A stretch of 64,000 bases of DNA from TPA_inf: Saccharomyces (taxonomy: Eukaryota), in NCBI GenBank assembly GCA_000146045.2, contig BK006947.3:96001-160000 (forward strand), written 5' to 3'. The notes beneath the pieces are model-generated. The model had not been told where the DNA came from and made no database searches. It saw nothing but the letters and a program-made list of their open reading frames with translations. Shown piece after piece: positions 1 through 64,000 of the stretch; position 1 is the stretch's first letter, and each line of letters starts with the position of its first letter. A program made the position numbers and the translations under genes.

Positions 1-80
1 CTTTCATTTCTGGAGATGAGAACACTTCAAGCACAAGTGACAAGAATGAGGACAGCGAAGTGGAAGATGACCTTATATAG
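1..80 (+). CDS. C-terminal fragment of an upstream + strand ORF that runs off the window start. Frame 3 reads ...NEDSEVEDDLI then TAG at 78-80.
   Basis: Open frame from the window edge to TAG at 78-80, with an acidic tail. Identity not established; on chr XIV this would be the gene upstream of the tRNA/Ty1 cluster. Confidence 0.3.
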   Translation, partial: FISGDENTSSTSDKNEDSEVEDDLI

Positions 81-240
81 AACTGCAGTAAAAAAATGTA
101 TTACCCCCATATCTTTGGTACTTAAGTAAAATAAGTGAACACAATGTAATAAACAGAATGGATTAGGGCTTTATGACTTCCCAGTACAAAATAAATGTCG
201 ATATAATACTTGAAAATGCAAGCAATGCCATCAAAAAATT

Positions 241-312
241 TGAGCGGTACGAGAATCGAACCCGTGTCCCCACCTTGGAAGGGTGGGATGATAACCACTA
301 CACTAACCGCCC
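241..312 (-). tRNA. tG(UCC): tRNA-Gly (anticodon UCC)
   Basis: The reverse complement is a 72-nt cloverleaf, GGGCGGTTAGTGTAGTGGTTATCATCCCACCCTTCCAAGGTGGGGACACGGGTTCGATTCTCGTACCGCTCA. It has a 7-bp acceptor stem with one G-U pair, a TAGTGGTT A-box region, a CTTCCAA anticodon loop with UCC, a GGTTCGATTC B-box, and a T-run (rc of 231-240) right after its 3' end. Confidence 0.8.
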
Positions 313-420
313 ATGTGTTGGATGGTGTAACTGTAATGACGAGGTAATAAGTGATGGCGACTATATCACCACCGAAACACAGCGATTACTTAAAAGGGTA
401 ATCACTACTGCGATTCTAAT

Positions 421-609
421 TGTTGGAATAAACCAAACCTCTTCCGATAATGTTGGAACGAGAGTAATTAATAGTGACATGTGTTGCTATGGTAACAATC
501 TAATGCTTACATCGTATATTAATGTACACCTCGTATACGTTTAAGTGTGATTGCACCTATTGCAGAAGGAATGTTAAACGAGAAGCTCAGACAATACTGA
601 AGCTGTGTT
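421..609 (+). repeat. Possible LTR remnant (begins TGTTGGAATAAAC...), apparently truncated at the Ty1 insertion point
   Basis: It starts with the TGTTGGAATA inverted-terminal motif shared by Ty1/Ty2/Ty4 LTRs. Its body is not a canonical delta and it has no terminal CAACA. It lies between a tRNA gene and a Ty1 element, where LTR debris is expected. Confidence 0.25.
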
Positions 610-941
610 TGAGAAATGGGTGAATGTTGAGATAATTGTTGGGATTCCATTGTTGATAAAGGCTATAATATTAGGTATACAGAATATACTAGAAGTTCTC
701 CTCGAGGATATAGGAATCCTCAAAATGGAATCTATATTTCTACATACTAATATTACGATTATTCCTCATTCCGTTTTATATGTTTCATTATCCTATTACA
801 TTATCAATCCTTGCACTTCAGCTTCCTCTAACCTCGATGACAGCTTCTCATAACTTATGTCATCATCTTAACACCGTATATGATAATATATTGATAATAT
901 AACTATTAGTTGATAGACGATAGTGGATTTTTATTCCAACA
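610..941 (-). repeat. Ty1 3' LTR (delta)
   Basis: Identical by eye to 6192-6523. The ORF-track peptides from the two copies (605-853 and 6202-6435) are identical over 77 aa. Confidence 0.9.
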
Positions 942-963
942 TACCACCCATAATGTAATAGAT

Positions 964-3900
964 CTAATGAATCCATTTGTTTGTTAATAGTTTGAATGTT
1001 TTTATCGGAAGAGGTTTGGTCATTACGTCTGCAATATTCTTTTTGGTTTCGATATAGCATACGTGCAGATGATTTCCTGATACTTCATCTCTCAATCTCA
1101 TTGCTTTAGTACCAAAAAATCTGTTCCTAAATTTCTCTTCATTATTGGATATAATTATACTGATTGTAGATTTACTGTCGGTTAGTAATCCTTTGGTAAT
1201 TGGTTTCTTGTCAAGTTCTTGTATCAGGTAACTTAGATTATTTAATAATGGGACAGATTCACTTATCGCGTGTATTTCTGCTTCCGTAGTTGAAGTACAT
1301 GTTAATGAAGCCTTGGTGGACTTTCCTCCAATTACCTTTCCATTAAGTAAATATATGTTGCCAATTTGTGATTTATAATACGGTTGGTTGCCATACGAGG
1401 CATCGCTTATAACAACTAATTTATTTGTTGGCTTAACAGGTTTGCTTTTGTGCCATATTAATTGCTTATCTCTCGTATTCCATATGAACTGTATCAATTC
1501 ATATGTCATATCTAACACTTGCTTGGACGGAAATAGTATATGTTGTGCAAGTGTGTTGATGTAGTATAATAGGTCAAATCTAAATTTATATCCAACATAT
1601 GATGCTAGACCTATCAGCTTTTGCATTTCATGTACCTTCATTTTGTAATCATCTTCTTCTAGCTCTAGTTCTTGCTGGTCTATATATAGACCTGGTTGAC
1701 CTGGAGCACTAAGTTTCCTTCCTTTTGGGTTTAAAGGTACGTTTAGTTTGGGTATTTTTTCAGTTAATGAGTTTTCCATACCCAATTTCATGTATTTACC
1801 TCTTTGGTATTTGATTTCCAAGCCAAGAATGTCATATTGAATTTCCTCATCACTTTCGCCTAGATTTATAATCTTGGTGTCGTATTGCATCTTAAGCTTC
1901 TCTATAATTCTTTTGTTTGAATTTAGATTTTTGCTAAACAATACCATATCATCTACGAATAAACAAATTGTCACTTGACTGTTTTTAAATACGCATGACC
2001 ATCCACGAACTTCTTCCATACCACATTGTTGTATCAGGTATGATTTGATAGTTTCGTACCAGTTCGCACCACTTTGTTTCAATCCATAAAGCGATTTCTT
2101 CAAACGTATTAACTTATCATTCATTCCTAAATGTGGTGGAGGTCTTATGTATAATTCTTCTTTGATGTCTGCATACAAATATGCCGAAGATATGTCTAAT
2201 TGTGTAATATAGTAGTTATTGTCTAATGCAAGTGACAGGGATGTCATTAATGCATAGTGATGTACGGTATTGGATTGCATGCCTGAGTCGTAAGTGTCAG
2301 GATGTTGAATATCACCTCTCGCAACAAATCTAGCTTTATGAGTACCGTCACGTTTCCTGTTAAAGATAAACATTGAATTTATTACTCTTTTGGGGTCTAT
2401 TTCTTTTCTGTCATAATATCTGTCAGTGTCCCAAGTTTTCATCTTCAACAGTTGGTTGACTTCTTTGTGGTATGCTTCGATATATTTTTCTTTTTCTTTA
2501 ATATCTTTATTATAGGTGATTGCCTCATCGTATCGTAAGGTTGTTCGTATTGGTTTGATTGATTTTACTGCTTTTACAGCTGCAATCAGGTGAATTCGTT
2601 TCTTCGATCTCGGAGGTTCTAAACTACGCATATTCTTAGTATTCCATGTGTCTCGTGATACCTTAATTTCAGTTTCATTATCTTCTAATGATCTTTTCTT
2701 ACTGTTGATAGTAGTATAGGCATTAGAGTCACCAATACCACCCAAACTGGAATTAGTTTGACGAGAATTGATCGGTGGAAGTTCTTTAAAGGAGTCTGAT
2801 AATTTGGTAGGAGGTTCTGGAGGCAGATCGGGAAGTGGAAGATCAGCAATTATAGATTCCTCTGTATTCTCCTTAGGACAGGTATCTGACGTTTTGATAG
2901 GAACGACGTGGTGTAGTGAATTACTTTCTGATGAGGAAGTATCGATCGAAGGTGAACGGTGTATAATCCTTTTCTCAGTCTCCTGTTCGCTTGTCTGCGG
3001 AACAGTTTTATTATTGGTACCACCCGTACTGGATATTGGTACGTTTGTATGATTAGTCTCATTGTCACTGTACGAGTCTGAGTGTCTGAAATCTTTAGAT
3101 TTACTGGTGTGCGACGATTCATGTGTGTTATATTGGGACATGGGAGCAAGTAAAGGAACATCTAATCTATGCATACCACCCGAACCAGTACTCTCGATAT
3201 CGGAAATTTGGGGGGTGCTAGATCTCTTCTTTGATGGAAGGATATTAGATTTAGATATGTTGGGATCAACTTCTCTGGGTGCGCGAATATTGGTTTTAGA
3301 AACACGTTTCGAATCTTCAGTATGAGTTGACGGAGGTGTGGAATCGGTTGGACTCACAGCTTTTGAAAGGACATTTCTCGGTTGCTCAGGATGTAGTTCG
3401 ATGTCAGATTGGAAGTCATGGTCAGATTCTATGTTAAGATCATCGGATTGTTGGATCTCATTTGACGCAATGAACGATTGATATGAAGCAGTTAAACGGT
3501 TTAAGTCTTCATCGAAAGTGAGTGCGTCGTAATTGAATTGATCTAATCTGGATTCCTTGCCCTGAAGAATAACATAGTTAGTTGTATCTACTGTCTTCTT
3601 TAAGGATGGAAGATAGATGATATATCCATAAGAGTTTCGAGACGGATGTAGAGCGTAGCCTGGGATGCCACGAGGATGTATTTTGGAGTTAGGGTTGTGA
3701 TCATTGACGATAACAGGTTGACCGAAAGGTAACAAAGTACTGATATCAAGTCCTGCCAAGCCAGCATGTTGTCTTGCAGATTTTTTGCTTTTAGGTGAAG
3801 CTAGTGAATTTCTCACAATAGTAGAAAATTCGATTGCAGAGAACCATAAATGGTTCGGTAAACCACTACATTGCAGTTGAGTACGGCAGTCATCTAATAA

Positions 3901-4930
3901 GGTACGGTTGAGCCGTTCAGCGACTCCATGTGCTCGGGAATCCGCTGTGGTTGTATAGCATGGAGTTATACCATTTTTTTCAAGGAATTTATGGAGAGTT
4001 CTGTTAGTATACTCAGAACCACGGTCCATTTGTATAACCAAGACACTGGCCTGAAACTGGTTCTTAATAAAAGCTAGTATCGTAGTAAAAACATCGAGGA
4101 TAGAGTCCTCGCGACGGTCGTGTAATGGATAAACCCAACGGAATTTTGTTGTCTCATCAGTAAATGAGATGAAATAGGATGGTGCACTTTTTGGTAGGTT
4201 GTGAACTGGACCAAATATGTCAGTATGTAGGTATTGAAAGGGTTCGTATGAATTTTGGTATTTTAGTCGTGAACCTTTGATATGTCTGTGTTTGGTGCTT
4301 TTGCCGATTAAACAATCAGGACATTGATAGTCAATAGCACTAGACCAGTCGACATCTGATTCGTTAAAATACGTGATGGTGTTATTTTTAAGTGAGTATC
4401 GAATTGTCTGTGCATTGGCATGTGCAAGCATTCGATGAATGAAAGGATAAGGATATTTGCGTGTACTTTCACTTGTATGGACATTATTGATGGTGGGTAC
4501 GGAGATATTTGATGGAAGCAAGTACTTTTTAGATACCCAGTAAAAGTCTCCATATTTTACGATAGGTGCAAGTACAGTGCCGTCAGATCGTTCTAAGACG
4601 TTTTTGGTAAAGCATGCTGTGATATCTACTGCAGCCAATTCATTCAAACTGAGTAAGTCATAGGCTATGTTAGGAGTGTGCAATACCTTTATTGATGTTT
4701 TGGTGTTGTCCTGGAAGTGAAATTGTAGGTCACCAATAGCGTTAATTGGTATATTTCTTTTTTGAGCATCAACTACGTTTATGCCAGGATTAGATGATGC
4801 TGAGTGTATGTGGTGAGCAGATCTTATAAGGGTTCGTGATGCTCCTGAATCGAGAAGGAGGTGTCCAGGGAGTTCATCATCAGAATGATTAGTGTGATTT
4901 ACCGTAGATTCAGTAAGTTCCTGGCCTAAG
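964..4930 (-). CDS. TYB: Ty1 TYB (Pol: protease, integrase, reverse transcriptase/RNase H), expressed as a TYA-TYB fusion by +1 frameshifting
   Basis: A 1239-aa ORF is reported from the first Met, but the frame stays open upstream to the TYA overlap. The frameshift heptamer CTTAGGC (rc of 4924-4930, GCCTAAG) lies 12 nt before the TYA stop. Integrase zinc-finger and DD35E-like regions and the reverse-transcriptase motif [10 protein letters not shown] are present. Confidence 0.9.
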
Positions 4931-6232
4931 GTGAAGGTCGTGTTTATTCTTCAATTGAATCGGTTCAGTAGTTGATCCTCTTATGAGATCGTTATCAGGG
5001 CCGGAAGAGTTATTAGATGTGGATACGTTATGAGCCCTGGCTGTTCTTGATTGTGAATTATTTGGTTTTTGGGAATTCCGAGTTATGGATTTGGGTTTGG
5101 TTGTATTCGTGTAGGTGCGAGAGTCTTTCTTCTCATCACTCGGATTTCTCCTATAAGTAGATTTATTACGTTTTGATTCCTGTTGTTCTTCATACATAGA
5201 ATGTATGTCTGAAAACAGATCAGCAACTGTCATATGTATATATCGATGACGTGCGTAGCGTAAAAATTTGTACTCGCCAGATAGACCTCTCATAATGAAT
5301 TGGCATGCTACCTTGTTATTGATAGGAATGCCATTGTTGTTTAGTCTGTCAAGAATGTTTGTGACTTCTGCTTCAAATGCATCTGCAGGTGTGCTTCCAT
5401 TATAATGCAAAGTTGCTAGGGTCGTAATGTCATTTACCTCTTGAGTATCAGATTGCATTTTGTTAATGCTTTTGGAAAGAATTTTCATGATATCTGTATA
5501 ATCAGCAGATAAGATGTCTTTAACCCAGGTGGGTAAGAATTGAGATGGAGCAAATAGTTGAAAGGTGTGACATAAGAAGGTGAGTTCGTCATCAGTCATC
5601 TGACGTACGGCTTTTCTTGTTGCTGTCGGAATAATATCACCGAGATTCGAATTTTGTAAAAATTTGATGTATGTTTTAACCCAATTTAGAAAGTCATTAG
5701 GTGAGGTTAACATTGGTGGTGGTCTGACATATTTTTTAGTGGATGTCATATCAGAGTCCGCTGAGGATGAATCAGTAAATGTATTACCTGACTCAGGTGA
5801 TGGAGTGCTCAGAGGCGTTCCAACTGATGATGGATACTGCGGAAACTGTGAATGTGGCCCAGGTGGAAAGTACATAGGCGACATTTGATAAGGTGTATAC
5901 GGAATCATAGATGGGCGTCCGTAAAATGACCAACCAGATGGATTGGCTTGGTTTTGGGTCATCATGCACTGCTGTTGGTACGGCCCATTCTGTGGTGAAT
6001 GTGACTGAGCAGTTTGAGGAGAGGCATGATGGGGGTTCTCTGGAACAGCTGATGAAGCAGGTGTTGTTGTCTGTTGAGAGTTAGCCTTAGTGGAAGCCTT
6101 ATCATATTCTTGAATTTTGGAAGCTGAAACGTCTAACGGATCTTGATTTGTGTGGACTTCCTTAGAAGTAACCGAAGCACAGGCGCTACCATGAGAAATG
6201 GGTGAATGTTGAGATAATTGTTGGGATTCCAT
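4910..6232 (-). CDS. TYA: Ty1 TYA (Gag capsid protein, 440 aa)
   Basis: [16 protein letters not shown]...HLRPGTY is a Ty1-type Gag. Its ATG at 6230-6232 lies inside the 5' LTR at element position about 292, as in Ty1. The stop is TGA (rc of 4910-4912). Confidence 0.9.
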
Positions 6233-6523
6233 TGTTGATAAAGGCTATAATATTAGGTATACAGAATATACTAGAAGTTCTCCTCGAGGATATAGGAATC
6301 CTCAAAATGGAATCTATATTTCTACATACTAATATTACGATTATTCCTCATTCCGTTTTATATGTTTCATTATCCTATTACATTATCAATCCTTGCACTT
6401 CAGCTTCCTCTAACCTCGATGACAGCTTCTCATAACTTATGTCATCATCTTAACACCGTATATGATAATATATTGATAATATAACTATTAGTTGATAGAC
6501 GATAGTGGATTTTTATTCCAACA
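6192..6523 (-). repeat. Ty1 5' LTR (delta)
   Basis: See the 3' LTR. It contains the TYA start codon and is followed internally by the primer-binding site. Confidence 0.9.
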
Positions 6524-6548
6524 GTGTTAAAGATCTATTAGTTGATCA

Positions 6549-6578
6549 TGTTGGAATAAAAATCCACTATCGTCTATC
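6549..6578 (+). repeat. 30-bp delta (Ty1/Ty2 LTR) 5'-end fragment
   Basis: TGTTGGAATAAAAATCCACTATCGTCTATC matches the first 30 nt of the delta consensus and then diverges. It sits immediately beside the Ty1 target-site duplication. Confidence 0.6.
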
Positions 6579-6631
6579 CAAACAATTCTCTCAAAATTCG
6601 CCCAATTCTCAAAATTCACCCATTTCCCACA

Positions 6632-6700
6632 CATATGTGTTTTAGGAACGTTTAGGATAAGGAATCGTCATACTGACGTACCTCATTTTGAGATACAACA
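6632..6700 (-). repeat. Sigma (Ty3 LTR) terminal fragment
   Basis: catatgtgttttaggaacgtttagg...gtcatactgacgtacctcattttgagatacaaca is the reverse complement of the sigma 5' end TGTTGTATCTCAAAATGAG...GAACGTTCATAAAACACATATG. It ends 15 nt upstream of the tRNA-Asn 5' end, the typical Ty3 integration distance. Confidence 0.6.
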
Positions 6701-6715
6701 AATCATATATTATAA

Positions 6716-6789
6716 GACTCCATGGCCAAGTTGGTTAAGGCGTGCGACTGTTAATCGCAAGATCGTGAGTTCAACCCTCACTGGGGTCG
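6716..6789 (+). tRNA. tN(GUU): tRNA-Asn (anticodon GUU)
   Basis: GACTCCATGGCCAAGTTGGTTAAGGCGTGCGACTGTTAATCGCAAGATCGTGAGTTCAACCCTCACTGGGGTCG has an anticodon loop CTGTTAA and the B-box GAGTTCAACCC. It is followed by a T9 Pol III terminator at 6790-6800. Confidence 0.9.
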
Positions 6790-7133
6790 TTTATTTTTTT
6801 TGTATTTGTGCTTATTTACTAAATAACCATTTCACCCTGTTATAATAATGCTTAAAAGAAGAATGTAGTTTTTCTCTTTTCCTTTAACTGCTTTACTTCT
6901 CCCGAAAAAGCAAGATGCAATCTTTTAATATGTTTGAGTTTGCTTAAAGTATATTCACAAAAAAGAAAATAAAAGTTAAAAATTTCTGAAAATCAGGACC
7001 TTATTCGATAGTTGGTCATAAATTGACTGAAAAATAGAATAATTTCGGACACCAAATGAATCATTAACAAGACAATATCTTAAGGTATGTACAAGTGAGA
7101 ATATTACTTATATATAAAACGGTTAACAATTTT

Positions 7134-8108
<975 letters not shown>

Positions 8109-8634
8109 CTAAAGGTCATGAGCTTTAATTTTACGCACTGCGTTTAGTGCAGTTACCTGGAGTTTCAGCCGGGTAAGAAAACTATACGATTGCCAAATAG
8201 AAAAACGGATATAAAGATAGTAGCTGTGAATAGTAGCTTTGTATAGTACATAAAGGTACCTTATCTAACATTGCTTGCGACGCAGAATACGCAAAATATA
8301 CTGTTTAATTGCAATCAGGAGTTTGCTACGGTATTTGGTATAATCGGAACTCATATTGTCCTACGTTCACCGAGACCAATGAACGCACAATAAAATGGAT
8401 ACTTGGAATGCCCTACCCAAAATATGAGCTGCGTTTGTTTTGTGAAAAACGAAAAGTAATTAAGTTGTTTTGCAGAAGTGTGAATAATTGGGGGACGCCA
8501 TTTGGTTTCTCTCTTCTGATTGATTAAAGTTAATTTCGGCACAATAACCCAATGACTGGCTAGGAAACTTCTCGATGCATCCGTGATCTCCCAAGGACGA
8601 AATGGTTTTTATCACGTCCTAACGACATCATATG

Positions 8635-8715
8635 TCCTCGAGGAGAACTTCTAGTATAGTATTTATTAACAATGGAATCCCAACAATCATCAAATTATTC
8701 ACCAAATATACACAG
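8635..8715 (+). repeat. Solo delta 3'-terminal remnant (Ty2-like tail)
   Basis: TCCTCGAGGAGAACTTCTAGTATA...CAATGGAATCCCAACAATCATCAAA matches the 3' portion of the delta LTR. It lies about 90 bp upstream of tRNA-Thr. Confidence 0.55.
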
Positions 8716-8804
8716 ATTCTTATACTAACTAAAGTAAGAAGATTAGGATTTCCATACTCATTTTGTTAAGTAGCACTTGTATATCCGGTTTTCTCAAGTT
8801 CTGA

Positions 8805-8877
8805 GCTTCTATGGCCAAGTTGGTAAGGCGCCACACTAGTAATGTGGAGATCATCGGTTCAAATCCGATTGGAAGCA
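8805..8877 (+). tRNA. tT(AGU): tRNA-Thr (anticodon AGU)
   Basis: GCTTCTATGGCCAAGTTGGTAAGGCGCCACACTAGTAATGTGGAGATCATCGGTTCAAATCCGATTGGAAGCA has an anticodon loop ACTAGTAA and the B-box GGTTCAAATCC. A T-run follows. Confidence 0.9.
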
Positions 8878-9183
8878 TATTATTTTTATTCTACGGTAAA
8901 CATGCCTGATGGTGATTTGAGACAGACCCCATTGCCTCAGATTTGTGAAGAATAGAAAATGTGTACATTCATTTTGATAAACTATACATATACTTAACTT
9001 TTTAACATGATAAATCAATATTGATATGGTCGGTACTGTTCACTTTATCTATATTTTTTTTCTTTCGTGCAATAATCGTCGGCTTTAATAATATTATACA
9101 TACAAAGGGAAAATGAAGGAAAGAAATATGAAAGGATGAATAAGTCTTTGATATGAATATGTAGTGTTGGTATCTAAACCTAG

Positions 9184-10695
9184 TCAGCGCAAAGAACTAT
9201 TATTGGAATCCTTTGCATCATCGTAATCATCATCACCATCTGAGACATTACTCCCAATATTTGAACTCACATTATCGGGGTTGACAATGTGTAGTTGTCT
9301 TTCTTCCATCATATCGGGCAGCGAAGTAGCACTGAACCTTTGGTTCCCGTTATAGATCGAAGGAGGCTCCTCGTACACTACCGAGGGAAAGTGACTTCTT
9401 TTGCTGATATTATGTGCATCACCAGTAATAATAGAATCTCTGCCGCCCGGCGCCCTTGTCGGCAGATCATAAGTGGCAAAAGTAGACGCTGTATTCTTGG
9501 ACAATGCTGTATTATTCCTAGAGGGTATGTGCCAGTTAGTGCTCGAAGCAGACGGTGGAATAACAGGGTTAGCGTCAGCATCACCCAGTGAGTACGGCTG
9601 GTACTGCTTTGTCTCTTCCAAGTCCACATGCTGAGAAGATTGGCGACGTTTTTTCCATACGAAAAAGAATAACGCCAGAGCCAACAAGGCAACTGTACCA
9701 CAAACCACACCTACTACGACACCTGCGATGGCGCCACCACTCAAGCCTTTGCTCTTGGACGAGCTCGATTTCCCGTTTAAGAGAGAACTAGTAGAGGAGG
9801 ACGTAGACGATACTGTTGCATAAACAGAGGTCCTGGTGGTAAAGATCGTGCTTGCTTGTTGGTTAGCTTGAGAAACCACGGACTGCGTCACCACACGGGT
9901 AGTGTAATGCGTGGAAGTACCTATTGAAGTCGATGAGGGGGTAGAAGTGACCGTTGCTGTCGAAGTTGAGGATGAGGTCGATGTGGTGGATGAAGAAGTT
10001 GCCTGCGTAGAGGACGTTTCTGAACTGGAAGAGGCAGAAGTGCTAGAGGAAGTGGTGGAAGGAGAAGAAGAAGTAGAAGTAGTACTAGAGGTAGTAGAAG
10101 TAGTAGAAGTAGTAGACGTAGAAGAGGAAGAGGATGAAGAAGAGGAGGAAGTAGTTGTCTCTGAAGAGGAAGTGGTAGTGGAGGTTGTAGACGAGGAAGA
10201 GGATGAGTGCGTAGCAGAAGAACTAGTTGAAGTTTTCGTGTCCAATTTCGTGGACGTTTTTGAACTAACACTTGTGCTTGATGAAGATGTTGTCGATGTT
10301 GAGGTAGCAGTAGATGAAGTTGAGTCCGCGGTAGAAGCAGCGTTATTGATATAAACGTTCATGGCAGAAGAACCACCACAATTTTGGTAGGGCCAGCCAG
10401 CACACGAAACATCACATTTGCTCGAATCTACCTGCGTCAAAGACTGTAACTGAGCTACGGAACCACCACAGTAGCAACCTGTACCGTTGAAAAGAGCAAC
10501 GACAGCCTGACCAGGGCATTCATTTTGACAGTAGGAAACTGATTGATACTCGTAAACACCCTTGTAAGTCAACCCCAATTTTCGTATATCACTAGCTGAA
10601 TAGCAAGCTTTATATGTGAATTGGTCAGCCAACGCGGCTCGTATATATATGAGCCACACTAAGATGAAGGACTTGTGTATGAGATCTAGGTGCAT
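9184..10695 (-). CDS. WSC2: Cell-wall integrity sensor with an N-terminal Cys-rich WSC domain, a long Ser/Thr-rich stalk, one transmembrane segment and a cytoplasmic tail (503 aa)
   Basis: Signal peptide MHLDLIHKSFILVWLIYIRAALA, then the WSC Cys pattern (CYSAS...CQNEC...CYCGG...CDVSC...NCGG). About 200 aa are S/T-rich. The transmembrane segment is GGAIAGVVVGVVCGTVALLALALFFFVW. Confidence 0.85.
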   Translation of the reverse strand: MHLDLIHKSFILVWLIYIRAALADQFTYKACYSASDIRKLGLTYKGVYEYQSVSYCQNECPGQAVVALFNGTGCYCGGSVAQLQSLTQVDSSKCDVSCAGWPYQNCGGSSAMNVYINNAASTADSTSSTATSTSTTSSSSTSVSSKTSTKLDTKTSTSSSATHSSSSSSTTSTTTSSSETTTSSSSSSSSSSTSTTSTTSTTSSTTSTSSSPSTTSSSTSASSSSETSSTQATSSSTTSTSSSTSTATVTSTPSSTSIGTSTHYTTRVVTQSVVSQANQQASTIFTTRTSVYATVSSTSSSTSSLLNGKSSSSKSKGLSGGAIAGVVVGVVCGTVALLALALFFFVWKKRRQSSQHVDLEETKQYQPYSLGDADANPVIPPSASSTNWHIPSRNNTALSKNTASTFATYDLPTRAPGGRDSIITGDAHNISKRSHFPSVVYEEPPSIYNGNQRFSATSLPDMMEERQLHIVNPDNVSSNIGSNVSDGDDDYDDAKDSNNSSLR

Positions 10696-11686
10696 ATTCC
10701 ACTTCTATAATGCTGTTGGTCAAAAAGAAATTCAAAGAAGAAACAATTAGAAACCAGAAAGTCTGTAAAAATACAAAAAAGCGTGTCCTATAACCGAACA
10801 GCAATGTTTGTTTTCACTAGATTTGTTTTCTTTTGGCGAAAAACGAAGGTAGAAATGAAAGTAAAAAAAGAGCAATAATGGTAAATCAAAGGCTAGCCAC
10901 GCTTTGAGCTATAGTTGGTCGTGCTGAGCAATAGTAAAGAATTGAAAAAGCGAGTGGATGATTTGAAAACTGCTTATATGTTTTACGTTGAGGGTTTCTC
11001 CTCTTTATTTCTTCGAAGGACGGAGGACAGGTATAAAGCAGTCGCTGGAACTCTTTTCCCTGACAATCTTAAAAAGAAAGACCGAAACAGAGTGTTATAA
11101 AACGAAACAAAAAACCTGCTGTAAATGCACTTCTGGGAGAAGTGCTAGATCACAACATACAAACATATGCAAATTCATAGTAAAAGGAGATAGGGCCCAG
11201 ATGACCAAATCAAGAATGGCTCACTGTTGAAACATTCTGCTTAATGTCGAAACAGTCCGTAAACAAACACATTCCCACAAAACACCGCACCGCGAAAAAA
11301 AAAAAAAACAGGAAAAAACGCGAAATGTCCGTAACTTTACCCGGTAATAGTCACGTGATAAAGGTGCATTGGTCTAGCTGGCTGTTCTGGCCAACGCGAC
11401 AGCAGGGTTCATACTTTCAGTAGAACAAAAATCGGGGGAAATGCGATGCACTCTTTAACTGCAATTATGCACATCCTATTGCCAGGGCGGATATTTGATG
11501 TTGTTCTCAGATATGTATTCCCTGATCTATACCGTTCTCATAGTTCAATTTTCTCTGATTTTCTCGTGCGGGCAATAAGTAAAAAATAGCATTTGCGTGC
11601 TTAAGTGAAATTTTTCAGATTATGAGTGATATAGAGATGAGGACTGTAACAAGAAGGAAGGTGAGGAAATCAAGACGGTAAGTAGC

Positions 11687-12274
11687 ATGTCCGGGTCGTT
11701 AAAATCTCTAGACAAGAAAATAGCTAAAAGAAGGCAGGTGTATAAGCCCGTGCTAGACAATCCGTTCACAAACGAAGCACATATGTGGCCGCGCGTGCAT
11801 GATCAGCCATTGATTTGGCAGCTGCTGCAATCCTCTATCATAAATAAGTTGATTCACATTCAATCGAAGGAGAACTACCCTTGGGAGCTGTATACAGATT
11901 TCAATGAAATTGTGCAGTATTTGAGCGGCGCTCACGGAAACAGCGACCCAGTATGTCTATTTGTGTGCAATAAGGACCCTGATGTACCGCTTGTGCTCTT
12001 GCAGCAAATCCCGCTATTATGCTATATGGCGCCCATGACGGTTAAACTGGTGCAGTTGCCCAAGAGTGCCATGGATACCTTCAAGTCGGTTTCTAAATAT
12101 GGAATGCTGCTGCTGCGGTGCGACGATAGGGTCGACAAGAAATTCGTATCGCAGATCCAGAAGAACGTTGATCTGCTTCAGTTTCCCTGGTTAAATGCTA
12201 TCAAGTATCGGCCCACATCTGTCAAGCTGTTGAAAACTACAGTGCCAATTGTCTCGAAGAAGAGGCAAAAGTAG
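11687..12274 (+). CDS. POP3: RNase P / RNase MRP protein subunit (195 aa)
   Basis: Length and sequence match my recollection of Pop3 (MSGSLKSLDKKIAKRRQVYKPVLDNPFTNE...). It is a small basic protein with no enzymatic motif. Confidence 0.7.
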   Translation: MSGSLKSLDKKIAKRRQVYKPVLDNPFTNEAHMWPRVHDQPLIWQLLQSSIINKLIHIQSKENYPWELYTDFNEIVQYLSGAHGNSDPVCLFVCNKDPDVPLVLLQQIPLLCYMAPMTVKLVQLPKSAMDTFKSVSKYGMLLLRCDDRVDKKFVSQIQKNVDLLQFPWLNAIKYRPTSVKLLKTTVPIVSKKRQK

Positions 12275-12466
12275 ACAAAATTACCCGCGCAGGCCTATTT
12301 TTCTAGAAGACAGAAGAAAAAAGTGGGCAGAGAAAGCGAGGAAAAAAAGAAATACATATGAAGAAGAAAAAAGCTGAAATTTAAGCAAATACTTTTTGGA
12401 CAAAATCATCAAACTACTACTAAAGTTTGAAACGATCGGAAAGTTACAACACATTTACGATAAAAT

Positions 12467-12928
12467 ATGGTTGTCTTGAATCCAAATAACTGGCATTGGG
12501 TGGATAAAAACACCTTACCTTGGTCTAAGGACTACTTGAACGGTAAATTAACGAGTTTGTCCACTGTTTCCTCTGATGGGAAGAGCAAAATTGAGTTAAC
12601 CCAGGTGAGTAGCATCACCGGTGACTCCAACGTATCTCAAAGGAAGGGCAAGCCGATTTGCTACTTTGACTTACAGTTGTCGATGAACGTCAAAGTGACA
12701 AATTTGGATACTAATAAGGACGACGAGGATGATGACGGCATACTTGCGGACGGGAAACTAGAAATTCCAGAGTTTATGCATGACGAGTCTGATATTCCGA
12801 TTTTGTCGCAAGGGTTTGATGCTTTTGATGGATTGGTTAGGTCTGAATTTGTCCCTAAAGTAGTGGAAACGCTACTAAAATACCAAGATGACTTGATTAA
12901 AGAACACTCAAAGGATATACAAGTTTGA
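12467..12928 (+). CDS. HCH1: Hsp90 co-chaperone, Aha1 N-domain homologue (153 aa)
   Basis: The N-terminus MVVLNPNNWHWVDKNTLPWSKDYL is the conserved Aha1 N-domain start. The length matches Hch1. Confidence 0.8.
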   Translation: MVVLNPNNWHWVDKNTLPWSKDYLNGKLTSLSTVSSDGKSKIELTQVSSITGDSNVSQRKGKPICYFDLQLSMNVKVTNLDTNKDDEDDDGILADGKLEIPEFMHDESDIPILSQGFDAFDGLVRSEFVPKVVETLLKYQDDLIKEHSKDIQV

Positions 12929-13094
12929 TGTGTTCATGTAACGAAAAGGGGAGCGTTGCATAGATAGACCACCGCCCCTTTTAATTTTTCCAGCGTTTTC
13001 AATTGTTATTCTTCTTCTTCCTCATACTCACCCAATACATAACATGTATACACACATACATAGATAATGAAGAAAATAGCAGTGGTAGAAAAAC

Positions 13095-14411
13095 TTAATA
13101 AACATATGGAATGATCTTGTAAGGAACTTTTCTTTCGTATTCTTCCCAATTTTCGCCATATTTCAGGCGGCACTTGTGCTCATCACGTTGTTGACGGTGT
13201 AATAACAACGTGGCGAAGTACAACGAGTAGTAATATGTCAAGGGAGTTTGGAACCAGGTGGCCAAACACCAACTTAATGAAATCAGCCAATCGCCAAAGT
13301 AATTGATATGCTGTGATTTAGCCCACCACCCGTCACATAATAACTTTGTACCACGCTTTGTCTGAATACTTTTTAGATTTTCTAATTTACCTTGTCTAAA
13401 CTCAGATTTTTGCTTATTTGCCGAGTGGAAGATGTGGAAACCCAAAAACATTATGGCTAATATACCGACAACTTTCACCCATCCCAATTCCACAGGGGAA
13501 ACACTCAAGTAACGCGCTTGTAATGAGTAGGTGAATGGAACTAAACTTAAGTCACCAAACGCTAGCATGAAACCAAACCCATCTGTAGTGATATCCATCA
13601 TGGTTAATACACCTTCCTCGTTTAGTACTCCATCGAAAATGTAAAATCCTTGCAAGAAATTAACCAAGACCAATGCATCGTTGATTTTACCAGTCTTCAG
13701 GTAATGGTGATGCAGACAGGAAAGATTGATCAGTAACCATAACAACATGCCGGGTCTCAACTCTGAAAACATCTTGATATCTAATGGGCCGAGACGAGGG
13801 TTCAGTTCTCTACCAATAAACCAATCGTAAATGATGTTTCCTGAATTTCCACCTAGTGCTAAGATCTTTTCCCTTTTGCCATTACCATTTTTCTTGAAGA
13901 TCAATGGTATGAAGCTGGCAACATAGCAGTACGTCGCCAAAAAGAACGAAAACAAAATAGATATTATGCATAAACTAACGTGATTTTCATACAGATATTG
14001 CAATTCAGGCAATTGTCCATCAGTCAATTTCCATCTGATAGCCAAAACTAAGACCAAAGTTGTAGACATGGCAATTCCATTGATCTTATACGAAAGCTTC
14101 GAACCATCCCTTAACTGAACACCCTTCATGACTCTGCCCGGTAAAATGACGTCCAAAACTGCCAGTATTCCATACCACAGGCAATAGACAGTCCATAATT
14201 CACGATTGCCCAGATAGTAGCGCAATGGCTTGATACCGTTCCAAAGCTCAACTATATCGAAATTCTGGAAAAATCCCTTAATAAAATAATCGGGCCTTAT
14301 CATTTGATTCAAGATGATAGTGAAAACAGGCAGCCCTATGCTGATGCCTAAGGCACCAATCAGCCCACCAAATTCAAACTCTGTAGTTCTGGGATTCAAA
14401 GCTGATACCAT
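13095..14411 (-). CDS. ERG24: C-14 sterol reductase (438 aa)
   Basis: Multi-pass membrane protein with the ERG4/ERG24 family C-terminal signature LLCDGWWAKSQHINYFGDWL...LLHRQQRDEHKCRLKYGENWEEY. The ORF-track entry (479 aa) includes a 41-codon upstream extension. The start is taken at MVSALNPRTTEFEFGG. Confidence 0.85.
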   Translation of the reverse strand: MVSALNPRTTEFEFGGLIGALGISIGLPVFTIILNQMIRPDYFIKGFFQNFDIVELWNGIKPLRYYLGNRELWTVYCLWYGILAVLDVILPGRVMKGVQLRDGSKLSYKINGIAMSTTLVLVLAIRWKLTDGQLPELQYLYENHVSLCIISILFSFFLATYCYVASFIPLIFKKNGNGKREKILALGGNSGNIIYDWFIGRELNPRLGPLDIKMFSELRPGMLLWLLINLSCLHHHYLKTGKINDALVLVNFLQGFYIFDGVLNEEGVLTMMDITTDGFGFMLAFGDLSLVPFTYSLQARYLSVSPVELGWVKVVGILAIMFLGFHIFHSANKQKSEFRQGKLENLKSIQTKRGTKLLCDGWWAKSQHINYFGDWLISLSWCLATWFQTPLTYYYSLYFATLLLHRQQRDEHKCRLKYGENWEEYERKVPYKIIPYVY

Positions 14412-14735
14412 CCTTTTATTCTCTACACCGAATTTGTCTTTACTCCTATGCTGTTTACAAGGTCTATCTGATAAGCAATTGCGCAAGAAAATAGTAGAAT
14501 GAAAACTGATTATTAAAAACAAACGTAAACTCAAGCCTCACTTGATGCTCAGACGGAGTACGTGAAAAACGTCCGTTATGCAAAACCCTTTATATGCACA
14601 ACCTTCACACAATGCAAATTTCCGATGATGCCTACATACAAAAGAGCGAAAGGCGATATAAATTTTTTTCACGGGATTTTCGTTTAGGTGAAAATAAAAT
14701 GAACGACAGAGCATGCAGAGTCCGGGTAATACATA

Positions 14736-14764
14736 TGTTTCAATACTGTTTCAATACTGTTTCA
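14736..14764 (-). promoter_or_regulatory. Three tandem pheromone response elements (TGAAACA, Ste12 sites) in the PRM1 promoter
   Basis: tgtttcaatac tgtttcaatac tgtttca is three copies of the rc of TGAAACA spaced 11 bp apart. It lies about 150-180 bp upstream of the PRM1 ATG. Confidence 0.7.
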
Positions 14765-14916
14765 GAAGTGCGTCACATATTAATTTTAACTTATAACTGG
14801 CCTGTTGCTGGCAAGAGGTATATATATATGACGAATGTGACCAACATAAGTCCTTAAGATAATCCCGAAATATTTGGTTAGGATGATTCCCTTTCGAATT
14901 TGTGAACGTTGATGAT

Positions 14917-16902
14917 ATGAGCGGTTTTAAATGCTATTTGCAATTGGGTGACAGGCTCTCTCAAATATGGCTAAATAAGTATACTTTGGTTTTGCTGCTA
15001 GCAATGCTGAAGCTTCTGTTTTTCTCCAAATCCATACAACATGCGATAGAAGTCTCGGAAACGTATATTTTGTCCAATTGTTACAGTATTGATTCACTAT
15101 ACTCCAAGATGACAGACAACACGCCGCACTATTTAGGTATCATGGGGAATTATCTTATCGAGAAGGGTATGGAGGAGACTGTTAAAGCTACGCTAGAGAC
15201 GTTATCACTTATAGTATATGCGAGCGAGGGGCTGGTAAACTTTGCCATTGACCTGTATTTGGGCACTTATGCCTGTTTGATTGTTAGTGCCGTTGATGGT
15301 ACCGTGGACGTTGCTACTAACATTACAGAAAAACTGATTAGCTTAGTCAATGATACAGTTTCAAGTGTGGCTAATGAATTGGATACGGGCTTGAATGACA
15401 TCTCCAAAATAATCAATAAAGTGATCAAGGCCGCATCCAAAGTAGAGAATTTTTTCACAGGTGATGACGATGACAGTAACATGACGTCGTCAATCAAAAG
15501 CGTCAACTTAACCATATCTGCGCTTCACAATTTATACATTCCTTCCTCAATCAACGATAAGCTTGAAGAGTTATCGGCAAAGACGCCGGACTTTGCCCAG
15601 GTTAAGAATACAACCAAGAACCTGATCTCGGTTCCCTTCAATGAAGTTCGGAAGAATATCAAGGCCGTGAATGCCAGCAATATAATCGGAGATACCTCCG
15701 TTTTGTACGTACCTCCCGTGTCCCTTGACAACAGTACTGGGATTTGCTCATCCAATCAATCAGAAATTTTGGCCTTTTATTCCATCTTGGGACATGTCCT
15801 GAAAATAGCCACCGTAGTGTGCATTACCGTATTGATATGCTTCGCTGTTGGTGCGATGGCGCCCGTTGCATGGAATGAAATCAAGCTCTGGAGGCGCCTT
15901 TGCGGAATGAGAGACCATTACATGCTGAGCAGGCAAGATTCGTATACGTCCTTTTCCAGTGAAAACACGCACGAATTGAAAGATCCATTTAGAGATCCTC
16001 CTATACAAAATGGCCAATATGATGTCATTGCAAGCTATCAGCAGTGCTTTCAAACATGGAACACAAGAATAGCAGGCTGGATGACAAATCTTGTTACCTT
16101 TGGAAAATCACCAGAGAACATTGACCCAAAGACTAAACAAAAAATAGAATGGGTAGTGGCTTATATGACCTCCGAAAGAGCACTGTGTGTTCTTGGAATT
16201 GGACTTTTGGGAATTTTAGTGTGCATATGCCAATTTGTCATGATAGCACTGTTAAAACACAAGATAAGCCATTCATTGACTTCTAATGATGGTGACGGCG
16301 TTCAAAATTTGCTGAAGTCTAGCACTGCCGTCGATATAGAGAACCAAATGAGCCTTTGGAGCGTTCAGACTAATAAATATATAAATACTACGGAGACCAA
16401 TATCAATCAGGAAGTATTCGGGTGGATAAACACGACAACACTTTCTGTGAACAATACAGTGGCCACCATGATCTCTGATATAGACACAACTTTAGCAGAT
16501 GTATTCAATGGAACACTGCTATATAACCCAATGAAAACCGTGGTCGGATGTGCCATTGAAAATAAGCTCTACACAATAGAGAAGGCAATGACGTGGATTC
16601 ACGACAAGGCTCAGCTGCATATCCCGAGAATTAATGGGACACAAATCAAGCAAGCTCTGGCAAAGCAAACCGACAACAGCACTATACCCACTGCAAGCTC
16701 CACTTCTGCCGCCACAGAAAACTTACTGGAGAACCTTGTGAATGATATGAGAGAAGGACTTTTAAAAATTCTCCGAGCTTACCACCGTATAACTCTGGGA
16801 GAACTCACGGTAGCCTTGGTCATTCTTGCGGTGTGGCTCGTACAATTGCCCATAGCTCTGGTAATTCTCCGATTACGTCTTCGCAAAGCCACCTTTGACT
16901 GA
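14917..16902 (+). CDS. PRM1: Pheromone-regulated multi-pass membrane protein required for mating membrane fusion (661 aa)
   Basis: MSGFKCYLQLGDRLSQIWLNKYTL... with several transmembrane segments and many N-glycosylation sequons. The ORF-track start is 5 codons upstream. Confidence 0.8.
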   Translation: MSGFKCYLQLGDRLSQIWLNKYTLVLLLAMLKLLFFSKSIQHAIEVSETYILSNCYSIDSLYSKMTDNTPHYLGIMGNYLIEKGMEETVKATLETLSLIVYASEGLVNFAIDLYLGTYACLIVSAVDGTVDVATNITEKLISLVNDTVSSVANELDTGLNDISKIINKVIKAASKVENFFTGDDDDSNMTSSIKSVNLTISALHNLYIPSSINDKLEELSAKTPDFAQVKNTTKNLISVPFNEVRKNIKAVNASNIIGDTSVLYVPPVSLDNSTGICSSNQSEILAFYSILGHVLKIATVVCITVLICFAVGAMAPVAWNEIKLWRRLCGMRDHYMLSRQDSYTSFSSENTHELKDPFRDPPIQNGQYDVIASYQQCFQTWNTRIAGWMTNLVTFGKSPENIDPKTKQKIEWVVAYMTSERALCVLGIGLLGILVCICQFVMIALLKHKISHSLTSNDGDGVQNLLKSSTAVDIENQMSLWSVQTNKYINTTETNINQEVFGWINTTTLSVNNTVATMISDIDTTLADVFNGTLLYNPMKTVVGCAIENKLYTIEKAMTWIHDKAQLHIPRINGTQIKQALAKQTDNSTIPTASSTSAATENLLENLVNDMREGLLKILRAYHRITLGELTVALVILAVWLVQLPIALVILRLRLRKATFD

Positions 16903-17270
16903 TTAATTAGTTGATAGACTTTTTCCGTCATAACTCTATTTAATAATGATGACCAAAAAGAGGCTCGTTCGAATCATTTCGCGTTGAATTTGAAATTCGC
17001 GGAGGAAAAACACGCAAAGAGAATCGGAAACCTTATCGTCAAATCATTGCACCTTGCAATGGTGGGTAATGATACATCATCGCAGTAACAGTATTCATAT
17101 ATTCGTATAGTTAATAAGATCACTTTTCAGTTAGCTTATACAATAAAAGATATTACCTTTTGTATTGTTAGTTGCAACATCCTTTTTTTATAAACTTTGA
17201 CAGGCGATATTACGTTTGTCACTTCGGTTTCCCCACACAAAGAACACGTTACTTGGCAAATTCAGCTCTT

Positions 17271-20200
17271 ATGCGAATTTTTTCAGGTGACAACAAGGTA
17301 GTTGATTCCCTCGCCTCTAACCCTGGATTAATGAGTCCATCGAATTTTGGCGGTGACTTCGGTTCACGACTAAAAGTAAATGTAACATCAAAAAAGAAAC
17401 TTAACGACTCATCACCAACTTCTCCCATGGAAAGTTCACCAGTTTCACCTGAGTTGGTGCCTATTCTAACACTGCTAAATGCACATACACATAGAAGATA
17501 TCATGAAGGCGTGTTTTTGATTTTACAAGACCTTAACAACAATGGCACTCATGCAGCAAGGAAATGGAAGGACGTATATGGGGTACTGTTGGGTACTCAA
17601 CTAGCCCTTTGGGACGCCAAGGAACTAGCAGAATTCACTGATCCGTCTTGTCCGGTCTCTGAAAAGAAACTGAAGGAAGTTGCTTCCAAACCCACTTATA
17701 TCAATTTGACAGATGCTACACTAAGAACTTTGGATAACTCCGATAATATCGTAATGGAGTGTGGAAAAAACCTCACTAATGCATTGGTGGTTTCTACTAC
17801 GCTGAAAAACCGATATTTCTTACAATTCGGTAACAAAGAGTCTTTCAACGCATGGAATTCTGCTATACGATTATGTTTATACGAATGTTCTTCGTTACAA
17901 GAGGCTTACACAGGCGCATTTATTTCAAGTAGAGGCGCAAAATTAGGTGATATCAGAATTCTCCTTACGAATAGAAAATATGATTACAAGGATTGGGTCA
18001 GCGTCAGATTCGGAGCAGGTATGCCGTGGAAGCGCTGCTATGCGGTAATCTCTCAATCTAGCAGTAAGAAAAAGGGTCATTTTGGTGAAATAAATCTTTA
18101 TGAAAATGACAAGAAAGTGAAGAAAAACCATGCAATGGCTACTATTGTAGAGGCAAAGGCGCTTTATGCTGTTTACCCGTCCTCCCCTAAACTAATAGAT
18201 TCCTCTACAATCATTAAAGTCGTAGGTTCTGTGAAATTTGAAAAAAAGGAGTCTGCTCAGGAAAAGGATGTCTTTATTATGCCCGAGAAGCATCAAGCTG
18301 TACCAAGTTATGACACTATAATAAGGTTTTTAATACCGGCTATGGATACTTTTAAACTATATGGAAGACCAGAGAAATTATTGTCAAGCAAGAACGACCC
18401 ACATTCACTTTTGTTTGGTTTGCCAGTTTTGCCACATATATACTACTTGGAAGTGGAGGATTTACTTCCATTGACTAATTCTGTATCAAGCTTACACTGG
18501 TCGAATAACGAATGGAAGGAACATATCAGTGATATTTTACAAAGGAAAATAGCACAAGGCTACTGTGGGTGTAATTCTACTTCCAATATTACTTCTCCTC
18601 TACCTTCTCCTTTCCTTGGTTCAGCAGACTTATTTGAAAGGGCCGATGGTGTTTTATCACCGAAACTTTCTTACGGGTCTAAATCTTCTTCGAATAACAG
18701 CTCGAAGAACAGTTTGCCAAAGAGAGAGCGTGTAAAATTGTCATCTTCTTCTGAACAGGACCTTAATAACTCTGATAGTCCATCTATTAAACGTAAAAGT
18801 CCTCCACTAGTGATATCTGAAAGTCCACACAAAGTCCACACACCTACTGATGCATCCTTCAGAACAAGAGTGACAGAAGGTTCACCTTATGCGAAGCAAA
18901 GACATCCCAAGCCGTTTGCGTCATCTGTAAACGATTCACCATCAGACAGAGCCAAGTCGAGGACAGTTCCTTACAATAATAACGACAGGAAAGCGACCAC
19001 TCCTGAGAAATTTGAAAGAGGAGAAACCTCTTGTGGTAAGAACGTGGACGAAAGTTTGGAAAAGGTCCGGAATATGAAGTTAGAAATTCCCGAGTCCAAT
19101 TTTGACAAGTTCATGACAGACAAAAATCTGTTGTCTGTGGATTCTAAATGCTCTAATGAGAAGAAGCTCTCTGTGGAATCAGATTTGTCTGCAATCTACG
19201 AAAAATACTCCAATGGTCCCTTTGGTCACACTGAGGGTCTTAACGGATCTTCTGATGAAACTTACCTTCGTTTTCAACGGGCGTCAGTTCATTCAGAGAG
19301 CAACTACAATTCAAGAAAATCCTTTACACCAAGTGACTTTTCTAATGGCAATGAGGAAGAACATGCCGTTTTACAAGAATTAAATAGTTTAACCCAAAGA
19401 ATTAATGAACTAGGCATGGAAAGTATAAATTCAAACTCCGATTCGGACAGAATAAACGGGTCATATTCACAAGTGGATTTTGGTAACAATAACGACGAGG
19501 ACGATATGAACCTGTTCGACCCAGATTTTATGGCACAAGACCAATTGCGTGCTGAAGAAAGAGACTACAACAAGGATGATAGAACACCCTTAGCTAAGGT
19601 CCCTGCGGCCTTTCAATCAACTGGATTGGGCATAACCCCCGATGACGATATCGAGAGACAATACATAACGGAACACAGATCACGACATGAAGTGCCAAAG
19701 CGGTCTCCCGAGAAACCCTCCAACCCGCTGGAAATAGGTAACCCATACGCGAAACCTGGCACAAGGTTGAATACCACTCACACCCACAGCAAAACTGATC
19801 GTAGCATTACCCCTCAGAGGGGCCAGCCAGTCCCATCAGGCCAGCAGATTTCCTCCTACGTGCAGCCAGCAAACATTAATAGTCCTAACAAAATGTATGG
19901 TGCAAACAACTCGGCAATGGGTTCGCCCAGGAATCCAAAGACGAGAGCGCCACCAGGTCCATACAATCAGGGATGGAATAACCGCCCCTCGCCTTCAAAT
20001 ATTTACCAACGTCCTCATCCCTCAGATACACAACCACAAGCATATCATCTCCCCGGAAACCCATACTCAACGGGGAACAGGCCAAACATGCAAGCGCAAT
20101 ATCACCCGCAGCAGGTGCCCATGCCTATCCTGCAGCAGCCCAATCGCCCGTACCAACCTTATGCGATGAATACGCACATGGGCTCTCCTGGCGGATATGC

Positions 20201-20453
20201 TGGGGCAGCACCACCATTTCAGCCAGCTAACGTCAACTACAATACTAGGCCTCAGCAGCCATGGCCTACACCTAACTCACCATCCGCACACTACCGTCCG
20301 CCCCCTAACCTGAACCAGCCTCAAAACGGTAGTGCTGGTTACTATCGTCCGCCGGCACCACAATTGCAAAACTCCCAAGCCCGTCCACAAAAGAAGGACG
20401 GATTCTCACAGTTCATGCCATCTGCAACTACGAAGAACCCATATGCCCAGTAA
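17271..20453 (+). CDS. CAF120: CCR4-NOT associated factor with a PH-like domain and a C-terminal Q/N/P-rich region (1060 aa)
   Basis: The start is taken at MRIFSGDNKVV. The C-terminus is low-complexity, rich in N/Q/P/Y. Length and sequence match my recollection of Caf120. Confidence 0.7.
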   Translation: MRIFSGDNKVVDSLASNPGLMSPSNFGGDFGSRLKVNVTSKKKLNDSSPTSPMESSPVSPELVPILTLLNAHTHRRYHEGVFLILQDLNNNGTHAARKWKDVYGVLLGTQLALWDAKELAEFTDPSCPVSEKKLKEVASKPTYINLTDATLRTLDNSDNIVMECGKNLTNALVVSTTLKNRYFLQFGNKESFNAWNSAIRLCLYECSSLQEAYTGAFISSRGAKLGDIRILLTNRKYDYKDWVSVRFGAGMPWKRCYAVISQSSSKKKGHFGEINLYENDKKVKKNHAMATIVEAKALYAVYPSSPKLIDSSTIIKVVGSVKFEKKESAQEKDVFIMPEKHQAVPSYDTIIRFLIPAMDTFKLYGRPEKLLSSKNDPHSLLFGLPVLPHIYYLEVEDLLPLTNSVSSLHWSNNEWKEHISDILQRKIAQGYCGCNSTSNITSPLPSPFLGSADLFERADGVLSPKLSYGSKSSSNNSSKNSLPKRERVKLSSSSEQDLNNSDSPSIKRKSPPLVISESPHKVHTPTDASFRTRVTEGSPYAKQRHPKPFASSVNDSPSDRAKSRTVPYNNNDRKATTPEKFERGETSCGKNVDESLEKVRNMKLEIPESNFDKFMTDKNLLSVDSKCSNEKKLSVESDLSAIYEKYSNGPFGHTEGLNGSSDETYLRFQRASVHSESNYNSRKSFTPSDFSNGNEEEHAVLQELNSLTQRINELGMESINSNSDSDRINGSYSQVDFGNNNDEDDMNLFDPDFMAQDQLRAEERDYNKDDRTPLAKVPAAFQSTGLGITPDDDIERQYITEHRSRHEVPKRSPEKPSNPLEIGNPYAKPGTRLNTTHTHSKTDRSITPQRGQPVPSGQQISSYVQPANINSPNKMYGANNSAMGSPRNPKTRAPPGPYNQGWNNRPSPSNIYQRPHPSDTQPQAYHLPGNPYSTGNRPNMQAQYHPQQVPMPILQQPNRPYQPYAMNTHMGSPGGYAGAAPPFQPANVNYNTRPQQPWPTPNSPSAHYRPPPNLNQPQNGSAGYYRPPAPQLQNSQARPQKKDGFSQFMPSATTKNPYAQ

Positions 20454-20801
20454 CTCGACCGACTGGTTGTAATTTTACAAAAAGAGAGACAATTAAGAAA
20501 AGAAACAAGCGCCAGGCTTCCGTATCCCAGTTTTTCATCTCACTTTCTGGGCACGATTGTAATAATACTTCATGATAATAACTAAACTATATAAGTAGTG
20601 TCTCATCCGTAAATATACATTTAGACAGATTCTTGTATTTTCTCCGGGCAATTTTTAACTTTTTTTCTGTTAGGGCACATGACACTTGCCTATTATGGAC
20701 AGCCAGTAAAGATGTGCCATATATTGCCCCCTTTACGCTCTCTGCCAGTATTAGTGGGAAAAAAAAAACTGAAAAAAAAAAAATCGCAGACTACTAATAA
20801 T

Positions 20802-20808
20802 CACGTGA
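20802..20808. promoter_or_regulatory. CACGTGA (Cbf1 / CDEI-type) motif, distal MET2 promoter
   Basis: Exact TCACGTGA match, about 540 bp upstream of the MET2 ATG. Sulfur-amino-acid genes use Cbf1-Met4-Met28. Confidence 0.5.
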
Positions 20809-20995
20809 TATTTCTTTTCACTCTCTTCATAAAGTTGCTAAAAACACACAATCGAATGAGCCTCTGAGCAGTATAAATTGTACTTCAAAGCACTAGTCAT
20901 GAAAAACGCTTACATTAGTTCAGTTTGTCAAGGTTATGCTATTACTTGTACTTATTTCTTGCTATTGTTAGTGGCTCCCCACATTGACGTATTTT

Positions 20996-21002
20996 CACGT
21001 GA
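20996..21002. promoter_or_regulatory. CACGTGA (Cbf1) motif, proximal MET2 promoter
   Basis: Exact TCACGTGA match, about 350 bp upstream of the MET2 ATG. An AAAATTGTGG Met31/32-like motif follows at about 21040. Confidence 0.55.
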
Positions 21003-21348
21003 TGCGCCTCACTGCGGAAGGCGCCACACATTGCCTGCAAAAAATTGTGGATGCACTCATTTGATAGTAAACTAAGTCATGTTAATCGTTTGGATTTGGC
21101 ACACACCCACAAATATACACATTACATATATATATATATTCAAAATACAGCTGCGTCCAATAGATGAGCTTCCGCTTCGTTGTACAACCTACCTGCTATC
21201 TTGTTCACGGATATTTCTTGCTTTTAATAAACAAAAGTAACTCTAGAACAGTCAAGTCTTCGATAATTTTTTTAGTCACAGGGTCCGTCTAAAGTTTCTC
21301 TTTATTTGGAATAATAGAAAAGAAAGAAAAAAACGTAGTATAAAAGGA

Positions 21349-22809
21349 ATGTCGCATACTTTAAAATCGAAAACGCTCCAAGAGCTGGACATTGAGGAGA
21401 TTAAGGAAACTAACCCATTGCTCAAACTAGTTCAAGGGCAGAGGATTGTTCAAGTTCCGGAACTAGTGCTTGAGTCTGGCGTGGTCATAAATAATTTCCC
21501 TATTGCTTATAAGACGTGGGGTACACTGAATGAAGCTGGTGATAATGTTCTGGTAATTTGTCATGCCTTGACTGGGTCCGCAGATGTTGCTGACTGGTGG
21601 GGCCCTCTTCTGGGTAACGACTTAGCATTCGACCCATCAAGGTTTTTTATCATATGTTTAAACTCTATGGGCTCTCCATATGGGTCTTTTTCGCCATTAA
21701 CGATAAATGAGGAGACGGGCGTTAGATATGGACCCGAATTCCCATTATGTACTGTGCGCGATGACGTTAGAGCTCACAGAATTGTTCTGGATTCTCTGGG
21801 AGTAAAGTCAATAGCCTGTGTTATTGGTGGCTCTATGGGGGGGATGCTGAGTTTGGAATGGGCTGCCATGTATGGTAAGGAATATGTGAAGAATATGGTT
21901 GCTCTGGCGACATCAGCAAGACATTCTGCCTGGTGCATATCGTGGTCTGAGGCTCAAAGACAATCGATTTACTCAGATCCCAACTACTTGGACGGGTACT
22001 ATCCGGTAGAGGAGCAACCTGTGGCCGGACTATCGGCTGCACGTATGTCTGCATTGTTGACGTACAGGACAAGAAACAGTTTCGAGAACAAATTCTCCAG
22101 AAGATCTCCTTCAATAGCACAACAACAAAAAGCTCAAAGGGAGGAGACACGCAAACCATCTACTGTCAGCGAACACTCCCTACAAATCCACAATGATGGG
22201 TATAAAACAAAAGCCAGCACTGCCATCGCTGGCATTTCTGGGCAAAAAGGTCAAAGCGTGGTGTCCACCGCATCTTCTTCGGATTCATTGAATTCTTCAA
22301 CATCGATGACTTCGGTAAGTTCTGTAACGGGTGAAGTGAAGGACATAAAGCCTGCGCAGACGTATTTTTCTGCACAAAGTTACTTGAGGTACCAGGGCAC
22401 AAAGTTCATCAATAGGTTCGACGCCAATTGTTACATTGCCATCACACGTAAACTGGATACGCACGATTTGGCAAGAGACAGAGTAGATGACATCACTGAG
22501 GTCCTTTCTACCATCCAACAACCATCCCTGATCATCGGTATCCAATCTGATGGACTGTTCACATATTCAGAACAAGAATTTTTGGCTGAGCACATACCGA
22601 AGTCGCAATTAGAAAAAATTGAATCTCCCGAAGGCCACGATGCCTTCCTATTGGAGTTTAAGCTGATAAACAAACTGATAGTACAATTTTTAAAAACCAA
22701 CTGCAAGGCCATTACCGATGCCGCTCCAAGAGCTTGGGGAGGTGACGTTGGTAACGATGAAACGAAGACGTCTGTCTTTGGTGAGGCCGAAGAAGTTACC
22801 AACTGGTAG
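21349..22809 (+). CDS. MET2: Homoserine O-acetyltransferase (486 aa), alpha/beta hydrolase fold
   Basis: Contains the GGSMGG nucleophile elbow. Strong family resemblance to MetX/Met2. Confidence 0.9.
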   Translation: MSHTLKSKTLQELDIEEIKETNPLLKLVQGQRIVQVPELVLESGVVINNFPIAYKTWGTLNEAGDNVLVICHALTGSADVADWWGPLLGNDLAFDPSRFFIICLNSMGSPYGSFSPLTINEETGVRYGPEFPLCTVRDDVRAHRIVLDSLGVKSIACVIGGSMGGMLSLEWAAMYGKEYVKNMVALATSARHSAWCISWSEAQRQSIYSDPNYLDGYYPVEEQPVAGLSAARMSALLTYRTRNSFENKFSRRSPSIAQQQKAQREETRKPSTVSEHSLQIHNDGYKTKASTAIAGISGQKGQSVVSTASSSDSLNSSTSMTSVSSVTGEVKDIKPAQTYFSAQSYLRYQGTKFINRFDANCYIAITRKLDTHDLARDRVDDITEVLSTIQQPSLIIGIQSDGLFTYSEQEFLAEHIPKSQLEKIESPEGHDAFLLEFKLINKLIVQFLKTNCKAITDAAPRAWGGDVGNDETKTSVFGEAEEVTNW

Positions 22810-23267
22810 GGATAGATACCACACATACCTCAGGCATAACATAGATAAACCAGTACATGTATATCTATATCTATATTTATATATAGACAAACAGCATTAA
22901 TTAACTATAACAAAGTTTCTAGTAACACTAACGGTAGTAGTAGATTTCTCTTTTTTGTCCTCGTTGTTAAAAAACGAAAGAAGAATGAAAAAAAAAAAAA
23001 AAAACAGAAGAGTAATAGCTAGTGCTTTAGAGCTTTCCACATTTTGACCGCACTTGTAGACAGCCACTCTTGCGTTGCCACTCGACATTACATGAACAAC
23101 TGTTCTTCTCCCTGTAGCCTTAGCTTACTTCAAACTTTTTTCGTTTAGCGGGGAAAATACATCACTGAAGTAATTTTTAGATCACTCGTGGCGTAAAAGT
23201 AAGCATATCGCAATAATCATACTCATATCCTTTATCATCCAAAAAGTAGTAATAGCGCTGGCAAGGC

Positions 23268-24998
23268 ATGTCGAATGAGAGCACACGAGTTACCGTTAGT
23301 CGCGGTTGTACAGCCTCCGACGAGTGTGCGCAAGCATTGGAACGGACAAACGATGAGCTAGACAGAGAATCATCGGTATCAGAAAGTAGAAGTGATGAAG
23401 AGAGCCACGAGAAGTTATCCCGACGTCGATTCCCGACGCTAGGTATAGGCATATGGCTCGATTTGAAGGACAGAATACCGTATTACAAGTCAGATTGGGT
23501 AGATGCGTTTAATTACAGAGTTATTCCCTCTATTGTTGACACCTACTTTAATAACCTGCTACCTGCAATAGCCTTTGCGCAAGATATGTTTGATAGGACT
23601 GATAATTCCTATGGTGTGAACGAAGTACTTCTATCCAGTGCAATGGCTGGAATTGTTTTTGGAGTTCTTGGTGGACAGCCCTTATGTATAGTGGGTGTTA
23701 CTGGCCCCATCTCTATTTTTAATTATACGGTCTACGAAATTATAAAGCCTTTGAATACCAGCTATTTTGGCTTCATGTTTTGGATTTGTATGTGGTCTAT
23801 GATTTTTCATTTAGTTTTAGCATTTACGAACGCCGTTTGCCTCTTGCAATACGTGACTACGTTCCCATGTGACATATTTGGATTATTTATTAATGTGGTC
23901 TACATTCAAAAAGGAATACAAATTTTAACAAGACAGTTCAGTGCTAAATCAGGGGAGAAATCAGTACAAGACGGATTTGCTAGTGTCGTGGTGGCGCTGG
24001 TTATGACTGCGTTTGGTCTTTTCTTTAAATTATTTCATTATTACCCCCTCTTTTCTCATAGGATCAGAACATTCATATCTGATTATTCAACTGCGCTTTC
24101 AGTGCTATTCTGGTCATCATTTACACATTTTGGTGGCTACTTGCATGATGTCAAATTTAAAAAATTGCCTATTACGAAAGCTTTTTTTCCTACTTCCAAA
24201 GTCAATAGGCCTCAAAATACTTGGCTGGCATATGAACCGATTCCTGTTAAAGACGTCTTTATTGCCCTACCATTTGGTATATTTTTAACAATCTTGTTTT
24301 ACTTTGATCATAACGTATCGTCGCTAATGGCACAAAGGCATCAGTATAAGCTGAAAAAACCATCCTCTTTTCATTACGATTTCGCACTATTGGGACTTAC
24401 CACTTGCATCAGCGGGGTTCTAGGAATCCCGGCGCCCAATGGTTTGATTCCTCAAGCACCATTGCACACAGAGACACTGCTAGTTAGGGATTCAAACCAA
24501 AAGGTTATCAGTTGCGTAGAGCAAAGATTTACAAATACGTTTCAGGGCCTGATGATTCTAGGGACAATGACAAGACCGTTATTGGTATGCTTAGGAGAAA
24601 TCCCTCAGGCAGTACTTTCCGGATTGTTTTTCATTATGGGCATCAATGGCCTAATGACAAATAGTATTATACAACGGTTGGTTTTCCTGTTTTCAGACCC
24701 TAACAGAAGAGATAATACTTCACCTTTAATGAAAGTATCCAAGAAGTCAATGCTGATATTTCTTTCCTTTAGCCTGACGGGGTTTGCTGGTGAATTTGCT
24801 ATCACAAATACTATAGCGGCCATCGGCTTTCCCTTAGTATTGCTTTTAAGTGTGTTAGTTTCTTTCTCGTTTGCTTATATTTTCCCGACTGAAGAATTAA
24901 AGATTCTCGATACTAATGTGGCACAAAAATTTACCATTAAAAATTTGTTATTGGAAAATATTCGTGATGCAAAGTTCTGTGATAAGCATGAAGACTAA
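23268..24998 (+). CDS. BOR1: Boron efflux transporter, SLC4 / band-3 bicarbonate-transporter family (576 aa)
   Basis: Multi-pass membrane protein showing SLC4 family conservation. Confidence 0.85.
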   Translation: MSNESTRVTVSRGCTASDECAQALERTNDELDRESSVSESRSDEESHEKLSRRRFPTLGIGIWLDLKDRIPYYKSDWVDAFNYRVIPSIVDTYFNNLLPAIAFAQDMFDRTDNSYGVNEVLLSSAMAGIVFGVLGGQPLCIVGVTGPISIFNYTVYEIIKPLNTSYFGFMFWICMWSMIFHLVLAFTNAVCLLQYVTTFPCDIFGLFINVVYIQKGIQILTRQFSAKSGEKSVQDGFASVVVALVMTAFGLFFKLFHYYPLFSHRIRTFISDYSTALSVLFWSSFTHFGGYLHDVKFKKLPITKAFFPTSKVNRPQNTWLAYEPIPVKDVFIALPFGIFLTILFYFDHNVSSLMAQRHQYKLKKPSSFHYDFALLGLTTCISGVLGIPAPNGLIPQAPLHTETLLVRDSNQKVISCVEQRFTNTFQGLMILGTMTRPLLVCLGEIPQAVLSGLFFIMGINGLMTNSIIQRLVFLFSDPNRRDNTSPLMKVSKKSMLIFLSFSLTGFAGEFAITNTIAAIGFPLVLLLSVLVSFSFAYIFPTEELKILDTNVAQKFTIKNLLLENIRDAKFCDKHED

Positions 24999-25117
24999 AC
25001 GCAGTTAGGATGTACAAAAGTCAACCACTTGTAATATATAGAAATTAATTGCATATATAAGAAGTATAATAATATTATCGCATTTCGAAAGGAAGAATAA
25101 AACTATGGATCTTGTAG

Positions 25118-26170
25118 TCAAACTAATGGCTTAGATTCATTGGGCCAGTCTTCATTTTGTAATTCCGGAACAATAGTCAAGACTTTCCCGGTCAATATCA
25201 CATTCTTTGCATTTTCAACGACCAGTTCTTCCATTTTCTTTCTTGTTTCTACACTATGTGTGCCCATATGAGGCAGTCCTAAGACTTGGGACATCGATAA
25301 TAACTCTTTGGATATTTTTGGCTCATATTCGAAAACGTCCAAACCAGCACTTCTAATCTTTCCAGAACGCAAAGCATCAGTCATGGCTTGTTCGTCTATC
25401 ACGGCACCACGCGCTGTGTTAACAATAACTACACCATCTTTCATTTTTTCAATAGTCTCTGCATTGATTAGATGGTGAGTATTGTGGTTCAGTGGGACGT
25501 TTACAGATACTATATCAGAACGCTTCAAAAACTCCTCGAATCCTACATATTCACAACCATGCTCTTCTTCGGAAGGAAGCTGGTGTCTGTTATGATATAT
25601 GAAATTCTCGAACCCAAACGGCTTCAATCTCTCTAAAATACAACGACCAATCCTACCTAGACCCAGTATACCAACTGTTTTCCCTTCAGGGTCGTATCCA
25701 AAGGGAGAACCACATGCGGGTCCTGCCTCCGGCCAGTTTCCCTCGATCAACCTTCTGTTACCAATACCGAAGTTTCTTAGGGCACCCAATAGCAAAAATA
25801 CATGCGTATCAGCGGTAGCATTGCTAACTAAATCAGGAACATTGGCAACCTGGATGTGCCTTTTCTTGAATGGCTCAACATCAATTTGGTCATAACCAGC
25901 ACCAGTATGACATACAGCCACTACGGAGGAGGGCAAAGCAAGAGCAAGCTCTTCATCAAATCTACCGGTGTTTTTCACACTCCTTGCTGTTCTAGTAATG
26001 ACTTGTACTTGGGAGAGCTTATTTTGTGGGTCTTTTACCTCCCGCAAAAACTGTTCTCTAGTGGTGGATTCAGGGATGGTAATTACATCCGCAATCTTTT
26101 CCAATTCCCCCCAGGCTTGGTCACCAAAGGCATCCTTTCCTAATTTCAAAACAATTGGTTTCTTACTCAT
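25118..26170 (-). CDS. GOR1: Glyoxylate reductase / D-isomer-specific 2-hydroxyacid dehydrogenase (350 aa)
   Basis: NAD-binding motif GILGLGRIGRCI and the catalytic R...E...H arrangement. The start is taken at MSKKPIVLKLG, 20 codons inside the ORF-track entry. Confidence 0.85.
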   Translation of the reverse strand: MSKKPIVLKLGKDAFGDQAWGELEKIADVITIPESTTREQFLREVKDPQNKLSQVQVITRTARSVKNTGRFDEELALALPSSVVAVCHTGAGYDQIDVEPFKKRHIQVANVPDLVSNATADTHVFLLLGALRNFGIGNRRLIEGNWPEAGPACGSPFGYDPEGKTVGILGLGRIGRCILERLKPFGFENFIYHNRHQLPSEEEHGCEYVGFEEFLKRSDIVSVNVPLNHNTHHLINAETIEKMKDGVVIVNTARGAVIDEQAMTDALRSGKIRSAGLDVFEYEPKISKELLSMSQVLGLPHMGTHSVETRKKMEELVVENAKNVILTGKVLTIVPELQNEDWPNESKPLV

Positions 26171-26727
26171 ATTCTCTTCTCCTCTTCTTGCTCGTTTATG
26201 TATTGTTAATACTTCGGTATTGTAGAGCAATAATCATGTAGAAGGATTTCCCTAACGTAACAACAAGGCCAATAGAATTTACTTTTTATATGCTCGAGAT
26301 TAGTGAAAAATGGGATAAGATTGCCTTGTTATCCCCGCCCCCTGCCAAGACTTTTGCAGATTTTAAGTCCGCTCTCGGTCCTACGTAATAAATGCCTGGA
26401 GAAGCTCTAGAGCTAATTGCGTCGTCCTTCAGGAATTCTGAAGACCACAGCAACGCAATCAGATGGCGGAACCACATTATGAAGCCAAGTGAGGTGTATA
26501 CAGAGTTATACGTACTTTTCATCCATCCCCGCTCGGTTTCACCGTTCATAACGCTGGTTTTCACTGCCACTTCTCATATCAAGTCAGCGAAATAACCAGT
26601 AGTTGTCCTGTATATAGGCATCCCTACCGTTTGCTTTAGGAAGCTGTTCTGTGTTACTATCACAACTGGGTAGTGCCCTGTATGAATTGCTTCCCTGTGG
26701 AAATGGCCCTTCCATTATGCTACTTTG

Positions 26728-26752
26728 ACGCGTTTACTGCCGCATTACGCGT
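26728..26752. promoter_or_regulatory. Two MCB (MluI cell-cycle box, ACGCGT) elements upstream of TOF1
   Basis: ACGCGT at 26728-26733 and 26747-26752, 130-155 bp upstream of the TOF1 ATG. This is typical for G1/S (MBF) replication genes. Confidence 0.6.
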
Positions 26753-26882
26753 TTACGATGAAAAATTAAAATGAGTATTAAGGATTTTTCAAATGAGATA
26801 TGGTTCGTAAGTCGCCTCACATATGATAATACCATCTAGCTTGTGGGGTTTAGTGTATCTTTAATATAGGAGGGCGCACACT

Positions 26883-29800
26883 ATGTCTGCTGATTTGCAA
26901 CAAGGCACTACAAATGCGGCTGATTTCTCTCTGACGGTACTTAGAGCAAGAATTGCTTTATTGGCAACTGCCATCGGTGGGCCGGATTATACTTCCCAGA
27001 TAGACCCACCCCCTTATAAGCTTGGCGATGACTGTTTGGCGTGCTTAAAAGATCTGAAAAGATGGTTTAAACTAGTGGATGACCAGCAGAAAAGATGGGA
27101 TGTGGCAATGGCAGTAGCTGAATATCGCATCTTGACGGATGATCTGTTACCTATTCTGATAGATTGGGAAAACAAATGTTCTCTTGCAGCAAAGCTTGCA
27201 AAGAACAACCCAGACCATGAAGAGTTTAGAAACAAAGCTTATTACGATAAAATTGCGCTAAATTGTCTACAACTATTGGTCCTTATGACTTGGCCTTTAA
27301 TTGTAACTGAACAGTCTTCATCAAATCAAATTACTCTCTATGGTGAGCTAAAGAAGCATCAATTGGTATACAAGAAAACGATTCTGTCTATGGAAAGTGG
27401 TAAAGTGTTAAGAGCTGCCATTAGATTGGCTCTGGATGTTATCAAAATCGACCGATTATCAAGAACTCCTAGGGACAATATGGTTCTCAAATTGGTTTTG
27501 AATTTTTTCAGAAATGTCATTGCTATAGAACCCGGTGAATTTACTATCAATACTAAGAAAAGCATGCCTAAGAAAGGTATCACATCTATCGATACTTTGC
27601 CACCAAACGTCTCTATGGATGACATCTCTTTAAATACGGTTATTTCCTCATTCCATAAAAACAAGGTATTCGGTTTCCTCTTAACGCTGACCAGCTCCTT
27701 ATCAAAAGAGTTTGACCAGGACTTTATCAATATCCCACTGTTGGAGATTATGTTCTACTTCACTAAAGATGTTAACCAAGAACTGCTATTCCCTCGACAG
27801 TTCGAAACCGGGACACATTCAAAGGTGGTAAATAAAAATGAGAGCTCCTCTGCTAATAACATTGTTACAAGTGCAGGTTTTGAACTATCGAAGTTATTAC
27901 AAAAGGAACACCAAATGAGAAAAAACGTTATCAAGCATACATCTGCAAGACACTCCAGATTTGGTGGTCTTTTATCTATACAAACACCAGATAAAACTAG
28001 GTTAACTGTTTCTGGTAGCCAAGCTCTCGTAGATGAAAAAATAGCGCTCCAAAAACTAGATGACAGCAAAAAATGGAATAAAAGAATAATTAAAAAGCAT
28101 CAATCTGTCGCAGCTGAGGGCTTACCGAATAGTCTCTTGAATTCACAAACCGGTAAAGCTATTTTTTTCACCGAATCAAATGGTAAACATTTCAAAGAAT
28201 TCATCAACAACTTTATAGATTCCGGCTTTAACATCTTGTTGCATAGTGTGACGAACTACTTCACAACTGAGCAGGATAGGATGGTAACTTTGGAGCAAGT
28301 CGAATATTTACTTTTCTTTGCATGGTTTGTTAAATACCAGTTGTTGAGGTCCAAAATCGACAATTCCGCAGATATAAAGCAAGTTTCAGAAGCCTTGAAA
28401 GAGGTGACTTTCATTCTAGTGTCTTCTCTTTTAAGAAGCGCATATGACCTGAAAAATTGGACAGTGACACATGCTGGTATGATTGCATTTAATGAACTGT
28501 TGAACCTCGTTTCCCGTACAAAGGCCGCTCAAGAAGAGGATTCGACCGATATAGAATTCATTGTAAGTAGGCTTTTCAGTGACGAGAGAATACAATTACT
28601 GTCAAATCTGCCGAAGATTGGTTCCAAATACTCCCTCCAATTCATGAAAAGTTGCATTGAACTAACACACTCGGTATTGAAAGTATTAGAGCAATACTCT
28701 GACGATAAAACATTAGTTATTGAAGGCAAATCAAGACGGCAAAAAAAGTTTAATATTTCAGAAGGTGATATTACTAAATTGATAGAAGAAGAAAATGTAG
28801 ATAGAGATGAAGCGCTTGATATTCTAACCTCTTCTTTAAGAAGTATAGAAGTCAATTTTCAAAAGGTGCAAGCCAACTATATGACAGAACCGGTAATAGA
28901 AACGTACATTAATTTCCTTGAAAGATTTCGTGAGCTTGAGGACGATTCCATTAAAAAAGTATTTTCCTTTTTCCATAGAGTATTTGTTCAGGCAAAAGAA
29001 CAGGCATTGTTATTTAGATTTGATTTGATAATATTATTAAGAGAAATGCTTTCACCTGACGGATTAGATAGAATGTCTCGTTCAAGGAAATATGTGAGTC
29101 AATTTTCAGACTACTTCCTCGCCAGGTTGAAGAAAAGGTTAAAGAAATCACCTGCTTGGTTTGTTGGATTACTTTTCCCGCCATTACACAATAGTGAAGT
29201 AGGATTTTACCAAAGATATGGTGAATATAATGTACTTAATAATGAATCAATGTATGCCGCTCCTGCATCACAGTTCAAACCAATTCCCGATGAAGAAGCC
29301 TTACCACCTTCGATTTTGTTGGATATGAAATATGGTGTTTTAGTTTCCACATTACTTGATGATGGAAAAACTGAACTATTGGACCAACTGCTCAAGCATA
29401 TAACCCACACACTAGATATTTTTAAGTCGTGGCTAACCGTAAATGTTAATGCTGGGAAAGAAACAGTTAATCCACCCAATGAATATTTCACATTGACAGG
29501 TGTACTCAACAACGACCCTATTTTTAAAGATAAGGACTACAGGGCTTTATTGTTGCTGATAGGATACTCCATTCCACGTAAAATCAATGAACCTTGTTTT
29601 TTACCGGGGACTGTTGAAGTTTCTGACCTGACTGTTTCTTGTGAACTAGTGAAAAAATACTTATCAACACCATTTGAAACTCCAAACGGACTGCCTTCTT
29701 CTTCCTATCTTCTACGAGTTCGTTCAGAAAAGGATAGTTTTTCTCACAATGAACAAGATGGATGGGAAGGAGACGATGATTATGATTACAACGATCCCTA

Positions 29801-30599
29801 CATTGTTCCAGATGATCAAATTTTATCGAAAAGCGACGCAGCATACTTCAAGGATTTAGATAACAATGCATCAGATAAACTTAAAGGTACCAAATTCAGT
29901 AAAGGGATTGCGAGATCCAAAAAAAAAGATAAGAGGAAGCGTAGGAAAGGAGAAGCCAAGACTAATTTGCCAATGTTTGGCGACCAGGATGATGAACGAC
30001 CTCAGACCGTTAGAGAACGCCATGGCGTATTCAGTAAAGAGTTTATTAGTGATTCAGAAGATGACGAGGATTTGATGAACCCTATATTTTTTGAAAACGA
30101 AACATATATGAGATGGTTACTAGATAAAAACAATGGTCAGTTGACCGAGGATAGATATATCCAGTTTGCCAAATTTGCCGCGGAAAGGATGAATAATGGG
30201 GGTGTTGTGACAGGAGATTATACGAGCTTGTTTGGTGGATCCATACCAAGTATTGAAAGCATAAGAGCTACAGAAAGTAGTTCCTTTGCGCCAGATAAAA
30301 GCCTCATTTCTTTAGCAAGCCACGTGGCATCTGAAATGTCTATTTTCGATGTAAATAATAACAATAATAATCAACTCTCTGATGACGATGTCAACTCGGA
30401 ATCAAGAAATAGTTTGGGCTCATCACAGCCATCAAATTCGCAAAATATGTTCCAATCTGAGGTGTATAGCAGAAAAGAATCTACAAAGCGTTCTTTGGAA
30501 GCGAGTGCAGCCGATGAAAGCGATGAAGATGAAGAGGCCATCCGCCTTTTTGGCAAAAAGTCTAGAGTTGTTTTGAGCCAAGGTGATAGTGATGATTGA
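26883..30599 (+). CDS. TOF1: Replication fork protection / pausing complex subunit, Timeless homologue (1238 aa)
   Basis: Conserved Timeless N-terminal region with an acidic C-terminal tail. Length matches Tof1. Confidence 0.8.
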   Translation: MSADLQQGTTNAADFSLTVLRARIALLATAIGGPDYTSQIDPPPYKLGDDCLACLKDLKRWFKLVDDQQKRWDVAMAVAEYRILTDDLLPILIDWENKCSLAAKLAKNNPDHEEFRNKAYYDKIALNCLQLLVLMTWPLIVTEQSSSNQITLYGELKKHQLVYKKTILSMESGKVLRAAIRLALDVIKIDRLSRTPRDNMVLKLVLNFFRNVIAIEPGEFTINTKKSMPKKGITSIDTLPPNVSMDDISLNTVISSFHKNKVFGFLLTLTSSLSKEFDQDFINIPLLEIMFYFTKDVNQELLFPRQFETGTHSKVVNKNESSSANNIVTSAGFELSKLLQKEHQMRKNVIKHTSARHSRFGGLLSIQTPDKTRLTVSGSQALVDEKIALQKLDDSKKWNKRIIKKHQSVAAEGLPNSLLNSQTGKAIFFTESNGKHFKEFINNFIDSGFNILLHSVTNYFTTEQDRMVTLEQVEYLLFFAWFVKYQLLRSKIDNSADIKQVSEALKEVTFILVSSLLRSAYDLKNWTVTHAGMIAFNELLNLVSRTKAAQEEDSTDIEFIVSRLFSDERIQLLSNLPKIGSKYSLQFMKSCIELTHSVLKVLEQYSDDKTLVIEGKSRRQKKFNISEGDITKLIEEENVDRDEALDILTSSLRSIEVNFQKVQANYMTEPVIETYINFLERFRELEDDSIKKVFSFFHRVFVQAKEQALLFRFDLIILLREMLSPDGLDRMSRSRKYVSQFSDYFLARLKKRLKKSPAWFVGLLFPPLHNSEVGFYQRYGEYNVLNNESMYAAPASQFKPIPDEEALPPSILLDMKYGVLVSTLLDDGKTELLDQLLKHITHTLDIFKSWLTVNVNAGKETVNPPNEYFTLTGVLNNDPIFKDKDYRALLLLIGYSIPRKINEPCFLPGTVEVSDLTVSCELVKKYLSTPFETPNGLPSSSYLLRVRSEKDSFSHNEQDGWEGDDDYDYNDPYIVPDDQILSKSDAAYFKDLDNNASDKLKGTKFSKGIARSKKKDKRKRRKGEAKTNLPMFGDQDDERPQTVRERHGVFSKEFISDSEDDEDLMNPIFFENETYMRWLLDKNNGQLTEDRYIQFAKFAAERMNNGGVVTGDYTSLFGGSIPSIESIRATESSSFAPDKSLISLASHVASEMSIFDVNNNNNNQLSDDDVNSESRNSLGSSQPSNSQNMFQSEVYSRKESTKRSLEASAADESDEDEEAIRLFGKKSRVVLSQGDSDD

Positions 30600-30804
30600 G
30601 AATGAATATGTAGTAATTAATCCCTTTAATACGTGTAATTTTAGAACCACTTCTTTACTCTGTTTTTAAGTTCAAAGTATTGACATAATATTAAAACAAT
30701 ACATGCGATTCATTCTTTATCATTACCTATATTTTTCTAAGTTGTTGAACATCTTAAGGAACTCAAATGTCCATTAGGACACATAAAATTAAATATTATA
30801 TAAT

Positions 30805-33084
30805 TTATTGCTGTTCCTGGGCATCATCGAAATTGTCATCATTGCTTGAAGACGCATGCAATCCGCTACTAGGACTATTTTCCCCTATTTGTTCTTGGGT
30901 TTTGTCGCCTATCGTCAAGTTTGTCTTTAAAGTTTTTTCATTATTATCCTTCTTAGAGTTCTCGTCTCCAGAAGATGCCCTCTTCGAGGATATATTTTGT
31001 TTTACATTAGACTCAGCGTTTTCAAATTCAGTCTGATCAATTGCGCTTTCTTCTCTAAATTGCTCTTCTAAATCATCCAAATCTTGGAGTAACTTCTTCT
31101 TTTGTATCTTGCGTTGAGGAGCCTTTTTCTTTATTATAGAACGACCTTTTTTATCTCCGCAATCGCTGTTTTCTTCATTATTATTTGCCGACTTAATGCT
31201 ACTTTTGTCATCTTTCGTTACCGTGTCATCACCTTCACCGTTGTCTATACTCTCTGGTGAACTAGAATCTGCGCTACTTGTAGTAGAATCTGCTAGAGAA
31301 GATTCATCTTCTGATGAACTATCTGCGGTTGAATTATCTGTGGAAGACCCATCTGAAGAGGATTCATCACTTGAAGATTCACCCGTAATTTCATTTTCCA
31401 TATCTCCACTTTCAAAGTCAAAAGCGTCGCTCTTTTGACTTTCTTCTGCGCTAGATGAAGAAAAAGGTCTTTTTGCGTCCTGCTTCCAAAGAGCTTTGTC
31501 CTGCAAGCGAACCGATATAGCATCGTTTTGATCCTCATCGCTGTCATCCTCAACTAACGGTCCAATTTTTGAAGAAATTGAATCATCCACTGCCCATATG
31601 CCAATATGAGTCCAATGAAGTATACAACGCAATTTACACAATTGCAGCCATGCTCTTTGAATATTAGTGGTAGGTTGTCCTGGCTTTGCATTTGTTTCAG
31701 AAGAAAAAATCTCCATCTTTGGCTTATTTTTTGTTGAAGAATTGATACCAAGTCCTGCCATAAAACTTAAACGTTTGGTTTTTTTGTCTTGAGAAGAAAC
31801 CCTGCCGTCTCTTTTGGTATGCTTCGTTACTTCAGAGAATTTTTCCAAATCTTCCTTGGTAATGTTCTGCGTCGTTAGCTTTTCTAAATGCCATGCGCCT
31901 ACCTTCAATGATCTCAGGAAAGCAAAGATTTCACATGTCTGCCGCAACTTTAGCAAACACCAATGACACAAGGGATACGTATTCGTAACTTGTTCTTTAC
32001 CGTCGTCAGTCTTGTGCAACGTTTTCAATATATACATCCTTGCGTGTTCGATAATGTCATCTCTAGATTCTCCACAAAAGGAACATGCGGCGTGCACTGC
32101 AACTGGAGGTGAATCTAAGGGAAACTTGAACATTTTTGGCATATTCGAAGTGGCTTGCTTTGCAGGGCTACTTGAGTTGTAGCCAATTTGGTAGGTTGCA
32201 TTAACGCCGCTTAGGGGTTCCACGACCACCAAACCATCTATAATCAAGGAAAGTAGGGTTTTTTTAACCAACCAGCCGATGCCTGAAGCATTATCAATCT
32301 TAAGTATAGGCTGGATTTCATCATTTACCAATCTTCGTATTAACTTTGATTCGGTTGAAGTTGCCTTTATGTTTTCACAACGGGGTAGTGCAGCGACAAA
32401 TTTTAGAAATTCATTGTAAAGGCTTATATCATAACGAATAGATGAAATGCTTGGCGAGTACACAATTCCGCTATAAATATCTTGGGAAGCAAGAGAATAT
32501 GAAGTTGGAACTTTATTCAAAGAAGTGCTAGAAGAAGTTGCTGAATCACTCAATATTGTGGAATATCTGTTCGAATTATTTGTGACTGTGCTTTCATTAT
32601 CTAAACTATGCATCACTTTTTTCAGATTCTTGAGCTGTAGGGTCAAAGTATCCAGTAATGTGTCCTTTTCACGCAGTTGTTCAGTGAGTCTCTTATTTAA
32701 GATTTCGATAGCATATTTCTCCTTTCTAGCATCAGCAACCATATTATTAGCCTCATCAAAGAGGGAAGCAGTCAGATCCTCAACTTCTTTATTTAGTTTA
32801 TCCGCTTCCTCTTCAGCTTTAGTTCGAAGCTCATTTTCTTTGGCTATATCTTCACGCAATCTTTTCACTTCGTCATCTCTGTCTGACAATTCTCTTTTTA
32901 AAGTGTTGTAATCTTCTTTCAACTGATTATAGTTTTCAATTGCTGCCTTCTGGCTGGCTATTGTTTTTAAGGATTTATTAAGCTGTTCTTCTAAGTGTGA
33001 CTGTTTATCCACGCTCTCGATCAATTGCGTAGACAGGGATGTAACCTGTATTGATACTCTTTTTGCTTCCTCAGAAGCATCCAT
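30805..33084 (-). CDS. SEC2: Guanine-nucleotide exchange factor for Sec4 (759 aa): N-terminal coiled coil and a Ser/Asp-rich acidic C-terminus
   Basis: Coiled-coil GEF region at MDASEEAKRVSIQVTSLSTQLIESVDKQSHLEEQLNKSLK... The start is taken 7 codons inside the ORF-track entry. Confidence 0.8.
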   Translation of the reverse strand: MDASEEAKRVSIQVTSLSTQLIESVDKQSHLEEQLNKSLKTIASQKAAIENYNQLKEDYNTLKRELSDRDDEVKRLREDIAKENELRTKAEEEADKLNKEVEDLTASLFDEANNMVADARKEKYAIEILNKRLTEQLREKDTLLDTLTLQLKNLKKVMHSLDNESTVTNNSNRYSTILSDSATSSSTSLNKVPTSYSLASQDIYSGIVYSPSISSIRYDISLYNEFLKFVAALPRCENIKATSTESKLIRRLVNDEIQPILKIDNASGIGWLVKKTLLSLIIDGLVVVEPLSGVNATYQIGYNSSSPAKQATSNMPKMFKFPLDSPPVAVHAACSFCGESRDDIIEHARMYILKTLHKTDDGKEQVTNTYPLCHWCLLKLRQTCEIFAFLRSLKVGAWHLEKLTTQNITKEDLEKFSEVTKHTKRDGRVSSQDKKTKRLSFMAGLGINSSTKNKPKMEIFSSETNAKPGQPTTNIQRAWLQLCKLRCILHWTHIGIWAVDDSISSKIGPLVEDDSDEDQNDAISVRLQDKALWKQDAKRPFSSSSAEESQKSDAFDFESGDMENEITGESSSDESSSDGSSTDNSTADSSSEDESSLADSTTSSADSSSPESIDNGEGDDTVTKDDKSSIKSANNNEENSDCGDKKGRSIIKKKAPQRKIQKKKLLQDLDDLEEQFREESAIDQTEFENAESNVKQNISSKRASSGDENSKKDNNEKTLKTNLTIGDKTQEQIGENSPSSGLHASSSNDDNFDDAQEQQ

Positions 33085-33521
33085 ATTGAAACCTTTATCA
33101 AACACAGCTAGTAAAGGAAAATATATCCCAGTGAACTAAAGGTCAAAATTTTCTACAACTTTTGGATGGAAATCAACGTTGCTACAGCTGCAAGTGACAA
33201 ATGATATTATTGCACGAATCACTGTGCTTGTCACTTAGGTAAACGAGAGCCATGTTTTAAAGGTGCTTCAGCGAACGCGAAATACAAGTTCCGGGTAGTC
33301 ACATGGAAACAATGGCACATAATAAAAGGAATTATTTCAAAAATGCAATAGTAGAGATCATTTGAGTAAAGATGAATGTAAAGTGTATCATAAGTGATCT
33401 ATAAACATTAAAATTATATATATATATGTGATTTAATGATTCGTGACTATTTCTTTGTACTAGTGCTTGTTTGGATGTTTGTTTTGGTATTACTGTTGTC
33501 ATAATTTTTTGGTTTAATATT

Positions 33522-36500
33522 TTATTTGAAACTTAGCCTGTTACCTGTGCTAGCCTCACCTATGGATCTTTCCTTGCGGGCCCTCAATTTTTCTAGATGT
33601 TCATCGAGTATGGAATTTTGCTTTACTGGTGTGTCAGAGCCTCTTAGCTCCTTTAATAACATTCTAGCTCTGTCACTAATTTCCTCTTGATCTTCCAGCG
33701 CAGATGTCTTGGATGGCGATGGTAAATCTTCAGAGGTATTCATAACACCCCTTGTGGCAAGCGGAGTGGGTGATTCAGCGTGAATCACTGTATCGGCAGT
33801 AGGGTCCATAGCTTCTGGAGAATAAAGAATAGACCCTTCTTCAGTATCCAAATCGTTGAGTAATTGTGGAGCGTTGTCTTTTTCAGAAAGATATTTTTTC
33901 CTCACTAGGGCTCTCTTTCTGGCGGAAGATGGGTCACTTTTAGCAGGACCTGCATTTTTCAACTGTTCTAATAGTTTATCCATAACAGCGCGCCTATCTT
34001 CTGCTTCATCCTCTTCATTTCCTTCAGATGAAGGCGAATTGCTGTTCTCTTTTTGTTTTTCCTTTTCTTGTGCCCTTTTTTGCTGTTCTTCCACTATTTT
34101 CTTATGCTTTATATAAAGTCTTTCTTCTTCTTCCGCGGCTAGATTTTGCGCTTGAGCTTTTTTGTATTCATTTATAAAATCTGCAAATTTCTTAAAGAAT
34201 GAGATTTTTGCAAACTTATCACCAGAATCTTCACCGTACGTATGCATCAGACTTTCAAATTCCATGATAGTCAGCTTAACTTCGTCTTCTAACAAGTCCC
34301 CCTTTTTTCTGGCTTCCGGTAACACGGGCAATGTTTTTATCAAAACTTTATCTAATGGATGAAACTTTGAGGAATCGCTTAAATTACCAATTTCAACTGA
34401 ACGCTCTACGTTTACAATCGATTGGCTAAAGTCCTTACAGTCGTTAACTAACTGCTCAATGGAAACTTTCACGACATCCAATACAGGTTCTAATTCACTT
34501 AGAAAGTCATTGAAGCTTGGATAATTTAACCTGACAATTTTTTCGACGTAATTTAGAAAGGTCATGCTATTGGTAGTATCCTTGATAAACGTCAACCTCT
34601 GCAAGGTTGAAAGTTTGAAACCTTGTGCCTGCTTAGAAGTGTCGTTCATGAAATTACCAACTGCTAAGATAACATTAAAGACATTGCGCAAGTTATCTGA
34701 TTCTTGAAGCGCGCTAACAGCTTTGTCGACTTTTCTTAACTTTGCCAATAACTCATTATATTCTCTTTCATACGAAGTAACCACTGTGAGAGCTCTCATA
34801 CGTGAACCCCAGTATGATTCTAGATTAACCATCAATTGCAAATAAATTTGGTCAGCCCTCTGTAAATCGTTTGGATCTTTTTCAGGGGGCTTGGCATCTT
34901 CGAGATTCCTCACGCCCTCCCAGTCTGTCGAATACGGGGCGTAATTCCTAGCTAAATTAACAGAAACTTCAATTATTTCAGATTTTGACAAAAACTCAAC
35001 AACACTCGGTGTTTGCAAAAAATCCCTATCGCAGTTTAGAATCTTTTTCACCAGATCGGCAACCGAAAGTGATGAATACATATGCAAATTGATACCAAAC
35101 TGTTGAGAAATATCCCTGGATAAAAATGTAATTTTCTGCAGATCTTCCTTGCGCTTGCTTGCTAATGATTTAATTTCCCTAGCGGCAAAGGCCTTTTCTA
35201 AATCAGCAAGAACACCCTTTTCGTATAAGTCATCTGCGAACTTCTCAGCTTTACCTGTACCCCAAATAGAATTATCAGTACAATCTAATTTTTCCCAATG
35301 CAGTTGCTTTAATTTCTTGTGTGGACGAGGATACTTTTCAAATAATGAGGGCGATTGAGGAAGTAATGGTGATGTTACAGCTGATTTGATTTGCGATGCC
35401 GGCATCATAGGTGGAGCTGGCGGAATGACGCCATCAGTAGATGAAGATAATACAGATGGTAGCGGCGGCGGTGGTGGTGTTTCTCCCTTGGGTTTGCCGA
35501 ACAATGCCATGGGTGGAGGAGGAGGTGGTGGTGGTGGAGGGGGAGGAGCAGGAGAATCCCCAGTAGTTTCTTGCTTGACAGTGTCGTCTTCCGACTTTTT
35601 CTCTTTCTCCAACGATTCACCGAACAATTTGGCGGGAACTGGAGGAGGAGGAGGAGGAGGCGGTGGCGGCTGTGAGGAGAGTACAGATGATTGAGTAGAG
35701 AGATCTTCTGCGCCATCTGTATTATTCAGTTTACTCACAGCGCTGAAATCCGCTGTTTTATCTTCTTCATGATTTACCACACGCCCTTGCTTTCCGTTTT
35801 CCACATGTTGTCTCATGTCTTTCTCAGCTTTGTCAAAGGCGGAAGCTGCACTTGCCGTGCTGTTTTCCGGTAAAGATTTTTTATCTAGACCTTCATCTTC
35901 ATTTTGTTCATATGGTTCAACTTTATTTACCTTCTGTGTTAACTCCTCTAAATATGGAGCAGAAGACACGGTGGATTTTCTGAGTCTGTTCATAAAGGTC
36001 TTTTCAACTTTACTATGTAGAGGTCCAATACCCGAACCGTTATTGTTCTCTCCAAAAGCAGCCGATGCAGTAACATTTTGACCAGTACCATATTTTTGAG
36101 ATAAGGCATCGAGAAAAGACCCAGGACCTGATCCTGAAGATAGCTCTGAGTGTTCGCTCCTTAGTTCTTGAGTTGGAGATGCGTCTTGGTATATTTCCTC
36201 ACTTTCATCATCAGAACTTGAAGAGGAAAGATCGCTTTCCCCATCTTCTTCTACTTGTATTTCGTGTTCGGTTTGAGTCTGAATATCTAACAACTGGTCC
36301 GTTATTCTATTAATCTCGTCTAACTTTTTCTGATATGTCTTAGGGTCAAGACTGGCATAGTTAGCGTCTTCTTCCGTTTCCACGTCCCCAGTATTTTTCT
36401 TTGGACTGTCCATAATCTCGTCGACATTAAAGTCAATACCAAATCCTTTGTATTTTGTTTCTAGTTCTTTCAGTCTCTTTAAAGCCAGAGATTTCTTTTC

Positions 36501-39383
36501 ATTAAATAGCTCATTAACACGTTCTTCGACGTTAAATTTGGAAATATCATTACTTTCCATTTGGATTTCAGCCAAAGCCCGCCTTAGGTCATTTAGTTTA
36601 TTTACGTCCGCCTCTTGAGGCTTGACTAAAGGTTTCCTATCCTTATTTTTCATCTTCTTCACTTTGGGCTTCTTAATATGTATTGGAGGTTCAAGACGAT
36701 CTTTCTCAAATTCAGCAAAATTTGTCATCTCTAGTTGCCTGGCTTCATTTTCAATATTTTCCATTTGCATTCTTAACATTTTTAATCTCTTATTAGGTTG
36801 AAGTGTCATGCCGAATTTTTTTGAATCATCCTTGTAATCCTTTTTTGCTCTTGATAATCCGTCCTGTAACACCTTTTGGATATTCGCTTTCTCTGAAGAA
36901 TTTAGGCTCGAGTTCATACCTCTGGTGCCTTCATTCTTATTGAAGCTTTCTTCAGGCCTCGAATTCAATATAGTCAACATTTTTCTCAATTCTACCTCTT
37001 GCTGATGCTTTTCCAAAAGATGCTTCTTTTTCAACTCTTCTAACTCAGCTTCCAGCTGCTGCATAACTCTCTGATTCTTAGCTAAAATACGATCTCTCTC
37101 ATGCAACTCATCTTCTAACTGTCCAACGAGTCCGTGCTCCGCCTTGCTTAACTTTTCACTTAAAGAATCCCTTTCTGCCTGAATTTCTTCCAATTTCTTC
37201 GTTAGAGCTCTACTTTCTAATATAGCTCGACGTGCAACTTCATCAGTCTGCATGGCATCGTAAAGCCGCTGGATAGCCATATTCATATTAGTTTCTTCAT
37301 CAGAAGTTGAGGCAACACTAACATTAGTCACCAAAGAATCCATAAGTTTCAATTGCTTAGTAAGTTTAGAGGAATTTTGGTTTTCTTCTATTAACTTTGA
37401 ACTAGAAAGGAAAAGATGTTGAACTAAAGATACTAAAAGCTTTTCATTCTCGGTACCTTTACATATATCCCAAAGGTTTTTTAATAATGATAGTGGATCG
37501 TGTAAATCTACATTAAAAGCCTTATTGTTGGCCTCTAATTTAACGTTAAAATCGTCAAGTTTATTATTGTCATATAACTCAATTTGGTCAATTACCTTGT
37601 CGTAATCTAGCAGTTTTATTTTGTTCATAATTCGTAAAATTCCACAATTTTCTAGTTTCGTCCTTAATAGCATTCTTTGATTTATGTTATCAGAGCAAGA
37701 GCATAAATGATTGATAAAAACCATTGTCCATTGGCAGTATTCTAGAATCGCATTTTCACCCCCACCATTTTTAAATTCATCCGACGCGCCTACTAAGGAA
37801 CCCATTTTTCCTCTTCCATCTAAAGTTTGTTCAACGGCAAATAACCAGGCTTGAATAATTTTCAAATGACTTTCCAAGGTTAAATGAGAGAAATACTGGG
37901 GCATTTTTTTGAAGTTTTGAATCATATGAAGATTTTGCCCTATCCTAAACTTTTTATCTAGTGAGGTAAGAACTGCTTCGAATCTGCTTTTATTTTTTTT
38001 TTCTAGCATACAAACAAAAATTTCAGTGGCCATTTTCCTTGTGGCCAGTTTCGTAGAGAATAAACCTTCTGCAACAGTATCAGTCATTAACCTATGTGTA
38101 CTGAACTCATACAAACCTTGTGAGAGCATTGATAAGACTCTGAAGCATTTAAAAAATGAATTTTCTTTCTCTAATAATTCTTTAGTCAAGTTTTCTCGGG
38201 GTGCAGTCTTATAAATAGAGTTCATTAGTACATTAGCCATAGCAATGTGACCCTGATGGTCTATAAAAGCGTCTACCCAGTCTAACTGTTCAGTTCTTAA
38301 AGTTACCCATAAATCTTTCATCTCATCGCTAGTAAGTTTGTCTGCCAGGATTCGTTGCACATAATGTATCGGTGGTCTGTTTGTTCTGTCTCCTGGAAGA
38401 GTAGATGCACTCGTATTGTTCTCAGCCCCACCTCTATAAATATTGTTTAGAGATGGCTGCTTTTTCAAACTCCCGCTCACTAATTTTTTCCCCTTCGAGG
38501 TTGACGTACCTACCGATGAAAGAGTAGTAGAATGATTTAAACTGTTGCTGTATACAGTTGAGGTGGGAGAAGAGGCGCTTGTCATCAAAACAGATTTGGG
38601 AGACGAAAGAGATGAATTAGCCGTAAGGATAGGATGATGGTCCGACGCCATCGAAGTTCTGGAGGCAGTGGAAGAAGATGTAGTGTTTGCTCGCATTTTT
38701 TTTAGCTCATTTTGTAAATCCTGCTTAACAATCAGCCATTTCTTCTCAATGCTGTAGCCCATCAGAGCTTCTTGTTTGTCCTCTGATAAAGACTGAAAAA
38801 TATTTCTTTTATACATAATATCTTCAAACAAAACTTCCACCTCGTATGGGTCCGACGGCATTTCTAAATAAATTTTACCATCGGGTGTAGTGAATTTGCT
38901 CAAGTTAGTTAGCGAACCTTGAGAGAGAAGACTTGATGCGGAGTGACTTTGCCCGGTATGCTGCCTTGTTAGCTTATTGGACGCCTGTGAAGAATTCCTC
39001 TTGGAATACGAATATTTCGATTGCATTGAATGCGACCTTGCGTGCTGTGAGGATACGGGAACATCTCCACTTAATTTACCATTCATATATTGAGACAAGT
39101 TTTGTGTGTTTAATGTCGATTTTTTATTCAACGGCCTCGCCTCAGTAGATGTAGACCTAGAAGGTGCATTCAGTTTTCTAAAAGATGACGAAGATGCAGG
39201 TGAAGTGGACACTTCGTTTCCCACTGGAGAGTGCTGTTGTTGGGATGCATAGGTCGGAGAACCCGTATTGCTATTCGTTGCATTTGAGTTAGCCAAACGC
39301 TTCAAATTTTGGAATATACCAGAACTCGAATTCGAATGACTTTCCTTTGAGTTCGAATGTTTGGAGCCTGAATTCTTCAACAT
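33522..39383 (-). CDS. BNI1: Formin (1953 aa): GBD/FH3, coiled coil, FH1 polyproline tracts, FH2, DAD
   Basis: Two poly-Pro runs (PPPPPPPPPP and PPPPPPPPPPPP) form the FH1 region at about 35400-35700 on this strand. The FH2 consensus region follows. Length matches Bni1. Confidence 0.9.
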   Translation of the reverse strand: MLKNSGSKHSNSKESHSNSSSGIFQNLKRLANSNATNSNTGSPTYASQQQHSPVGNEVSTSPASSSSFRKLNAPSRSTSTEARPLNKKSTLNTQNLSQYMNGKLSGDVPVSSQHARSHSMQSKYSYSKRNSSQASNKLTRQHTGQSHSASSLLSQGSLTNLSKFTTPDGKIYLEMPSDPYEVEVLFEDIMYKRNIFQSLSEDKQEALMGYSIEKKWLIVKQDLQNELKKMRANTTSSSTASRTSMASDHHPILTANSSLSSPKSVLMTSASSPTSTVYSNSLNHSTTLSSVGTSTSKGKKLVSGSLKKQPSLNNIYRGGAENNTSASTLPGDRTNRPPIHYVQRILADKLTSDEMKDLWVTLRTEQLDWVDAFIDHQGHIAMANVLMNSIYKTAPRENLTKELLEKENSFFKCFRVLSMLSQGLYEFSTHRLMTDTVAEGLFSTKLATRKMATEIFVCMLEKKNKSRFEAVLTSLDKKFRIGQNLHMIQNFKKMPQYFSHLTLESHLKIIQAWLFAVEQTLDGRGKMGSLVGASDEFKNGGGENAILEYCQWTMVFINHLCSCSDNINQRMLLRTKLENCGILRIMNKIKLLDYDKVIDQIELYDNNKLDDFNVKLEANNKAFNVDLHDPLSLLKNLWDICKGTENEKLLVSLVQHLFLSSSKLIEENQNSSKLTKQLKLMDSLVTNVSVASTSDEETNMNMAIQRLYDAMQTDEVARRAILESRALTKKLEEIQAERDSLSEKLSKAEHGLVGQLEDELHERDRILAKNQRVMQQLEAELEELKKKHLLEKHQQEVELRKMLTILNSRPEESFNKNEGTRGMNSSLNSSEKANIQKVLQDGLSRAKKDYKDDSKKFGMTLQPNKRLKMLRMQMENIENEARQLEMTNFAEFEKDRLEPPIHIKKPKVKKMKNKDRKPLVKPQEADVNKLNDLRRALAEIQMESNDISKFNVEERVNELFNEKKSLALKRLKELETKYKGFGIDFNVDEIMDSPKKNTGDVETEEDANYASLDPKTYQKKLDEINRITDQLLDIQTQTEHEIQVEEDGESDLSSSSSDDESEEIYQDASPTQELRSEHSELSSGSGPGSFLDALSQKYGTGQNVTASAAFGENNNGSGIGPLHSKVEKTFMNRLRKSTVSSAPYLEELTQKVNKVEPYEQNEDEGLDKKSLPENSTASAASAFDKAEKDMRQHVENGKQGRVVNHEEDKTADFSAVSKLNNTDGAEDLSTQSSVLSSQPPPPPPPPPPVPAKLFGESLEKEKKSEDDTVKQETTGDSPAPPPPPPPPPPPPMALFGKPKGETPPPPPLPSVLSSSTDGVIPPAPPMMPASQIKSAVTSPLLPQSPSLFEKYPRPHKKLKQLHWEKLDCTDNSIWGTGKAEKFADDLYEKGVLADLEKAFAAREIKSLASKRKEDLQKITFLSRDISQQFGINLHMYSSLSVADLVKKILNCDRDFLQTPSVVEFLSKSEIIEVSVNLARNYAPYSTDWEGVRNLEDAKPPEKDPNDLQRADQIYLQLMVNLESYWGSRMRALTVVTSYEREYNELLAKLRKVDKAVSALQESDNLRNVFNVILAVGNFMNDTSKQAQGFKLSTLQRLTFIKDTTNSMTFLNYVEKIVRLNYPSFNDFLSELEPVLDVVKVSIEQLVNDCKDFSQSIVNVERSVEIGNLSDSSKFHPLDKVLIKTLPVLPEARKKGDLLEDEVKLTIMEFESLMHTYGEDSGDKFAKISFFKKFADFINEYKKAQAQNLAAEEEERLYIKHKKIVEEQQKRAQEKEKQKENSNSPSSEGNEEDEAEDRRAVMDKLLEQLKNAGPAKSDPSSARKRALVRKKYLSEKDNAPQLLNDLDTEEGSILYSPEAMDPTADTVIHAESPTPLATRGVMNTSEDLPSPSKTSALEDQEEISDRARMLLKELRGSDTPVKQNSILDEHLEKLRARKERSIGEASTGNRLSFK

Positions 39384-39868
39384 TTCCTTTCCTTCTCTTC
39401 CTTTCTTGCTTCTCGTTTGTTGAAAAGGTTCAGGTGCCTTCTTTATGTGGCGTGTATTTAGAATTTAACTAGGCTTGAGTTAAAATGTTTCTCCTCAATA
39501 CAGAAGATAGATACAAATGGCAAAAAAAAAAGTAAAAAATGGCCCAACTGTATGAGACGTATAAAAAACGTGAAGGGTGAAGAAAAGAATGCCACTGTCC
39601 AATTTTATGCTTAATACGAAAATAATTAACACACAGCCGTCAGTGTCCTCTTATCTGTAGGAAGGGTCCGTGCTATTGTTCTTAAAAGGGATTCTAGTTT
39701 TCCACATCTGTTTTTTCTTTCTTTCCCTCTTCCACGTCAAAAACTTCCTCTAACCGATGTCGGGTAAGCCATGGAAATTACGGGCGATGACTTTCGGCGG
39801 CTAACAACGAAACAACTAGGGAGTAATCATATAATCACAGGAAAAGAGTTGAGCAAGGATTTGGCAAA

Positions 39869-39875
39869 TATACAT

Positions 39876-39907
<32 letters not shown>

Positions 39908-39918
39908 GTGTGTGTGTG
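39869..39918. repeat. Compound microsatellite (CATA)n-(TA)n-(TG)n
   Basis: catacatacatacatacatacatatatatgtgtgtgtgtg lies in the BNI1 5' region / ALP1 3' flank. Confidence 0.9.
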
Positions 39919-39939
39919 GTATGGAGTATTATTCTAAAA

Positions 39940-41661
39940 TTATGAAAGGACATCCCAAACTCGTTGCCACCTTGTTTTACATTCTGGCTCTATCCATACC
40001 AACTCCTCTATTTGCCGGCGGTCAGAATCGATATCGATATCCTGCAGCTTCCAGAGTAAGCGGCACTTAAACCAAACTTGGAATGATAACCATATGGCCA
40101 AAAATAGGAATATTGATATATATGCAGCGACAAAGTCTATAGGCTGAAAAGTAGGTGCGAAAGCGGTGAAGCCCTGGATCAGAACAATTAGAGCGATGAA
40201 AAAAGATGCATAATATGCCAAAAAAGGCATCATTTGAGCTTTATAAGGTAAGTCATCCCTCGATATACCACGTTTCCTTATGGCTTGCATGAAACGGATA
40301 TGAGAAAATGAAATCAAAAGCCAGGCAAAGAAACCGGCCACACCAGTTATGTTCAATAACCAGTTAAAGGCCTTGCCGCTGCCTGCAGAAACCTCTAAGA
40401 AAGCCAAAAATCCGAACACGGATGTAGATAGAACAGAAAAGTATGGAACACCACCTCTGGTCACGTTAGACAAGAACCTTGGCGCCAAGCTATTTTTAGA
40501 CAGACTATACAGTACTCTTGAGCCAATGTACACATTAGAGTTACCTGCGGAAAGAATGGTGATTAGCACGACCGCGTTAAATATATCTGGGAGAACTTTT
40601 GTGCCTGAATTCTCAATGCTTATCATAAAGGGCGATGAAGAGACAAATATACCGTCACTATCCAACTTTGGGTCATTATATGGGACCAAAAGGCCAATGA
40701 AAAATAGTGAAAGAATGTAAAAGACTAGAATCCTCACTACAACTTTCTTTATTGCCCTCGGGAGAGCTTTTCTTGGGTTAGCCGCTTCACCAGCGGTTAT
40801 CCCAACCAGTTCAGTACCTTGGTACGTAAATGCAGCATTAATCAAAGAGGAAACCCATCCGAGAAAACGGCCCTCATTTTTATCACTGGAGATAATGCCA
40901 GGCCCCCAGGCTCCTGGATTTCTCCAGTACCTGAAACCGATGGGTCCATCAGATTGTCCCGCACCACACACAACACAGAATGAGAAAATGATAAAACCGA
41001 GCAACGCGATGACCTTTATGGAGGCAATACAAAACTCAAATTCTCCGTAATACTTTACGGGAAACATGTTCATTGAAGTTAACAGGCACCAAAAGATCAC
41101 GATCCAAGCCGCTAGAGGCACTGCTTCTGTCCAGTACTGAATAACTTTCCCCAAAACGGATAGTTCCAGTGCGAAGGTGAAACACCACGACAGCCAGTAC
41201 ATATATCCGTTAGTCGCTCCCAGCGCTGGCGACAGAAATCTTTGGGCGAAGACAGAAAATGAAGATGTAACCGGGATAAAAGTGACCATCTCTCCTAACG
41301 ATTGTGTAACGGAGTAAATCACTGTCCCCATAAATAAATACGATATCAAGGCACCAACAGGGCCGGCGTGTGCCAATGGCGGACCAATACCAATTATGAG
41401 GCCCGTCCCAATGGTGCCGCCGAGAGCAATCATCCCTATATGCCGCTGCTTTAACTTCCGCTTCACCTCTCTTCTTTCTTGTGGTGAGCTCTCTGTTTCC
41501 TTAGCAGCATCATCCTCGACTTTTCTCTCTGTGGTGATGGCCTTCGTAACGTTCTCCCCAGAATATTGTTCATCTACAAACTCCTCCTCTTTTATTATAG
41601 AGCTAGAATTGATTTCATACTGACCTTCCTTGGACATTTGTATGTTCACAGTTTCATCCAT
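39940..41661 (-). CDS. ALP1: Basic amino-acid (arginine) permease of the APC/YAT family (573 aa)
   Basis: About 12 transmembrane segments and the YAT-family motifs [22 protein letters not shown] and FxGWxxW. It is a paralogue of the adjacent LYP1. Confidence 0.85.
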
Positions 41662-41698
41662 GGCAATAATCGCAACACTACAATTTTGCCGCTAATAT

Positions 41699-42094
41699 AT
41701 GTCTATTGTGCTACGGAAGAGTAACAAAAAAAACAAAAACTGCATAACAAGCAAGTTTTATACAATACACATTATAAAAATTTCTACTCCGGTGTTCCGA
41801 GCTCCCATTGCCATTGGAGAAAGCCCTTATGTGGAGTGGAGCTGCCTACAGGTTGTTTTCAGGAAAGACATGGTTACAAAAAAGACGACATTCGCCCAAC
41901 TTATCACTCGCTTGAACCACTTTTTATGCCAAGCCCTTAAACGCCGCGACTCAAAAACATACATACTGTGCCGCACGGCAGTTTTTGGCGCTATGACACC
42001 CTTTTCCCCAAGAAAATCGCATATTAACAACAAATTACCCATGCAACCCAGGAAAAAAAAAATAGTCATTATATACGTAGTGCGCTTTCATTGA
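41699..42094 (+). CDS. BSC4: 131-codon ORF encoding a basic, domain-less protein whose stop is in a leaky readthrough context. Position and length match BSC4 (bypass of stop codon).
   Basis: It sits in the ALP1-LYP1 divergent promoter, 37 bp from the ALP1 ATG. The stop UGA at 42092-42094 is followed by CAA CUA, the stop-CAR-YYA readthrough motif. The same frame stays open for about 106 more codons, to 42415. Confidence 0.6.
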   Translation: MSIVLRKSNKKNKNCITSKFYTIHIIKISTPVFRAPIAIGESPYVEWSCLQVVFRKDMVTKKTTFAQLITRLNHFLCQALKRRDSKTYILCRTAVFGAMTPFSPRKSHINNKLPMQPRKKKIVIIYVVRFH

Positions 42095-42549
42095 CAACTA
42101 CATTTTTGTGCAACTTTTGGTACACCGCTACACGTATTGAAAGCGCAAAAGACTATAGCTCCTCCAGCAGGGAAAACTCACATCGGTGGGCAACAACATA
42201 GAATATGTCAAAGTTGTAAAAACACCCACGAGTGCATACCACTTTTCAACATTACCGGGGAAAAAAAAGTTTGCACCTCGTTCCCAGAAACATACGCAGG
42301 AGTGACTGCGCTAGTGACAGATTGCTCTTTCCGTTGGAAAAAGAAACGACTTTTTTTCGCAAAAGTACCCGAAATCCTCGGAATTTTGCAAATAGTCGAT
42401 GATCACAATTGTTAGGTGACTATTTAACAAGGACGGCGAGGAGAACTGAAAAAAAAGCAACCTATCCGGCCTCCTCTAGTTACACAAACAAGACAAAGAA
42501 ATTGCATTGTCTATAACGATAACAAAAGACATCGTATATATATATATAT

Positions 42550-44385
42550 ATGGGCAGGTTTAGTAACATAATAACGTCCAATAAATGGGACGAGAAACAA
42601 AACAACATTGGCGAACAGAGCATGCAGGAATTACCAGAAGACCAGATAGAACATGAGATGGAAGCAATAGATCCAAGTAATAAGACGACCCCATACTCTA
42701 TTGATGAGAAACAGTACAACACAAAAAAGAAGCATGGGTCATTGCAAGGTGGCGCAATTGCTGATGTAAATTCGATAACTAATTCGTTAACAAGATTGCA
42801 AGTTGTCTCTCATGAAACAGATATTAACGAGGATGAAGAAGAAGCCCACTATGAGGATAAACACGTGAAGAGAGCCTTGAAGCAAAGACACATTGGTATG
42901 ATTGCACTAGGTGGTACAATCGGTACTGGTCTTTTCGTTGGTATCTCCACTCCCTTGAGTAATGCTGGCCCTGTGGGGTCCCTGATTGCTTACATTTTCA
43001 TGGGCACCATTGTCTACTTCGTTACCCAGTCACTTGGTGAGATGGCTACGTTTATCCCCGTGACATCATCTATCACTGTCTTTTCGAAGAGGTTCTTATC
43101 ACCTGCATTCGGTGTTTCTAACGGCTACATGTACTGGTTCAATTGGGCTATTACTTATGCTGTGGAGGTTTCTGTCATTGGCCAAGTTATTGAATACTGG
43201 ACAGATAAAGTTCCATTAGCGGCCTGGATTGCGATATTCTGGGTAATTATTACTTTGATGAATTTTTTCCCTGTCAAAGTTTATGGTGAATTTGAGTTCT
43301 GGGTGGCCTCTGTTAAAGTTTTAGCCATTATGGGTTACTTGATATATGCTTTGATTATTGTCTGCGGTGGATCCCACCAGGGCCCTATCGGTTTCAGGTA
43401 CTGGAGAAATCCAGGAGCCTGGGGGCCAGGCATCATCTCCAGTGATAAAAGTGAAGGCCGTTTTCTCGGATGGGTCTCCTCCTTGATTAATGCTGCATTT
43501 ACGTACCAAGGTACTGAACTGGTTGGGATCACCGCTGGTGAAGCGGCTAACCCAAGAAAGACCGTTCCAAGAGCTATCAATAAAGTCGTCTTTAGAATCG
43601 TACTATTCTATATTATGTCTTTGTTCTTTATTGGTCTACTGGTTCCATACAACGATTCCCGTTTATCTGCTAGTTCTGCTGTTATTGCATCATCACCCTT
43701 CGTTATTTCCATTCAAAACGCTGGTACTTATGCTCTTCCAGATATTTTCAACGCCGTGGTGTTGATTACTGTTGTATCTGCCGCTAATTCGAATGTTTAC
43801 GTTGGTTCCCGTGTTCTTTACTCTTTAGCTAGGACTGGTAACGCACCAAAGCAATTTGGATACGTCACCAGACAGGGTGTTCCATATCTCGGTGTTGTTT
43901 GCACTGCTGCATTGGGTCTTTTGGCATTCCTGGTTGTCAATAACAATGCAAACACTGCATTTAACTGGTTGATCAACATTTCCACTTTGGCTGGGTTATG
44001 CGCCTGGTTATTCATCTCTTTGGCACATATTAGGTTCATGCAAGCTTTAAAGCACCGTGGTATTTCTCGTGATGATCTGCCCTTCAAGGCCAAATTGATG
44101 CCTTATGGTGCCTACTACGCAGCCTTTTTTGTCACCGTCATCATATTCATCCAAGGGTTCCAAGCGTTCTGTCCGTTCAAAGTTTCTGAGTTTTTCACAT
44201 CTTACATCTCCTTGATTCTTTTAGCCGTTGTGTTCATTGGTTGCCAGATATACTACAAATGCAGATTTATTTGGAAGCTAGAAGATATTGACATCGATTC
44301 CGACAGAAGAGAAATCGAAGCAATTATTTGGGAAGACGACGAGCCTAAGAATTTATGGGAGAAATTCTGGGCTGCTGTTGCATAG
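42550..44385 (+). CDS. LYP1: Lysine permease, APC/YAT family (611 aa)
   Basis: Strong paralogy to ALP1 across the window, including the shared [18 protein letters not shown] block. Length matches Lyp1. Confidence 0.9.
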
Positions 44386-44877
44386 TCACAGAACCTCTTG
44401 CATGCCTTCAAAATAGAAAAAAATAAAAAAATAGACGTTTCATTAATCAAAATAGCCTGTAGAGATTTTGAGGGATTGCCCCAAACTTTATGTATAATAT
44501 CACCACTTATTATTCACTATTCATAGTATGTTACATCATAAGGCCATTGTCACCTTCGGCCAGCGATAGTACTCAAATCTATAATAAATTTTCCATATTA
44601 TCCTTTACGTACTTGATAGCGTGTATAACAGGGTCATTATTCACGATATGTTCAACTGTTGTCATTTTCGTGTTATTGCACTGAAACAAAAGAACCCTAC
44701 CAAAAAATTCGTTAGAGAAAAACTAAAAGTACAAGATCTTATACTGAAGACCCTTCATTTTTTAGGCCCAACTTCTATATTAAGAAGATCCCTGGACCCT
44801 GCTAGAAATTTTCAATTAGCTTATCATTTTTCTTCATTGCGAGCGTTCGTTTTCATTAAGCATTCGTTCTCTTCACT

Positions 44878-47800
44878 ATGCATAAAGCATCCAGTTCAAA
44901 GAAAAGCTTTGATGATACTATTGAACTAAAAAAAAATGAACAATTACTGAAACTGATCAACTCTAGTGAATTCACCCTTCACAATTGTGTGGAGTTACTG
45001 TGCAAACACTCCGAAAATATTGGTATACATTACTATTTATGTCAGAAATTGGCCACATTTCCTCACAGCGAACTACAGTTCTATATTCCCCAACTAGTAC
45101 AGGTCCTCGTCACCATGGAGACAGAATCAATGGCTTTAGAAGATTTACTATTAAGGTTGAGGGCGGAAAACCCTCATTTTGCACTACTGACGTTTTGGCA
45201 GTTACAAGCGTTACTAACGGATTTATCTACTGACCCCGCTTCTTATGGCTTCCAAGTGGCTAGAAGAGTCTTAAACAACTTACAAACCAATCTCTTTAAC
45301 ACAAGTTCAGGTAGCGATAAAAATGTTAAAATACATGAAAACGTTGCACCGGCCTTAGTTCTTTCCTCTATGATAATGTCGGCTATAGCATTCCCCCAAT
45401 TAAGCGAAGTGACCAAACCATTAGTGGAATCTCAAGGTAGAAGACAAAAAGCTTTCGTTTTTAAGTTGGCTAGAAGTGCAATGAAAGATTTTACCAAGAA
45501 CATGACCTTGAAAAATACCCTACTAAACAAGAAAACTTCCAGATCCAAAAGAGTTAGCTCAAATCGCAGTTCAACTCCGACTTCTCCAATAGATTTAATA
45601 GATCCAATAAAAACTAAAGAAGATGCATCCTTCAGGAAATCCAGACATAGTGAGGTAAAATTGGATTTCGACATTGTGGATGATATAGGTAACCAGGTCT
45701 TTGAAGAAAGAATCTCATCTTCAATCAAACTCCCAAAACGTAAACCTAAGTATTTGGATAATTCATACGTTCATAGGACATATGATGGCAAAAATATAAA
45801 CAGGGACGGAAGCATTTCAAATACCGCAAAGGCTCTCGATGGAAATAAAGGTGATTATATTTCTCCAAAGGGACGTAATGATGAAAATAATGAGATTGGT
45901 AACAATGAAGATGAAACTGGTGGTGAAACGGAGGAGGACGCGGACGCTTTAAACTCTGATCACTTCACCAGTTCTATGCCAGATCTGCATAATATTCAAC
46001 CAAGGACTTCTTCTGCTTCATCTGCTTCTTTAGAAGGGACACCTAAGTTAAACAGGACCAATTCCCAACCCCTTTCGCGCCAGGCATTCAAAAACAGTAA
46101 AAAAGCGAATTCTTCTTTGAGTCAAGAAATTGACTTGTCGCAATTATCGACCACTTCAAAAATAAAAATGTTAAAAGCAAATTATTTTCGTTGCGAGACA
46201 CAATTTGCCATTGCGCTAGAAACAATATCTCAAAGGCTAGCTCGAGTACCGACAGAAGCTAGATTGAGTGCCTTACGAGCCGAGTTGTTTCTATTAAACA
46301 GGGACCTACCAGCGGAAGTAGATATCCCCACTTTATTGCCTCCAAATAAAAAAGGAAAGTTACATAAATTAGTGACCATTACTGCTAATGAGGCACAAGT
46401 TTTGAACTCTGCAGAAAAAGTTCCATATTTACTCCTGATAGAATACTTGAGAGACGAATTTGATTTTGACCCAACAAGTGAAACCAATGAAAGATTATTA
46501 AAGAAGATCAGTGGTAATCAGGGAGGCTTGATATTTGATTTAAATTACATGAATAGAAAAGAAAACAACGAAAATAGAAATGAAAGTACTCTTACTAGCA
46601 ACAACACTCGATCTTCGGTATATGATAGTAACTCGTTCAACAACGGGGCCTCCCGCAATGAAGGTCTATCCAGTACCTCAAGAAGTGATTCAGCGTCCAC
46701 AGCTCATGTTAGGACTGAAGTCAATAAAGAGGAAGATTTAGGTGATATGTCAATGGTAAAAGTCAGGAACAGAACGGATGACGAAGCGTATAGAAATGCT
46801 TTAGTAATACAGAGTGCCGCAAATGTTCCAATTTTACCTGATGATAGTCAAGACAGAAGCCCAGAGTTGAACTTTGGCTCAAACTTGGACGAAGTACTCA
46901 TCGAGAATGGAATTAATAGCAAAAATATACATAGCCAAACTGACGCTTTAGCAGACCAGATGAGAGTTTCAGCTGTTATGTTAGCACAATTGGATAAGTC
47001 GCCACAACAGTTATCAGAAAGTACCAAACAAATCCGCGCTCAAATTATTTCATCAATGAAGGAGGTGCAGGATAAATTTGGTTACCATGATTTGGAAGCC
47101 CTTCATGGAATGGCAGGTGAGAGAAAATTGGAAAACGATTTAATGACGGGTGGTATTGACACTTCATATCTAGGTGAAGATTGGGCTACCAAGAAAGAGA
47201 GGATACGTAAAACTTCGGAATATGGCCATTTCGAAAACTGGGATTTATGTTCTGTAATCGCCAAGACGGGTGATGATTTGAGACAGGAGGCGTTTGCATA
47301 CCAGATGATTCAAGCGATGGCCAATATTTGGGTTAAAGAAAAAGTTGACGTTTGGGTTAAAAGAATGAAAATTTTAATTACTAGTGCGAATACGGGACTT
47401 GTGGAGACCATCACAAATGCTATGTCTGTGCATAGTATTAAAAAGGCTTTAACCAAAAAAATGATTGAAGATGCAGAACTAGATGACAAGGGTGGTATTG
47501 CCTCTTTGAATGATCACTTCCTTAGAGCTTTTGGTAATCCTAATGGATTTAAGTATAGAAGAGCACAAGACAACTTTGCTTCTTCGTTAGCCGCATATTC
47601 TGTCATTTGCTATCTCTTGCAGGTTAAAGATAGACACAACGGTAACATTATGATCGATAACGAAGGCCATGTAAGTCACATCGATTTTGGATTTATGCTA
47701 TCAAATTCACCCGGCTCAGTGGGCTTTGAGGCCGCACCATTCAAATTAACTTACGAATATATTGAACTGCTAGGCGGAGTAGAGGGAGAAGCGTTTAAAA

Positions 47801-48078
47801 AGTTTGTTGAACTAACTAAAAGTTCGTTCAAGGCTCTGAGAAAGTATGCTGATCAAATCGTATCAATGTGTGAGATTATGCAAAAGGACAATATGCAGCC
47901 TTGTTTCGATGCTGGCGAACAAACAAGTGTACAACTACGACAAAGGTTCCAATTGGACTTATCAGAAAAAGAAGTTGATGACTTCGTAGAAAATTTCTTG
48001 ATAGGTAAATCTTTGGGTAGTATTTACACCAGAATATACGACCAATTTCAACTTATTACACAGGGTATATATAGCTGA
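44878..48078 (+). CDS. PIK1: Phosphatidylinositol 4-kinase (1066 aa)
   Basis: C-terminal PI3K/PI4K catalytic domain with the catalytic loop DRHNGNIMID and activation-loop IDFGFML. The N-terminal LKU region is present. Confidence 0.9.
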   Translation: MHKASSSKKSFDDTIELKKNEQLLKLINSSEFTLHNCVELLCKHSENIGIHYYLCQKLATFPHSELQFYIPQLVQVLVTMETESMALEDLLLRLRAENPHFALLTFWQLQALLTDLSTDPASYGFQVARRVLNNLQTNLFNTSSGSDKNVKIHENVAPALVLSSMIMSAIAFPQLSEVTKPLVESQGRRQKAFVFKLARSAMKDFTKNMTLKNTLLNKKTSRSKRVSSNRSSTPTSPIDLIDPIKTKEDASFRKSRHSEVKLDFDIVDDIGNQVFEERISSSIKLPKRKPKYLDNSYVHRTYDGKNINRDGSISNTAKALDGNKGDYISPKGRNDENNEIGNNEDETGGETEEDADALNSDHFTSSMPDLHNIQPRTSSASSASLEGTPKLNRTNSQPLSRQAFKNSKKANSSLSQEIDLSQLSTTSKIKMLKANYFRCETQFAIALETISQRLARVPTEARLSALRAELFLLNRDLPAEVDIPTLLPPNKKGKLHKLVTITANEAQVLNSAEKVPYLLLIEYLRDEFDFDPTSETNERLLKKISGNQGGLIFDLNYMNRKENNENRNESTLTSNNTRSSVYDSNSFNNGASRNEGLSSTSRSDSASTAHVRTEVNKEEDLGDMSMVKVRNRTDDEAYRNALVIQSAANVPILPDDSQDRSPELNFGSNLDEVLIENGINSKNIHSQTDALADQMRVSAVMLAQLDKSPQQLSESTKQIRAQIISSMKEVQDKFGYHDLEALHGMAGERKLENDLMTGGIDTSYLGEDWATKKERIRKTSEYGHFENWDLCSVIAKTGDDLRQEAFAYQMIQAMANIWVKEKVDVWVKRMKILITSANTGLVETITNAMSVHSIKKALTKKMIEDAELDDKGGIASLNDHFLRAFGNPNGFKYRRAQDNFASSLAAYSVICYLLQVKDRHNGNIMIDNEGHVSHIDFGFMLSNSPGSVGFEAAPFKLTYEYIELLGGVEGEAFKKFVELTKSSFKALRKYADQIVSMCEIMQKDNMQPCFDAGEQTSVQLRQRFQLDLSEKEVDDFVENFLIGKSLGSIYTRIYDQFQLITQGIYS

Positions 48079-48279
48079 GAAGGAAAATAGCTGTGACAGA
48101 ACTGGAAAAACAATTTGCAAATGTCCGGAGAACAAAAAAATTGGAATTTTAGTAAAAGGAATATACATATATTTATTTATTGCCGAGAATAATAGAGCAG
48201 CTGACTCAGAAAAAGCAAGGTAAAAGAATGAGAGTAAAATAAATATGTGGTTAATTAACCATACATATAAATTATTATC

Positions 48280-49281
48280 TTATTTTCTGCGTAAAGCGTC
48301 AAACCGTTTCTTCAACTCATCTAGTTCATCATTTTCTTGCTCCTTCTTAGTCTTTCTTTTTGTAGTTTTCTTTTCTGATTGTTTCTTTTCGATCACTTCC
48401 TTTTTGATATCTTTCGGAATCTTGAGCTCGTTCTTGATATTTTCACTATTCTGCCTAGGCTTTTTAACAGTGATAGGGTGTTTAGCATCTGCATTGTCAT
48501 TATCGTCATTATCTAAGGCTAAAATAGGCTTTTCTTCGTCATTATCCTCGATATCTCCCGAGGGGTCACTAAAGTCTGAAGAAATGTTAGAAGACGACGA
48601 AGATAAGGAATTCTCCAGCTTACTATATGGCACATCGTATGTTTTCGCGATTTCCTTCAAATAAAGATCAACTAGTTCTTCTTTTGGAACTGAGGGAGAG
48701 CATTTTTTTATAATCTTTTCAGGGACATCGATATGATCTGCTATTACTCCATTAACAAACTCAACGTTTATTTTCCAGGCCATCAAATCTTTCAATTGGC
48801 TAAGTTCTTTGACTTCATCAACGAAAAGAATCGCATAGATTAGGGATCTGATAGCTTCGTTAATACCATCATCCATATGCTCTTTGACAAGCTGTTCCTC
48901 GGTGGAGATATCGTTTATTACCTGCACTCTAGCCAGTAGTAATTCACAATATAGTTCCAATATCTCTAGTAGCTCAATATGAATATCGTCATGAATTAGC
49001 GTCTCCACACGATAATGCGCCTTCTGTTCTTTATTTGTCAGTAACAGTTGTGCAACCTGTCTTCGAGACTGCTTTGCAATCGCCTGTTGCTTTTCTTGAG
49101 CATATCTTAACCTTTGAATACACATTTTCAGGCATGTTTTAAGCTTGATCTATAACAATAATTTGGATGATAGTTTTACCCTTCTTCAGTTAGTACATCC
49201 TAGATCTTTTGCATACTAAAGCTTTTTAAAAATTACTATAAAATATAAACATACAGTGAACGGAATCATTGACGGAGCCAT
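48280..49281 (-). CDS. IST1: ESCRT-III-related MVB sorting factor Ist1 (298 aa), a two-exon gene: exon 1 at 49255-49281 (MAPSMIPFT), intron at 49150-49254, exon 2 at 48280-49149
   Basis: The Ist1-domain ORF is open upstream of the ORF-track Met (IKLKTCLK-MCIQRL...) and is closed by TAG exactly at a 3' splice site (ttgttatAG). The 5' splice site GTATGT is the rc of 49249-49254 and the branchpoint TACTAAC is the rc of 49189-49195. Exon 1 begins ATG GCT CCG TCA ATG ATT CCG TTC ACT. Confidence 0.85.
49150..49254 (-). other. Spliceosomal intron of IST1 (105 nt)
   Basis: The canonical yeast GUAUGU...UACUAAC...UAG signals are all present, with the branchpoint 40 nt from the 3' splice site. Confidence 0.8.
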
Positions 49282-49562
49282 TTTTAGTTGTCGTATTCTC
49301 TTATCTATCTTCTATGTTGACTAGTTCTGATTGATTAGCTGGAACTAATAGTATATATAATTTTCACACCCTTTGGAATTCAGAAGGCGTTTTTTTTTTC
49401 ATGAAACAAAACAATAGAGTGCGGATAGCCGATTCAGTTGATTCTAAAAGTATATAAAATGCGATAAGCGCATAAGCAGCCATTATAAACGTACATCTGA
49501 GTCTAGATATATACGTTTGTGTAGCGGGAAACGTTAAAAAAAAAAATCTTAATTATAGTTTA

Positions 49563-50615
49563 TCAAATGACCATATCAACAGGATATTTTAATTCGTCAT
49601 GTTGGCCCTTGGTGTCATATTCACTTAATCCGACAATGCCTCCAAACTTTAAAAATCTATCAAAACGTTTCAATCGTAAATCGTCAACTTTCTTAACCAT
49701 ATCTGGCCAATAGACTTCATGTTTATACTTGAAGTCTAACAGACCATTGTATAGAGCATCTAGTTGAGATGGCTCTATGTGGTTTTCAAATGGTTCGTCA
49801 AAGATAGCCTTCGCCTTAGTGGCAGGGTCAAGGAACGGATACATCATCTTCAAAAAAGCCCACGCAAACCATGGGATATTGATCAGGACACACTTAGCTA
49901 ACCTTTCAGGGTAATGATCTTGCATGACGTTCAAACACATCCTAGCAATAGAGATGGGTGGAGCTTTATCAGTGATAATACCAGGTTCTTTATAACTTTT
50001 GAAATCTACCAAGACTGTGATCTTTTCTACACCTTGGGGAGCTACAGTTGTCGCAGTTTCCATCATGTAGACTAATTCTTGGACTTGTCTAAAGGAAGAT
50101 TCTGTGTTTTGACGACCATTTTTCATGTAGTATAGAGGTCTTTTAGCGTTGTCAAAGCCCAAAATAACCTGTTTACCAGTTTCGTTCTCAACGGCAACTT
50201 TGTCAGCTGTTAAAGGGTCTTTGTCCTCCTTACCATGTGTAAGTCCAATTTCTCTCCTCCATACCAAGGTTTTGGTGAGACCTTTTATGGCGTTCGCGGT
50301 GTTCCATTTATTGGCTCTTAGGTATCTTAGAAAACACTCCCTAGAAAGCCAAAACTTCTCCCAATCACTCAAGGGTCTGTCATTGGCATGTGTCCCATTG
50401 TCAAGGTCATTGAGATTTTCTGGTAATTTCAGATCATCATCTTGAAAATGTCGTAAGACAGCTCTATATTTTTCGTTTTGATCTTCGGAGATGGGTTCCA
50501 GTAGAGGTGCGTTACCATACTTGGCAGGAGGGTCCAAGAATATCTTATCACATGGAATAAGTTTCTCTTTAGGCACAGCAGGCGTATGGTCCCGTTTTCT
50601 TGAAAAAAGACCCAT
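49563..50615 (-). CDS. PDR17: Phosphatidylinositol transfer protein, Sec14/CRAL-TRIO family (350 aa)
   Basis: CRAL-TRIO domain conservation. The start is taken at MGLFSRKRDHTP, 20 codons inside the ORF-track entry. Confidence 0.8.
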   Translation of the reverse strand: MGLFSRKRDHTPAVPKEKLIPCDKIFLDPPAKYGNAPLLEPISEDQNEKYRAVLRHFQDDDLKLPENLNDLDNGTHANDRPLSDWEKFWLSRECFLRYLRANKWNTANAIKGLTKTLVWRREIGLTHGKEDKDPLTADKVAVENETGKQVILGFDNAKRPLYYMKNGRQNTESSFRQVQELVYMMETATTVAPQGVEKITVLVDFKSYKEPGIITDKAPPISIARMCLNVMQDHYPERLAKCVLINIPWFAWAFLKMMYPFLDPATKAKAIFDEPFENHIEPSQLDALYNGLLDFKYKHEVYWPDMVKKVDDLRLKRFDRFLKFGGIVGLSEYDTKGQHDELKYPVDMVI

Positions 50616-50895
50616 TTTTGTTCTTCTTCTTGTGCTTTCTTTGTGTGATTTTTCAGGGTCTTTTTTTTTAAACAATGATGTAAATTAAATCTATCTAAAA
50701 AGCGTGATTTTTCCCACGAATTTTAATCCCTCTATTGTTCTCTTTCCACTCCATATTGAGTGAAAGGAAAAATAAGAAAAGTAAATAGAAAATTTATGAC
50801 GTAGGAATAAAAGTATATAAGTATTTAACAAATTGACCGTAGATAATAATAATGCGCATGAAATTAAATCCTCTCTTTGATCTCTTCAATCAAGA

Positions 50896-51840
50896 TCAAC
50901 CCATTAACCACATTAGAACATTTTGCCAAATGAAGCCATAGACGAATAGGAAGTAATTGCACTTCTTGACGGTCGATTTGCTGATGGAAACGTGTATATC
51001 ATCGTCTTCAGCACCGGAGCGGCTTAGTAAATTGAACTTGACGGATCTTAGTAGGAATACGCCAAAGGCAATAAATAAGTAAAATTTTATCAAAATATTC
51101 AGGTTAAATGGCATGGTCACGTTGGTCAAAAGCTGGGCGAGAATCAATGGAACAAATTTGTAGCCGACATAGCACAACAGTTCGACCAAACTGAAGCTTG
51201 GAATCTTAGAATCGATCAAAAGATACAAGCCAAGCTTCAAAATCAACAAATCTAAACACACAAACGCCAGAGTAGAAGACAGTTTGTAGTACAAGTCTTC
51301 GGGGTTGAATGAACCCTTCAGACCTTGCTGCGTATTCCAGATGAGAATATAGGTAACTAGTCCCATAATAGGCATGTACATGTCTGGGGAGTTCACGTCA
51401 TCCCTTGGTGGCAAAAAGTTGCCAGAGTCCATAATTCGTTGCCAGTTCTTGGTTCCGTTAAGAAAAGGAACTAGGATGAGTTTCAATTTATTGATGACAT
51501 AACGGGTGCTGACTTGAAAATACGTTGAAATTTGTTGAGAGCCGGCAGCGTTTGCAGTGGCTTTATTGACCGTTTCTTGAAACTGGTTAAAGTTATCCTG
51601 ACCAATAAAATTAGAAAATGCGCTCTGCCCTAGTTGGAATGCCATCGAACCACGAGGATCTTGGAATGGAAAACCACCGCCACTGCCATTTACGTTTGCA
51701 TTCATATTCGCATTACCTTGGCCATTCACGGGCGTGTTCCTCGGAATTTGCATTGGTCGTTGCTGTTGTGGAGTGTGGGAAAAGCGATCGTTAACGCCAT
51801 TCTGCTCACTTGTTGCATATGCGTACGGATTATAAGACAT
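50896..51840 (-). CDS. YIF1: Yip1-interacting factor, Golgi/ER membrane protein (314 aa)
   Basis: Gly/Asn/Gln-rich N-terminus followed by a C-terminal multi-transmembrane Yif1/Yip1-family domain. Confidence 0.8.
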   Translation of the reverse strand: MSYNPYAYATSEQNGVNDRFSHTPQQQRPMQIPRNTPVNGQGNANMNANVNGSGGGFPFQDPRGSMAFQLGQSAFSNFIGQDNFNQFQETVNKATANAAGSQQISTYFQVSTRYVINKLKLILVPFLNGTKNWQRIMDSGNFLPPRDDVNSPDMYMPIMGLVTYILIWNTQQGLKGSFNPEDLYYKLSSTLAFVCLDLLILKLGLYLLIDSKIPSFSLVELLCYVGYKFVPLILAQLLTNVTMPFNLNILIKFYLFIAFGVFLLRSVKFNLLSRSGAEDDDIHVSISKSTVKKCNYFLFVYGFIWQNVLMWLMG

Positions 51841-52096
51841 CTTGGTATGGGCCTTTGGTTTTCGTTTTCTGCTATTGATACTCAGTAGCGAGGTCTTACA
51901 ATCGAAAAGTCAAAAAGATGAGTTGTAGTATAAAACAACAGCTCTGGTGTGCAATATGGATCTTGATACAGAGTCTCGGATATGCTGTTTTAGCACTGAG
52001 AAAAAGTAATAGTAACACTGTCAGTGTTCGTCAAAGGCCCAAGTTTATTGTCATTTGAATTGTCAGAATGGTTTATTTTCAGGTAGGGTAACCAGA

Positions 52097-52102
52097 ACGC
52101 GT
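52097..52102. promoter_or_regulatory. MCB element (ACGCGT) upstream of POL2
   Basis: AACGCGTAAG lies about 110 bp upstream of the POL2 ATG. POL2 is a known MBF-type G1/S gene. Confidence 0.5.
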
Positions 52103-52211
52103 AAGTTTCTTGCATCTTTTACCATTTTAACTGGAAGAGGACCTATCAAAAAGAGCATATGATGATGAAAGAGCACATTCTATCAAGATAACACTCTCAG
52201 GGGACAAGTAT

Positions 52212-55200
52212 ATGATGTTTGGCAAGAAAAAAAACAACGGAGGATCTTCCACTGCAAGATATTCAGCTGGCAACAAGTACAACACACTCTCAAATAATTA
52301 TGCGCTTAGCGCGCAACAGCTCTTAAATGCTAGTAAGATCGATGACATCGATTCGATGATGGGATTTGAAAGATACGTACCGCCGCAATACAATGGCAGG
52401 TTTGATGCGAAGGATATAGATCAGATTCCAGGCCGCGTAGGGTGGCTGACGAACATGCACGCAACGCTGGTCTCTCAGGAAACCTTATCCAGTGGTAGTA
52501 ATGGCGGCGGCAATTCGAATGACGGAGAACGTGTAACGACCAACCAAGGTATTTCCGGAGTTGACTTCTACTTTTTAGATGAAGAGGGTGGGAGCTTCAA
52601 GTCGACAGTTGTCTATGACCCATACTTCTTTATTGCGTGTAACGATGAATCAAGAGTAAATGATGTGGAGGAACTAGTGAAAAAATATCTGGAATCTTGT
52701 CTCAAAAGCTTACAAATCATTAGAAAGGAAGATCTTACCATGGACAATCACCTTTTAGGGCTGCAGAAGACACTTATTAAGTTATCATTTGTAAATTCCA
52801 ATCAGTTATTCGAGGCCAGGAAACTCCTGAGGCCAATCTTGCAGGATAATGCCAATAATAATGTGCAAAGAAATATATATAACGTTGCTGCAAATGGCTC
52901 GGAAAAAGTTGACGCCAAACATCTGATCGAAGATATCAGGGAATATGATGTGCCGTATCATGTCCGAGTATCTATAGACAAGGACATTAGAGTCGGTAAA
53001 TGGTATAAGGTAACTCAACAGGGATTCATTGAAGATACTAGGAAAATTGCATTTGCCGACCCTGTGGTAATGGCATTTGATATAGAAACCACGAAGCCGC
53101 CTTTAAAATTCCCGGATTCCGCCGTAGATCAAATAATGATGATTTCGTATATGATCGATGGGGAAGGTTTTTTGATAACAAATAGGGAGATAATCTCTGA
53201 GGATATTGAAGACTTTGAGTATACACCGAAACCGGAGTATCCTGGTTTTTTCACCATATTTAACGAAAACGATGAAGTGGCGCTTCTACAAAGGTTTTTT
53301 GAACATATAAGAGATGTACGACCCACTGTTATATCCACCTTCAATGGTGACTTTTTCGATTGGCCTTTTATACATAACAGAAGTAAGATTCACGGCTTGG
53401 ACATGTTCGATGAAATTGGTTTCGCTCCAGATGCTGAAGGTGAGTACAAGTCCTCATACTGCTCTCACATGGATTGTTTCCGTTGGGTGAAGCGTGATTC
53501 TTATTTACCACAAGGTTCCCAGGGTTTAAAAGCTGTTACTCAATCTAAGCTAGGTTATAACCCAATTGAACTGGATCCCGAATTAATGACGCCGTATGCA
53601 TTTGAAAAGCCACAGCACCTTTCCGAATATTCTGTTTCCGATGCAGTCGCTACGTATTACCTTTACATGAAATATGTTCATCCTTTTATCTTTTCCCTTT
53701 GTACTATTATTCCTTTGAACCCGGATGAAACATTGAGAAAGGGTACCGGTACTTTGTGTGAAATGTTGTTGATGGTTCAAGCTTATCAACATAATATTCT
53801 TCTACCAAATAAGCATACAGATCCCATTGAGAGGTTCTATGATGGACATCTTCTAGAATCCGAGACTTACGTGGGTGGACATGTGGAGTCATTAGAAGCT
53901 GGTGTTTTTAGGAGTGATTTGAAGAATGAATTCAAGATAGATCCTTCTGCCATTGATGAATTATTACAAGAATTACCAGAAGCTTTGAAATTTAGTGTGG
54001 AAGTTGAAAATAAGTCCAGTGTAGATAAAGTAACGAATTTTGAGGAAATAAAAAACCAGATAACGCAGAAATTATTAGAGTTGAAGGAAAACAATATAAG
54101 AAACGAACTACCTTTGATCTATCATGTAGATGTCGCCTCTATGTACCCAAACATCATGACTACAAATAGACTACAACCAGATAGTATCAAAGCAGAGCGC
54201 GATTGTGCTAGTTGCGATTTTAATAGACCCGGAAAAACCTGTGCAAGAAAGTTAAAATGGGCTTGGAGAGGAGAATTCTTTCCCAGTAAGATGGATGAGT
54301 ATAACATGATCAAGCGTGCATTACAAAATGAGACTTTTCCCAACAAAAACAAGTTTTCTAAAAAGAAAGTTTTGACATTTGATGAACTAAGTTACGCAGA
54401 CCAAGTTATCCACATAAAAAAACGTTTAACTGAATATTCAAGGAAAGTTTATCATAGGGTTAAAGTATCAGAAATTGTCGAACGAGAAGCCATTGTCTGC
54501 CAAAGAGAAAATCCATTCTACGTCGATACCGTGAAATCCTTTCGTGATAGGCGTTACGAATTCAAAGGTTTAGCCAAGACTTGGAAGGGAAATCTGTCCA
54601 AAATTGACCCATCTGATAAGCATGCGAGAGACGAGGCCAAAAAGATGATTGTGCTTTATGACTCATTACAATTAGCTCACAAAGTTATTTTGAATTCGTT
54701 TTATGGGTATGTTATGAGGAAAGGCTCTCGTTGGTATTCCATGGAAATGGCGGGGATTACGTGTTTAACAGGTGCCACGATCATTCAAATGGCGAGAGCT
54801 TTAGTAGAAAGGGTAGGAAGACCATTAGAATTAGATACTGATGGTATTTGGTGTATCTTACCAAAATCTTTCCCTGAAACTTACTTTTTTACATTAGAAA
54901 ATGGTAAAAAGCTTTATCTCTCCTACCCATGTTCCATGCTGAATTACAGAGTTCACCAAAAGTTTACGAATCACCAATACCAAGAATTAAAAGACCCATT
55001 GAACTATATATATGAGACGCACAGTGAAAACACGATTTTTTTCGAAGTTGACGGACCATATAAGGCCATGATTTTGCCTAGTTCCAAGGAAGAAGGAAAA
55101 GGTATAAAGAAAAGATATGCTGTCTTCAATGAAGACGGCTCACTTGCTGAACTGAAAGGTTTTGAATTGAAGAGGCGTGGTGAATTACAACTAATAAAAA

Positions 55201-58200
55201 ATTTTCAAAGTGATATTTTCAAGGTCTTTTTGGAAGGTGATACATTAGAAGGATGTTACAGTGCTGTAGCAAGCGTATGTAACCGTTGGTTAGATGTTCT
55301 TGATTCACATGGTCTTATGTTAGAAGATGAAGACTTGGTCAGTTTGATTTGTGAAAATAGAAGTATGTCAAAAACTTTAAAGGAATATGAAGGGCAAAAA
55401 TCTACTTCTATTACGACGGCAAGGAGATTGGGGGATTTTTTGGGTGAAGATATGGTAAAAGATAAAGGTCTACAATGTAAATATATTATTAGTTCAAAAC
55501 CTTTCAATGCACCTGTTACTGAACGAGCCATTCCAGTCGCAATATTTTCAGCGGACATTCCCATCAAAAGGTCTTTTCTGAGGCGATGGACATTAGATCC
55601 ATCTTTGGAAGATCTGGATATCAGAACCATAATCGATTGGGGTTATTATAGAGAAAGACTTGGATCTGCTATACAAAAGATAATTACTATTCCAGCAGCA
55701 TTACAAGGGGTTTCCAATCCTGTTCCAAGGGTTGAACATCCAGATTGGCTAAAAAGAAAAATCGCTACAAAGGAGGATAAGTTTAAGCAGACTTCACTAA
55801 CCAAATTTTTTTCGAAGACAAAGAATGTACCAACAATGGGCAAGATAAAAGATATCGAGGATTTGTTTGAACCAACTGTAGAAGAAGATAACGCCAAAAT
55901 TAAAATTGCAAGAACTACTAAAAAGAAAGCCGTATCCAAGAGGAAAAGAAATCAGCTTACAAATGAAGAAGATCCACTAGTATTGCCCTCGGAGATTCCT
56001 TCCATGGACGAGGACTATGTTGGGTGGCTAAATTATCAAAAAATTAAATGGAAAATCCAAGCAAGAGATAGAAAGCGTCGAGACCAATTATTTGGTAATA
56101 CAAACAGCTCCCGTGAAAGAAGTGCACTAGGAAGTATGATTAGGAAGCAAGCTGAATCATATGCGAACTCCACTTGGGAGGTCTTACAATACAAGGATTC
56201 CGGTGAGCCAGGGGTTTTGGAAGTATTTGTAACAATTAATGGCAAAGTCCAGAACATCACCTTCCATATACCAAAAACTATTTATATGAAATTCAAATCT
56301 CAAACAATGCCGCTACAAAAGATTAAGAATTGCCTTATTGAAAAATCTTCTGCATCGTTACCAAATAATCCCAAAACGTCTAATCCAGCAGGCGGTCAGC
56401 TATTCAAAATTACTCTACCGGAATCTGTCTTTCTGGAAGAAAAGGAAAACTGCACTAGTATCTTCAACGATGAAAATGTACTTGGTGTATTTGAGGGCAC
56501 TATCACTCCTCATCAAAGAGCGATCATGGATTTGGGAGCTTCGGTAACGTTCCGCTCAAAAGCAATGGGTGCGTTAGGCAAGGGAATACAGCAGGGTTTT
56601 GAAATGAAGGATCTTTCAATGGCGGAAAATGAAAGGTATCTGAGTGGATTTTCAATGGACATTGGCTATTTACTACATTTCCCAACATCAATTGGGTATG
56701 AATTTTTTTCATTATTCAAGTCATGGGGAGATACTATTACTATATTAGTTTTGAAACCATCCAACCAGGCTCAGGAAATAAATGCCTCATCATTAGGACA
56801 AATATACAAACAAATGTTTGAAAAAAAGAAAGGTAAAATAGAAACATATTCTTACTTGGTTGATATTAAAGAAGATATCAATTTTGAGTTTGTATATTTT
56901 ACAGATATCTCAAAATTGTACAGAAGACTATCACAGGAAACTACTAAATTAAAAGAAGAAAGAGGTCTGCAGTTTTTACTCTTGTTACAATCTCCGTTTA
57001 TCACTAAGCTCTTAGGCACAATCCGGCTTCTAAACCAGATGCCCATTGTTAAGCTTTCCTTGAATGAAGTTCTTCTACCCCAATTGAACTGGCAACCGAC
57101 ATTATTGAAGAAACTTGTTAACCACGTTTTATCCAGTGGTTCGTGGATTTCTCACTTGATCAAGTTATCCCAGTATAGTAACATTCCAATCTGTAATTTG
57201 AGGCTGGATAGTATGGATTATATTATTGATGTTCTTTATGCAAGAAAACTAAAAAAAGAGAACATCGTGCTTTGGTGGAATGAGAAAGCTCCACTTCCAG
57301 ATCATGGAGGCATTCAAAATGATTTTGATTTAAATACATCATGGATAATGAATGATTCAGAATTTCCCAAAATTAATAACTCAGGTGTGTATGACAATGT
57401 AGTTCTCGATGTTGGTGTTGATAATTTAACAGTGAACACAATTTTGACATCAGCATTAATCAATGATGCTGAAGGCAGTGATCTAGTTAACAATAATATG
57501 GGTATAGATGACAAAGATGCCGTTATTAACTCGCCATCTGAATTCGTGCACGACGCCTTTTCTAATGACGCTTTGAATGTTTTAAGAGGTATGTTAAAGG
57601 AGTGGTGGGATGAGGCCCTAAAAGAAAATTCAACCGCAGATTTGTTGGTAAATTCCCTGGCAAGTTGGGTTCAAAACCCGAATGCGAAACTATTCGACGG
57701 ATTACTAAGATATCACGTTCATAACTTAACAAAAAAAGCCTTACTTCAATTAGTAAATGAATTTAGTGCACTTGGCTCAACTATTGTATATGCAGACAGG
57801 AATCAAATTCTAATAAAGACAAACAAGTACTCACCTGAAAACTGTTACGCCTACAGCCAATATATGATGAAGGCAGTTAGAACAAATCCAATGTTTAGTT
57901 ATCTGGACTTAAATATCAAACGTTATTGGGATCTGCTAATATGGATGGATAAGTTTAATTTTAGTGGATTAGCATGTATTGAAATAGAGGAAAAGGAAAA
58001 TCAGGATTATACCGCTGTTTCGCAATGGCAACTAAAGAAGTTTCTGTCACCAATATATCAGCCCGAATTTGAGGATTGGATGATGATCATATTGGATAGT
58101 ATGCTAAAGACAAAGCAGAGCTATCTAAAATTGAATTCAGGGACGCAAAGACCTACCCAAATAGTTAATGTAAAAAAACAAGATAAGGAAGATAGTGTTG

Positions 58201-58880
58201 AAAACTCGTTGAACGGATTTTCTCACCTTTTTTCCAAACCACTAATGAAAAGAGTCAAAAAGCTTTTTAAAAACCAGCAAGAGTTCATTTTAGATCCTCA
58301 GTATGAGGCAGACTATGTTATTCCTGTTCTTCCTGGTTCCCATCTGAATGTGAAAAATCCCCTTCTAGAACTTGTCAAATCACTCTGCCATGTCATGTTA
58401 CTTTCAAAGAGTACAATTTTAGAAATCAGGACCCTGAGAAAAGAACTGCTGAAGATATTTGAATTGCGTGAGTTTGCTAAAGTAGCGGAATTCAAAGATC
58501 CAAGTTTGAGTCTCGTGGTGCCGGATTTTTTATGTGAATACTGTTTTTTCATTTCTGATATTGACTTTTGTAAGGCAGCTCCTGAATCTATTTTTTCATG
58601 CGTCAGATGTCACAAAGCCTTTAATCAAGTATTGTTGCAAGAACACCTGATTCAAAAACTACGTTCTGATATCGAATCCTATTTAATTCAAGATTTGAGA
58701 TGCTCCAGATGTCATAAAGTGAAACGTGACTATATGAGTGCCCACTGTCCATGTGCCGGCGCGTGGGAAGGAACTCTCCCCAGAGAAAGCATTGTTCAAA
58801 AGTTAAATGTGTTTAAGCAAGTAGCCAAGTATTACGGTTTTGATATATTATTGAGTTGTATTGCTGATTTGACCATATGA
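52212..58880 (+). CDS. POL2: DNA polymerase epsilon catalytic subunit (2222 aa)
   Basis: Exonuclease motif I FDIETTK, polymerase motif C LELDTDGIW, and two C-terminal Cys clusters (CEYCFFISDIDFC...CVRCHKAF and CSRCHKV...CPCAG). Confidence 0.95.
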   Translation: MMFGKKKNNGGSSTARYSAGNKYNTLSNNYALSAQQLLNASKIDDIDSMMGFERYVPPQYNGRFDAKDIDQIPGRVGWLTNMHATLVSQETLSSGSNGGGNSNDGERVTTNQGISGVDFYFLDEEGGSFKSTVVYDPYFFIACNDESRVNDVEELVKKYLESCLKSLQIIRKEDLTMDNHLLGLQKTLIKLSFVNSNQLFEARKLLRPILQDNANNNVQRNIYNVAANGSEKVDAKHLIEDIREYDVPYHVRVSIDKDIRVGKWYKVTQQGFIEDTRKIAFADPVVMAFDIETTKPPLKFPDSAVDQIMMISYMIDGEGFLITNREIISEDIEDFEYTPKPEYPGFFTIFNENDEVALLQRFFEHIRDVRPTVISTFNGDFFDWPFIHNRSKIHGLDMFDEIGFAPDAEGEYKSSYCSHMDCFRWVKRDSYLPQGSQGLKAVTQSKLGYNPIELDPELMTPYAFEKPQHLSEYSVSDAVATYYLYMKYVHPFIFSLCTIIPLNPDETLRKGTGTLCEMLLMVQAYQHNILLPNKHTDPIERFYDGHLLESETYVGGHVESLEAGVFRSDLKNEFKIDPSAIDELLQELPEALKFSVEVENKSSVDKVTNFEEIKNQITQKLLELKENNIRNELPLIYHVDVASMYPNIMTTNRLQPDSIKAERDCASCDFNRPGKTCARKLKWAWRGEFFPSKMDEYNMIKRALQNETFPNKNKFSKKKVLTFDELSYADQVIHIKKRLTEYSRKVYHRVKVSEIVEREAIVCQRENPFYVDTVKSFRDRRYEFKGLAKTWKGNLSKIDPSDKHARDEAKKMIVLYDSLQLAHKVILNSFYGYVMRKGSRWYSMEMAGITCLTGATIIQMARALVERVGRPLELDTDGIWCILPKSFPETYFFTLENGKKLYLSYPCSMLNYRVHQKFTNHQYQELKDPLNYIYETHSENTIFFEVDGPYKAMILPSSKEEGKGIKKRYAVFNEDGSLAELKGFELKRRGELQLIKNFQSDIFKVFLEGDTLEGCYSAVASVCNRWLDVLDSHGLMLEDEDLVSLICENRSMSKTLKEYEGQKSTSITTARRLGDFLGEDMVKDKGLQCKYIISSKPFNAPVTERAIPVAIFSADIPIKRSFLRRWTLDPSLEDLDIRTIIDWGYYRERLGSAIQKIITIPAALQGVSNPVPRVEHPDWLKRKIATKEDKFKQTSLTKFFSKTKNVPTMGKIKDIEDLFEPTVEEDNAKIKIARTTKKKAVSKRKRNQLTNEEDPLVLPSEIPSMDEDYVGWLNYQKIKWKIQARDRKRRDQLFGNTNSSRERSALGSMIRKQAESYANSTWEVLQYKDSGEPGVLEVFVTINGKVQNITFHIPKTIYMKFKSQTMPLQKIKNCLIEKSSASLPNNPKTSNPAGGQLFKITLPESVFLEEKENCTSIFNDENVLGVFEGTITPHQRAIMDLGASVTFRSKAMGALGKGIQQGFEMKDLSMAENERYLSGFSMDIGYLLHFPTSIGYEFFSLFKSWGDTITILVLKPSNQAQEINASSLGQIYKQMFEKKKGKIETYSYLVDIKEDINFEFVYFTDISKLYRRLSQETTKLKEERGLQFLLLLQSPFITKLLGTIRLLNQMPIVKLSLNEVLLPQLNWQPTLLKKLVNHVLSSGSWISHLIKLSQYSNIPICNLRLDSMDYIIDVLYARKLKKENIVLWWNEKAPLPDHGGIQNDFDLNTSWIMNDSEFPKINNSGVYDNVVLDVGVDNLTVNTILTSALINDAEGSDLVNNNMGIDDKDAVINSPSEFVHDAFSNDALNVLRGMLKEWWDEALKENSTADLLVNSLASWVQNPNAKLFDGLLRYHVHNLTKKALLQLVNEFSALGSTIVYADRNQILIKTNKYSPENCYAYSQYMMKAVRTNPMFSYLDLNIKRYWDLLIWMDKFNFSGLACIEIEEKENQDYTAVSQWQLKKFLSPIYQPEFEDWMMIILDSMLKTKQSYLKLNSGTQRPTQIVNVKKQDKEDSVENSLNGFSHLFSKPLMKRVKKLFKNQQEFILDPQYEADYVIPVLPGSHLNVKNPLLELVKSLCHVMLLSKSTILEIRTLRKELLKIFELREFAKVAEFKDPSLSLVVPDFLCEYCFFISDIDFCKAAPESIFSCVRCHKAFNQVLLQEHLIQKLRSDIESYLIQDLRCSRCHKVKRDYMSAHCPCAGAWEGTLPRESIVQKLNVFKQVAKYYGFDILLSCIADLTI

Positions 58881-58923
58881 GTAAGCAGTATATAACGCGA
58901 GGTTCAATGGCCTCTTTACCATG

Positions 58924-58948
58924 AAAAAAAAAAAAAAAAAAAAAAAAA
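58924..58948. repeat. Uninterrupted A25 homopolymer (poly(dA:dT) tract) in the POL2 3' flank / ORC5 promoter
   Basis: 25 consecutive A residues, 40 bp after the POL2 stop. Confidence 0.95.
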
Positions 58949-59099
58949 GGTAAGGAAAAAGAGTATTTTCAATTCGTTTCTGAACATATAAATATAAATA
59001 ACCGAAAAATTAGCCCTTGAACATAATTAACACTCTTCTTTGATATTTAAATCACAAGTACTTTTCTTTTATTTTCTTCTTAATACTTTTGGAAATAAA

Positions 59100-60539
59100 A
59101 TGAATGTGACCACTCCGGAAGTTGCTTTTAGGGAATATCAAACCAACTGTCTCGCATCGTATATTTCTGCTGATCCAGACATAACTCCTTCAAATTTAAT
59201 CTTGCAAGGTTATAGTGGAACAGGAAAAACCTACACTTTGAAGAAGTATTTTAATGCGAATCCAAATTTGCATGCAGTATGGCTGGAACCTGTTGAGTTG
59301 GTTTCTTGGAAGCCCTTACTGCAGGCGATAGCACGTACTGTACAATATAAATTGAAAACCCTATATCCAAACATTCCCACCACAGATTACGATCCTTTAC
59401 AGGTTGAAGAGCCATTTCTTTTGGTAAAGACGTTGCACAATATTTTTGTCCAATATGAATCTTTGCAAGAAAAGACTTGCTTGTTCTTGATATTGGATGG
59501 TTTCGATAGTTTACAAGATTTAGACGCCGCACTGTTTAACAAATATATCAAACTAAATGAATTACTTCCAAAAGATTCTAAAATTAATATAAAATTCATT
59601 TACACGATGTTAGAGACATCATTTTTGCAAAGATATTCTACACATTGCATTCCAACTGTTATGTTTCCGAGGTATAATGTGGACGAAGTTTCTACTATAT
59701 TAGTGATGTCTAGATGTGGCGAACTCATGGAAGATTCTTGTCTACGTAAGCGTATCATTGAAGAGCAGATAACGGACTGTACAGACGATCAATTTCAAAA
59801 TGTAGCTGCGAACTTCATTCACTTAATTGTGCAGGCTTTTCATTCTTATACTGGAAACGACATATTCGCATTGAATGACTTGATAGACTTCAAATGGCCC
59901 AAGTATGTATCTCGCATTACTAAGGAAAACATATTTGAACCACTGGCTCTTTACAAAAGTGCCATCAAACTATTTTTAAGCACAGATGATAATTTAAGTG
60001 AAAATGGACAAGGTGAAAGCGCGATAACCACAAATCGTGATGACCTTGAGAACAGTCAAACTTACGACTTATCAATAATTTCGAAGTATCTGCTCATAGC
60101 CTCATATATTTGTTCATATCTGGAACCTAGATACGATGCGAGTATTTTCTCTAGGAAAACACGTATCATACAAGGTAGAGCTGCTTATGGACGAAGAAAG
60201 AAGAAAGAAGTTAACCCTAGATATTTACAGCCTTCTTTATTTGCTATTGAAAGACTTTTGGCTATTTTCCAAGCTATATTCCCTATTCAAGGTAAGGCGG
60301 AGAGTGGTTCCCTATCTGCACTTCGTGAGGAATCCTTAATGAAAGCGAATATCGAGGTTTTTCAAAATTTATCCGAATTGCATACATTGAAATTAATAGC
60401 TACAACCATGAACAAGAATATCGACTATTTGAGTCCTAAAGTCAGGTGGAAAGTAAACGTTCCCTGGGAAATTATTAAAGAAATATCAGAATCTGTTCAT
60501 TTCAATATCAGCGATTACTTCAGCGATATTCACGAATGA
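59100..60539 (+). CDS. ORC5: Origin recognition complex subunit 5 (479 aa)
   Basis: Walker A motif GYSGTGKTY near the N-terminus. The start is taken at MNVTTPEVAF, 20 codons inside the ORF-track entry. Confidence 0.85.
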   Translation: MNVTTPEVAFREYQTNCLASYISADPDITPSNLILQGYSGTGKTYTLKKYFNANPNLHAVWLEPVELVSWKPLLQAIARTVQYKLKTLYPNIPTTDYDPLQVEEPFLLVKTLHNIFVQYESLQEKTCLFLILDGFDSLQDLDAALFNKYIKLNELLPKDSKINIKFIYTMLETSFLQRYSTHCIPTVMFPRYNVDEVSTILVMSRCGELMEDSCLRKRIIEEQITDCTDDQFQNVAANFIHLIVQAFHSYTGNDIFALNDLIDFKWPKYVSRITKENIFEPLALYKSAIKLFLSTDDNLSENGQGESAITTNRDDLENSQTYDLSIISKYLLIASYICSYLEPRYDASIFSRKTRIIQGRAAYGRRKKKEVNPRYLQPSLFAIERLLAIFQAIFPIQGKAESGSLSALREESLMKANIEVFQNLSELHTLKLIATTMNKNIDYLSPKVRWKVNVPWEIIKEISESVHFNISDYFSDIHE

Positions 60540-60858
60540 TTATCTCCCTGGAAGGTATCCAGAGGGCAGGATACGTTCGAAACAACAACTACGTTATATA
60601 AATATTTATACATAGTGGGATAGAATGAACAATTATCAAGTAAACCTTGTATTTTTTGTTCCCACGCTCTACGCTCTGTTTCTTGGATATGGTAATCAAA
60701 GATTAATACGTATAACCGTTATTAATTCAGTCCACTAGAAACTATTAAAAGCGCCCTACTGTATGGAAAAACAATGAATGAGGAGACTGAACGGCGCAAA
60801 ATTGTTAGTTTAGTTGCTCTTTTTGGCGGCCGGCGATAATGTTCTTCACTTGGTATTC

Positions 60859-61455
60859 TTACCAGGATTGAGCCTGATTTTGTTTTGTCTTATTCTTTGC
60901 GATGTCTTCATTTTCTACAAAACCTCTAATTTCTCCGGCAATGGCCCTTGAAACGTCTTCAAAGACTTCAAATGTCACGGTGGGGGTTCTTTTATCTTTA
61001 ACTAATCGATGAAGAGTTATTAGAATGGTTCTAAACTTATTTTTCAATTTTATTAACACCCTCTCAAATTCCATCACACTTTCATCATCGTTATTCATTT
61101 TCAAACCTTTCATTAAAGTACGAATGGTATGTATATTCTTTTCTAGTGTTGGACTATGCAATCCATACGATTCTATAACATCACACAAACCTTCCATTTG
61201 TCCCAGGAGCGTAAATCTTTGGAATCCCACTTGTAAACCATACTGTTTACCTTCTAGAAAGCTCTGCTTTATATTCTCATTCTGGCCCTCCAGAAAACCT
61301 TCTTGGTAATACTGTTCTTCTAGGTTTAGTAAATTATCAAAATCCATTTTTATTTGTCCAGTGATCTTTACTTTCCATTTACTCTTCAAATATGATAAGT
61401 GATTTGATTTAAACAAGTTTTTTTTCATTTTTCTTATAAAACGATTTCTCACCAT
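60859..61455 (-). CDS. LTO1: Yae1/Lto1-family protein with a deca-GX3 motif (198 aa)
   Basis: The region MDFDNLLNLEEQYYQEGFLEGQNENIKQSFLEGKQYGLQVGFQRF is the GX3 repeat of the Yae1_N family. The start is assumed at MVRNRF... to give 198 aa. A shorter start at MDFDNLL cannot be excluded from sequence alone. Confidence 0.6.
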   Translation of the reverse strand: MVRNRFIRKMKKNLFKSNHLSYLKSKWKVKITGQIKMDFDNLLNLEEQYYQEGFLEGQNENIKQSFLEGKQYGLQVGFQRFTLLGQMEGLCDVIESYGLHSPTLEKNIHTIRTLMKGLKMNNDDESVMEFERVLIKLKNKFRTILITLHRLVKDKRTPTVTFEVFEDVSRAIAGEIRGFVENEDIAKNKTKQNQAQSW

Positions 61456-61643
61456 GATTGAGATTTTTATATTAGTAAGATTATACTGAAAAGGCAAATG
61501 GCTACATAGCCAACAAAGAATAAAACAATAAAACAATAAAAAAAGACTTTTTTCTTCGTAAGCATCCTATTGAGAATATTAATCATTTACTTAAGTAGCT
61601 ACAATACAAAATAGAGTAAAAAACTATTTCTCTTCACTTTCAT

Positions 61644-61865
61644 TCACAATTGTTTGCCAGATCTAACTTCCTTTCCGGTTTTCTTAATCTTTTCTAAAAT
61701 AAAATCGTAAGGAAGTGTAGTATATACATCTACTAATTGCTTTTCAAGGGATATATCTATTTTGGAAACGTCTGGTTCTAATTTCGTCAAAACTTTATTG
61801 ACTGCACCAGAACATCCCGAGCAGGTCATGACGACATTGAATTGATAATGTTTTATCTCTGCCAT
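61644..61865 (-). CDS. ATX1: Cytosolic copper metallochaperone (73 aa)
   Basis: MTCSGCS copper-binding motif (MxCxxC) in a ferredoxin-like fold. This is an exact Atx1-type sequence. Confidence 0.9.
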   Translation of the reverse strand: MAEIKHYQFNVVMTCSGCSGAVNKVLTKLEPDVSKIDISLEKQLVDVYTTLPYDFILEKIKKTGKEVRSGKQL

Positions 61866-62108
61866 CTTTTGCGCTAGTTCTCTCTTGTGTCGTTGGAAAT
61901 CTCATCCTGCAATGTTTTAAGATGATTCAAGTCATTTAAGAAGCTCAAAAATGCACTACAAGATGTGCCAACTTTGCACCCCCAAAAAAAACTACCGCAT
62001 CACGTGAAATTTATTAGAAAACTGAAAAAAAGACAACTTACGCATACGTAATACAAGATGTACATCTATTGCAATGATCATGTAACCTATCCTACGATTA
62101 ATTATTTT

Positions 62109-64000
62109 TTAATCATCTAGAGCAGTGCCTCTAATTTCGTAAATATCATCAATGGCATTCCTTCGCAGGGGAGTGTCGGCAAACAATAACTCTATCCATT
62201 GGATTAGTTCGTCTGTCGCAAAAAGATAAAAATCCCCATTGTAAAACATCTCCATAATCTCCTTTAAATGTAATGGTAGAAACTTGCCCATAGTGGCGAA
62301 TTTTTCTCTCATCTTTTTGTAACTTGGTTCCTTCGCTAATAATTGTATATCGGTGTTGTTCACTAATAAAGATACGAGCTCACCCAAATTTTCGGAATTG
62401 ACCTCAGAGATAATCTGCCATTTTAATATTTCCTTTGTCACGCAATCGTTATATAAAAAGTTTAAGAAAGACAACAAGTAACGGGAACCTTCTTCACCTC
62501 TTATTTTCTGCAGTGGACGAACAATTTCCTTCAAGATATAAGGTAGCAGTTTCTCAATGGTGGCGTCCCACGATGGATTTCTCTCGTTCTCACGAAATTC
62601 GGTCAATTGATGCCTGATTAGTTGACAGACAATACGATATTTCATGTTCAGTTTAGTTTCCAGCAGGTTCCTTGTTAATTCTTTTATTCTATACAGCTTT
62701 TCATCTCGTTCTATTAGATATCTCATATCCACATATAATTGGCACCAATTGTGAGAAAAATTAGCTGTGCACATGGCCATATACGATGTCTGCAAAAGGT
62801 TGTATTTGTACGCAAAGTATTGCTCATCAACATGGCTATCTGCAAAGCTACTCTTGAAATTCTGTGAAATTGCCAAGAACAATTTTGGTAACTGTGTAAC
62901 TTCAATGTGGTCTTTATCAAGTGATCCTACATCATGAGCTTTTAAATGTTCCTTTCCATTTTCTAGGGAAGCATCATCTATATTTTCGTCAATTGCCCAG
63001 GCTTCATCCCAGGCATTTTCTTCTTCTTCTGGTTCTTTTTCCTTCTCTTGATTTGTTTTTTCTTCCTCGTCGTCAATATTTACATCAATTTCATCACCCC
63101 ATGCATCGGCATCATCATCCTCTACTTCCCAATTCCAATCATCATCTTTGGATACGGCATTATGGAGTTCTTTTTCGTTCTGTACATCTGAATCATTTTT
63201 TCCAATTTTTTCGCTCATCGTATTAGTATTGCTAGTAGTGAGCTCAACTACTTCCAAATTTTGCCAGCTCTTTTTTGGATCTTCAAATATACTTCTTATC
63301 TCACTAATATGCGATTCAAGAACTTTATCTAGTAATAAATTGTAGTATAATTGTTTGTTCATTAACAAATCCTGAATCTCTTTACCGGAATGTGTCCAAT
63401 TGGTAACTTCTGATTTGGCAACTAGTCTAGTTAGTTTGTTATTTATGACAGAAACTAGATTTTTTAGCGGTGAATCAAGTGATTCTAAAATTATCGATGC
63501 ATTATTTTTCACAAATTTGGTAAACTCCGTATTGAACAAGGGACCTAGCTCATAACTTAAGGTCTTTCTGTCTCTAAAGGCTAATCCGTCTAACATGAAA
63601 TCGCATACTGCTTCAAAACTTGTTAATACAGTAGACACACAATGTTGGCCATGCGAAGAGGATTTAGAAAAGACAAGTATGTTTTTTTCGTTTTCATATG
63701 AGATTTCTTTACCAGATATAAAAATAGAATTTTTGATCATGCTTACAATCCTGGAAAGGTTCATATACTCCTTCATGATTGTATTCAATTTTGCTCTTAC
63801 CTGCTCTTGAGAGTCGGCACTGGTCATATCTAAAATGAACCAAGCTTGATTGTCCAAACTACCCTTAGGAAAATACTGTTGGGCCACAAAATCCATAAAT
63901 GTATCATACTCAATATGAACCTTGTCTTTACCCCATTCCACTGTGGGCGTAAATTGGATGCTATTCTCGGTAATCTTCCAAAATCCATTAGTAAGAATTT
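62109..64000 (-). CDS. DSL1: ER tethering complex subunit (Dsl1), 3' part only. The gene continues beyond the window end.
   Basis: The reading frame stays open from 62109 to the window edge (...ILTNGFWKITENSIQFTPTVEWGKD...). The ORF-track Met at 63941 is a GTG codon and not the true start. There is an acidic DE-rich central region. Confidence 0.7.
   Translation of the reverse strand, partial: ILTNGFWKITENSIQFTPTVEWGKDKVHIEYDTFMDFVAQQYFPKGSLDNQAWFILDMTSADSQEQVRAKLNTIMKEYMNLSRIVSMIKNSIFISGKEISYENEKNILVFSKSSSHGQHCVSTVLTSFEAVCDFMLDGLAFRDRKTLSYELGPLFNTEFTKFVKNNASIILESLDSPLKNLVSVINNKLTRLVAKSEVTNWTHSGKEIQDLLMNKQLYYNLLLDKVLESHISEIRSIFEDPKKSWQNLEVVELTTSNTNTMSEKIGKNDSDVQNEKELHNAVSKDDDWNWEVEDDDADAWGDEIDVNIDDEEEKTNQEKEKEPEEEENAWDEAWAIDENIDDASLENGKEHLKAHDVGSLDKDHIEVTQLPKLFLAISQNFKSSFADSHVDEQYFAYKYNLLQTSYMAMCTANFSHNWCQLYVDMRYLIERDEKLYRIKELTRNLLETKLNMKYRIVCQLIRHQLTEFRENERNPSWDATIEKLLPYILKEIVRPLQKIRGEEGSRYLLSFLNFLYNDCVTKEILKWQIISEVNSENLGELVSLLVNNTDIQLLAKEPSYKKMREKFATMGKFLPLHLKEIMEMFYNGDFYLFATDELIQWIELLFADTPLRRNAIDDIYEIRGTALDD

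Follow-up and report, generated by a model that had tools for sequence, protein, structure and literature searches.

YNLCTy1-1, a recent and polymorphic Ty1′-lineage mosaic nested in older LTR fragments between two tRNA genes of Saccharomyces cerevisiae S288C, is very probably transposition-competent

The DNA analyzed here, referred to as the window, is a stretch of 64,000 nucleotides of S. cerevisiae S288C that begins at chrXIV:96001. We are highly confident that its positions 610-6523, read on the minus strand, are YNLCTy1-1, an autonomous mosaic element of the Ty1′ lineage that is recent, polymorphic and very probably still able to transpose. This is not a discovery, as YNLCTy1-1 has carried its name in the reference genome since the 1990s, and the element, its ORFs, the flanking tau, delta and sigma fragments and the recombinant gag had all been annotated or published previously. 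The alleles of other assemblies correct the published view of the insertion as fixed, and the element's gag places it apart from canonical Ty1.

Structure and identity of the element

The element is a full-length LTR retrotransposon of the Ty1/copia type (Pseudoviridae), 5914 bp long (chrXIV:96610-102523), and the coordinates of Carr 2012 File S2 transfer to the window one-to-one with an offset of 96000. Its Gag and its frameshift fusion are identical to NP_058179.1 (Ty1-NL1 Gag, YNL284C-A) and NP_058178.1 / Q12112 (Ty1-NL1 Gag-Pol, YNL284C-B), respectively. Proteins, coordinates and flanking annotated LTR fragments all coincide with the SGD entry YNLCTy1-1, with no difference between the two. 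The neighboring genes are MRPL10-type L27A, WSC, POP3, Aha1_N, ERG24 and PRM1 on one side and those for an RRM protein, a gamma-COP-type protein and Rcd1 on the other. The features of the element and its surroundings are collected in Table 1.

Table 1. Features of YNLCTy1-1 and its insertion site, in window coordinates
Feature	Position	Strand	Remarks
tRNA-Gly(UCC) gene	240-313	-	ARAGORN; Rfam RF00005, 58 bits
pol relic, 19 nt	432-450	+	19/19 vs window 1002-1020, pol coding 3′ end
YNLWtau1, truncated Ty4 solo LTR, left part	451-609	+	first 159 nt of the repeat
Target-site duplication, left, GTGTT	605-609		single copy in empty alleles
3′ LTR (delta)	610-941	-	332 bp, 332/332 identical to 6192-6523
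Polypurine tract GGGTGGTA	942-949	-	reverse complement; adjoins 3′ LTR
TYB (pol)	964-4950	-	1328 open codons; protease, integrase, reverse transcriptase, RNase H
TYA (gag)	4910-6232	-	440 aa + stop; mosaic; exact NP_058179.1
Frameshift heptamer CTT-AGG-C, +1	4924-4930	-	single occurrence, CTT in TYA frame
Primer-binding site TGGTAGCGCC	6182-6191	-	reverse complement; adjoins 5′ LTR
5′ LTR (delta)	6192-6523	-	332 bp; holds TYA start codon
Target-site duplication, right, GTGTT	6524-6528		sequence match
tau continuation, tau nt ~160-179	6529-6548	+	66-bp deletion vs alleles L015, L017
Delta relic, Ty1-type, old, internally deleted	6549-6631	+	6549-6578 = delta nt 1-30
YNLCsigma1, Ty3 LTR 5′ fragment, 69 bp	6632-6700	-	Carr 2012 File S2
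tRNA-Asn(GUU) gene	6716-6789	+	ARAGORN; Rfam, 65 bits

A preliminary description of this DNA had judged the two LTRs identical, and base-by-base alignment bears this out: there are 0 mismatches, and the identity stops exactly at the LTR ends, not one base further. An automated repeat search gave an LTR pair of 300 nt, which understates the 332 nt obtained by direct comparison. The pair has the properties expected of the family, namely direct repeats of ~330 bp with TG...CA ends (TGTTGG...TCTCA) and a 5-bp duplication. The duplication GTGTT, also proposed earlier, is real and not a chance match because removal of the element and one GTGTT in silico yields, base for base, the spacer between tRNA-Gly and tRNA-Asn of a natural allele from a different strain (L018). 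The primer-binding site and the polypurine tract are intact, as had been said, and stand where a Ty1 family element should carry them. We take it as established knowledge that TGGTAGCGCC pairs with the 3′ end of initiator tRNA-Met.

The reading of TYA as uninterrupted and starting inside the 5′ LTR proved right, with the ATG at element nt 292 (window 6232) and the stop codon at 4910-4912. The same is true of TYB, described as open across the frameshift site: a +1 shift at CTTAGGC, as in the Ty1 family, gives a Gag-Pol of 1755 aa without interruption that ends at a TAG at 964-966. Pfam domains TYA (E = 4e-233), Pol_BBD (protein positions 459-533, window ~4633-4857), rve (663-763, ~3943-4245), SH3_retrovirus and RVT_2 (1281-1487, ~1771-2391) follow one another in copia order, with protease, integrase, reverse transcriptase and RNase H arranged as expected. 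All catalytic motifs are intact, including DSG, HHCC, D-D-E, FVDD and the RNase H motifs (at 1609-1688).

The insertion site and its older LTR fragments

YNLCTy1-1 lies upstream of both of two divergent tRNA genes, and its edges are 192 bp from the 5′ end of tRNA-Asn and 296 bp from that of tRNA-Gly, close to the earlier estimates of about 190 and 300 bp. Both distances fall within the ~1 kb upstream of Pol III-transcribed genes in which Ty1 is expected to integrate, in keeping with the known targeting rule (PMC5911963).

The element landed inside an older truncated Ty4 LTR, and the surrounding debris records integrations of Ty1, Ty3 and Ty4. The suggestion that successive Ty1 and Ty3 integrations had hit the same Pol III upstream window therefore stands, although it overlooked the Ty4 LTR YNLWtau1, annotated at chrXIV:96451-96609 (Carr 2012 File S2). 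The last 5 nt of the left part of this tau fragment are the GTGTT used as the Ty1 target, and the two flanks, 451-609 and 6529-6548, align to nt 1-179 at the 5′ end of the tau repeat, as a Ty4 solo LTR should. A metagenome search for the 31-mer at the tau 5′ end found 12 yeast loci, from which the repeat was defined; it is ~371 bp long and dispersed, ends in TGTTG...CAACA and is bordered by 5-bp duplications (ATTTA in L023). None of the contigs from the 31-mer scan joins the repeat to Ty4 coding sequence, and its assignment to Ty4 thus follows the annotation of YNLWtau1 (Carr 2012). At another locus (L026), tau is located within a delta fragment.

Next to the 5′ end of the tau fragment lies the short pol relic, which also matches other Ty1 contigs and is kept in every strain allele aligned; TGTTGGAATAAA, just before it, resembles the delta 5′ end. 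On the other side, the 30-bp delta stub and the sigma 5′-end fragment noted earlier between the element and tRNA-Asn were both recovered. The stub agrees with delta at 30 of 30 positions and the rest of the relic resembles the delta 3′ end; a Ty1 solo-LTR fragment is annotated from chrXIV:102549 (Carr 2012). The sigma fragment is YNLCsigma1 (chrXIV:102632-102700; Carr 2012 File S2). Its end, TGTTGTATCTCAAAATGAG at 6682-6700 on the minus strand, stops 15 bp short of the tRNA-Asn gene, so that the terminus at 6700 sits at the Pol III start, where sigma elements are expected (~16-19 bp upstream of the tRNA gene). Among the loci examined, the sigma 19-mer was found only at the syntenic site, and a printed tau or sigma sequence was not found in the literature searched; the tau and sigma family names therefore rest on Carr 2012 File S2.

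The same spacer has been hit repeatedly in other strains. One allele (L022) carries an independent full-length Ty1 at window 465-469 with its own duplication, AATTA, and six others (L013, L014, L016, L019-L021) carry other full-length elements or solo LTRs. The locus is a clean example of a nested hot spot upstream of Pol III genes, with three Ty families and independent insertions across strains.

Transposition competence and age of the insertion

On established Ty1 biology, the 5′ LTR would drive a genomic RNA from which translation of TYA would give Gag, and the +1 frameshift at CUU-AGG-C would give Gag-Pol with protease, integrase, reverse transcriptase and RNase H. For reverse transcription, the primers would be initiator tRNA-Met, bound at the primer-binding site, and the polypurine tract, and two identical LTRs would result. 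Through its tether to RNA polymerase III, integrase would then direct the cDNA to regions upstream of tRNA genes and insert it into nucleosomal DNA with a 5-bp duplication. For YNLCTy1-1, the target was the 483-bp spacer of the divergent tRNA-Gly(UCC)/tRNA-Asn(GUU) pair, within the truncated Ty4 LTR and beside the older delta relic and the Ty3 sigma stub located where tRNA-Asn transcription starts.

The intact ORFs and motifs, together with near-identical copies elsewhere, indicate that YNLCTy1-1 is very probably still transposition-competent. Whereas anatomy, identity, mosaic, empty alleles and sister copies were observed directly, the current activity of this copy is what we infer. One sister copy (L002) differs at 3 of 5680 nt. 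The tRNA gene ~150 bp downstream of it is a different one that contains an intron; missed by ARAGORN (bacterial mode) and found by Rfam, it is probably tRNA-Trp as judged from its sequence. A YJM789 contig has the same Gag in a different flank. At least two further loci in other strains thus carry elements with the mosaic Gag, and near-identical copies found away from this site in those strains mean that the lineage is mobile. A Ty1′ element, YBLWTy1-1, is experimentally retromobile (PMC10951436).

A copy can be structurally intact and yet dead or silent, if transposition is blocked by a missense mutation, by its chimeric Gag or by its chromosomal context. The two halves of this Gag come from lineages ~93 residues apart (PMC7055915), which makes an incompatibility conceivable, and the literature searched contained neither a functional assay of YNLCTy1-1 nor a report of its locus-specific expression. 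We nevertheless regard a dead copy as unlikely, given that every catalytic motif is intact and that the same mosaic Gag recurs at the other loci, once in the copy with 3 differences, so that the chimera has transposed since it was formed. A competent YNLCTy1-1 remains our preferred reading.

The insertion is recent on the timescale of the species, polymorphic and missing from many strains. LTR identity is a weak clock and the strong evidence comes from the empty-site alleles: the 30-mer TACTGAAGCTGTGTTAAAGATCTATTAGTT, with the target uninterrupted and a single GTGTT, is present in 8 alleles of other assemblies. These alleles were never occupied, because LTR retrotransposons do not excise precisely and LTR-LTR recombination leaves a solo LTR. 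This is the presence/absence polymorphism for which the proposal of a recent insertion had suggested a test. The occupied site is marked by the junction 30-mers TACTGAAGCTGTGTTTGAGAAATGGGTGAA and ATTTTTATTCCAACAGTGTTAAAGATCTAT, and the exact junction is TACTGAAGCTGTGTT / TGAGAAATGG; among the loci examined, L001 alone has the occupied junction, and the L001 flanks match the window at 100% across 10.3 kb. An assembly artefact is ruled out, since the insertion is common to two independent assemblies. The sample comprised one place per distinct gene neighborhood, with 24 of 765 blocks read, and these counts are not a frequency estimate.

On the flip side, the insertion could be old and present population-wide, with LTRs homogenized by gene conversion between LTRs or between elements. 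YNLCTy1-1 was scored 'Fixed', being called present in all 15 low-coverage SGRP strains that could be scored (Carr 2012 File S2), Ty1 does recombine (at least 41 recombination events inferred among 32 full-length copies; Carr 2012), and YNLCTy1-1 is itself a recombinant. This reading is largely refuted and very improbable in view of the 8 alleles with an uninterrupted target and a single GTGTT, and of the fact that the sole allele sharing the insertion has flanks identical to S288C. The 'Fixed' call contradicts the empty alleles and probably arose from reference-guided alignment of repeat reads or from other Ty1 insertions at the same hot spot. The published call is corrected here: the insertion is polymorphic, with alleles in which the site is precisely empty.

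The gag mosaic and the relation to known elements

Canonical Ty1 gag is derived from S. paradoxus, and its p22 region mediates copy-number control. The description of the element as a young Ty1 was correct as to family; internal comparison places it with Ty1′ carrying a canonical gag tract and not with canonical Ty1. By sequence comparison, YNLCTy1-1 is a Ty1′ element with a ~500-bp canonical-Ty1 tract in the 5′ half of gag. Residues 1-181 of its Gag differ from canonical Gags at 12-13 positions and from Ty1′ Gags at 44-45, whereas residues 182-440 (259 residues) differ from Ty1′ Gags at 7-9 positions and from the four S288C canonical Gags at 51-53. Accordingly, TYA codons ~25-189 are canonical-Ty1-like and codons ~190-440, the p22/CA-CTD region, are Ty1′-like. 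The divergence along the whole length of gag that characterizes Ty1′ is seen at residues 182-440 and is absent at ~25-181, and a canonical gag that includes the p22 region is not what the element carries.

The same picture emerges at the nucleotide level, where the mosaic was also tracked in sliding windows along the element. In nt 363-858 of NL1, 71 distinguishing sites are canonical and 4 are Ty1′, while nt 873-1630 and nt 3460-5530 are Ty1′-like, the latter at 121 of 124 informative sites. Some of the integrase sequence agrees with the canonical reference, in a comparison that used one reference of each subfamily (L006, L011), either of which may be recombinant in pol. Ty1′ was first defined by Kim et al. 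1998, and its classification is given here after Czaja 2020 and Carr 2012; in Czaja 2020, YNLCTy1-1 is essentially Ty1′ with a canonical gag tract and is left out of 'pure' Ty1′. That the element might be a canonical Ty1 of the Ty1-H3 type, fully under p22-mediated copy-number control, finds support at nt 363-858 in the gag 5′ half and in the canonical-like part of integrase but is rejected as extremely improbable by the Gag mismatch counts in the p22/CA-CTD half, by the informative sites of pol and by the classification of Czaja 2020.

Copies labeled 'Ty1' in S288C thus vary in the Gag C-terminal domain, the determinant of both copy-number control and DRT2 restriction. Self-encoded p22 copy-number control of canonical Ty1 is not seen for Ty1′ (PMC10951436). 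A doubtful but conceivable consequence is that a chimeric Gag, with a canonical N-terminal half and a Ty1′ capsid/p22 half, could have a regulatory profile unlike that of both parents. It might, for example, escape the p22 control that the many canonical Ty1 copies of S288C exert and yet be restricted by DRT2, the domesticated Ty1′ factor. If so, YNLCTy1-1 could be among the few mobile copies of a 'restrictive' laboratory genome. That near-identical mosaic copies have spread to other loci and strains is compatible with such regulation and does not require it.

Among known elements, Ty2 has LTRs of the same delta class as YNLCTy1-1, is likewise targeted to sites upstream of Pol III genes and partly resembles it in the pol 3′ region. 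A putative Ty2 in one of the alleles (L014) aligns at ~83% identity over window 620-2766, a pol 3′ segment to which its megablast matches were confined. Ty2 is ruled out as the identity of YNLCTy1-1, both of whose proteins exactly equal Ty1 entries. Canonical Ty1 (Ty1-H3 type; in S288C Ty1-OR, -DR3, -ML1 and -BR) has the same architecture of 440 and 1755 aa and shares the primer-binding site, the polypurine tract, the frameshift site and a nearly identical gag 5′ half; it differs in the Gag C-terminal half and in the RT/RNase H region, with 10-20% nucleotide divergence. Ty1′ (e.g., YBLWTy1-1; Kim 1998; Czaja 2020; Hannon-Hatfield 2024) shares the LTR, the gag 3′ half and most of pol to within ~1%, measured against one Ty1′ reference, and differs at Gag codons ~25-189, where YNLCTy1-1 is canonical-Ty1-like.

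Identity and structure of YNLCTy1-1

The element is YNLCTy1-1, which has long been annotated in the yeast reference genome, and there is nothing new in its discovery. Its Gag equals, residue for residue, NP_058179.1 ("Transposon Ty1-NL1 Gag polyprotein"), encoded on a 784,333-bp S288C contig. The modelled frameshift fusion matches NP_058178.1 / Q12112 ("Ty1-NL1 Gag-Pol") exactly, and the genes flanking syntenic loci match the YNL279W-YNL288W stretch of chrXIV. Published coordinates (Carr et al., 2012, File S2; PMC3511429) minus 96000 equal exactly the boundaries derived from the sequence, which places the window start at chrXIV:96001 and identifies the element as YNLCTy1-1.

The preliminary description had presented a structurally complete, recently inserted Ty1; its observations, checked over window 1-7500, were confirmed in every detail and its interpretation is supported, with two labels refined below. 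The element (5914 bp) reads TGTTGGAATA...TTTCTCA in its own orientation. LTR-LTR identity ends exactly at both LTR boundaries; a repeat search reported 300 nt of matching sequence (100% identity), which direct comparison extends to the full 332 nt. The primer-binding site and polypurine tract are intact as described, TYA is uninterrupted, and skipping the A at CTTAGGC gives a 1755-aa fusion that runs without a disrupting frameshift or stop to TAG 964-966. Pfam domains follow the copia order [TYA, Pol beta-barrel (protease), integrase core, SH3-like domain, RVT_2], and the element retains intact DSG, HHCC, D-D-E, FVDD and RNase H motifs.

Features of YNLCTy1-1 and its target region (window positions; chrXIV coordinates from Carr et al., 2012, File S2, PMC3511429; informative sites are only those separating one canonical contig, L006, from one Ty1' contig, L011)
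Feature	Window	chrXIV	Strand	Remarks
tRNA-Gly(UCC)	240-313		-	ARAGORN and Rfam agree
Tau (YNLWtau1), Ty1 target	451-609 + 6529-6548	96451-96609 (window 451-609)	+	first 179 nt of ~371-bp dispersed repeat
Target-site duplication	605-609 and 6524-6528			GTGTT
YNLCTy1-1	610-6523	96610-102523	-	
LTRs	610-941 and 6192-6523			332 bp each, 332/332 identical base by base
Polypurine tract				GGGTGGTA, directly before 3' LTR
Frameshift site	4924-4930 (reverse complement)			CTTAGGC, single occurrence, CTT in TYA frame
TYA start	6232			element nt 292, inside 5' LTR; 440 aa
Primer-binding site				TGGTAGCGCC, directly after 5' LTR
Delta relic (Ty1 solo-LTR fragment)	6549-6631	from 102549	+	internally deleted; first 30 nt identical to delta 5' end
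Sigma 5' fragment (YNLCsigma1)	6632-6700	102632-102700	-	69 bp, ends 15 bp before tRNA-Asn
tRNA-Asn(GUU)	6716-6789		+	ARAGORN and Rfam agree
Gag residues 1-181				12-13 mismatches vs canonical Gags, 44-45 vs Ty1' Gags
Gag residues 182-440				51-53 mismatches vs canonical Gags, 7-9 vs Ty1' Gags
Element nt 313-327				Ty1' affinity; sites: 8 Ty1', 1 canonical
Element nt 363-858				canonical affinity; sites: 71 canonical, 4 Ty1'
Element nt 873-1630				Ty1' affinity; sites: 99 Ty1', 6 canonical
Element nt 2485-3226 (integrase region)				canonical affinity; 12 sites
Element nt 3460-5530				Ty1' affinity; sites: 121 Ty1', 3 canonical

A young, polymorphic insertion

Identical LTRs had been taken as a sign of recent transposition, but they set only a loose age bound and other strains give better evidence. 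The yeast substitution rate is ~1.7-3.3e-10 per site per generation; at this assumed rate, 0 differences in 332 bp give a 95% upper age limit of ~1-3 x 10^7 generations, equivalent to a divergence of <0.9%, which is no tighter than within-species diversity.

Ten further alleles of the locus were obtained from other assemblies via the neighbouring MRPL10-type protein, in a sample picked for neighbourhood diversity, so that counts are no estimate of frequency. The spacer from this gene to an RRM gene ranges from ~1.1 to 7.5 kb. With the element and one GTGTT taken out, the window matches allele L018 at every base from tRNA-Gly to tRNA-Asn, and the empty-site 30-mer is present in eight alleles (L013-L018, L022 and L025). 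Among the alleles examined, L001 alone has the occupied left junction; its "SCEN" locus tags suggest a CEN.PK-type laboratory strain, and over 10.3 kb its flanks show 100% identity to the window. The empty alleles differ from the window by 0.4-0.5%. Precise excision does not occur in LTR elements, so the empty alleles were never occupied and the insertion is polymorphic and, as had been proposed, young. The eight empty alleles contradict the "Fixed" entry (15/15 scorable SGRP strains) of Carr et al. (2012), which derives from low-coverage, reference-based alignments with 44% missing data (PMC3511429).

Within L001, the alignment of the Ty1 interior breaks in two around window 3977-4201, and the segment covering 4201-8200 shows only 98.7% identity, against 100% in unique flanks; this mismatch inside the repeat is probably a long-read assembly error.

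A repeatedly used target upstream of tRNA genes

The two tRNA genes are divergent, which puts YNLCTy1-1 upstream of each, at a distance of 296 bp (tRNA-Gly) and 192 bp (tRNA-Asn), close to the ~300 and ~190 bp first estimated. Insertion into older LTR debris also held, with the target now refined to a Ty4 LTR: the interrupted sequence belongs to a dispersed repeat (TGTTGG...ATCAACA) recovered from 12 yeast contigs and flanked in L023 by a 5-bp duplication, ATTTA; Carr et al. (2012; PMC3511429) list its copy here as YNLWtau1, a Ty4 LTR. Alleles L015, L016 and L017 keep 66 further tau nt, and L033 appears to keep the entire repeat; the S288C-type haplotype (window and L018) lacks those 66 bp at the tau/delta junction (6548/6549), a haplotype-specific deletion.

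The reported 30-bp delta stub proved to be part of a longer relic, and the sigma fragment was found as described. Its distance from tRNA-Asn is the hallmark position of Ty3, a family that inserts where Pol III starts transcription, whereas insertions of Ty1, Ty2 and Ty4 spread over as much as ~1 kb upstream (PMC5911963). The proposal that one Pol III upstream region was targeted repeatedly is right, and Ty4 adds a third family. Independent insertions are also present in this spacer in other strains. L022 carries a full-length Ty1 at 465-469 with its own duplication (AATTA), L021 another near 6624-6639, and L014 elements that are probably Ty2-type; solo LTRs occupy the same spacer in L013, L016, L019 and L020.

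Smaller features were also seen. The 19 nt of window 432-450 repeat exactly the end of the Ty1 pol coding sequence on its 3' side (1002-1020, reverse complement). They are preceded by TGTTGGAATAAA, adjoin the tau 5' end and recur in every aligned allele; they resemble a very small, scrambled remnant of Ty1 and are absent from the published annotation examined. At 8628-8703, ~100 bp upstream of tRNA-Thr(AGU) (8805-8877), is a stretch with weak similarity (~70%) to delta nt 227-323. In the REannotate record this stretch and the 6549 fragment form one "solo LTR" (chrXIV:102549-104702; Carr et al., 2012, PMC3511429), probably a defragmentation artefact because tRNA-Asn and MRPL10 would then fall inside it. 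In allele L018, tRNA-Asn(GUU) carries a T-to-C change at window ~6746 (ttggtTaagg to ttggtCaagg).

Mosaic gag and predicted competence

The Ty1 label was correct at family level, and comparison with Ty1 and Ty1' references refines it to Ty1' with a mosaic gag. Protein searches returned two large Gag clusters, one canonical (with S288C Ty1-OR, -DR3, -ML1 and -BR) and one Ty1' [with Ty1-BL (YBLWTy1-1) and Ty1-DR2], and the affinity of our element switches between them within Gag. Its Ty1'-type half contains Met249 and Met259 (p22 start positions) and the capsid C-terminal domain. This mosaic agrees with Czaja et al. (2020; PMC7055915), who described YNLCTy1-1 (S288c_f486) as a recombinant, "essentially" Ty1' with canonical Ty1 fragments in gag, and who cite its earlier classification by Kim et al. 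as a divergent Ty1'. Yeast Ty1 Gag/integrase fragments also occur under bacterial names (Eggerthella sinensis MCB7039452.1, Streptococcus uberis WP_461249341.1), almost certainly yeast contamination of those assemblies.

Three lines of evidence favour the prediction, made from sequence, that YNLCTy1-1 is competent to transpose. First, every ORF and motif is intact. Second, L002 holds a copy with 3 mismatches in 5680 nt beside another tRNA gene, ~150 bp upstream of it; this gene (L002 5833-5938) contains an intron, reads like tRNA-Trp(CCA) and was detected by Rfam but missed by ARAGORN in bacterial mode. Third, YJM789 contig L004 has an identical Gag in unrelated flanking DNA. The mosaic lineage has therefore transposed since its founding recombination. 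For a Ty1' element, YBLWTy1-1, retromobility has been demonstrated by experiment; this element has no copy-number control of its own, and the domesticated gene DRT2 restricts it (PMC10951436).

What the first reader, a model, noticed from the sequence alone, without database searches (positions are those of the whole stretch)
41662..42549. BSC4: short domain-less ORF inside the ALP1/LYP1 divergent promoter with a leaky-stop context and a long in-frame extension
The 131-codon ORF (41699-42094) begins only 37 bp from the divergently transcribed ALP1 start codon. It has no recognisable fold or motif, only basic low-complexity sequence. It terminates in UGA-CAA-CUA, the stop-CAR-YYA context known to promote efficient stop-codon readthrough in yeast. 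The same frame remains open for about 106 further codons, to the stop at 42413-42415, and runs through the ORF-track entry 42137-42415. From established knowledge this is BSC4. It was found in a screen for such readthrough contexts and later argued to be a de novo originated gene. The sequence here shows both the context and the extension.
Basis: partly seen in the sequence, partly recalled or inferred. Interest (0 to 1): 0.6.

Follow-up and report, generated by a model that had tools for sequence, protein, structure and literature searches.

The report
BSC4: known, polymorphic yeast promoter ORF
This is the already well-studied baker's-yeast ORF BSC4, lying in the shared promoter of two amino-acid permease genes; its leaky stop codon and long in-frame tail are really there, but they are in frame with the ORF in only some strains and show no clear sign of being conserved as protein.

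Summary
There is a 131-codon ATG ORF at 41699-42094. It starts 37 bp from the divergent ALP1 start codon and ends in TGA-CAA-CTA. The frame then stays open for 106 more codons, to TAG at 42413-42415. The protein is letter-for-letter the commonest S. cerevisiae Bsc4p allele (YNL269W), between ALP1 and LYP1. It has no Pfam domain and no confident AlphaFold fold. No relative turned up outside S. cerevisiae in 5.8 billion (word-indexed) or 1.84 billion (exhaustive) proteins.

Six other Saccharomyces species have an alignable but stop- and frameshift-ridden region there, which fits de novo origin. New here, and in line with a 2025 preprint: only 8 of 23 fetched S. cerevisiae loci keep the 131-codon ORF with the in-frame leaky stop and tail.
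- Eleven carry A9 instead of A10 at 42053-42062 and end at TAG-TCA-TTA after 121 codons.
- The divergent alleles are frameshifted (HN1, YJM1447) or lack the ATG (SX2).

The ORF also contains ALP1's conserved TATA box, and the tail runs through conserved blocks upstream of LYP1.

Verdict: already known. It is most likely a young, unconstrained promoter ORF whose readthrough architecture is coincidental.

The parts
39940..41661 (-). ALP1 (YNL270C), a basic amino-acid permease, transcribed divergently from the ORF
   Evidence: 573-aa ORF. Pfam AA_permease E=3.4e-161. 100% identical to Alp1p of S. cerevisiae.
41662..41698 (.). 37-bp gap between the ALP1 ATG and the BSC4 ATG. It contains the block TTTTGCCGCT (41684-41693), conserved in at least 6 of 7 species, and an in-frame TAA at 41693, one codon before the ATG.
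41699..42094 (+). BSC4 / YNL269W ORF: 131 codons plus TGA. The ATG is in a weak context (T at -3).
   Evidence: Exact match to the commonest S. cerevisiae Bsc4p allele, P0122, seen on 105 contigs.
41757..41765 (-). Conserved TATA box read on the ALP1 strand (TATAAAA in S. cerevisiae, TATATAA in most other species), about 100 bp upstream of the ALP1 ATG. It lies inside BSC4 codons 20-23. Coordinates are approximate, and its function as the ALP1 TATA box is inferred, not shown.
   Evidence: Seven-species alignment and reverse-complement reading.
41871..41882 (.). Non-coding conserved block TGGTTACAAAAA inside the ORF, kept in species that lack the ORF
   Evidence: at least 6 of 7 species identical in every column; 10 of 12 columns identical in all 7.
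41946..41957 (.). Non-coding conserved block GCGAC(C)CCAAAAA inside the ORF
42053..42062 (+). A10 homopolymer run. A9 in 12 of 21 fetched loci and in the divergent strain SX2. The one-base difference decides whether the ORF ends at TAG after 121 codons or runs on to the leaky TGA.
42092..42100 (+). TGA-CAA-CTA: the stop codon plus a readthrough-promoting hexanucleotide (fits CAR-YYA and CAR-NBA)
   Evidence: Reporter evidence for the CAA-CUA hexanucleotide in PMC4446449 and bioRxiv 10.1101/2023.06.19.543857.
42095..42415 (+). In-frame extension: 106 sense codons with no ATG, then TAG at 42413-42415. It runs through conserved blocks upstream of LYP1.
   Evidence: No Pfam hit and no homologue. 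Open in 18 of 23 fetched loci, but in frame with the ATG-ORF in only 8.
42338..42377 (.). Cluster of conserved upstream blocks inside the extension: AAAAAGAAAC, TTTTTCGC and CGAAATCC
42421..42434 (+). Conserved TATTTAACAAGGAC, a TATA-like element about 120 bp upstream of the LYP1 ATG and 5 bp after the stop of the extension. Its function is inferred, not shown.
42533..42549 (.). (TA)n microsatellite abutting the LYP1 ATG, with copy number varying among strains
42550..44385 (+). LYP1 (YNL268W), lysine permease and paralogue of ALP1
   Evidence: 611-aa ORF. Pfam AA_permease E=7.7e-146.

Best explanation
The interval is the shared divergent promoter of the paralogous permease genes ALP1 and LYP1 on S. 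cerevisiae chromosome XIV. In the S288C-type haplotype it happens to hold the annotated ORF BSC4/YNL269W.

The ORF arose de novo from non-coding promoter DNA within the S. cerevisiae lineage. A G-to-A change made the ATG, and small indels opened the frame. It is still polymorphic.

A one-base length difference in an A-run (A10 here, A9 elsewhere and probably ancestral) puts the ORF in frame with a pre-existing TGA-CAA-CTA and a pre-existing 106-codon stop-free stretch.

Whenever this ORF is translated, the UGA-CAA-CUA context lets near-cognate tRNAs outcompete release factor at a raised frequency. A fraction of ribosomes would then continue towards a 238-residue product, provided the mRNA reaches 42415.

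What is shown: the sequence architecture, the lack of homologues, the non-coding state in six sister species, and the polymorphism.
What comes from the literature: the leakiness of the hexanucleotide in reporters.
What is inferred: that readthrough here is a passive by-product and not a selected recoding device, and that any protein made is under little or no constraint (a 'proto-gene' or transient ORF).
For: Identity: exact match to Bsc4p.

Orphan status:
- The fused 238-aa query hits only the BSC4 cluster among 5.8 billion proteins, and nothing matches the extension.
- Exhaustive phmmer against 1.84 billion representatives gives 3 hits. All are S. cerevisiae alleles whose sequences are frame-shifted mosaics of BSC4.

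Non-coding orthologues:
- The S. paradoxus, mikatae, kudriavzevii, arboricola, uvarum and eubayanus regions align (74% to 57% identity).
- Each carries at least 5 stops in every frame. BSC4-like peptide pieces are scattered over different frames.
- Five of the six have GTG or GTA at the ATG position. S. arboricola has ATG but stops after 3 codons.

Polymorphism:
- Only 8 of 23 fetched S. cerevisiae loci have 131 codons plus an in-frame TGA-CAACTA plus a 106-codon tail.
- Eleven end at TAG-TCATTA after 121 codons.
- The others have 99 or 80 codons, a 123-codon form with residues 12-63 in another frame, or no ATG.
- A preprint reports the ORF intact in 49 of 94 and 504 of 1011 strains (PMC12157680).

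Indels: 11 distinct events in ORF plus tail, of which only 2 are multiples of three.

No significant codon periodicity of substitutions: 6/9/15 against YJM1447 and 41/29/43 against S. paradoxus.

Pre-existing motif: TGACAACTA is present in the A9, HN1 and YJM1447 haplotypes, where it is out of frame or lies behind earlier stops. S. paradoxus has TAACAACTG at that position.

Promoter content: ALP1's conserved TATA box and other seven-species blocks lie inside the ORF and the tail.

No stimulatory RNA structure follows the stop (z=-0.45).

Leaky context: reporter data in PMC4446449.
Against: - The joint occurrence of a 131-codon ORF, a CAR-YYA stop context and a 106-codon open tail is improbable by chance (0 of 20,000 simulations; component probabilities 0.0076, 0.0033 and 0.0078).
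- Within the main clade, the six SNPs in codons 1-118 split 2 nonsynonymous to 4 synonymous. The other two frames give 6:0 and 4:2. P=0.023 against all-site expectation but 0.09 against a transitions-only expectation. This is a weak hint of protein-level constraint.
- The literature reports a foldable, beta-rich molten-globule protein (Bungard 2017) and synthetic lethality of the deletion with RPN4 and DUN1 (both via PMC9544372 and PMC9233646).
- My strain sample is stratified by ALP1 allele, not random. A9 is called ancestral on the strength of one divergent strain (SX2).
Confidence: 0.6

Rival explanations
1. BSC4 is a functional de novo protein-coding gene that uses programmed stop-codon readthrough to make two isoforms (131 aa and about 238 aa). 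Both are maintained by selection.
For: - Leaky CAR-YYA context and a long open tail.
- The combination is improbable by chance.
- Reporter readthrough for the hexanucleotide (PMC4446449), and the extension is listed as validated (PMC4999894).
- Reported stationary-phase induction and synthetic lethality (PMC9544372).
- A 2:4 nonsynonymous to synonymous SNP split.
Against: - The in-frame architecture is present in only 8 of 23 fetched loci and is absent from the divergent lineages.
- The tail has no ATG, no homologue and no domain.
- The tail overlaps conserved blocks upstream of LYP1 and ends 5 bp before LYP1's TATA-like element, so an mRNA covering it would have to run through the LYP1 promoter.
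- Indels are not in multiples of three.
- A preprint finds no matching transcription start or poly(A) sites (PMC12157680).
- The deletion phenotype may be due to removed promoter DNA (PMC9233646).
Confidence: 0.08
2. There is no gene at all. YNL269W is a chance ORF in a promoter and is never productively transcribed or translated. It is an annotation artefact that should be classed as dubious.
For: - PMC12157680 reports the ORF intact in about half of strains and no transcription start or poly(A) evidence. It counts only 38 bases to ALP1, closer than any accepted divergent gene pair (the nearest is 77 bases).
- My data show ALP1's TATA box inside the ORF, frameshift polymorphism and a weak ATG context.
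- Expression is below 15 TPM in deep transcriptomes (PMC7841160).
Against: - The transcript was nevertheless classified as a de novo transcript (PMC7841160).
- RT-PCR and readthrough assays are reported by Cai 2008 and Namy 2003 (via the reviews).
- One source refers to proteomic confirmation (PMC3209793).
- There is a weak excess of synonymous SNPs.
- Pervasive low-level translation of such ORFs is common in yeast (background knowledge).
Confidence: 0.27
3. BSC4 is not de novo. It is a highly diverged, truncated duplicate (gene fission) of VPS38, as one preprint proposes.
For: bioRxiv 10.1101/2023.05.28.542624 reports a 27%-identity alignment with the Vps38 C-terminus. The author rates the case as marginal.
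Against: - Exhaustive phmmer over 1.84 billion representatives returns only S. cerevisiae BSC4 alleles at E<=0.001.
- The word-indexed search finds nothing else at E<=0.01.
- The syntenic region aligns at the DNA level to non-coding promoter DNA in six species, which gives a direct ancestor that is not a gene copy.
- A 2025 review judges the Vps38 match to lie in the twilight zone (PMC12684174).
Confidence: 0.02

Closest known systems
BSC4 / YNL269W of Saccharomyces cerevisiae (Namy et al. 2003; Cai et al. 2008)
   Same: It is this gene. The protein sequence is identical, the position between ALP1 and LYP1 is the same, and so are the stop context and the 106-codon (107-residue) extension.
   Different: Nothing differs in the window. 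What I add is that this architecture belongs to one haplotype group and not to the species. That had already been argued in PMC12157680.
TMV-type leaky stop (stop-CAR-YYA, or CAR-NBA in yeast), as in TMV replicase and yeast PDE2 and IMP3
   Same: UGA is followed by CAA-CUA, one base away from the TMV hexanucleotide CAA-UUA. It promotes near-cognate tRNA decoding of the stop in reporters (PMC4446449).
   Different: In TMV, and in yeast PDE2 (per PMC4446449), the readthrough product is functional. TMV conservation is background knowledge and was not tested here. In BSC4 the motif predates its being in frame with the ORF. The tail is non-conserved promoter DNA, and the frame relation is polymorphic.
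Yeast proto-genes, transient translated ORFs and SGD 'dubious' ORFs; the de novo gene MDF1
   Same: A species-restricted short ORF born in non-coding DNA next to a divergent promoter, with low expression, no homologues and no stable predicted fold (PMC7841160).
   Different: BSC4 is annotated as verified and has biochemical work on the purified protein. At 131 codons it is longer than most proto-genes.

Membership tests
BSC4 / YNL269W | Protein sequence identical or nearly identical to the S. cerevisiae Bsc4p reference | tested here: met
   Exact match to P0122. It is in a cluster of 27 sequences whose named members are all S. cerevisiae, several labelled BSC4/Bsc4p. 98% identical to the cluster representative.
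BSC4 / YNL269W | Located between divergently oriented ALP1 (YNL270C) and LYP1 (YNL268W), on the LYP1 strand | tested here: met
   ORF map and Pfam. The same gene order (PIK1-LYP1-ALP1-BNI1) is found in S. cerevisiae strains and six sister species.
Programmed stop-codon readthrough (CAR-YYA / CAR-NBA class) | The stop codon is followed immediately by CAR-YYA or CAR-NBA | tested here: met
   TGA CAA CTA at 42092-42100.
Programmed stop-codon readthrough (CAR-YYA / CAR-NBA class) | In-frame, stop-free extension downstream of the leaky stop | tested here: met
   106 codons to TAG at 42413-42415.
Programmed stop-codon readthrough (CAR-YYA / CAR-NBA class) | Readthrough measured, and the extended protein made from the native mRNA | not testable with these tools
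   Only reporter data for the hexanucleotide are available (PMC4446449; bioRxiv 10.1101/2023.06.19.543857). Namy 2003 is not held. Whether an mRNA reaches 42415 is unknown, and PMC12157680 reports no matching poly(A) sites.
Programmed stop-codon readthrough (CAR-YYA / CAR-NBA class) | Stop context, frame relation and extension conserved among relatives, as the signature of selection on the recoding event | tested here: not met
   In frame in 8 of 23 fetched S. cerevisiae loci. The extension is broken in L016, L018, YJM1447, HN1 and SX2. No open frame exists in the six sister species.
De novo originated protein-coding gene | No homologue outside the lineage | tested here: met
   only S. cerevisiae alleles are found.
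De novo originated protein-coding gene | The syntenic orthologous DNA in outgroups is alignable and lacks the ORF | tested here: met
   Seven-species alignment. At least 5 stops in every frame, frameshifts, and no ATG in five of the six outgroups.
De novo originated protein-coding gene | The ORF is transcribed and translated | not testable with these tools
   The literature conflicts. Reviews cite RT-PCR and readthrough assays. Expression is below 15 TPM (PMC7841160). PMC12157680 reports no proper transcript ends.
De novo originated protein-coding gene | The ORF is fixed in the species and under purifying selection | tested here: not met
   The ORF is polymorphic (131, 123, 121, 99 and 80 codons, or no ATG). 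9 of 11 indel events are not multiples of three. The nonsynonymous to synonymous split of 2:4 is not significant against a transitions-only expectation (P=0.09).
Any curated protein domain family (Pfam) | A match above the family's gathering score | tested here: not met
   Best hits 12.9 and 17 bits against cut-offs of about 27. AlphaFold2 mean pLDDT 41.6.

The most novel reading that the evidence does not exclude
The S288C-type haplotype may show a de novo ORF in the act of growing. A one-base slip in an A-run fused a 121-codon ORF, through a leaky UGA-CAA-CUA, to a further 106 open codons. The cell would then sample a 238-residue product at low dosage before any stop-loss mutation, and this product would have a haplotype-specific function. 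Leaky stops would thus serve as a trial route for extending young genes.
Probability: 0.05. Interest if true: 0.55.

Novelty: already known. Interest (0 to 1): 0.12.

Why it matters
BSC4 is the textbook first example of a de novo gene, and its hexanucleotide is a standard cellular readthrough context in yeast reporters. Re-finding it adds nothing new.

The useful point is a caution. The readthrough architecture is specific to one haplotype group and sits on promoter DNA. BSC4 is therefore a weak exemplar both of programmed readthrough and of a fixed, functional de novo gene. Phenotypes of its deletion may instead reflect damage to the ALP1/LYP1 promoter.

Tried and rejected
- The primary papers could not be read: Namy 2003 (PMC154216), Cai 2008 (PMC2390625) and Namy 2001 (PMC1084031) are not held. 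Readthrough efficiencies are therefore not quoted, and claims about them rest on secondary sources.
- RNA folding of 42086-42200 showed no unusual structure after the stop (z=-0.45).
- Rfam at E<=1 gave only sub-threshold snoRNA noise.
- No inverted repeats were found, and only one trivial A-run direct repeat. There is thus no trace of the ALP1/LYP1 inverted duplication in the spacer.
- The AlphaFold2 model was too poor (pLDDT 41.6) to justify a fold search.
- TGACARYYA is not enriched in the window: 2 matches against 5.8 expected.
- The indel-length list printed is invalid, because gaps shared across the multiple alignment were counted. It was replaced by the pairwise count.
- The Vps38-homology proposal was rejected on the negative exhaustive search and the DNA-level synteny. 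Vps38 itself was not aligned directly.
- Codon-position periodicity of substitutions was looked for and was not significant by my own rough chi-square.

Full report
**Observation.** The stretch 41400-42800 and the ORF list show a 131-codon ATG-ORF at 41699-42094 on the plus strand. ALP1 (39940-41661, minus strand, 573 aa) starts 37 bp away and LYP1 (42550-44385, plus strand, 611 aa) follows. Both are amino-acid permeases by Pfam (E=3e-161 and 8e-146). BNI1-sized and PIK1-sized ORFs flank them. Translating 41699-42430 in one frame gives the 131 residues, a stop, 106 further sense codons and then TAG at 42413-42415. The stop is TGA at 42092-42094 and is followed by CAA CTA. The extension contains no in-frame ATG, and a TAA lies one codon upstream of the start.

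**Chance.**
- In 20,000 first-order Markov simulations of an 888-bp region with this composition, an ATG-ORF of at least 131 codons appeared in any frame in 0.76% of regions. None also had an in-frame extension of at least 106 codons.
- With local composition, the ORF frame is open with P=9e-4 and the extension with P=7.8e-3.
- CAR-YYA follows a stop with P=0.0033.
- Of 34 ATG-ORFs of at least 100 codons in the window, only this one has the motif. The nonamer TGACARYYA is not enriched overall: 2 matches against 5.8 expected.

So the ORF alone is within what a yeast genome yields by chance. That judgement is my own estimate from background knowledge of roughly 6,000 intergenic regions. The three features together are improbable. 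However, the locus was first found by a screen for such features, so part of that improbability is ascertainment.

**Identity.** The 131-aa translation is an exact member (P0122, seen on 105 contigs) of a cluster of 27 sequences. Its named members are all S. cerevisiae, several labelled BSC4 or Bsc4p. This is YNL269W.

**Homology and fold.**
- A 238-aa fused query (ORF, W in place of the stop, extension) against 5.8 billion proteins hit only that cluster. Nothing matched the extension.
- An exhaustive phmmer of the ORF against 1.84 billion cluster representatives gave three hits. All three are S. cerevisiae gene models (strains SX2, BDH, HN1/BAQ). Their sequences are frame-shifted mosaics of BSC4.
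- Pfam gives nothing near threshold.
- AlphaFold2 gives mean pLDDT 41.6, with a mostly beta-strand, one-helix pattern at low confidence.
- A preprint's proposal of Vps38 ancestry finds no support in these searches. A 2025 review also doubts it.

**Orthologous regions.** I used ALP1 orthologues to fetch the ALP1-LYP1 spacer from S. kudriavzevii, S. paradoxus, S. mikatae, S. arboricola, S. uvarum and S. eubayanus. Gene order is conserved. The spacers align to the window at 74% (S. paradoxus) down to 57% identity. In each species the orthologous stretch has at least 5 stops in every frame. BSC4-like peptide fragments jump between frames. The ATG position reads GTG or GTA in five of the six; S. 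arboricola has ATG but stops after three codons. This reproduces the published synteny argument for de novo origin (PMC9544372, PMC12684174). S. mikatae has its own 93-codon ORF in the orthologous frame of BSC4 codons 81-168, open across the S. cerevisiae stop position. It shows that ORFs come and go in this spacer.

**The region is a promoter.** Blocks identical in at least 6 of 7 species lie in several places:
- In the 37-bp gap: TTTTGCCGCT.
- Inside the ORF: TGGTTACAAAAA and GCGACCCCAAAAA.
- Inside the extension: AAAAAGAAAC, TTTTTCGC and CGAAATCC.
- Five bp after the extension's stop: TATTTAACAAGGAC, a TATA-like element about 120 bp upstream of LYP1.

Read on the ALP1 strand, a TATA box (TATAAAA or TATATAA) about 100 bp upstream of the ALP1 ATG is conserved in six of seven species. 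It falls in BSC4 codons 20-23. ALP1's core promoter, and most likely its transcription start, therefore lie inside BSC4. An mRNA able to encode the whole extension would have to run through the region upstream of LYP1. This last point is inference; no transcript data were available here.

**Variation within S. cerevisiae.** I fetched 21 loci through three ALP1 alleles and two more through the frame-shifted hits. The sample is stratified by allele, not random.
- Eight of the 23 share the window's state: 131 codons, in-frame TGA-CAACTA and a 106-codon tail.
- Eleven have A9 instead of A10 at 42053-42062. They end after 121 codons at TAG-TCA-TTA, followed by only 4-24 open codons.
- L012 has 99 codons, through a CG insertion at 41944.
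- YJM1447 has 80 codons, through a +1 A at 41725.
- HN1 has 123 codons, with residues 12-63 read in a different frame.
- SX2 has GTG at the start position, like S. paradoxus.

The stop-free stretch after TGACAACTA exists in 18 of the 23 loci but is in frame with the ATG-ORF in only 8. It is cut to 69, 26 or 15 codons in L016/L018, SX2 and HN1/YJM1447. SX2 also has A9, so A10 is probably the derived state (parsimony on few haplotypes). The motif TGACAACTA predates its frame relation to the ORF; S. paradoxus has TAACAACTG there.

Of 11 distinct indel events in ORF plus tail, only 2 are multiples of three. Substitutions show no significant codon periodicity.

One hint points the other way. The six main-clade SNPs in codons 1-118 split 2 nonsynonymous to 4 synonymous, against 6:0 and 4:2 in the other frames. 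P=0.023 against all sites but 0.09 against a transitions-only expectation, and all six are transitions.

These results agree with a 2025 preprint (PMC12157680). It reports the ORF intact in 49 of 94 and 504 of 1011 strains and finds no matching transcript ends. It counts only 38 bases to ALP1 and proposes that BSC4 be reclassified as dubious.

**Readthrough.**
- The CAA-CUA hexanucleotide gives robust, eIF3-dependent readthrough in dual reporters (PMC4446449). It is used as a standard leaky context with all three stop codons (bioRxiv 10.1101/2023.06.19.543857).
- The extension is tabulated as 131/107 residues among validated cases, citing Namy 2003 (PMC4999894).
- No unusual RNA structure follows the stop, and no Rfam family matches.

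The mechanism is therefore the ordinary one: near-cognate tRNA decoding favoured by the 3' context. Whether it happens on a native mRNA that reaches 42415 is not shown by anything I could read.

**Verdict.** The finding is a correct re-identification of a well-known locus.
- Best reading, about 0.6: a young, polymorphic, essentially unconstrained ORF born in the ALP1/LYP1 promoter. Its leaky stop and long tail are coincidental and specific to the S288C-type haplotype.
- Rival, about 0.27: the ORF is never productively expressed (dubious).
- Rival, about 0.08: a truly functional two-isoform de novo gene.
- Rival, about 0.02: a diverged Vps38 fragment.

Novelty: already known. Interest: low.

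Noticed in passing
window 41750-43750; L008 (YJM1447) and L029 (HN1): YJM1447 carries a strongly divergent haplotype covering BSC4 and the 5' half of LYP1: 3-14% divergence in 250-bp bins, against 1.6% or less in most flanking bins. HN1 shares its variants in the spacer. This could be an old balanced haplotype or an introgression.
   Followed up: partly
window 42533-42549: A (TA)n microsatellite directly abutting the LYP1 start codon varies in repeat number among S. cerevisiae strains and is much shorter in S. paradoxus.
   Followed up: partly
L001 (S. kudriavzevii), inside the ALP1-LYP1 spacer, opposite window ~42102: A roughly 311-bp insertion is found only in S. kudriavzevii, just after the position of the BSC4 stop. 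Part of it begins TGTTGGAAC..., which resembles a Ty LTR end. It may be a solo LTR; this was not verified.
   Followed up: no
L004 3452-3733, minus strand (S. mikatae): A 93-aa ORF was called in the S. mikatae spacer. It lies in the orthologous reading frame of BSC4 codons 81-168 (33% identity, E=1e-5 pairwise) and is open across the position of the S. cerevisiae stop codon.
   Followed up: partly
window 41757-41765, minus strand: The conserved TATA box of ALP1 lies inside BSC4 codons 20-23, so the ALP1 core promoter and the BSC4 coding sequence occupy the same DNA.
   Followed up: yes
L030 (S. cerevisiae SX2), position orthologous to window 41699: The Chinese wild isolate SX2 has GTG instead of the BSC4 ATG, the same state as S. 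paradoxus. The start codon is therefore younger than the species or has been lost in that lineage.
   Followed up: partly
window 39940-41661 and 42550-44385; names: The head-to-head ALP1/LYP1 permease pair appears to be ancient. Adjacent, consecutively numbered homologues are listed in Eremothecium (AFR667C/AFR668W), Lachancea, Torulaspora, Naumovozyma and Tetrapisispora. No inverted-repeat trace of the duplication remains in the spacer.
   Followed up: no
window 39771-40070, plus strand: A 99-aa ORF overlaps the 3' end of ALP1 on the opposite strand and runs through a CATA/TACA-rich repeat (peptide ...HIHTYIHTYIYMCVC...). It is called as a gene in some strain assemblies (L023, L027, L028). 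It is probably another chance ORF.
   Followed up: no
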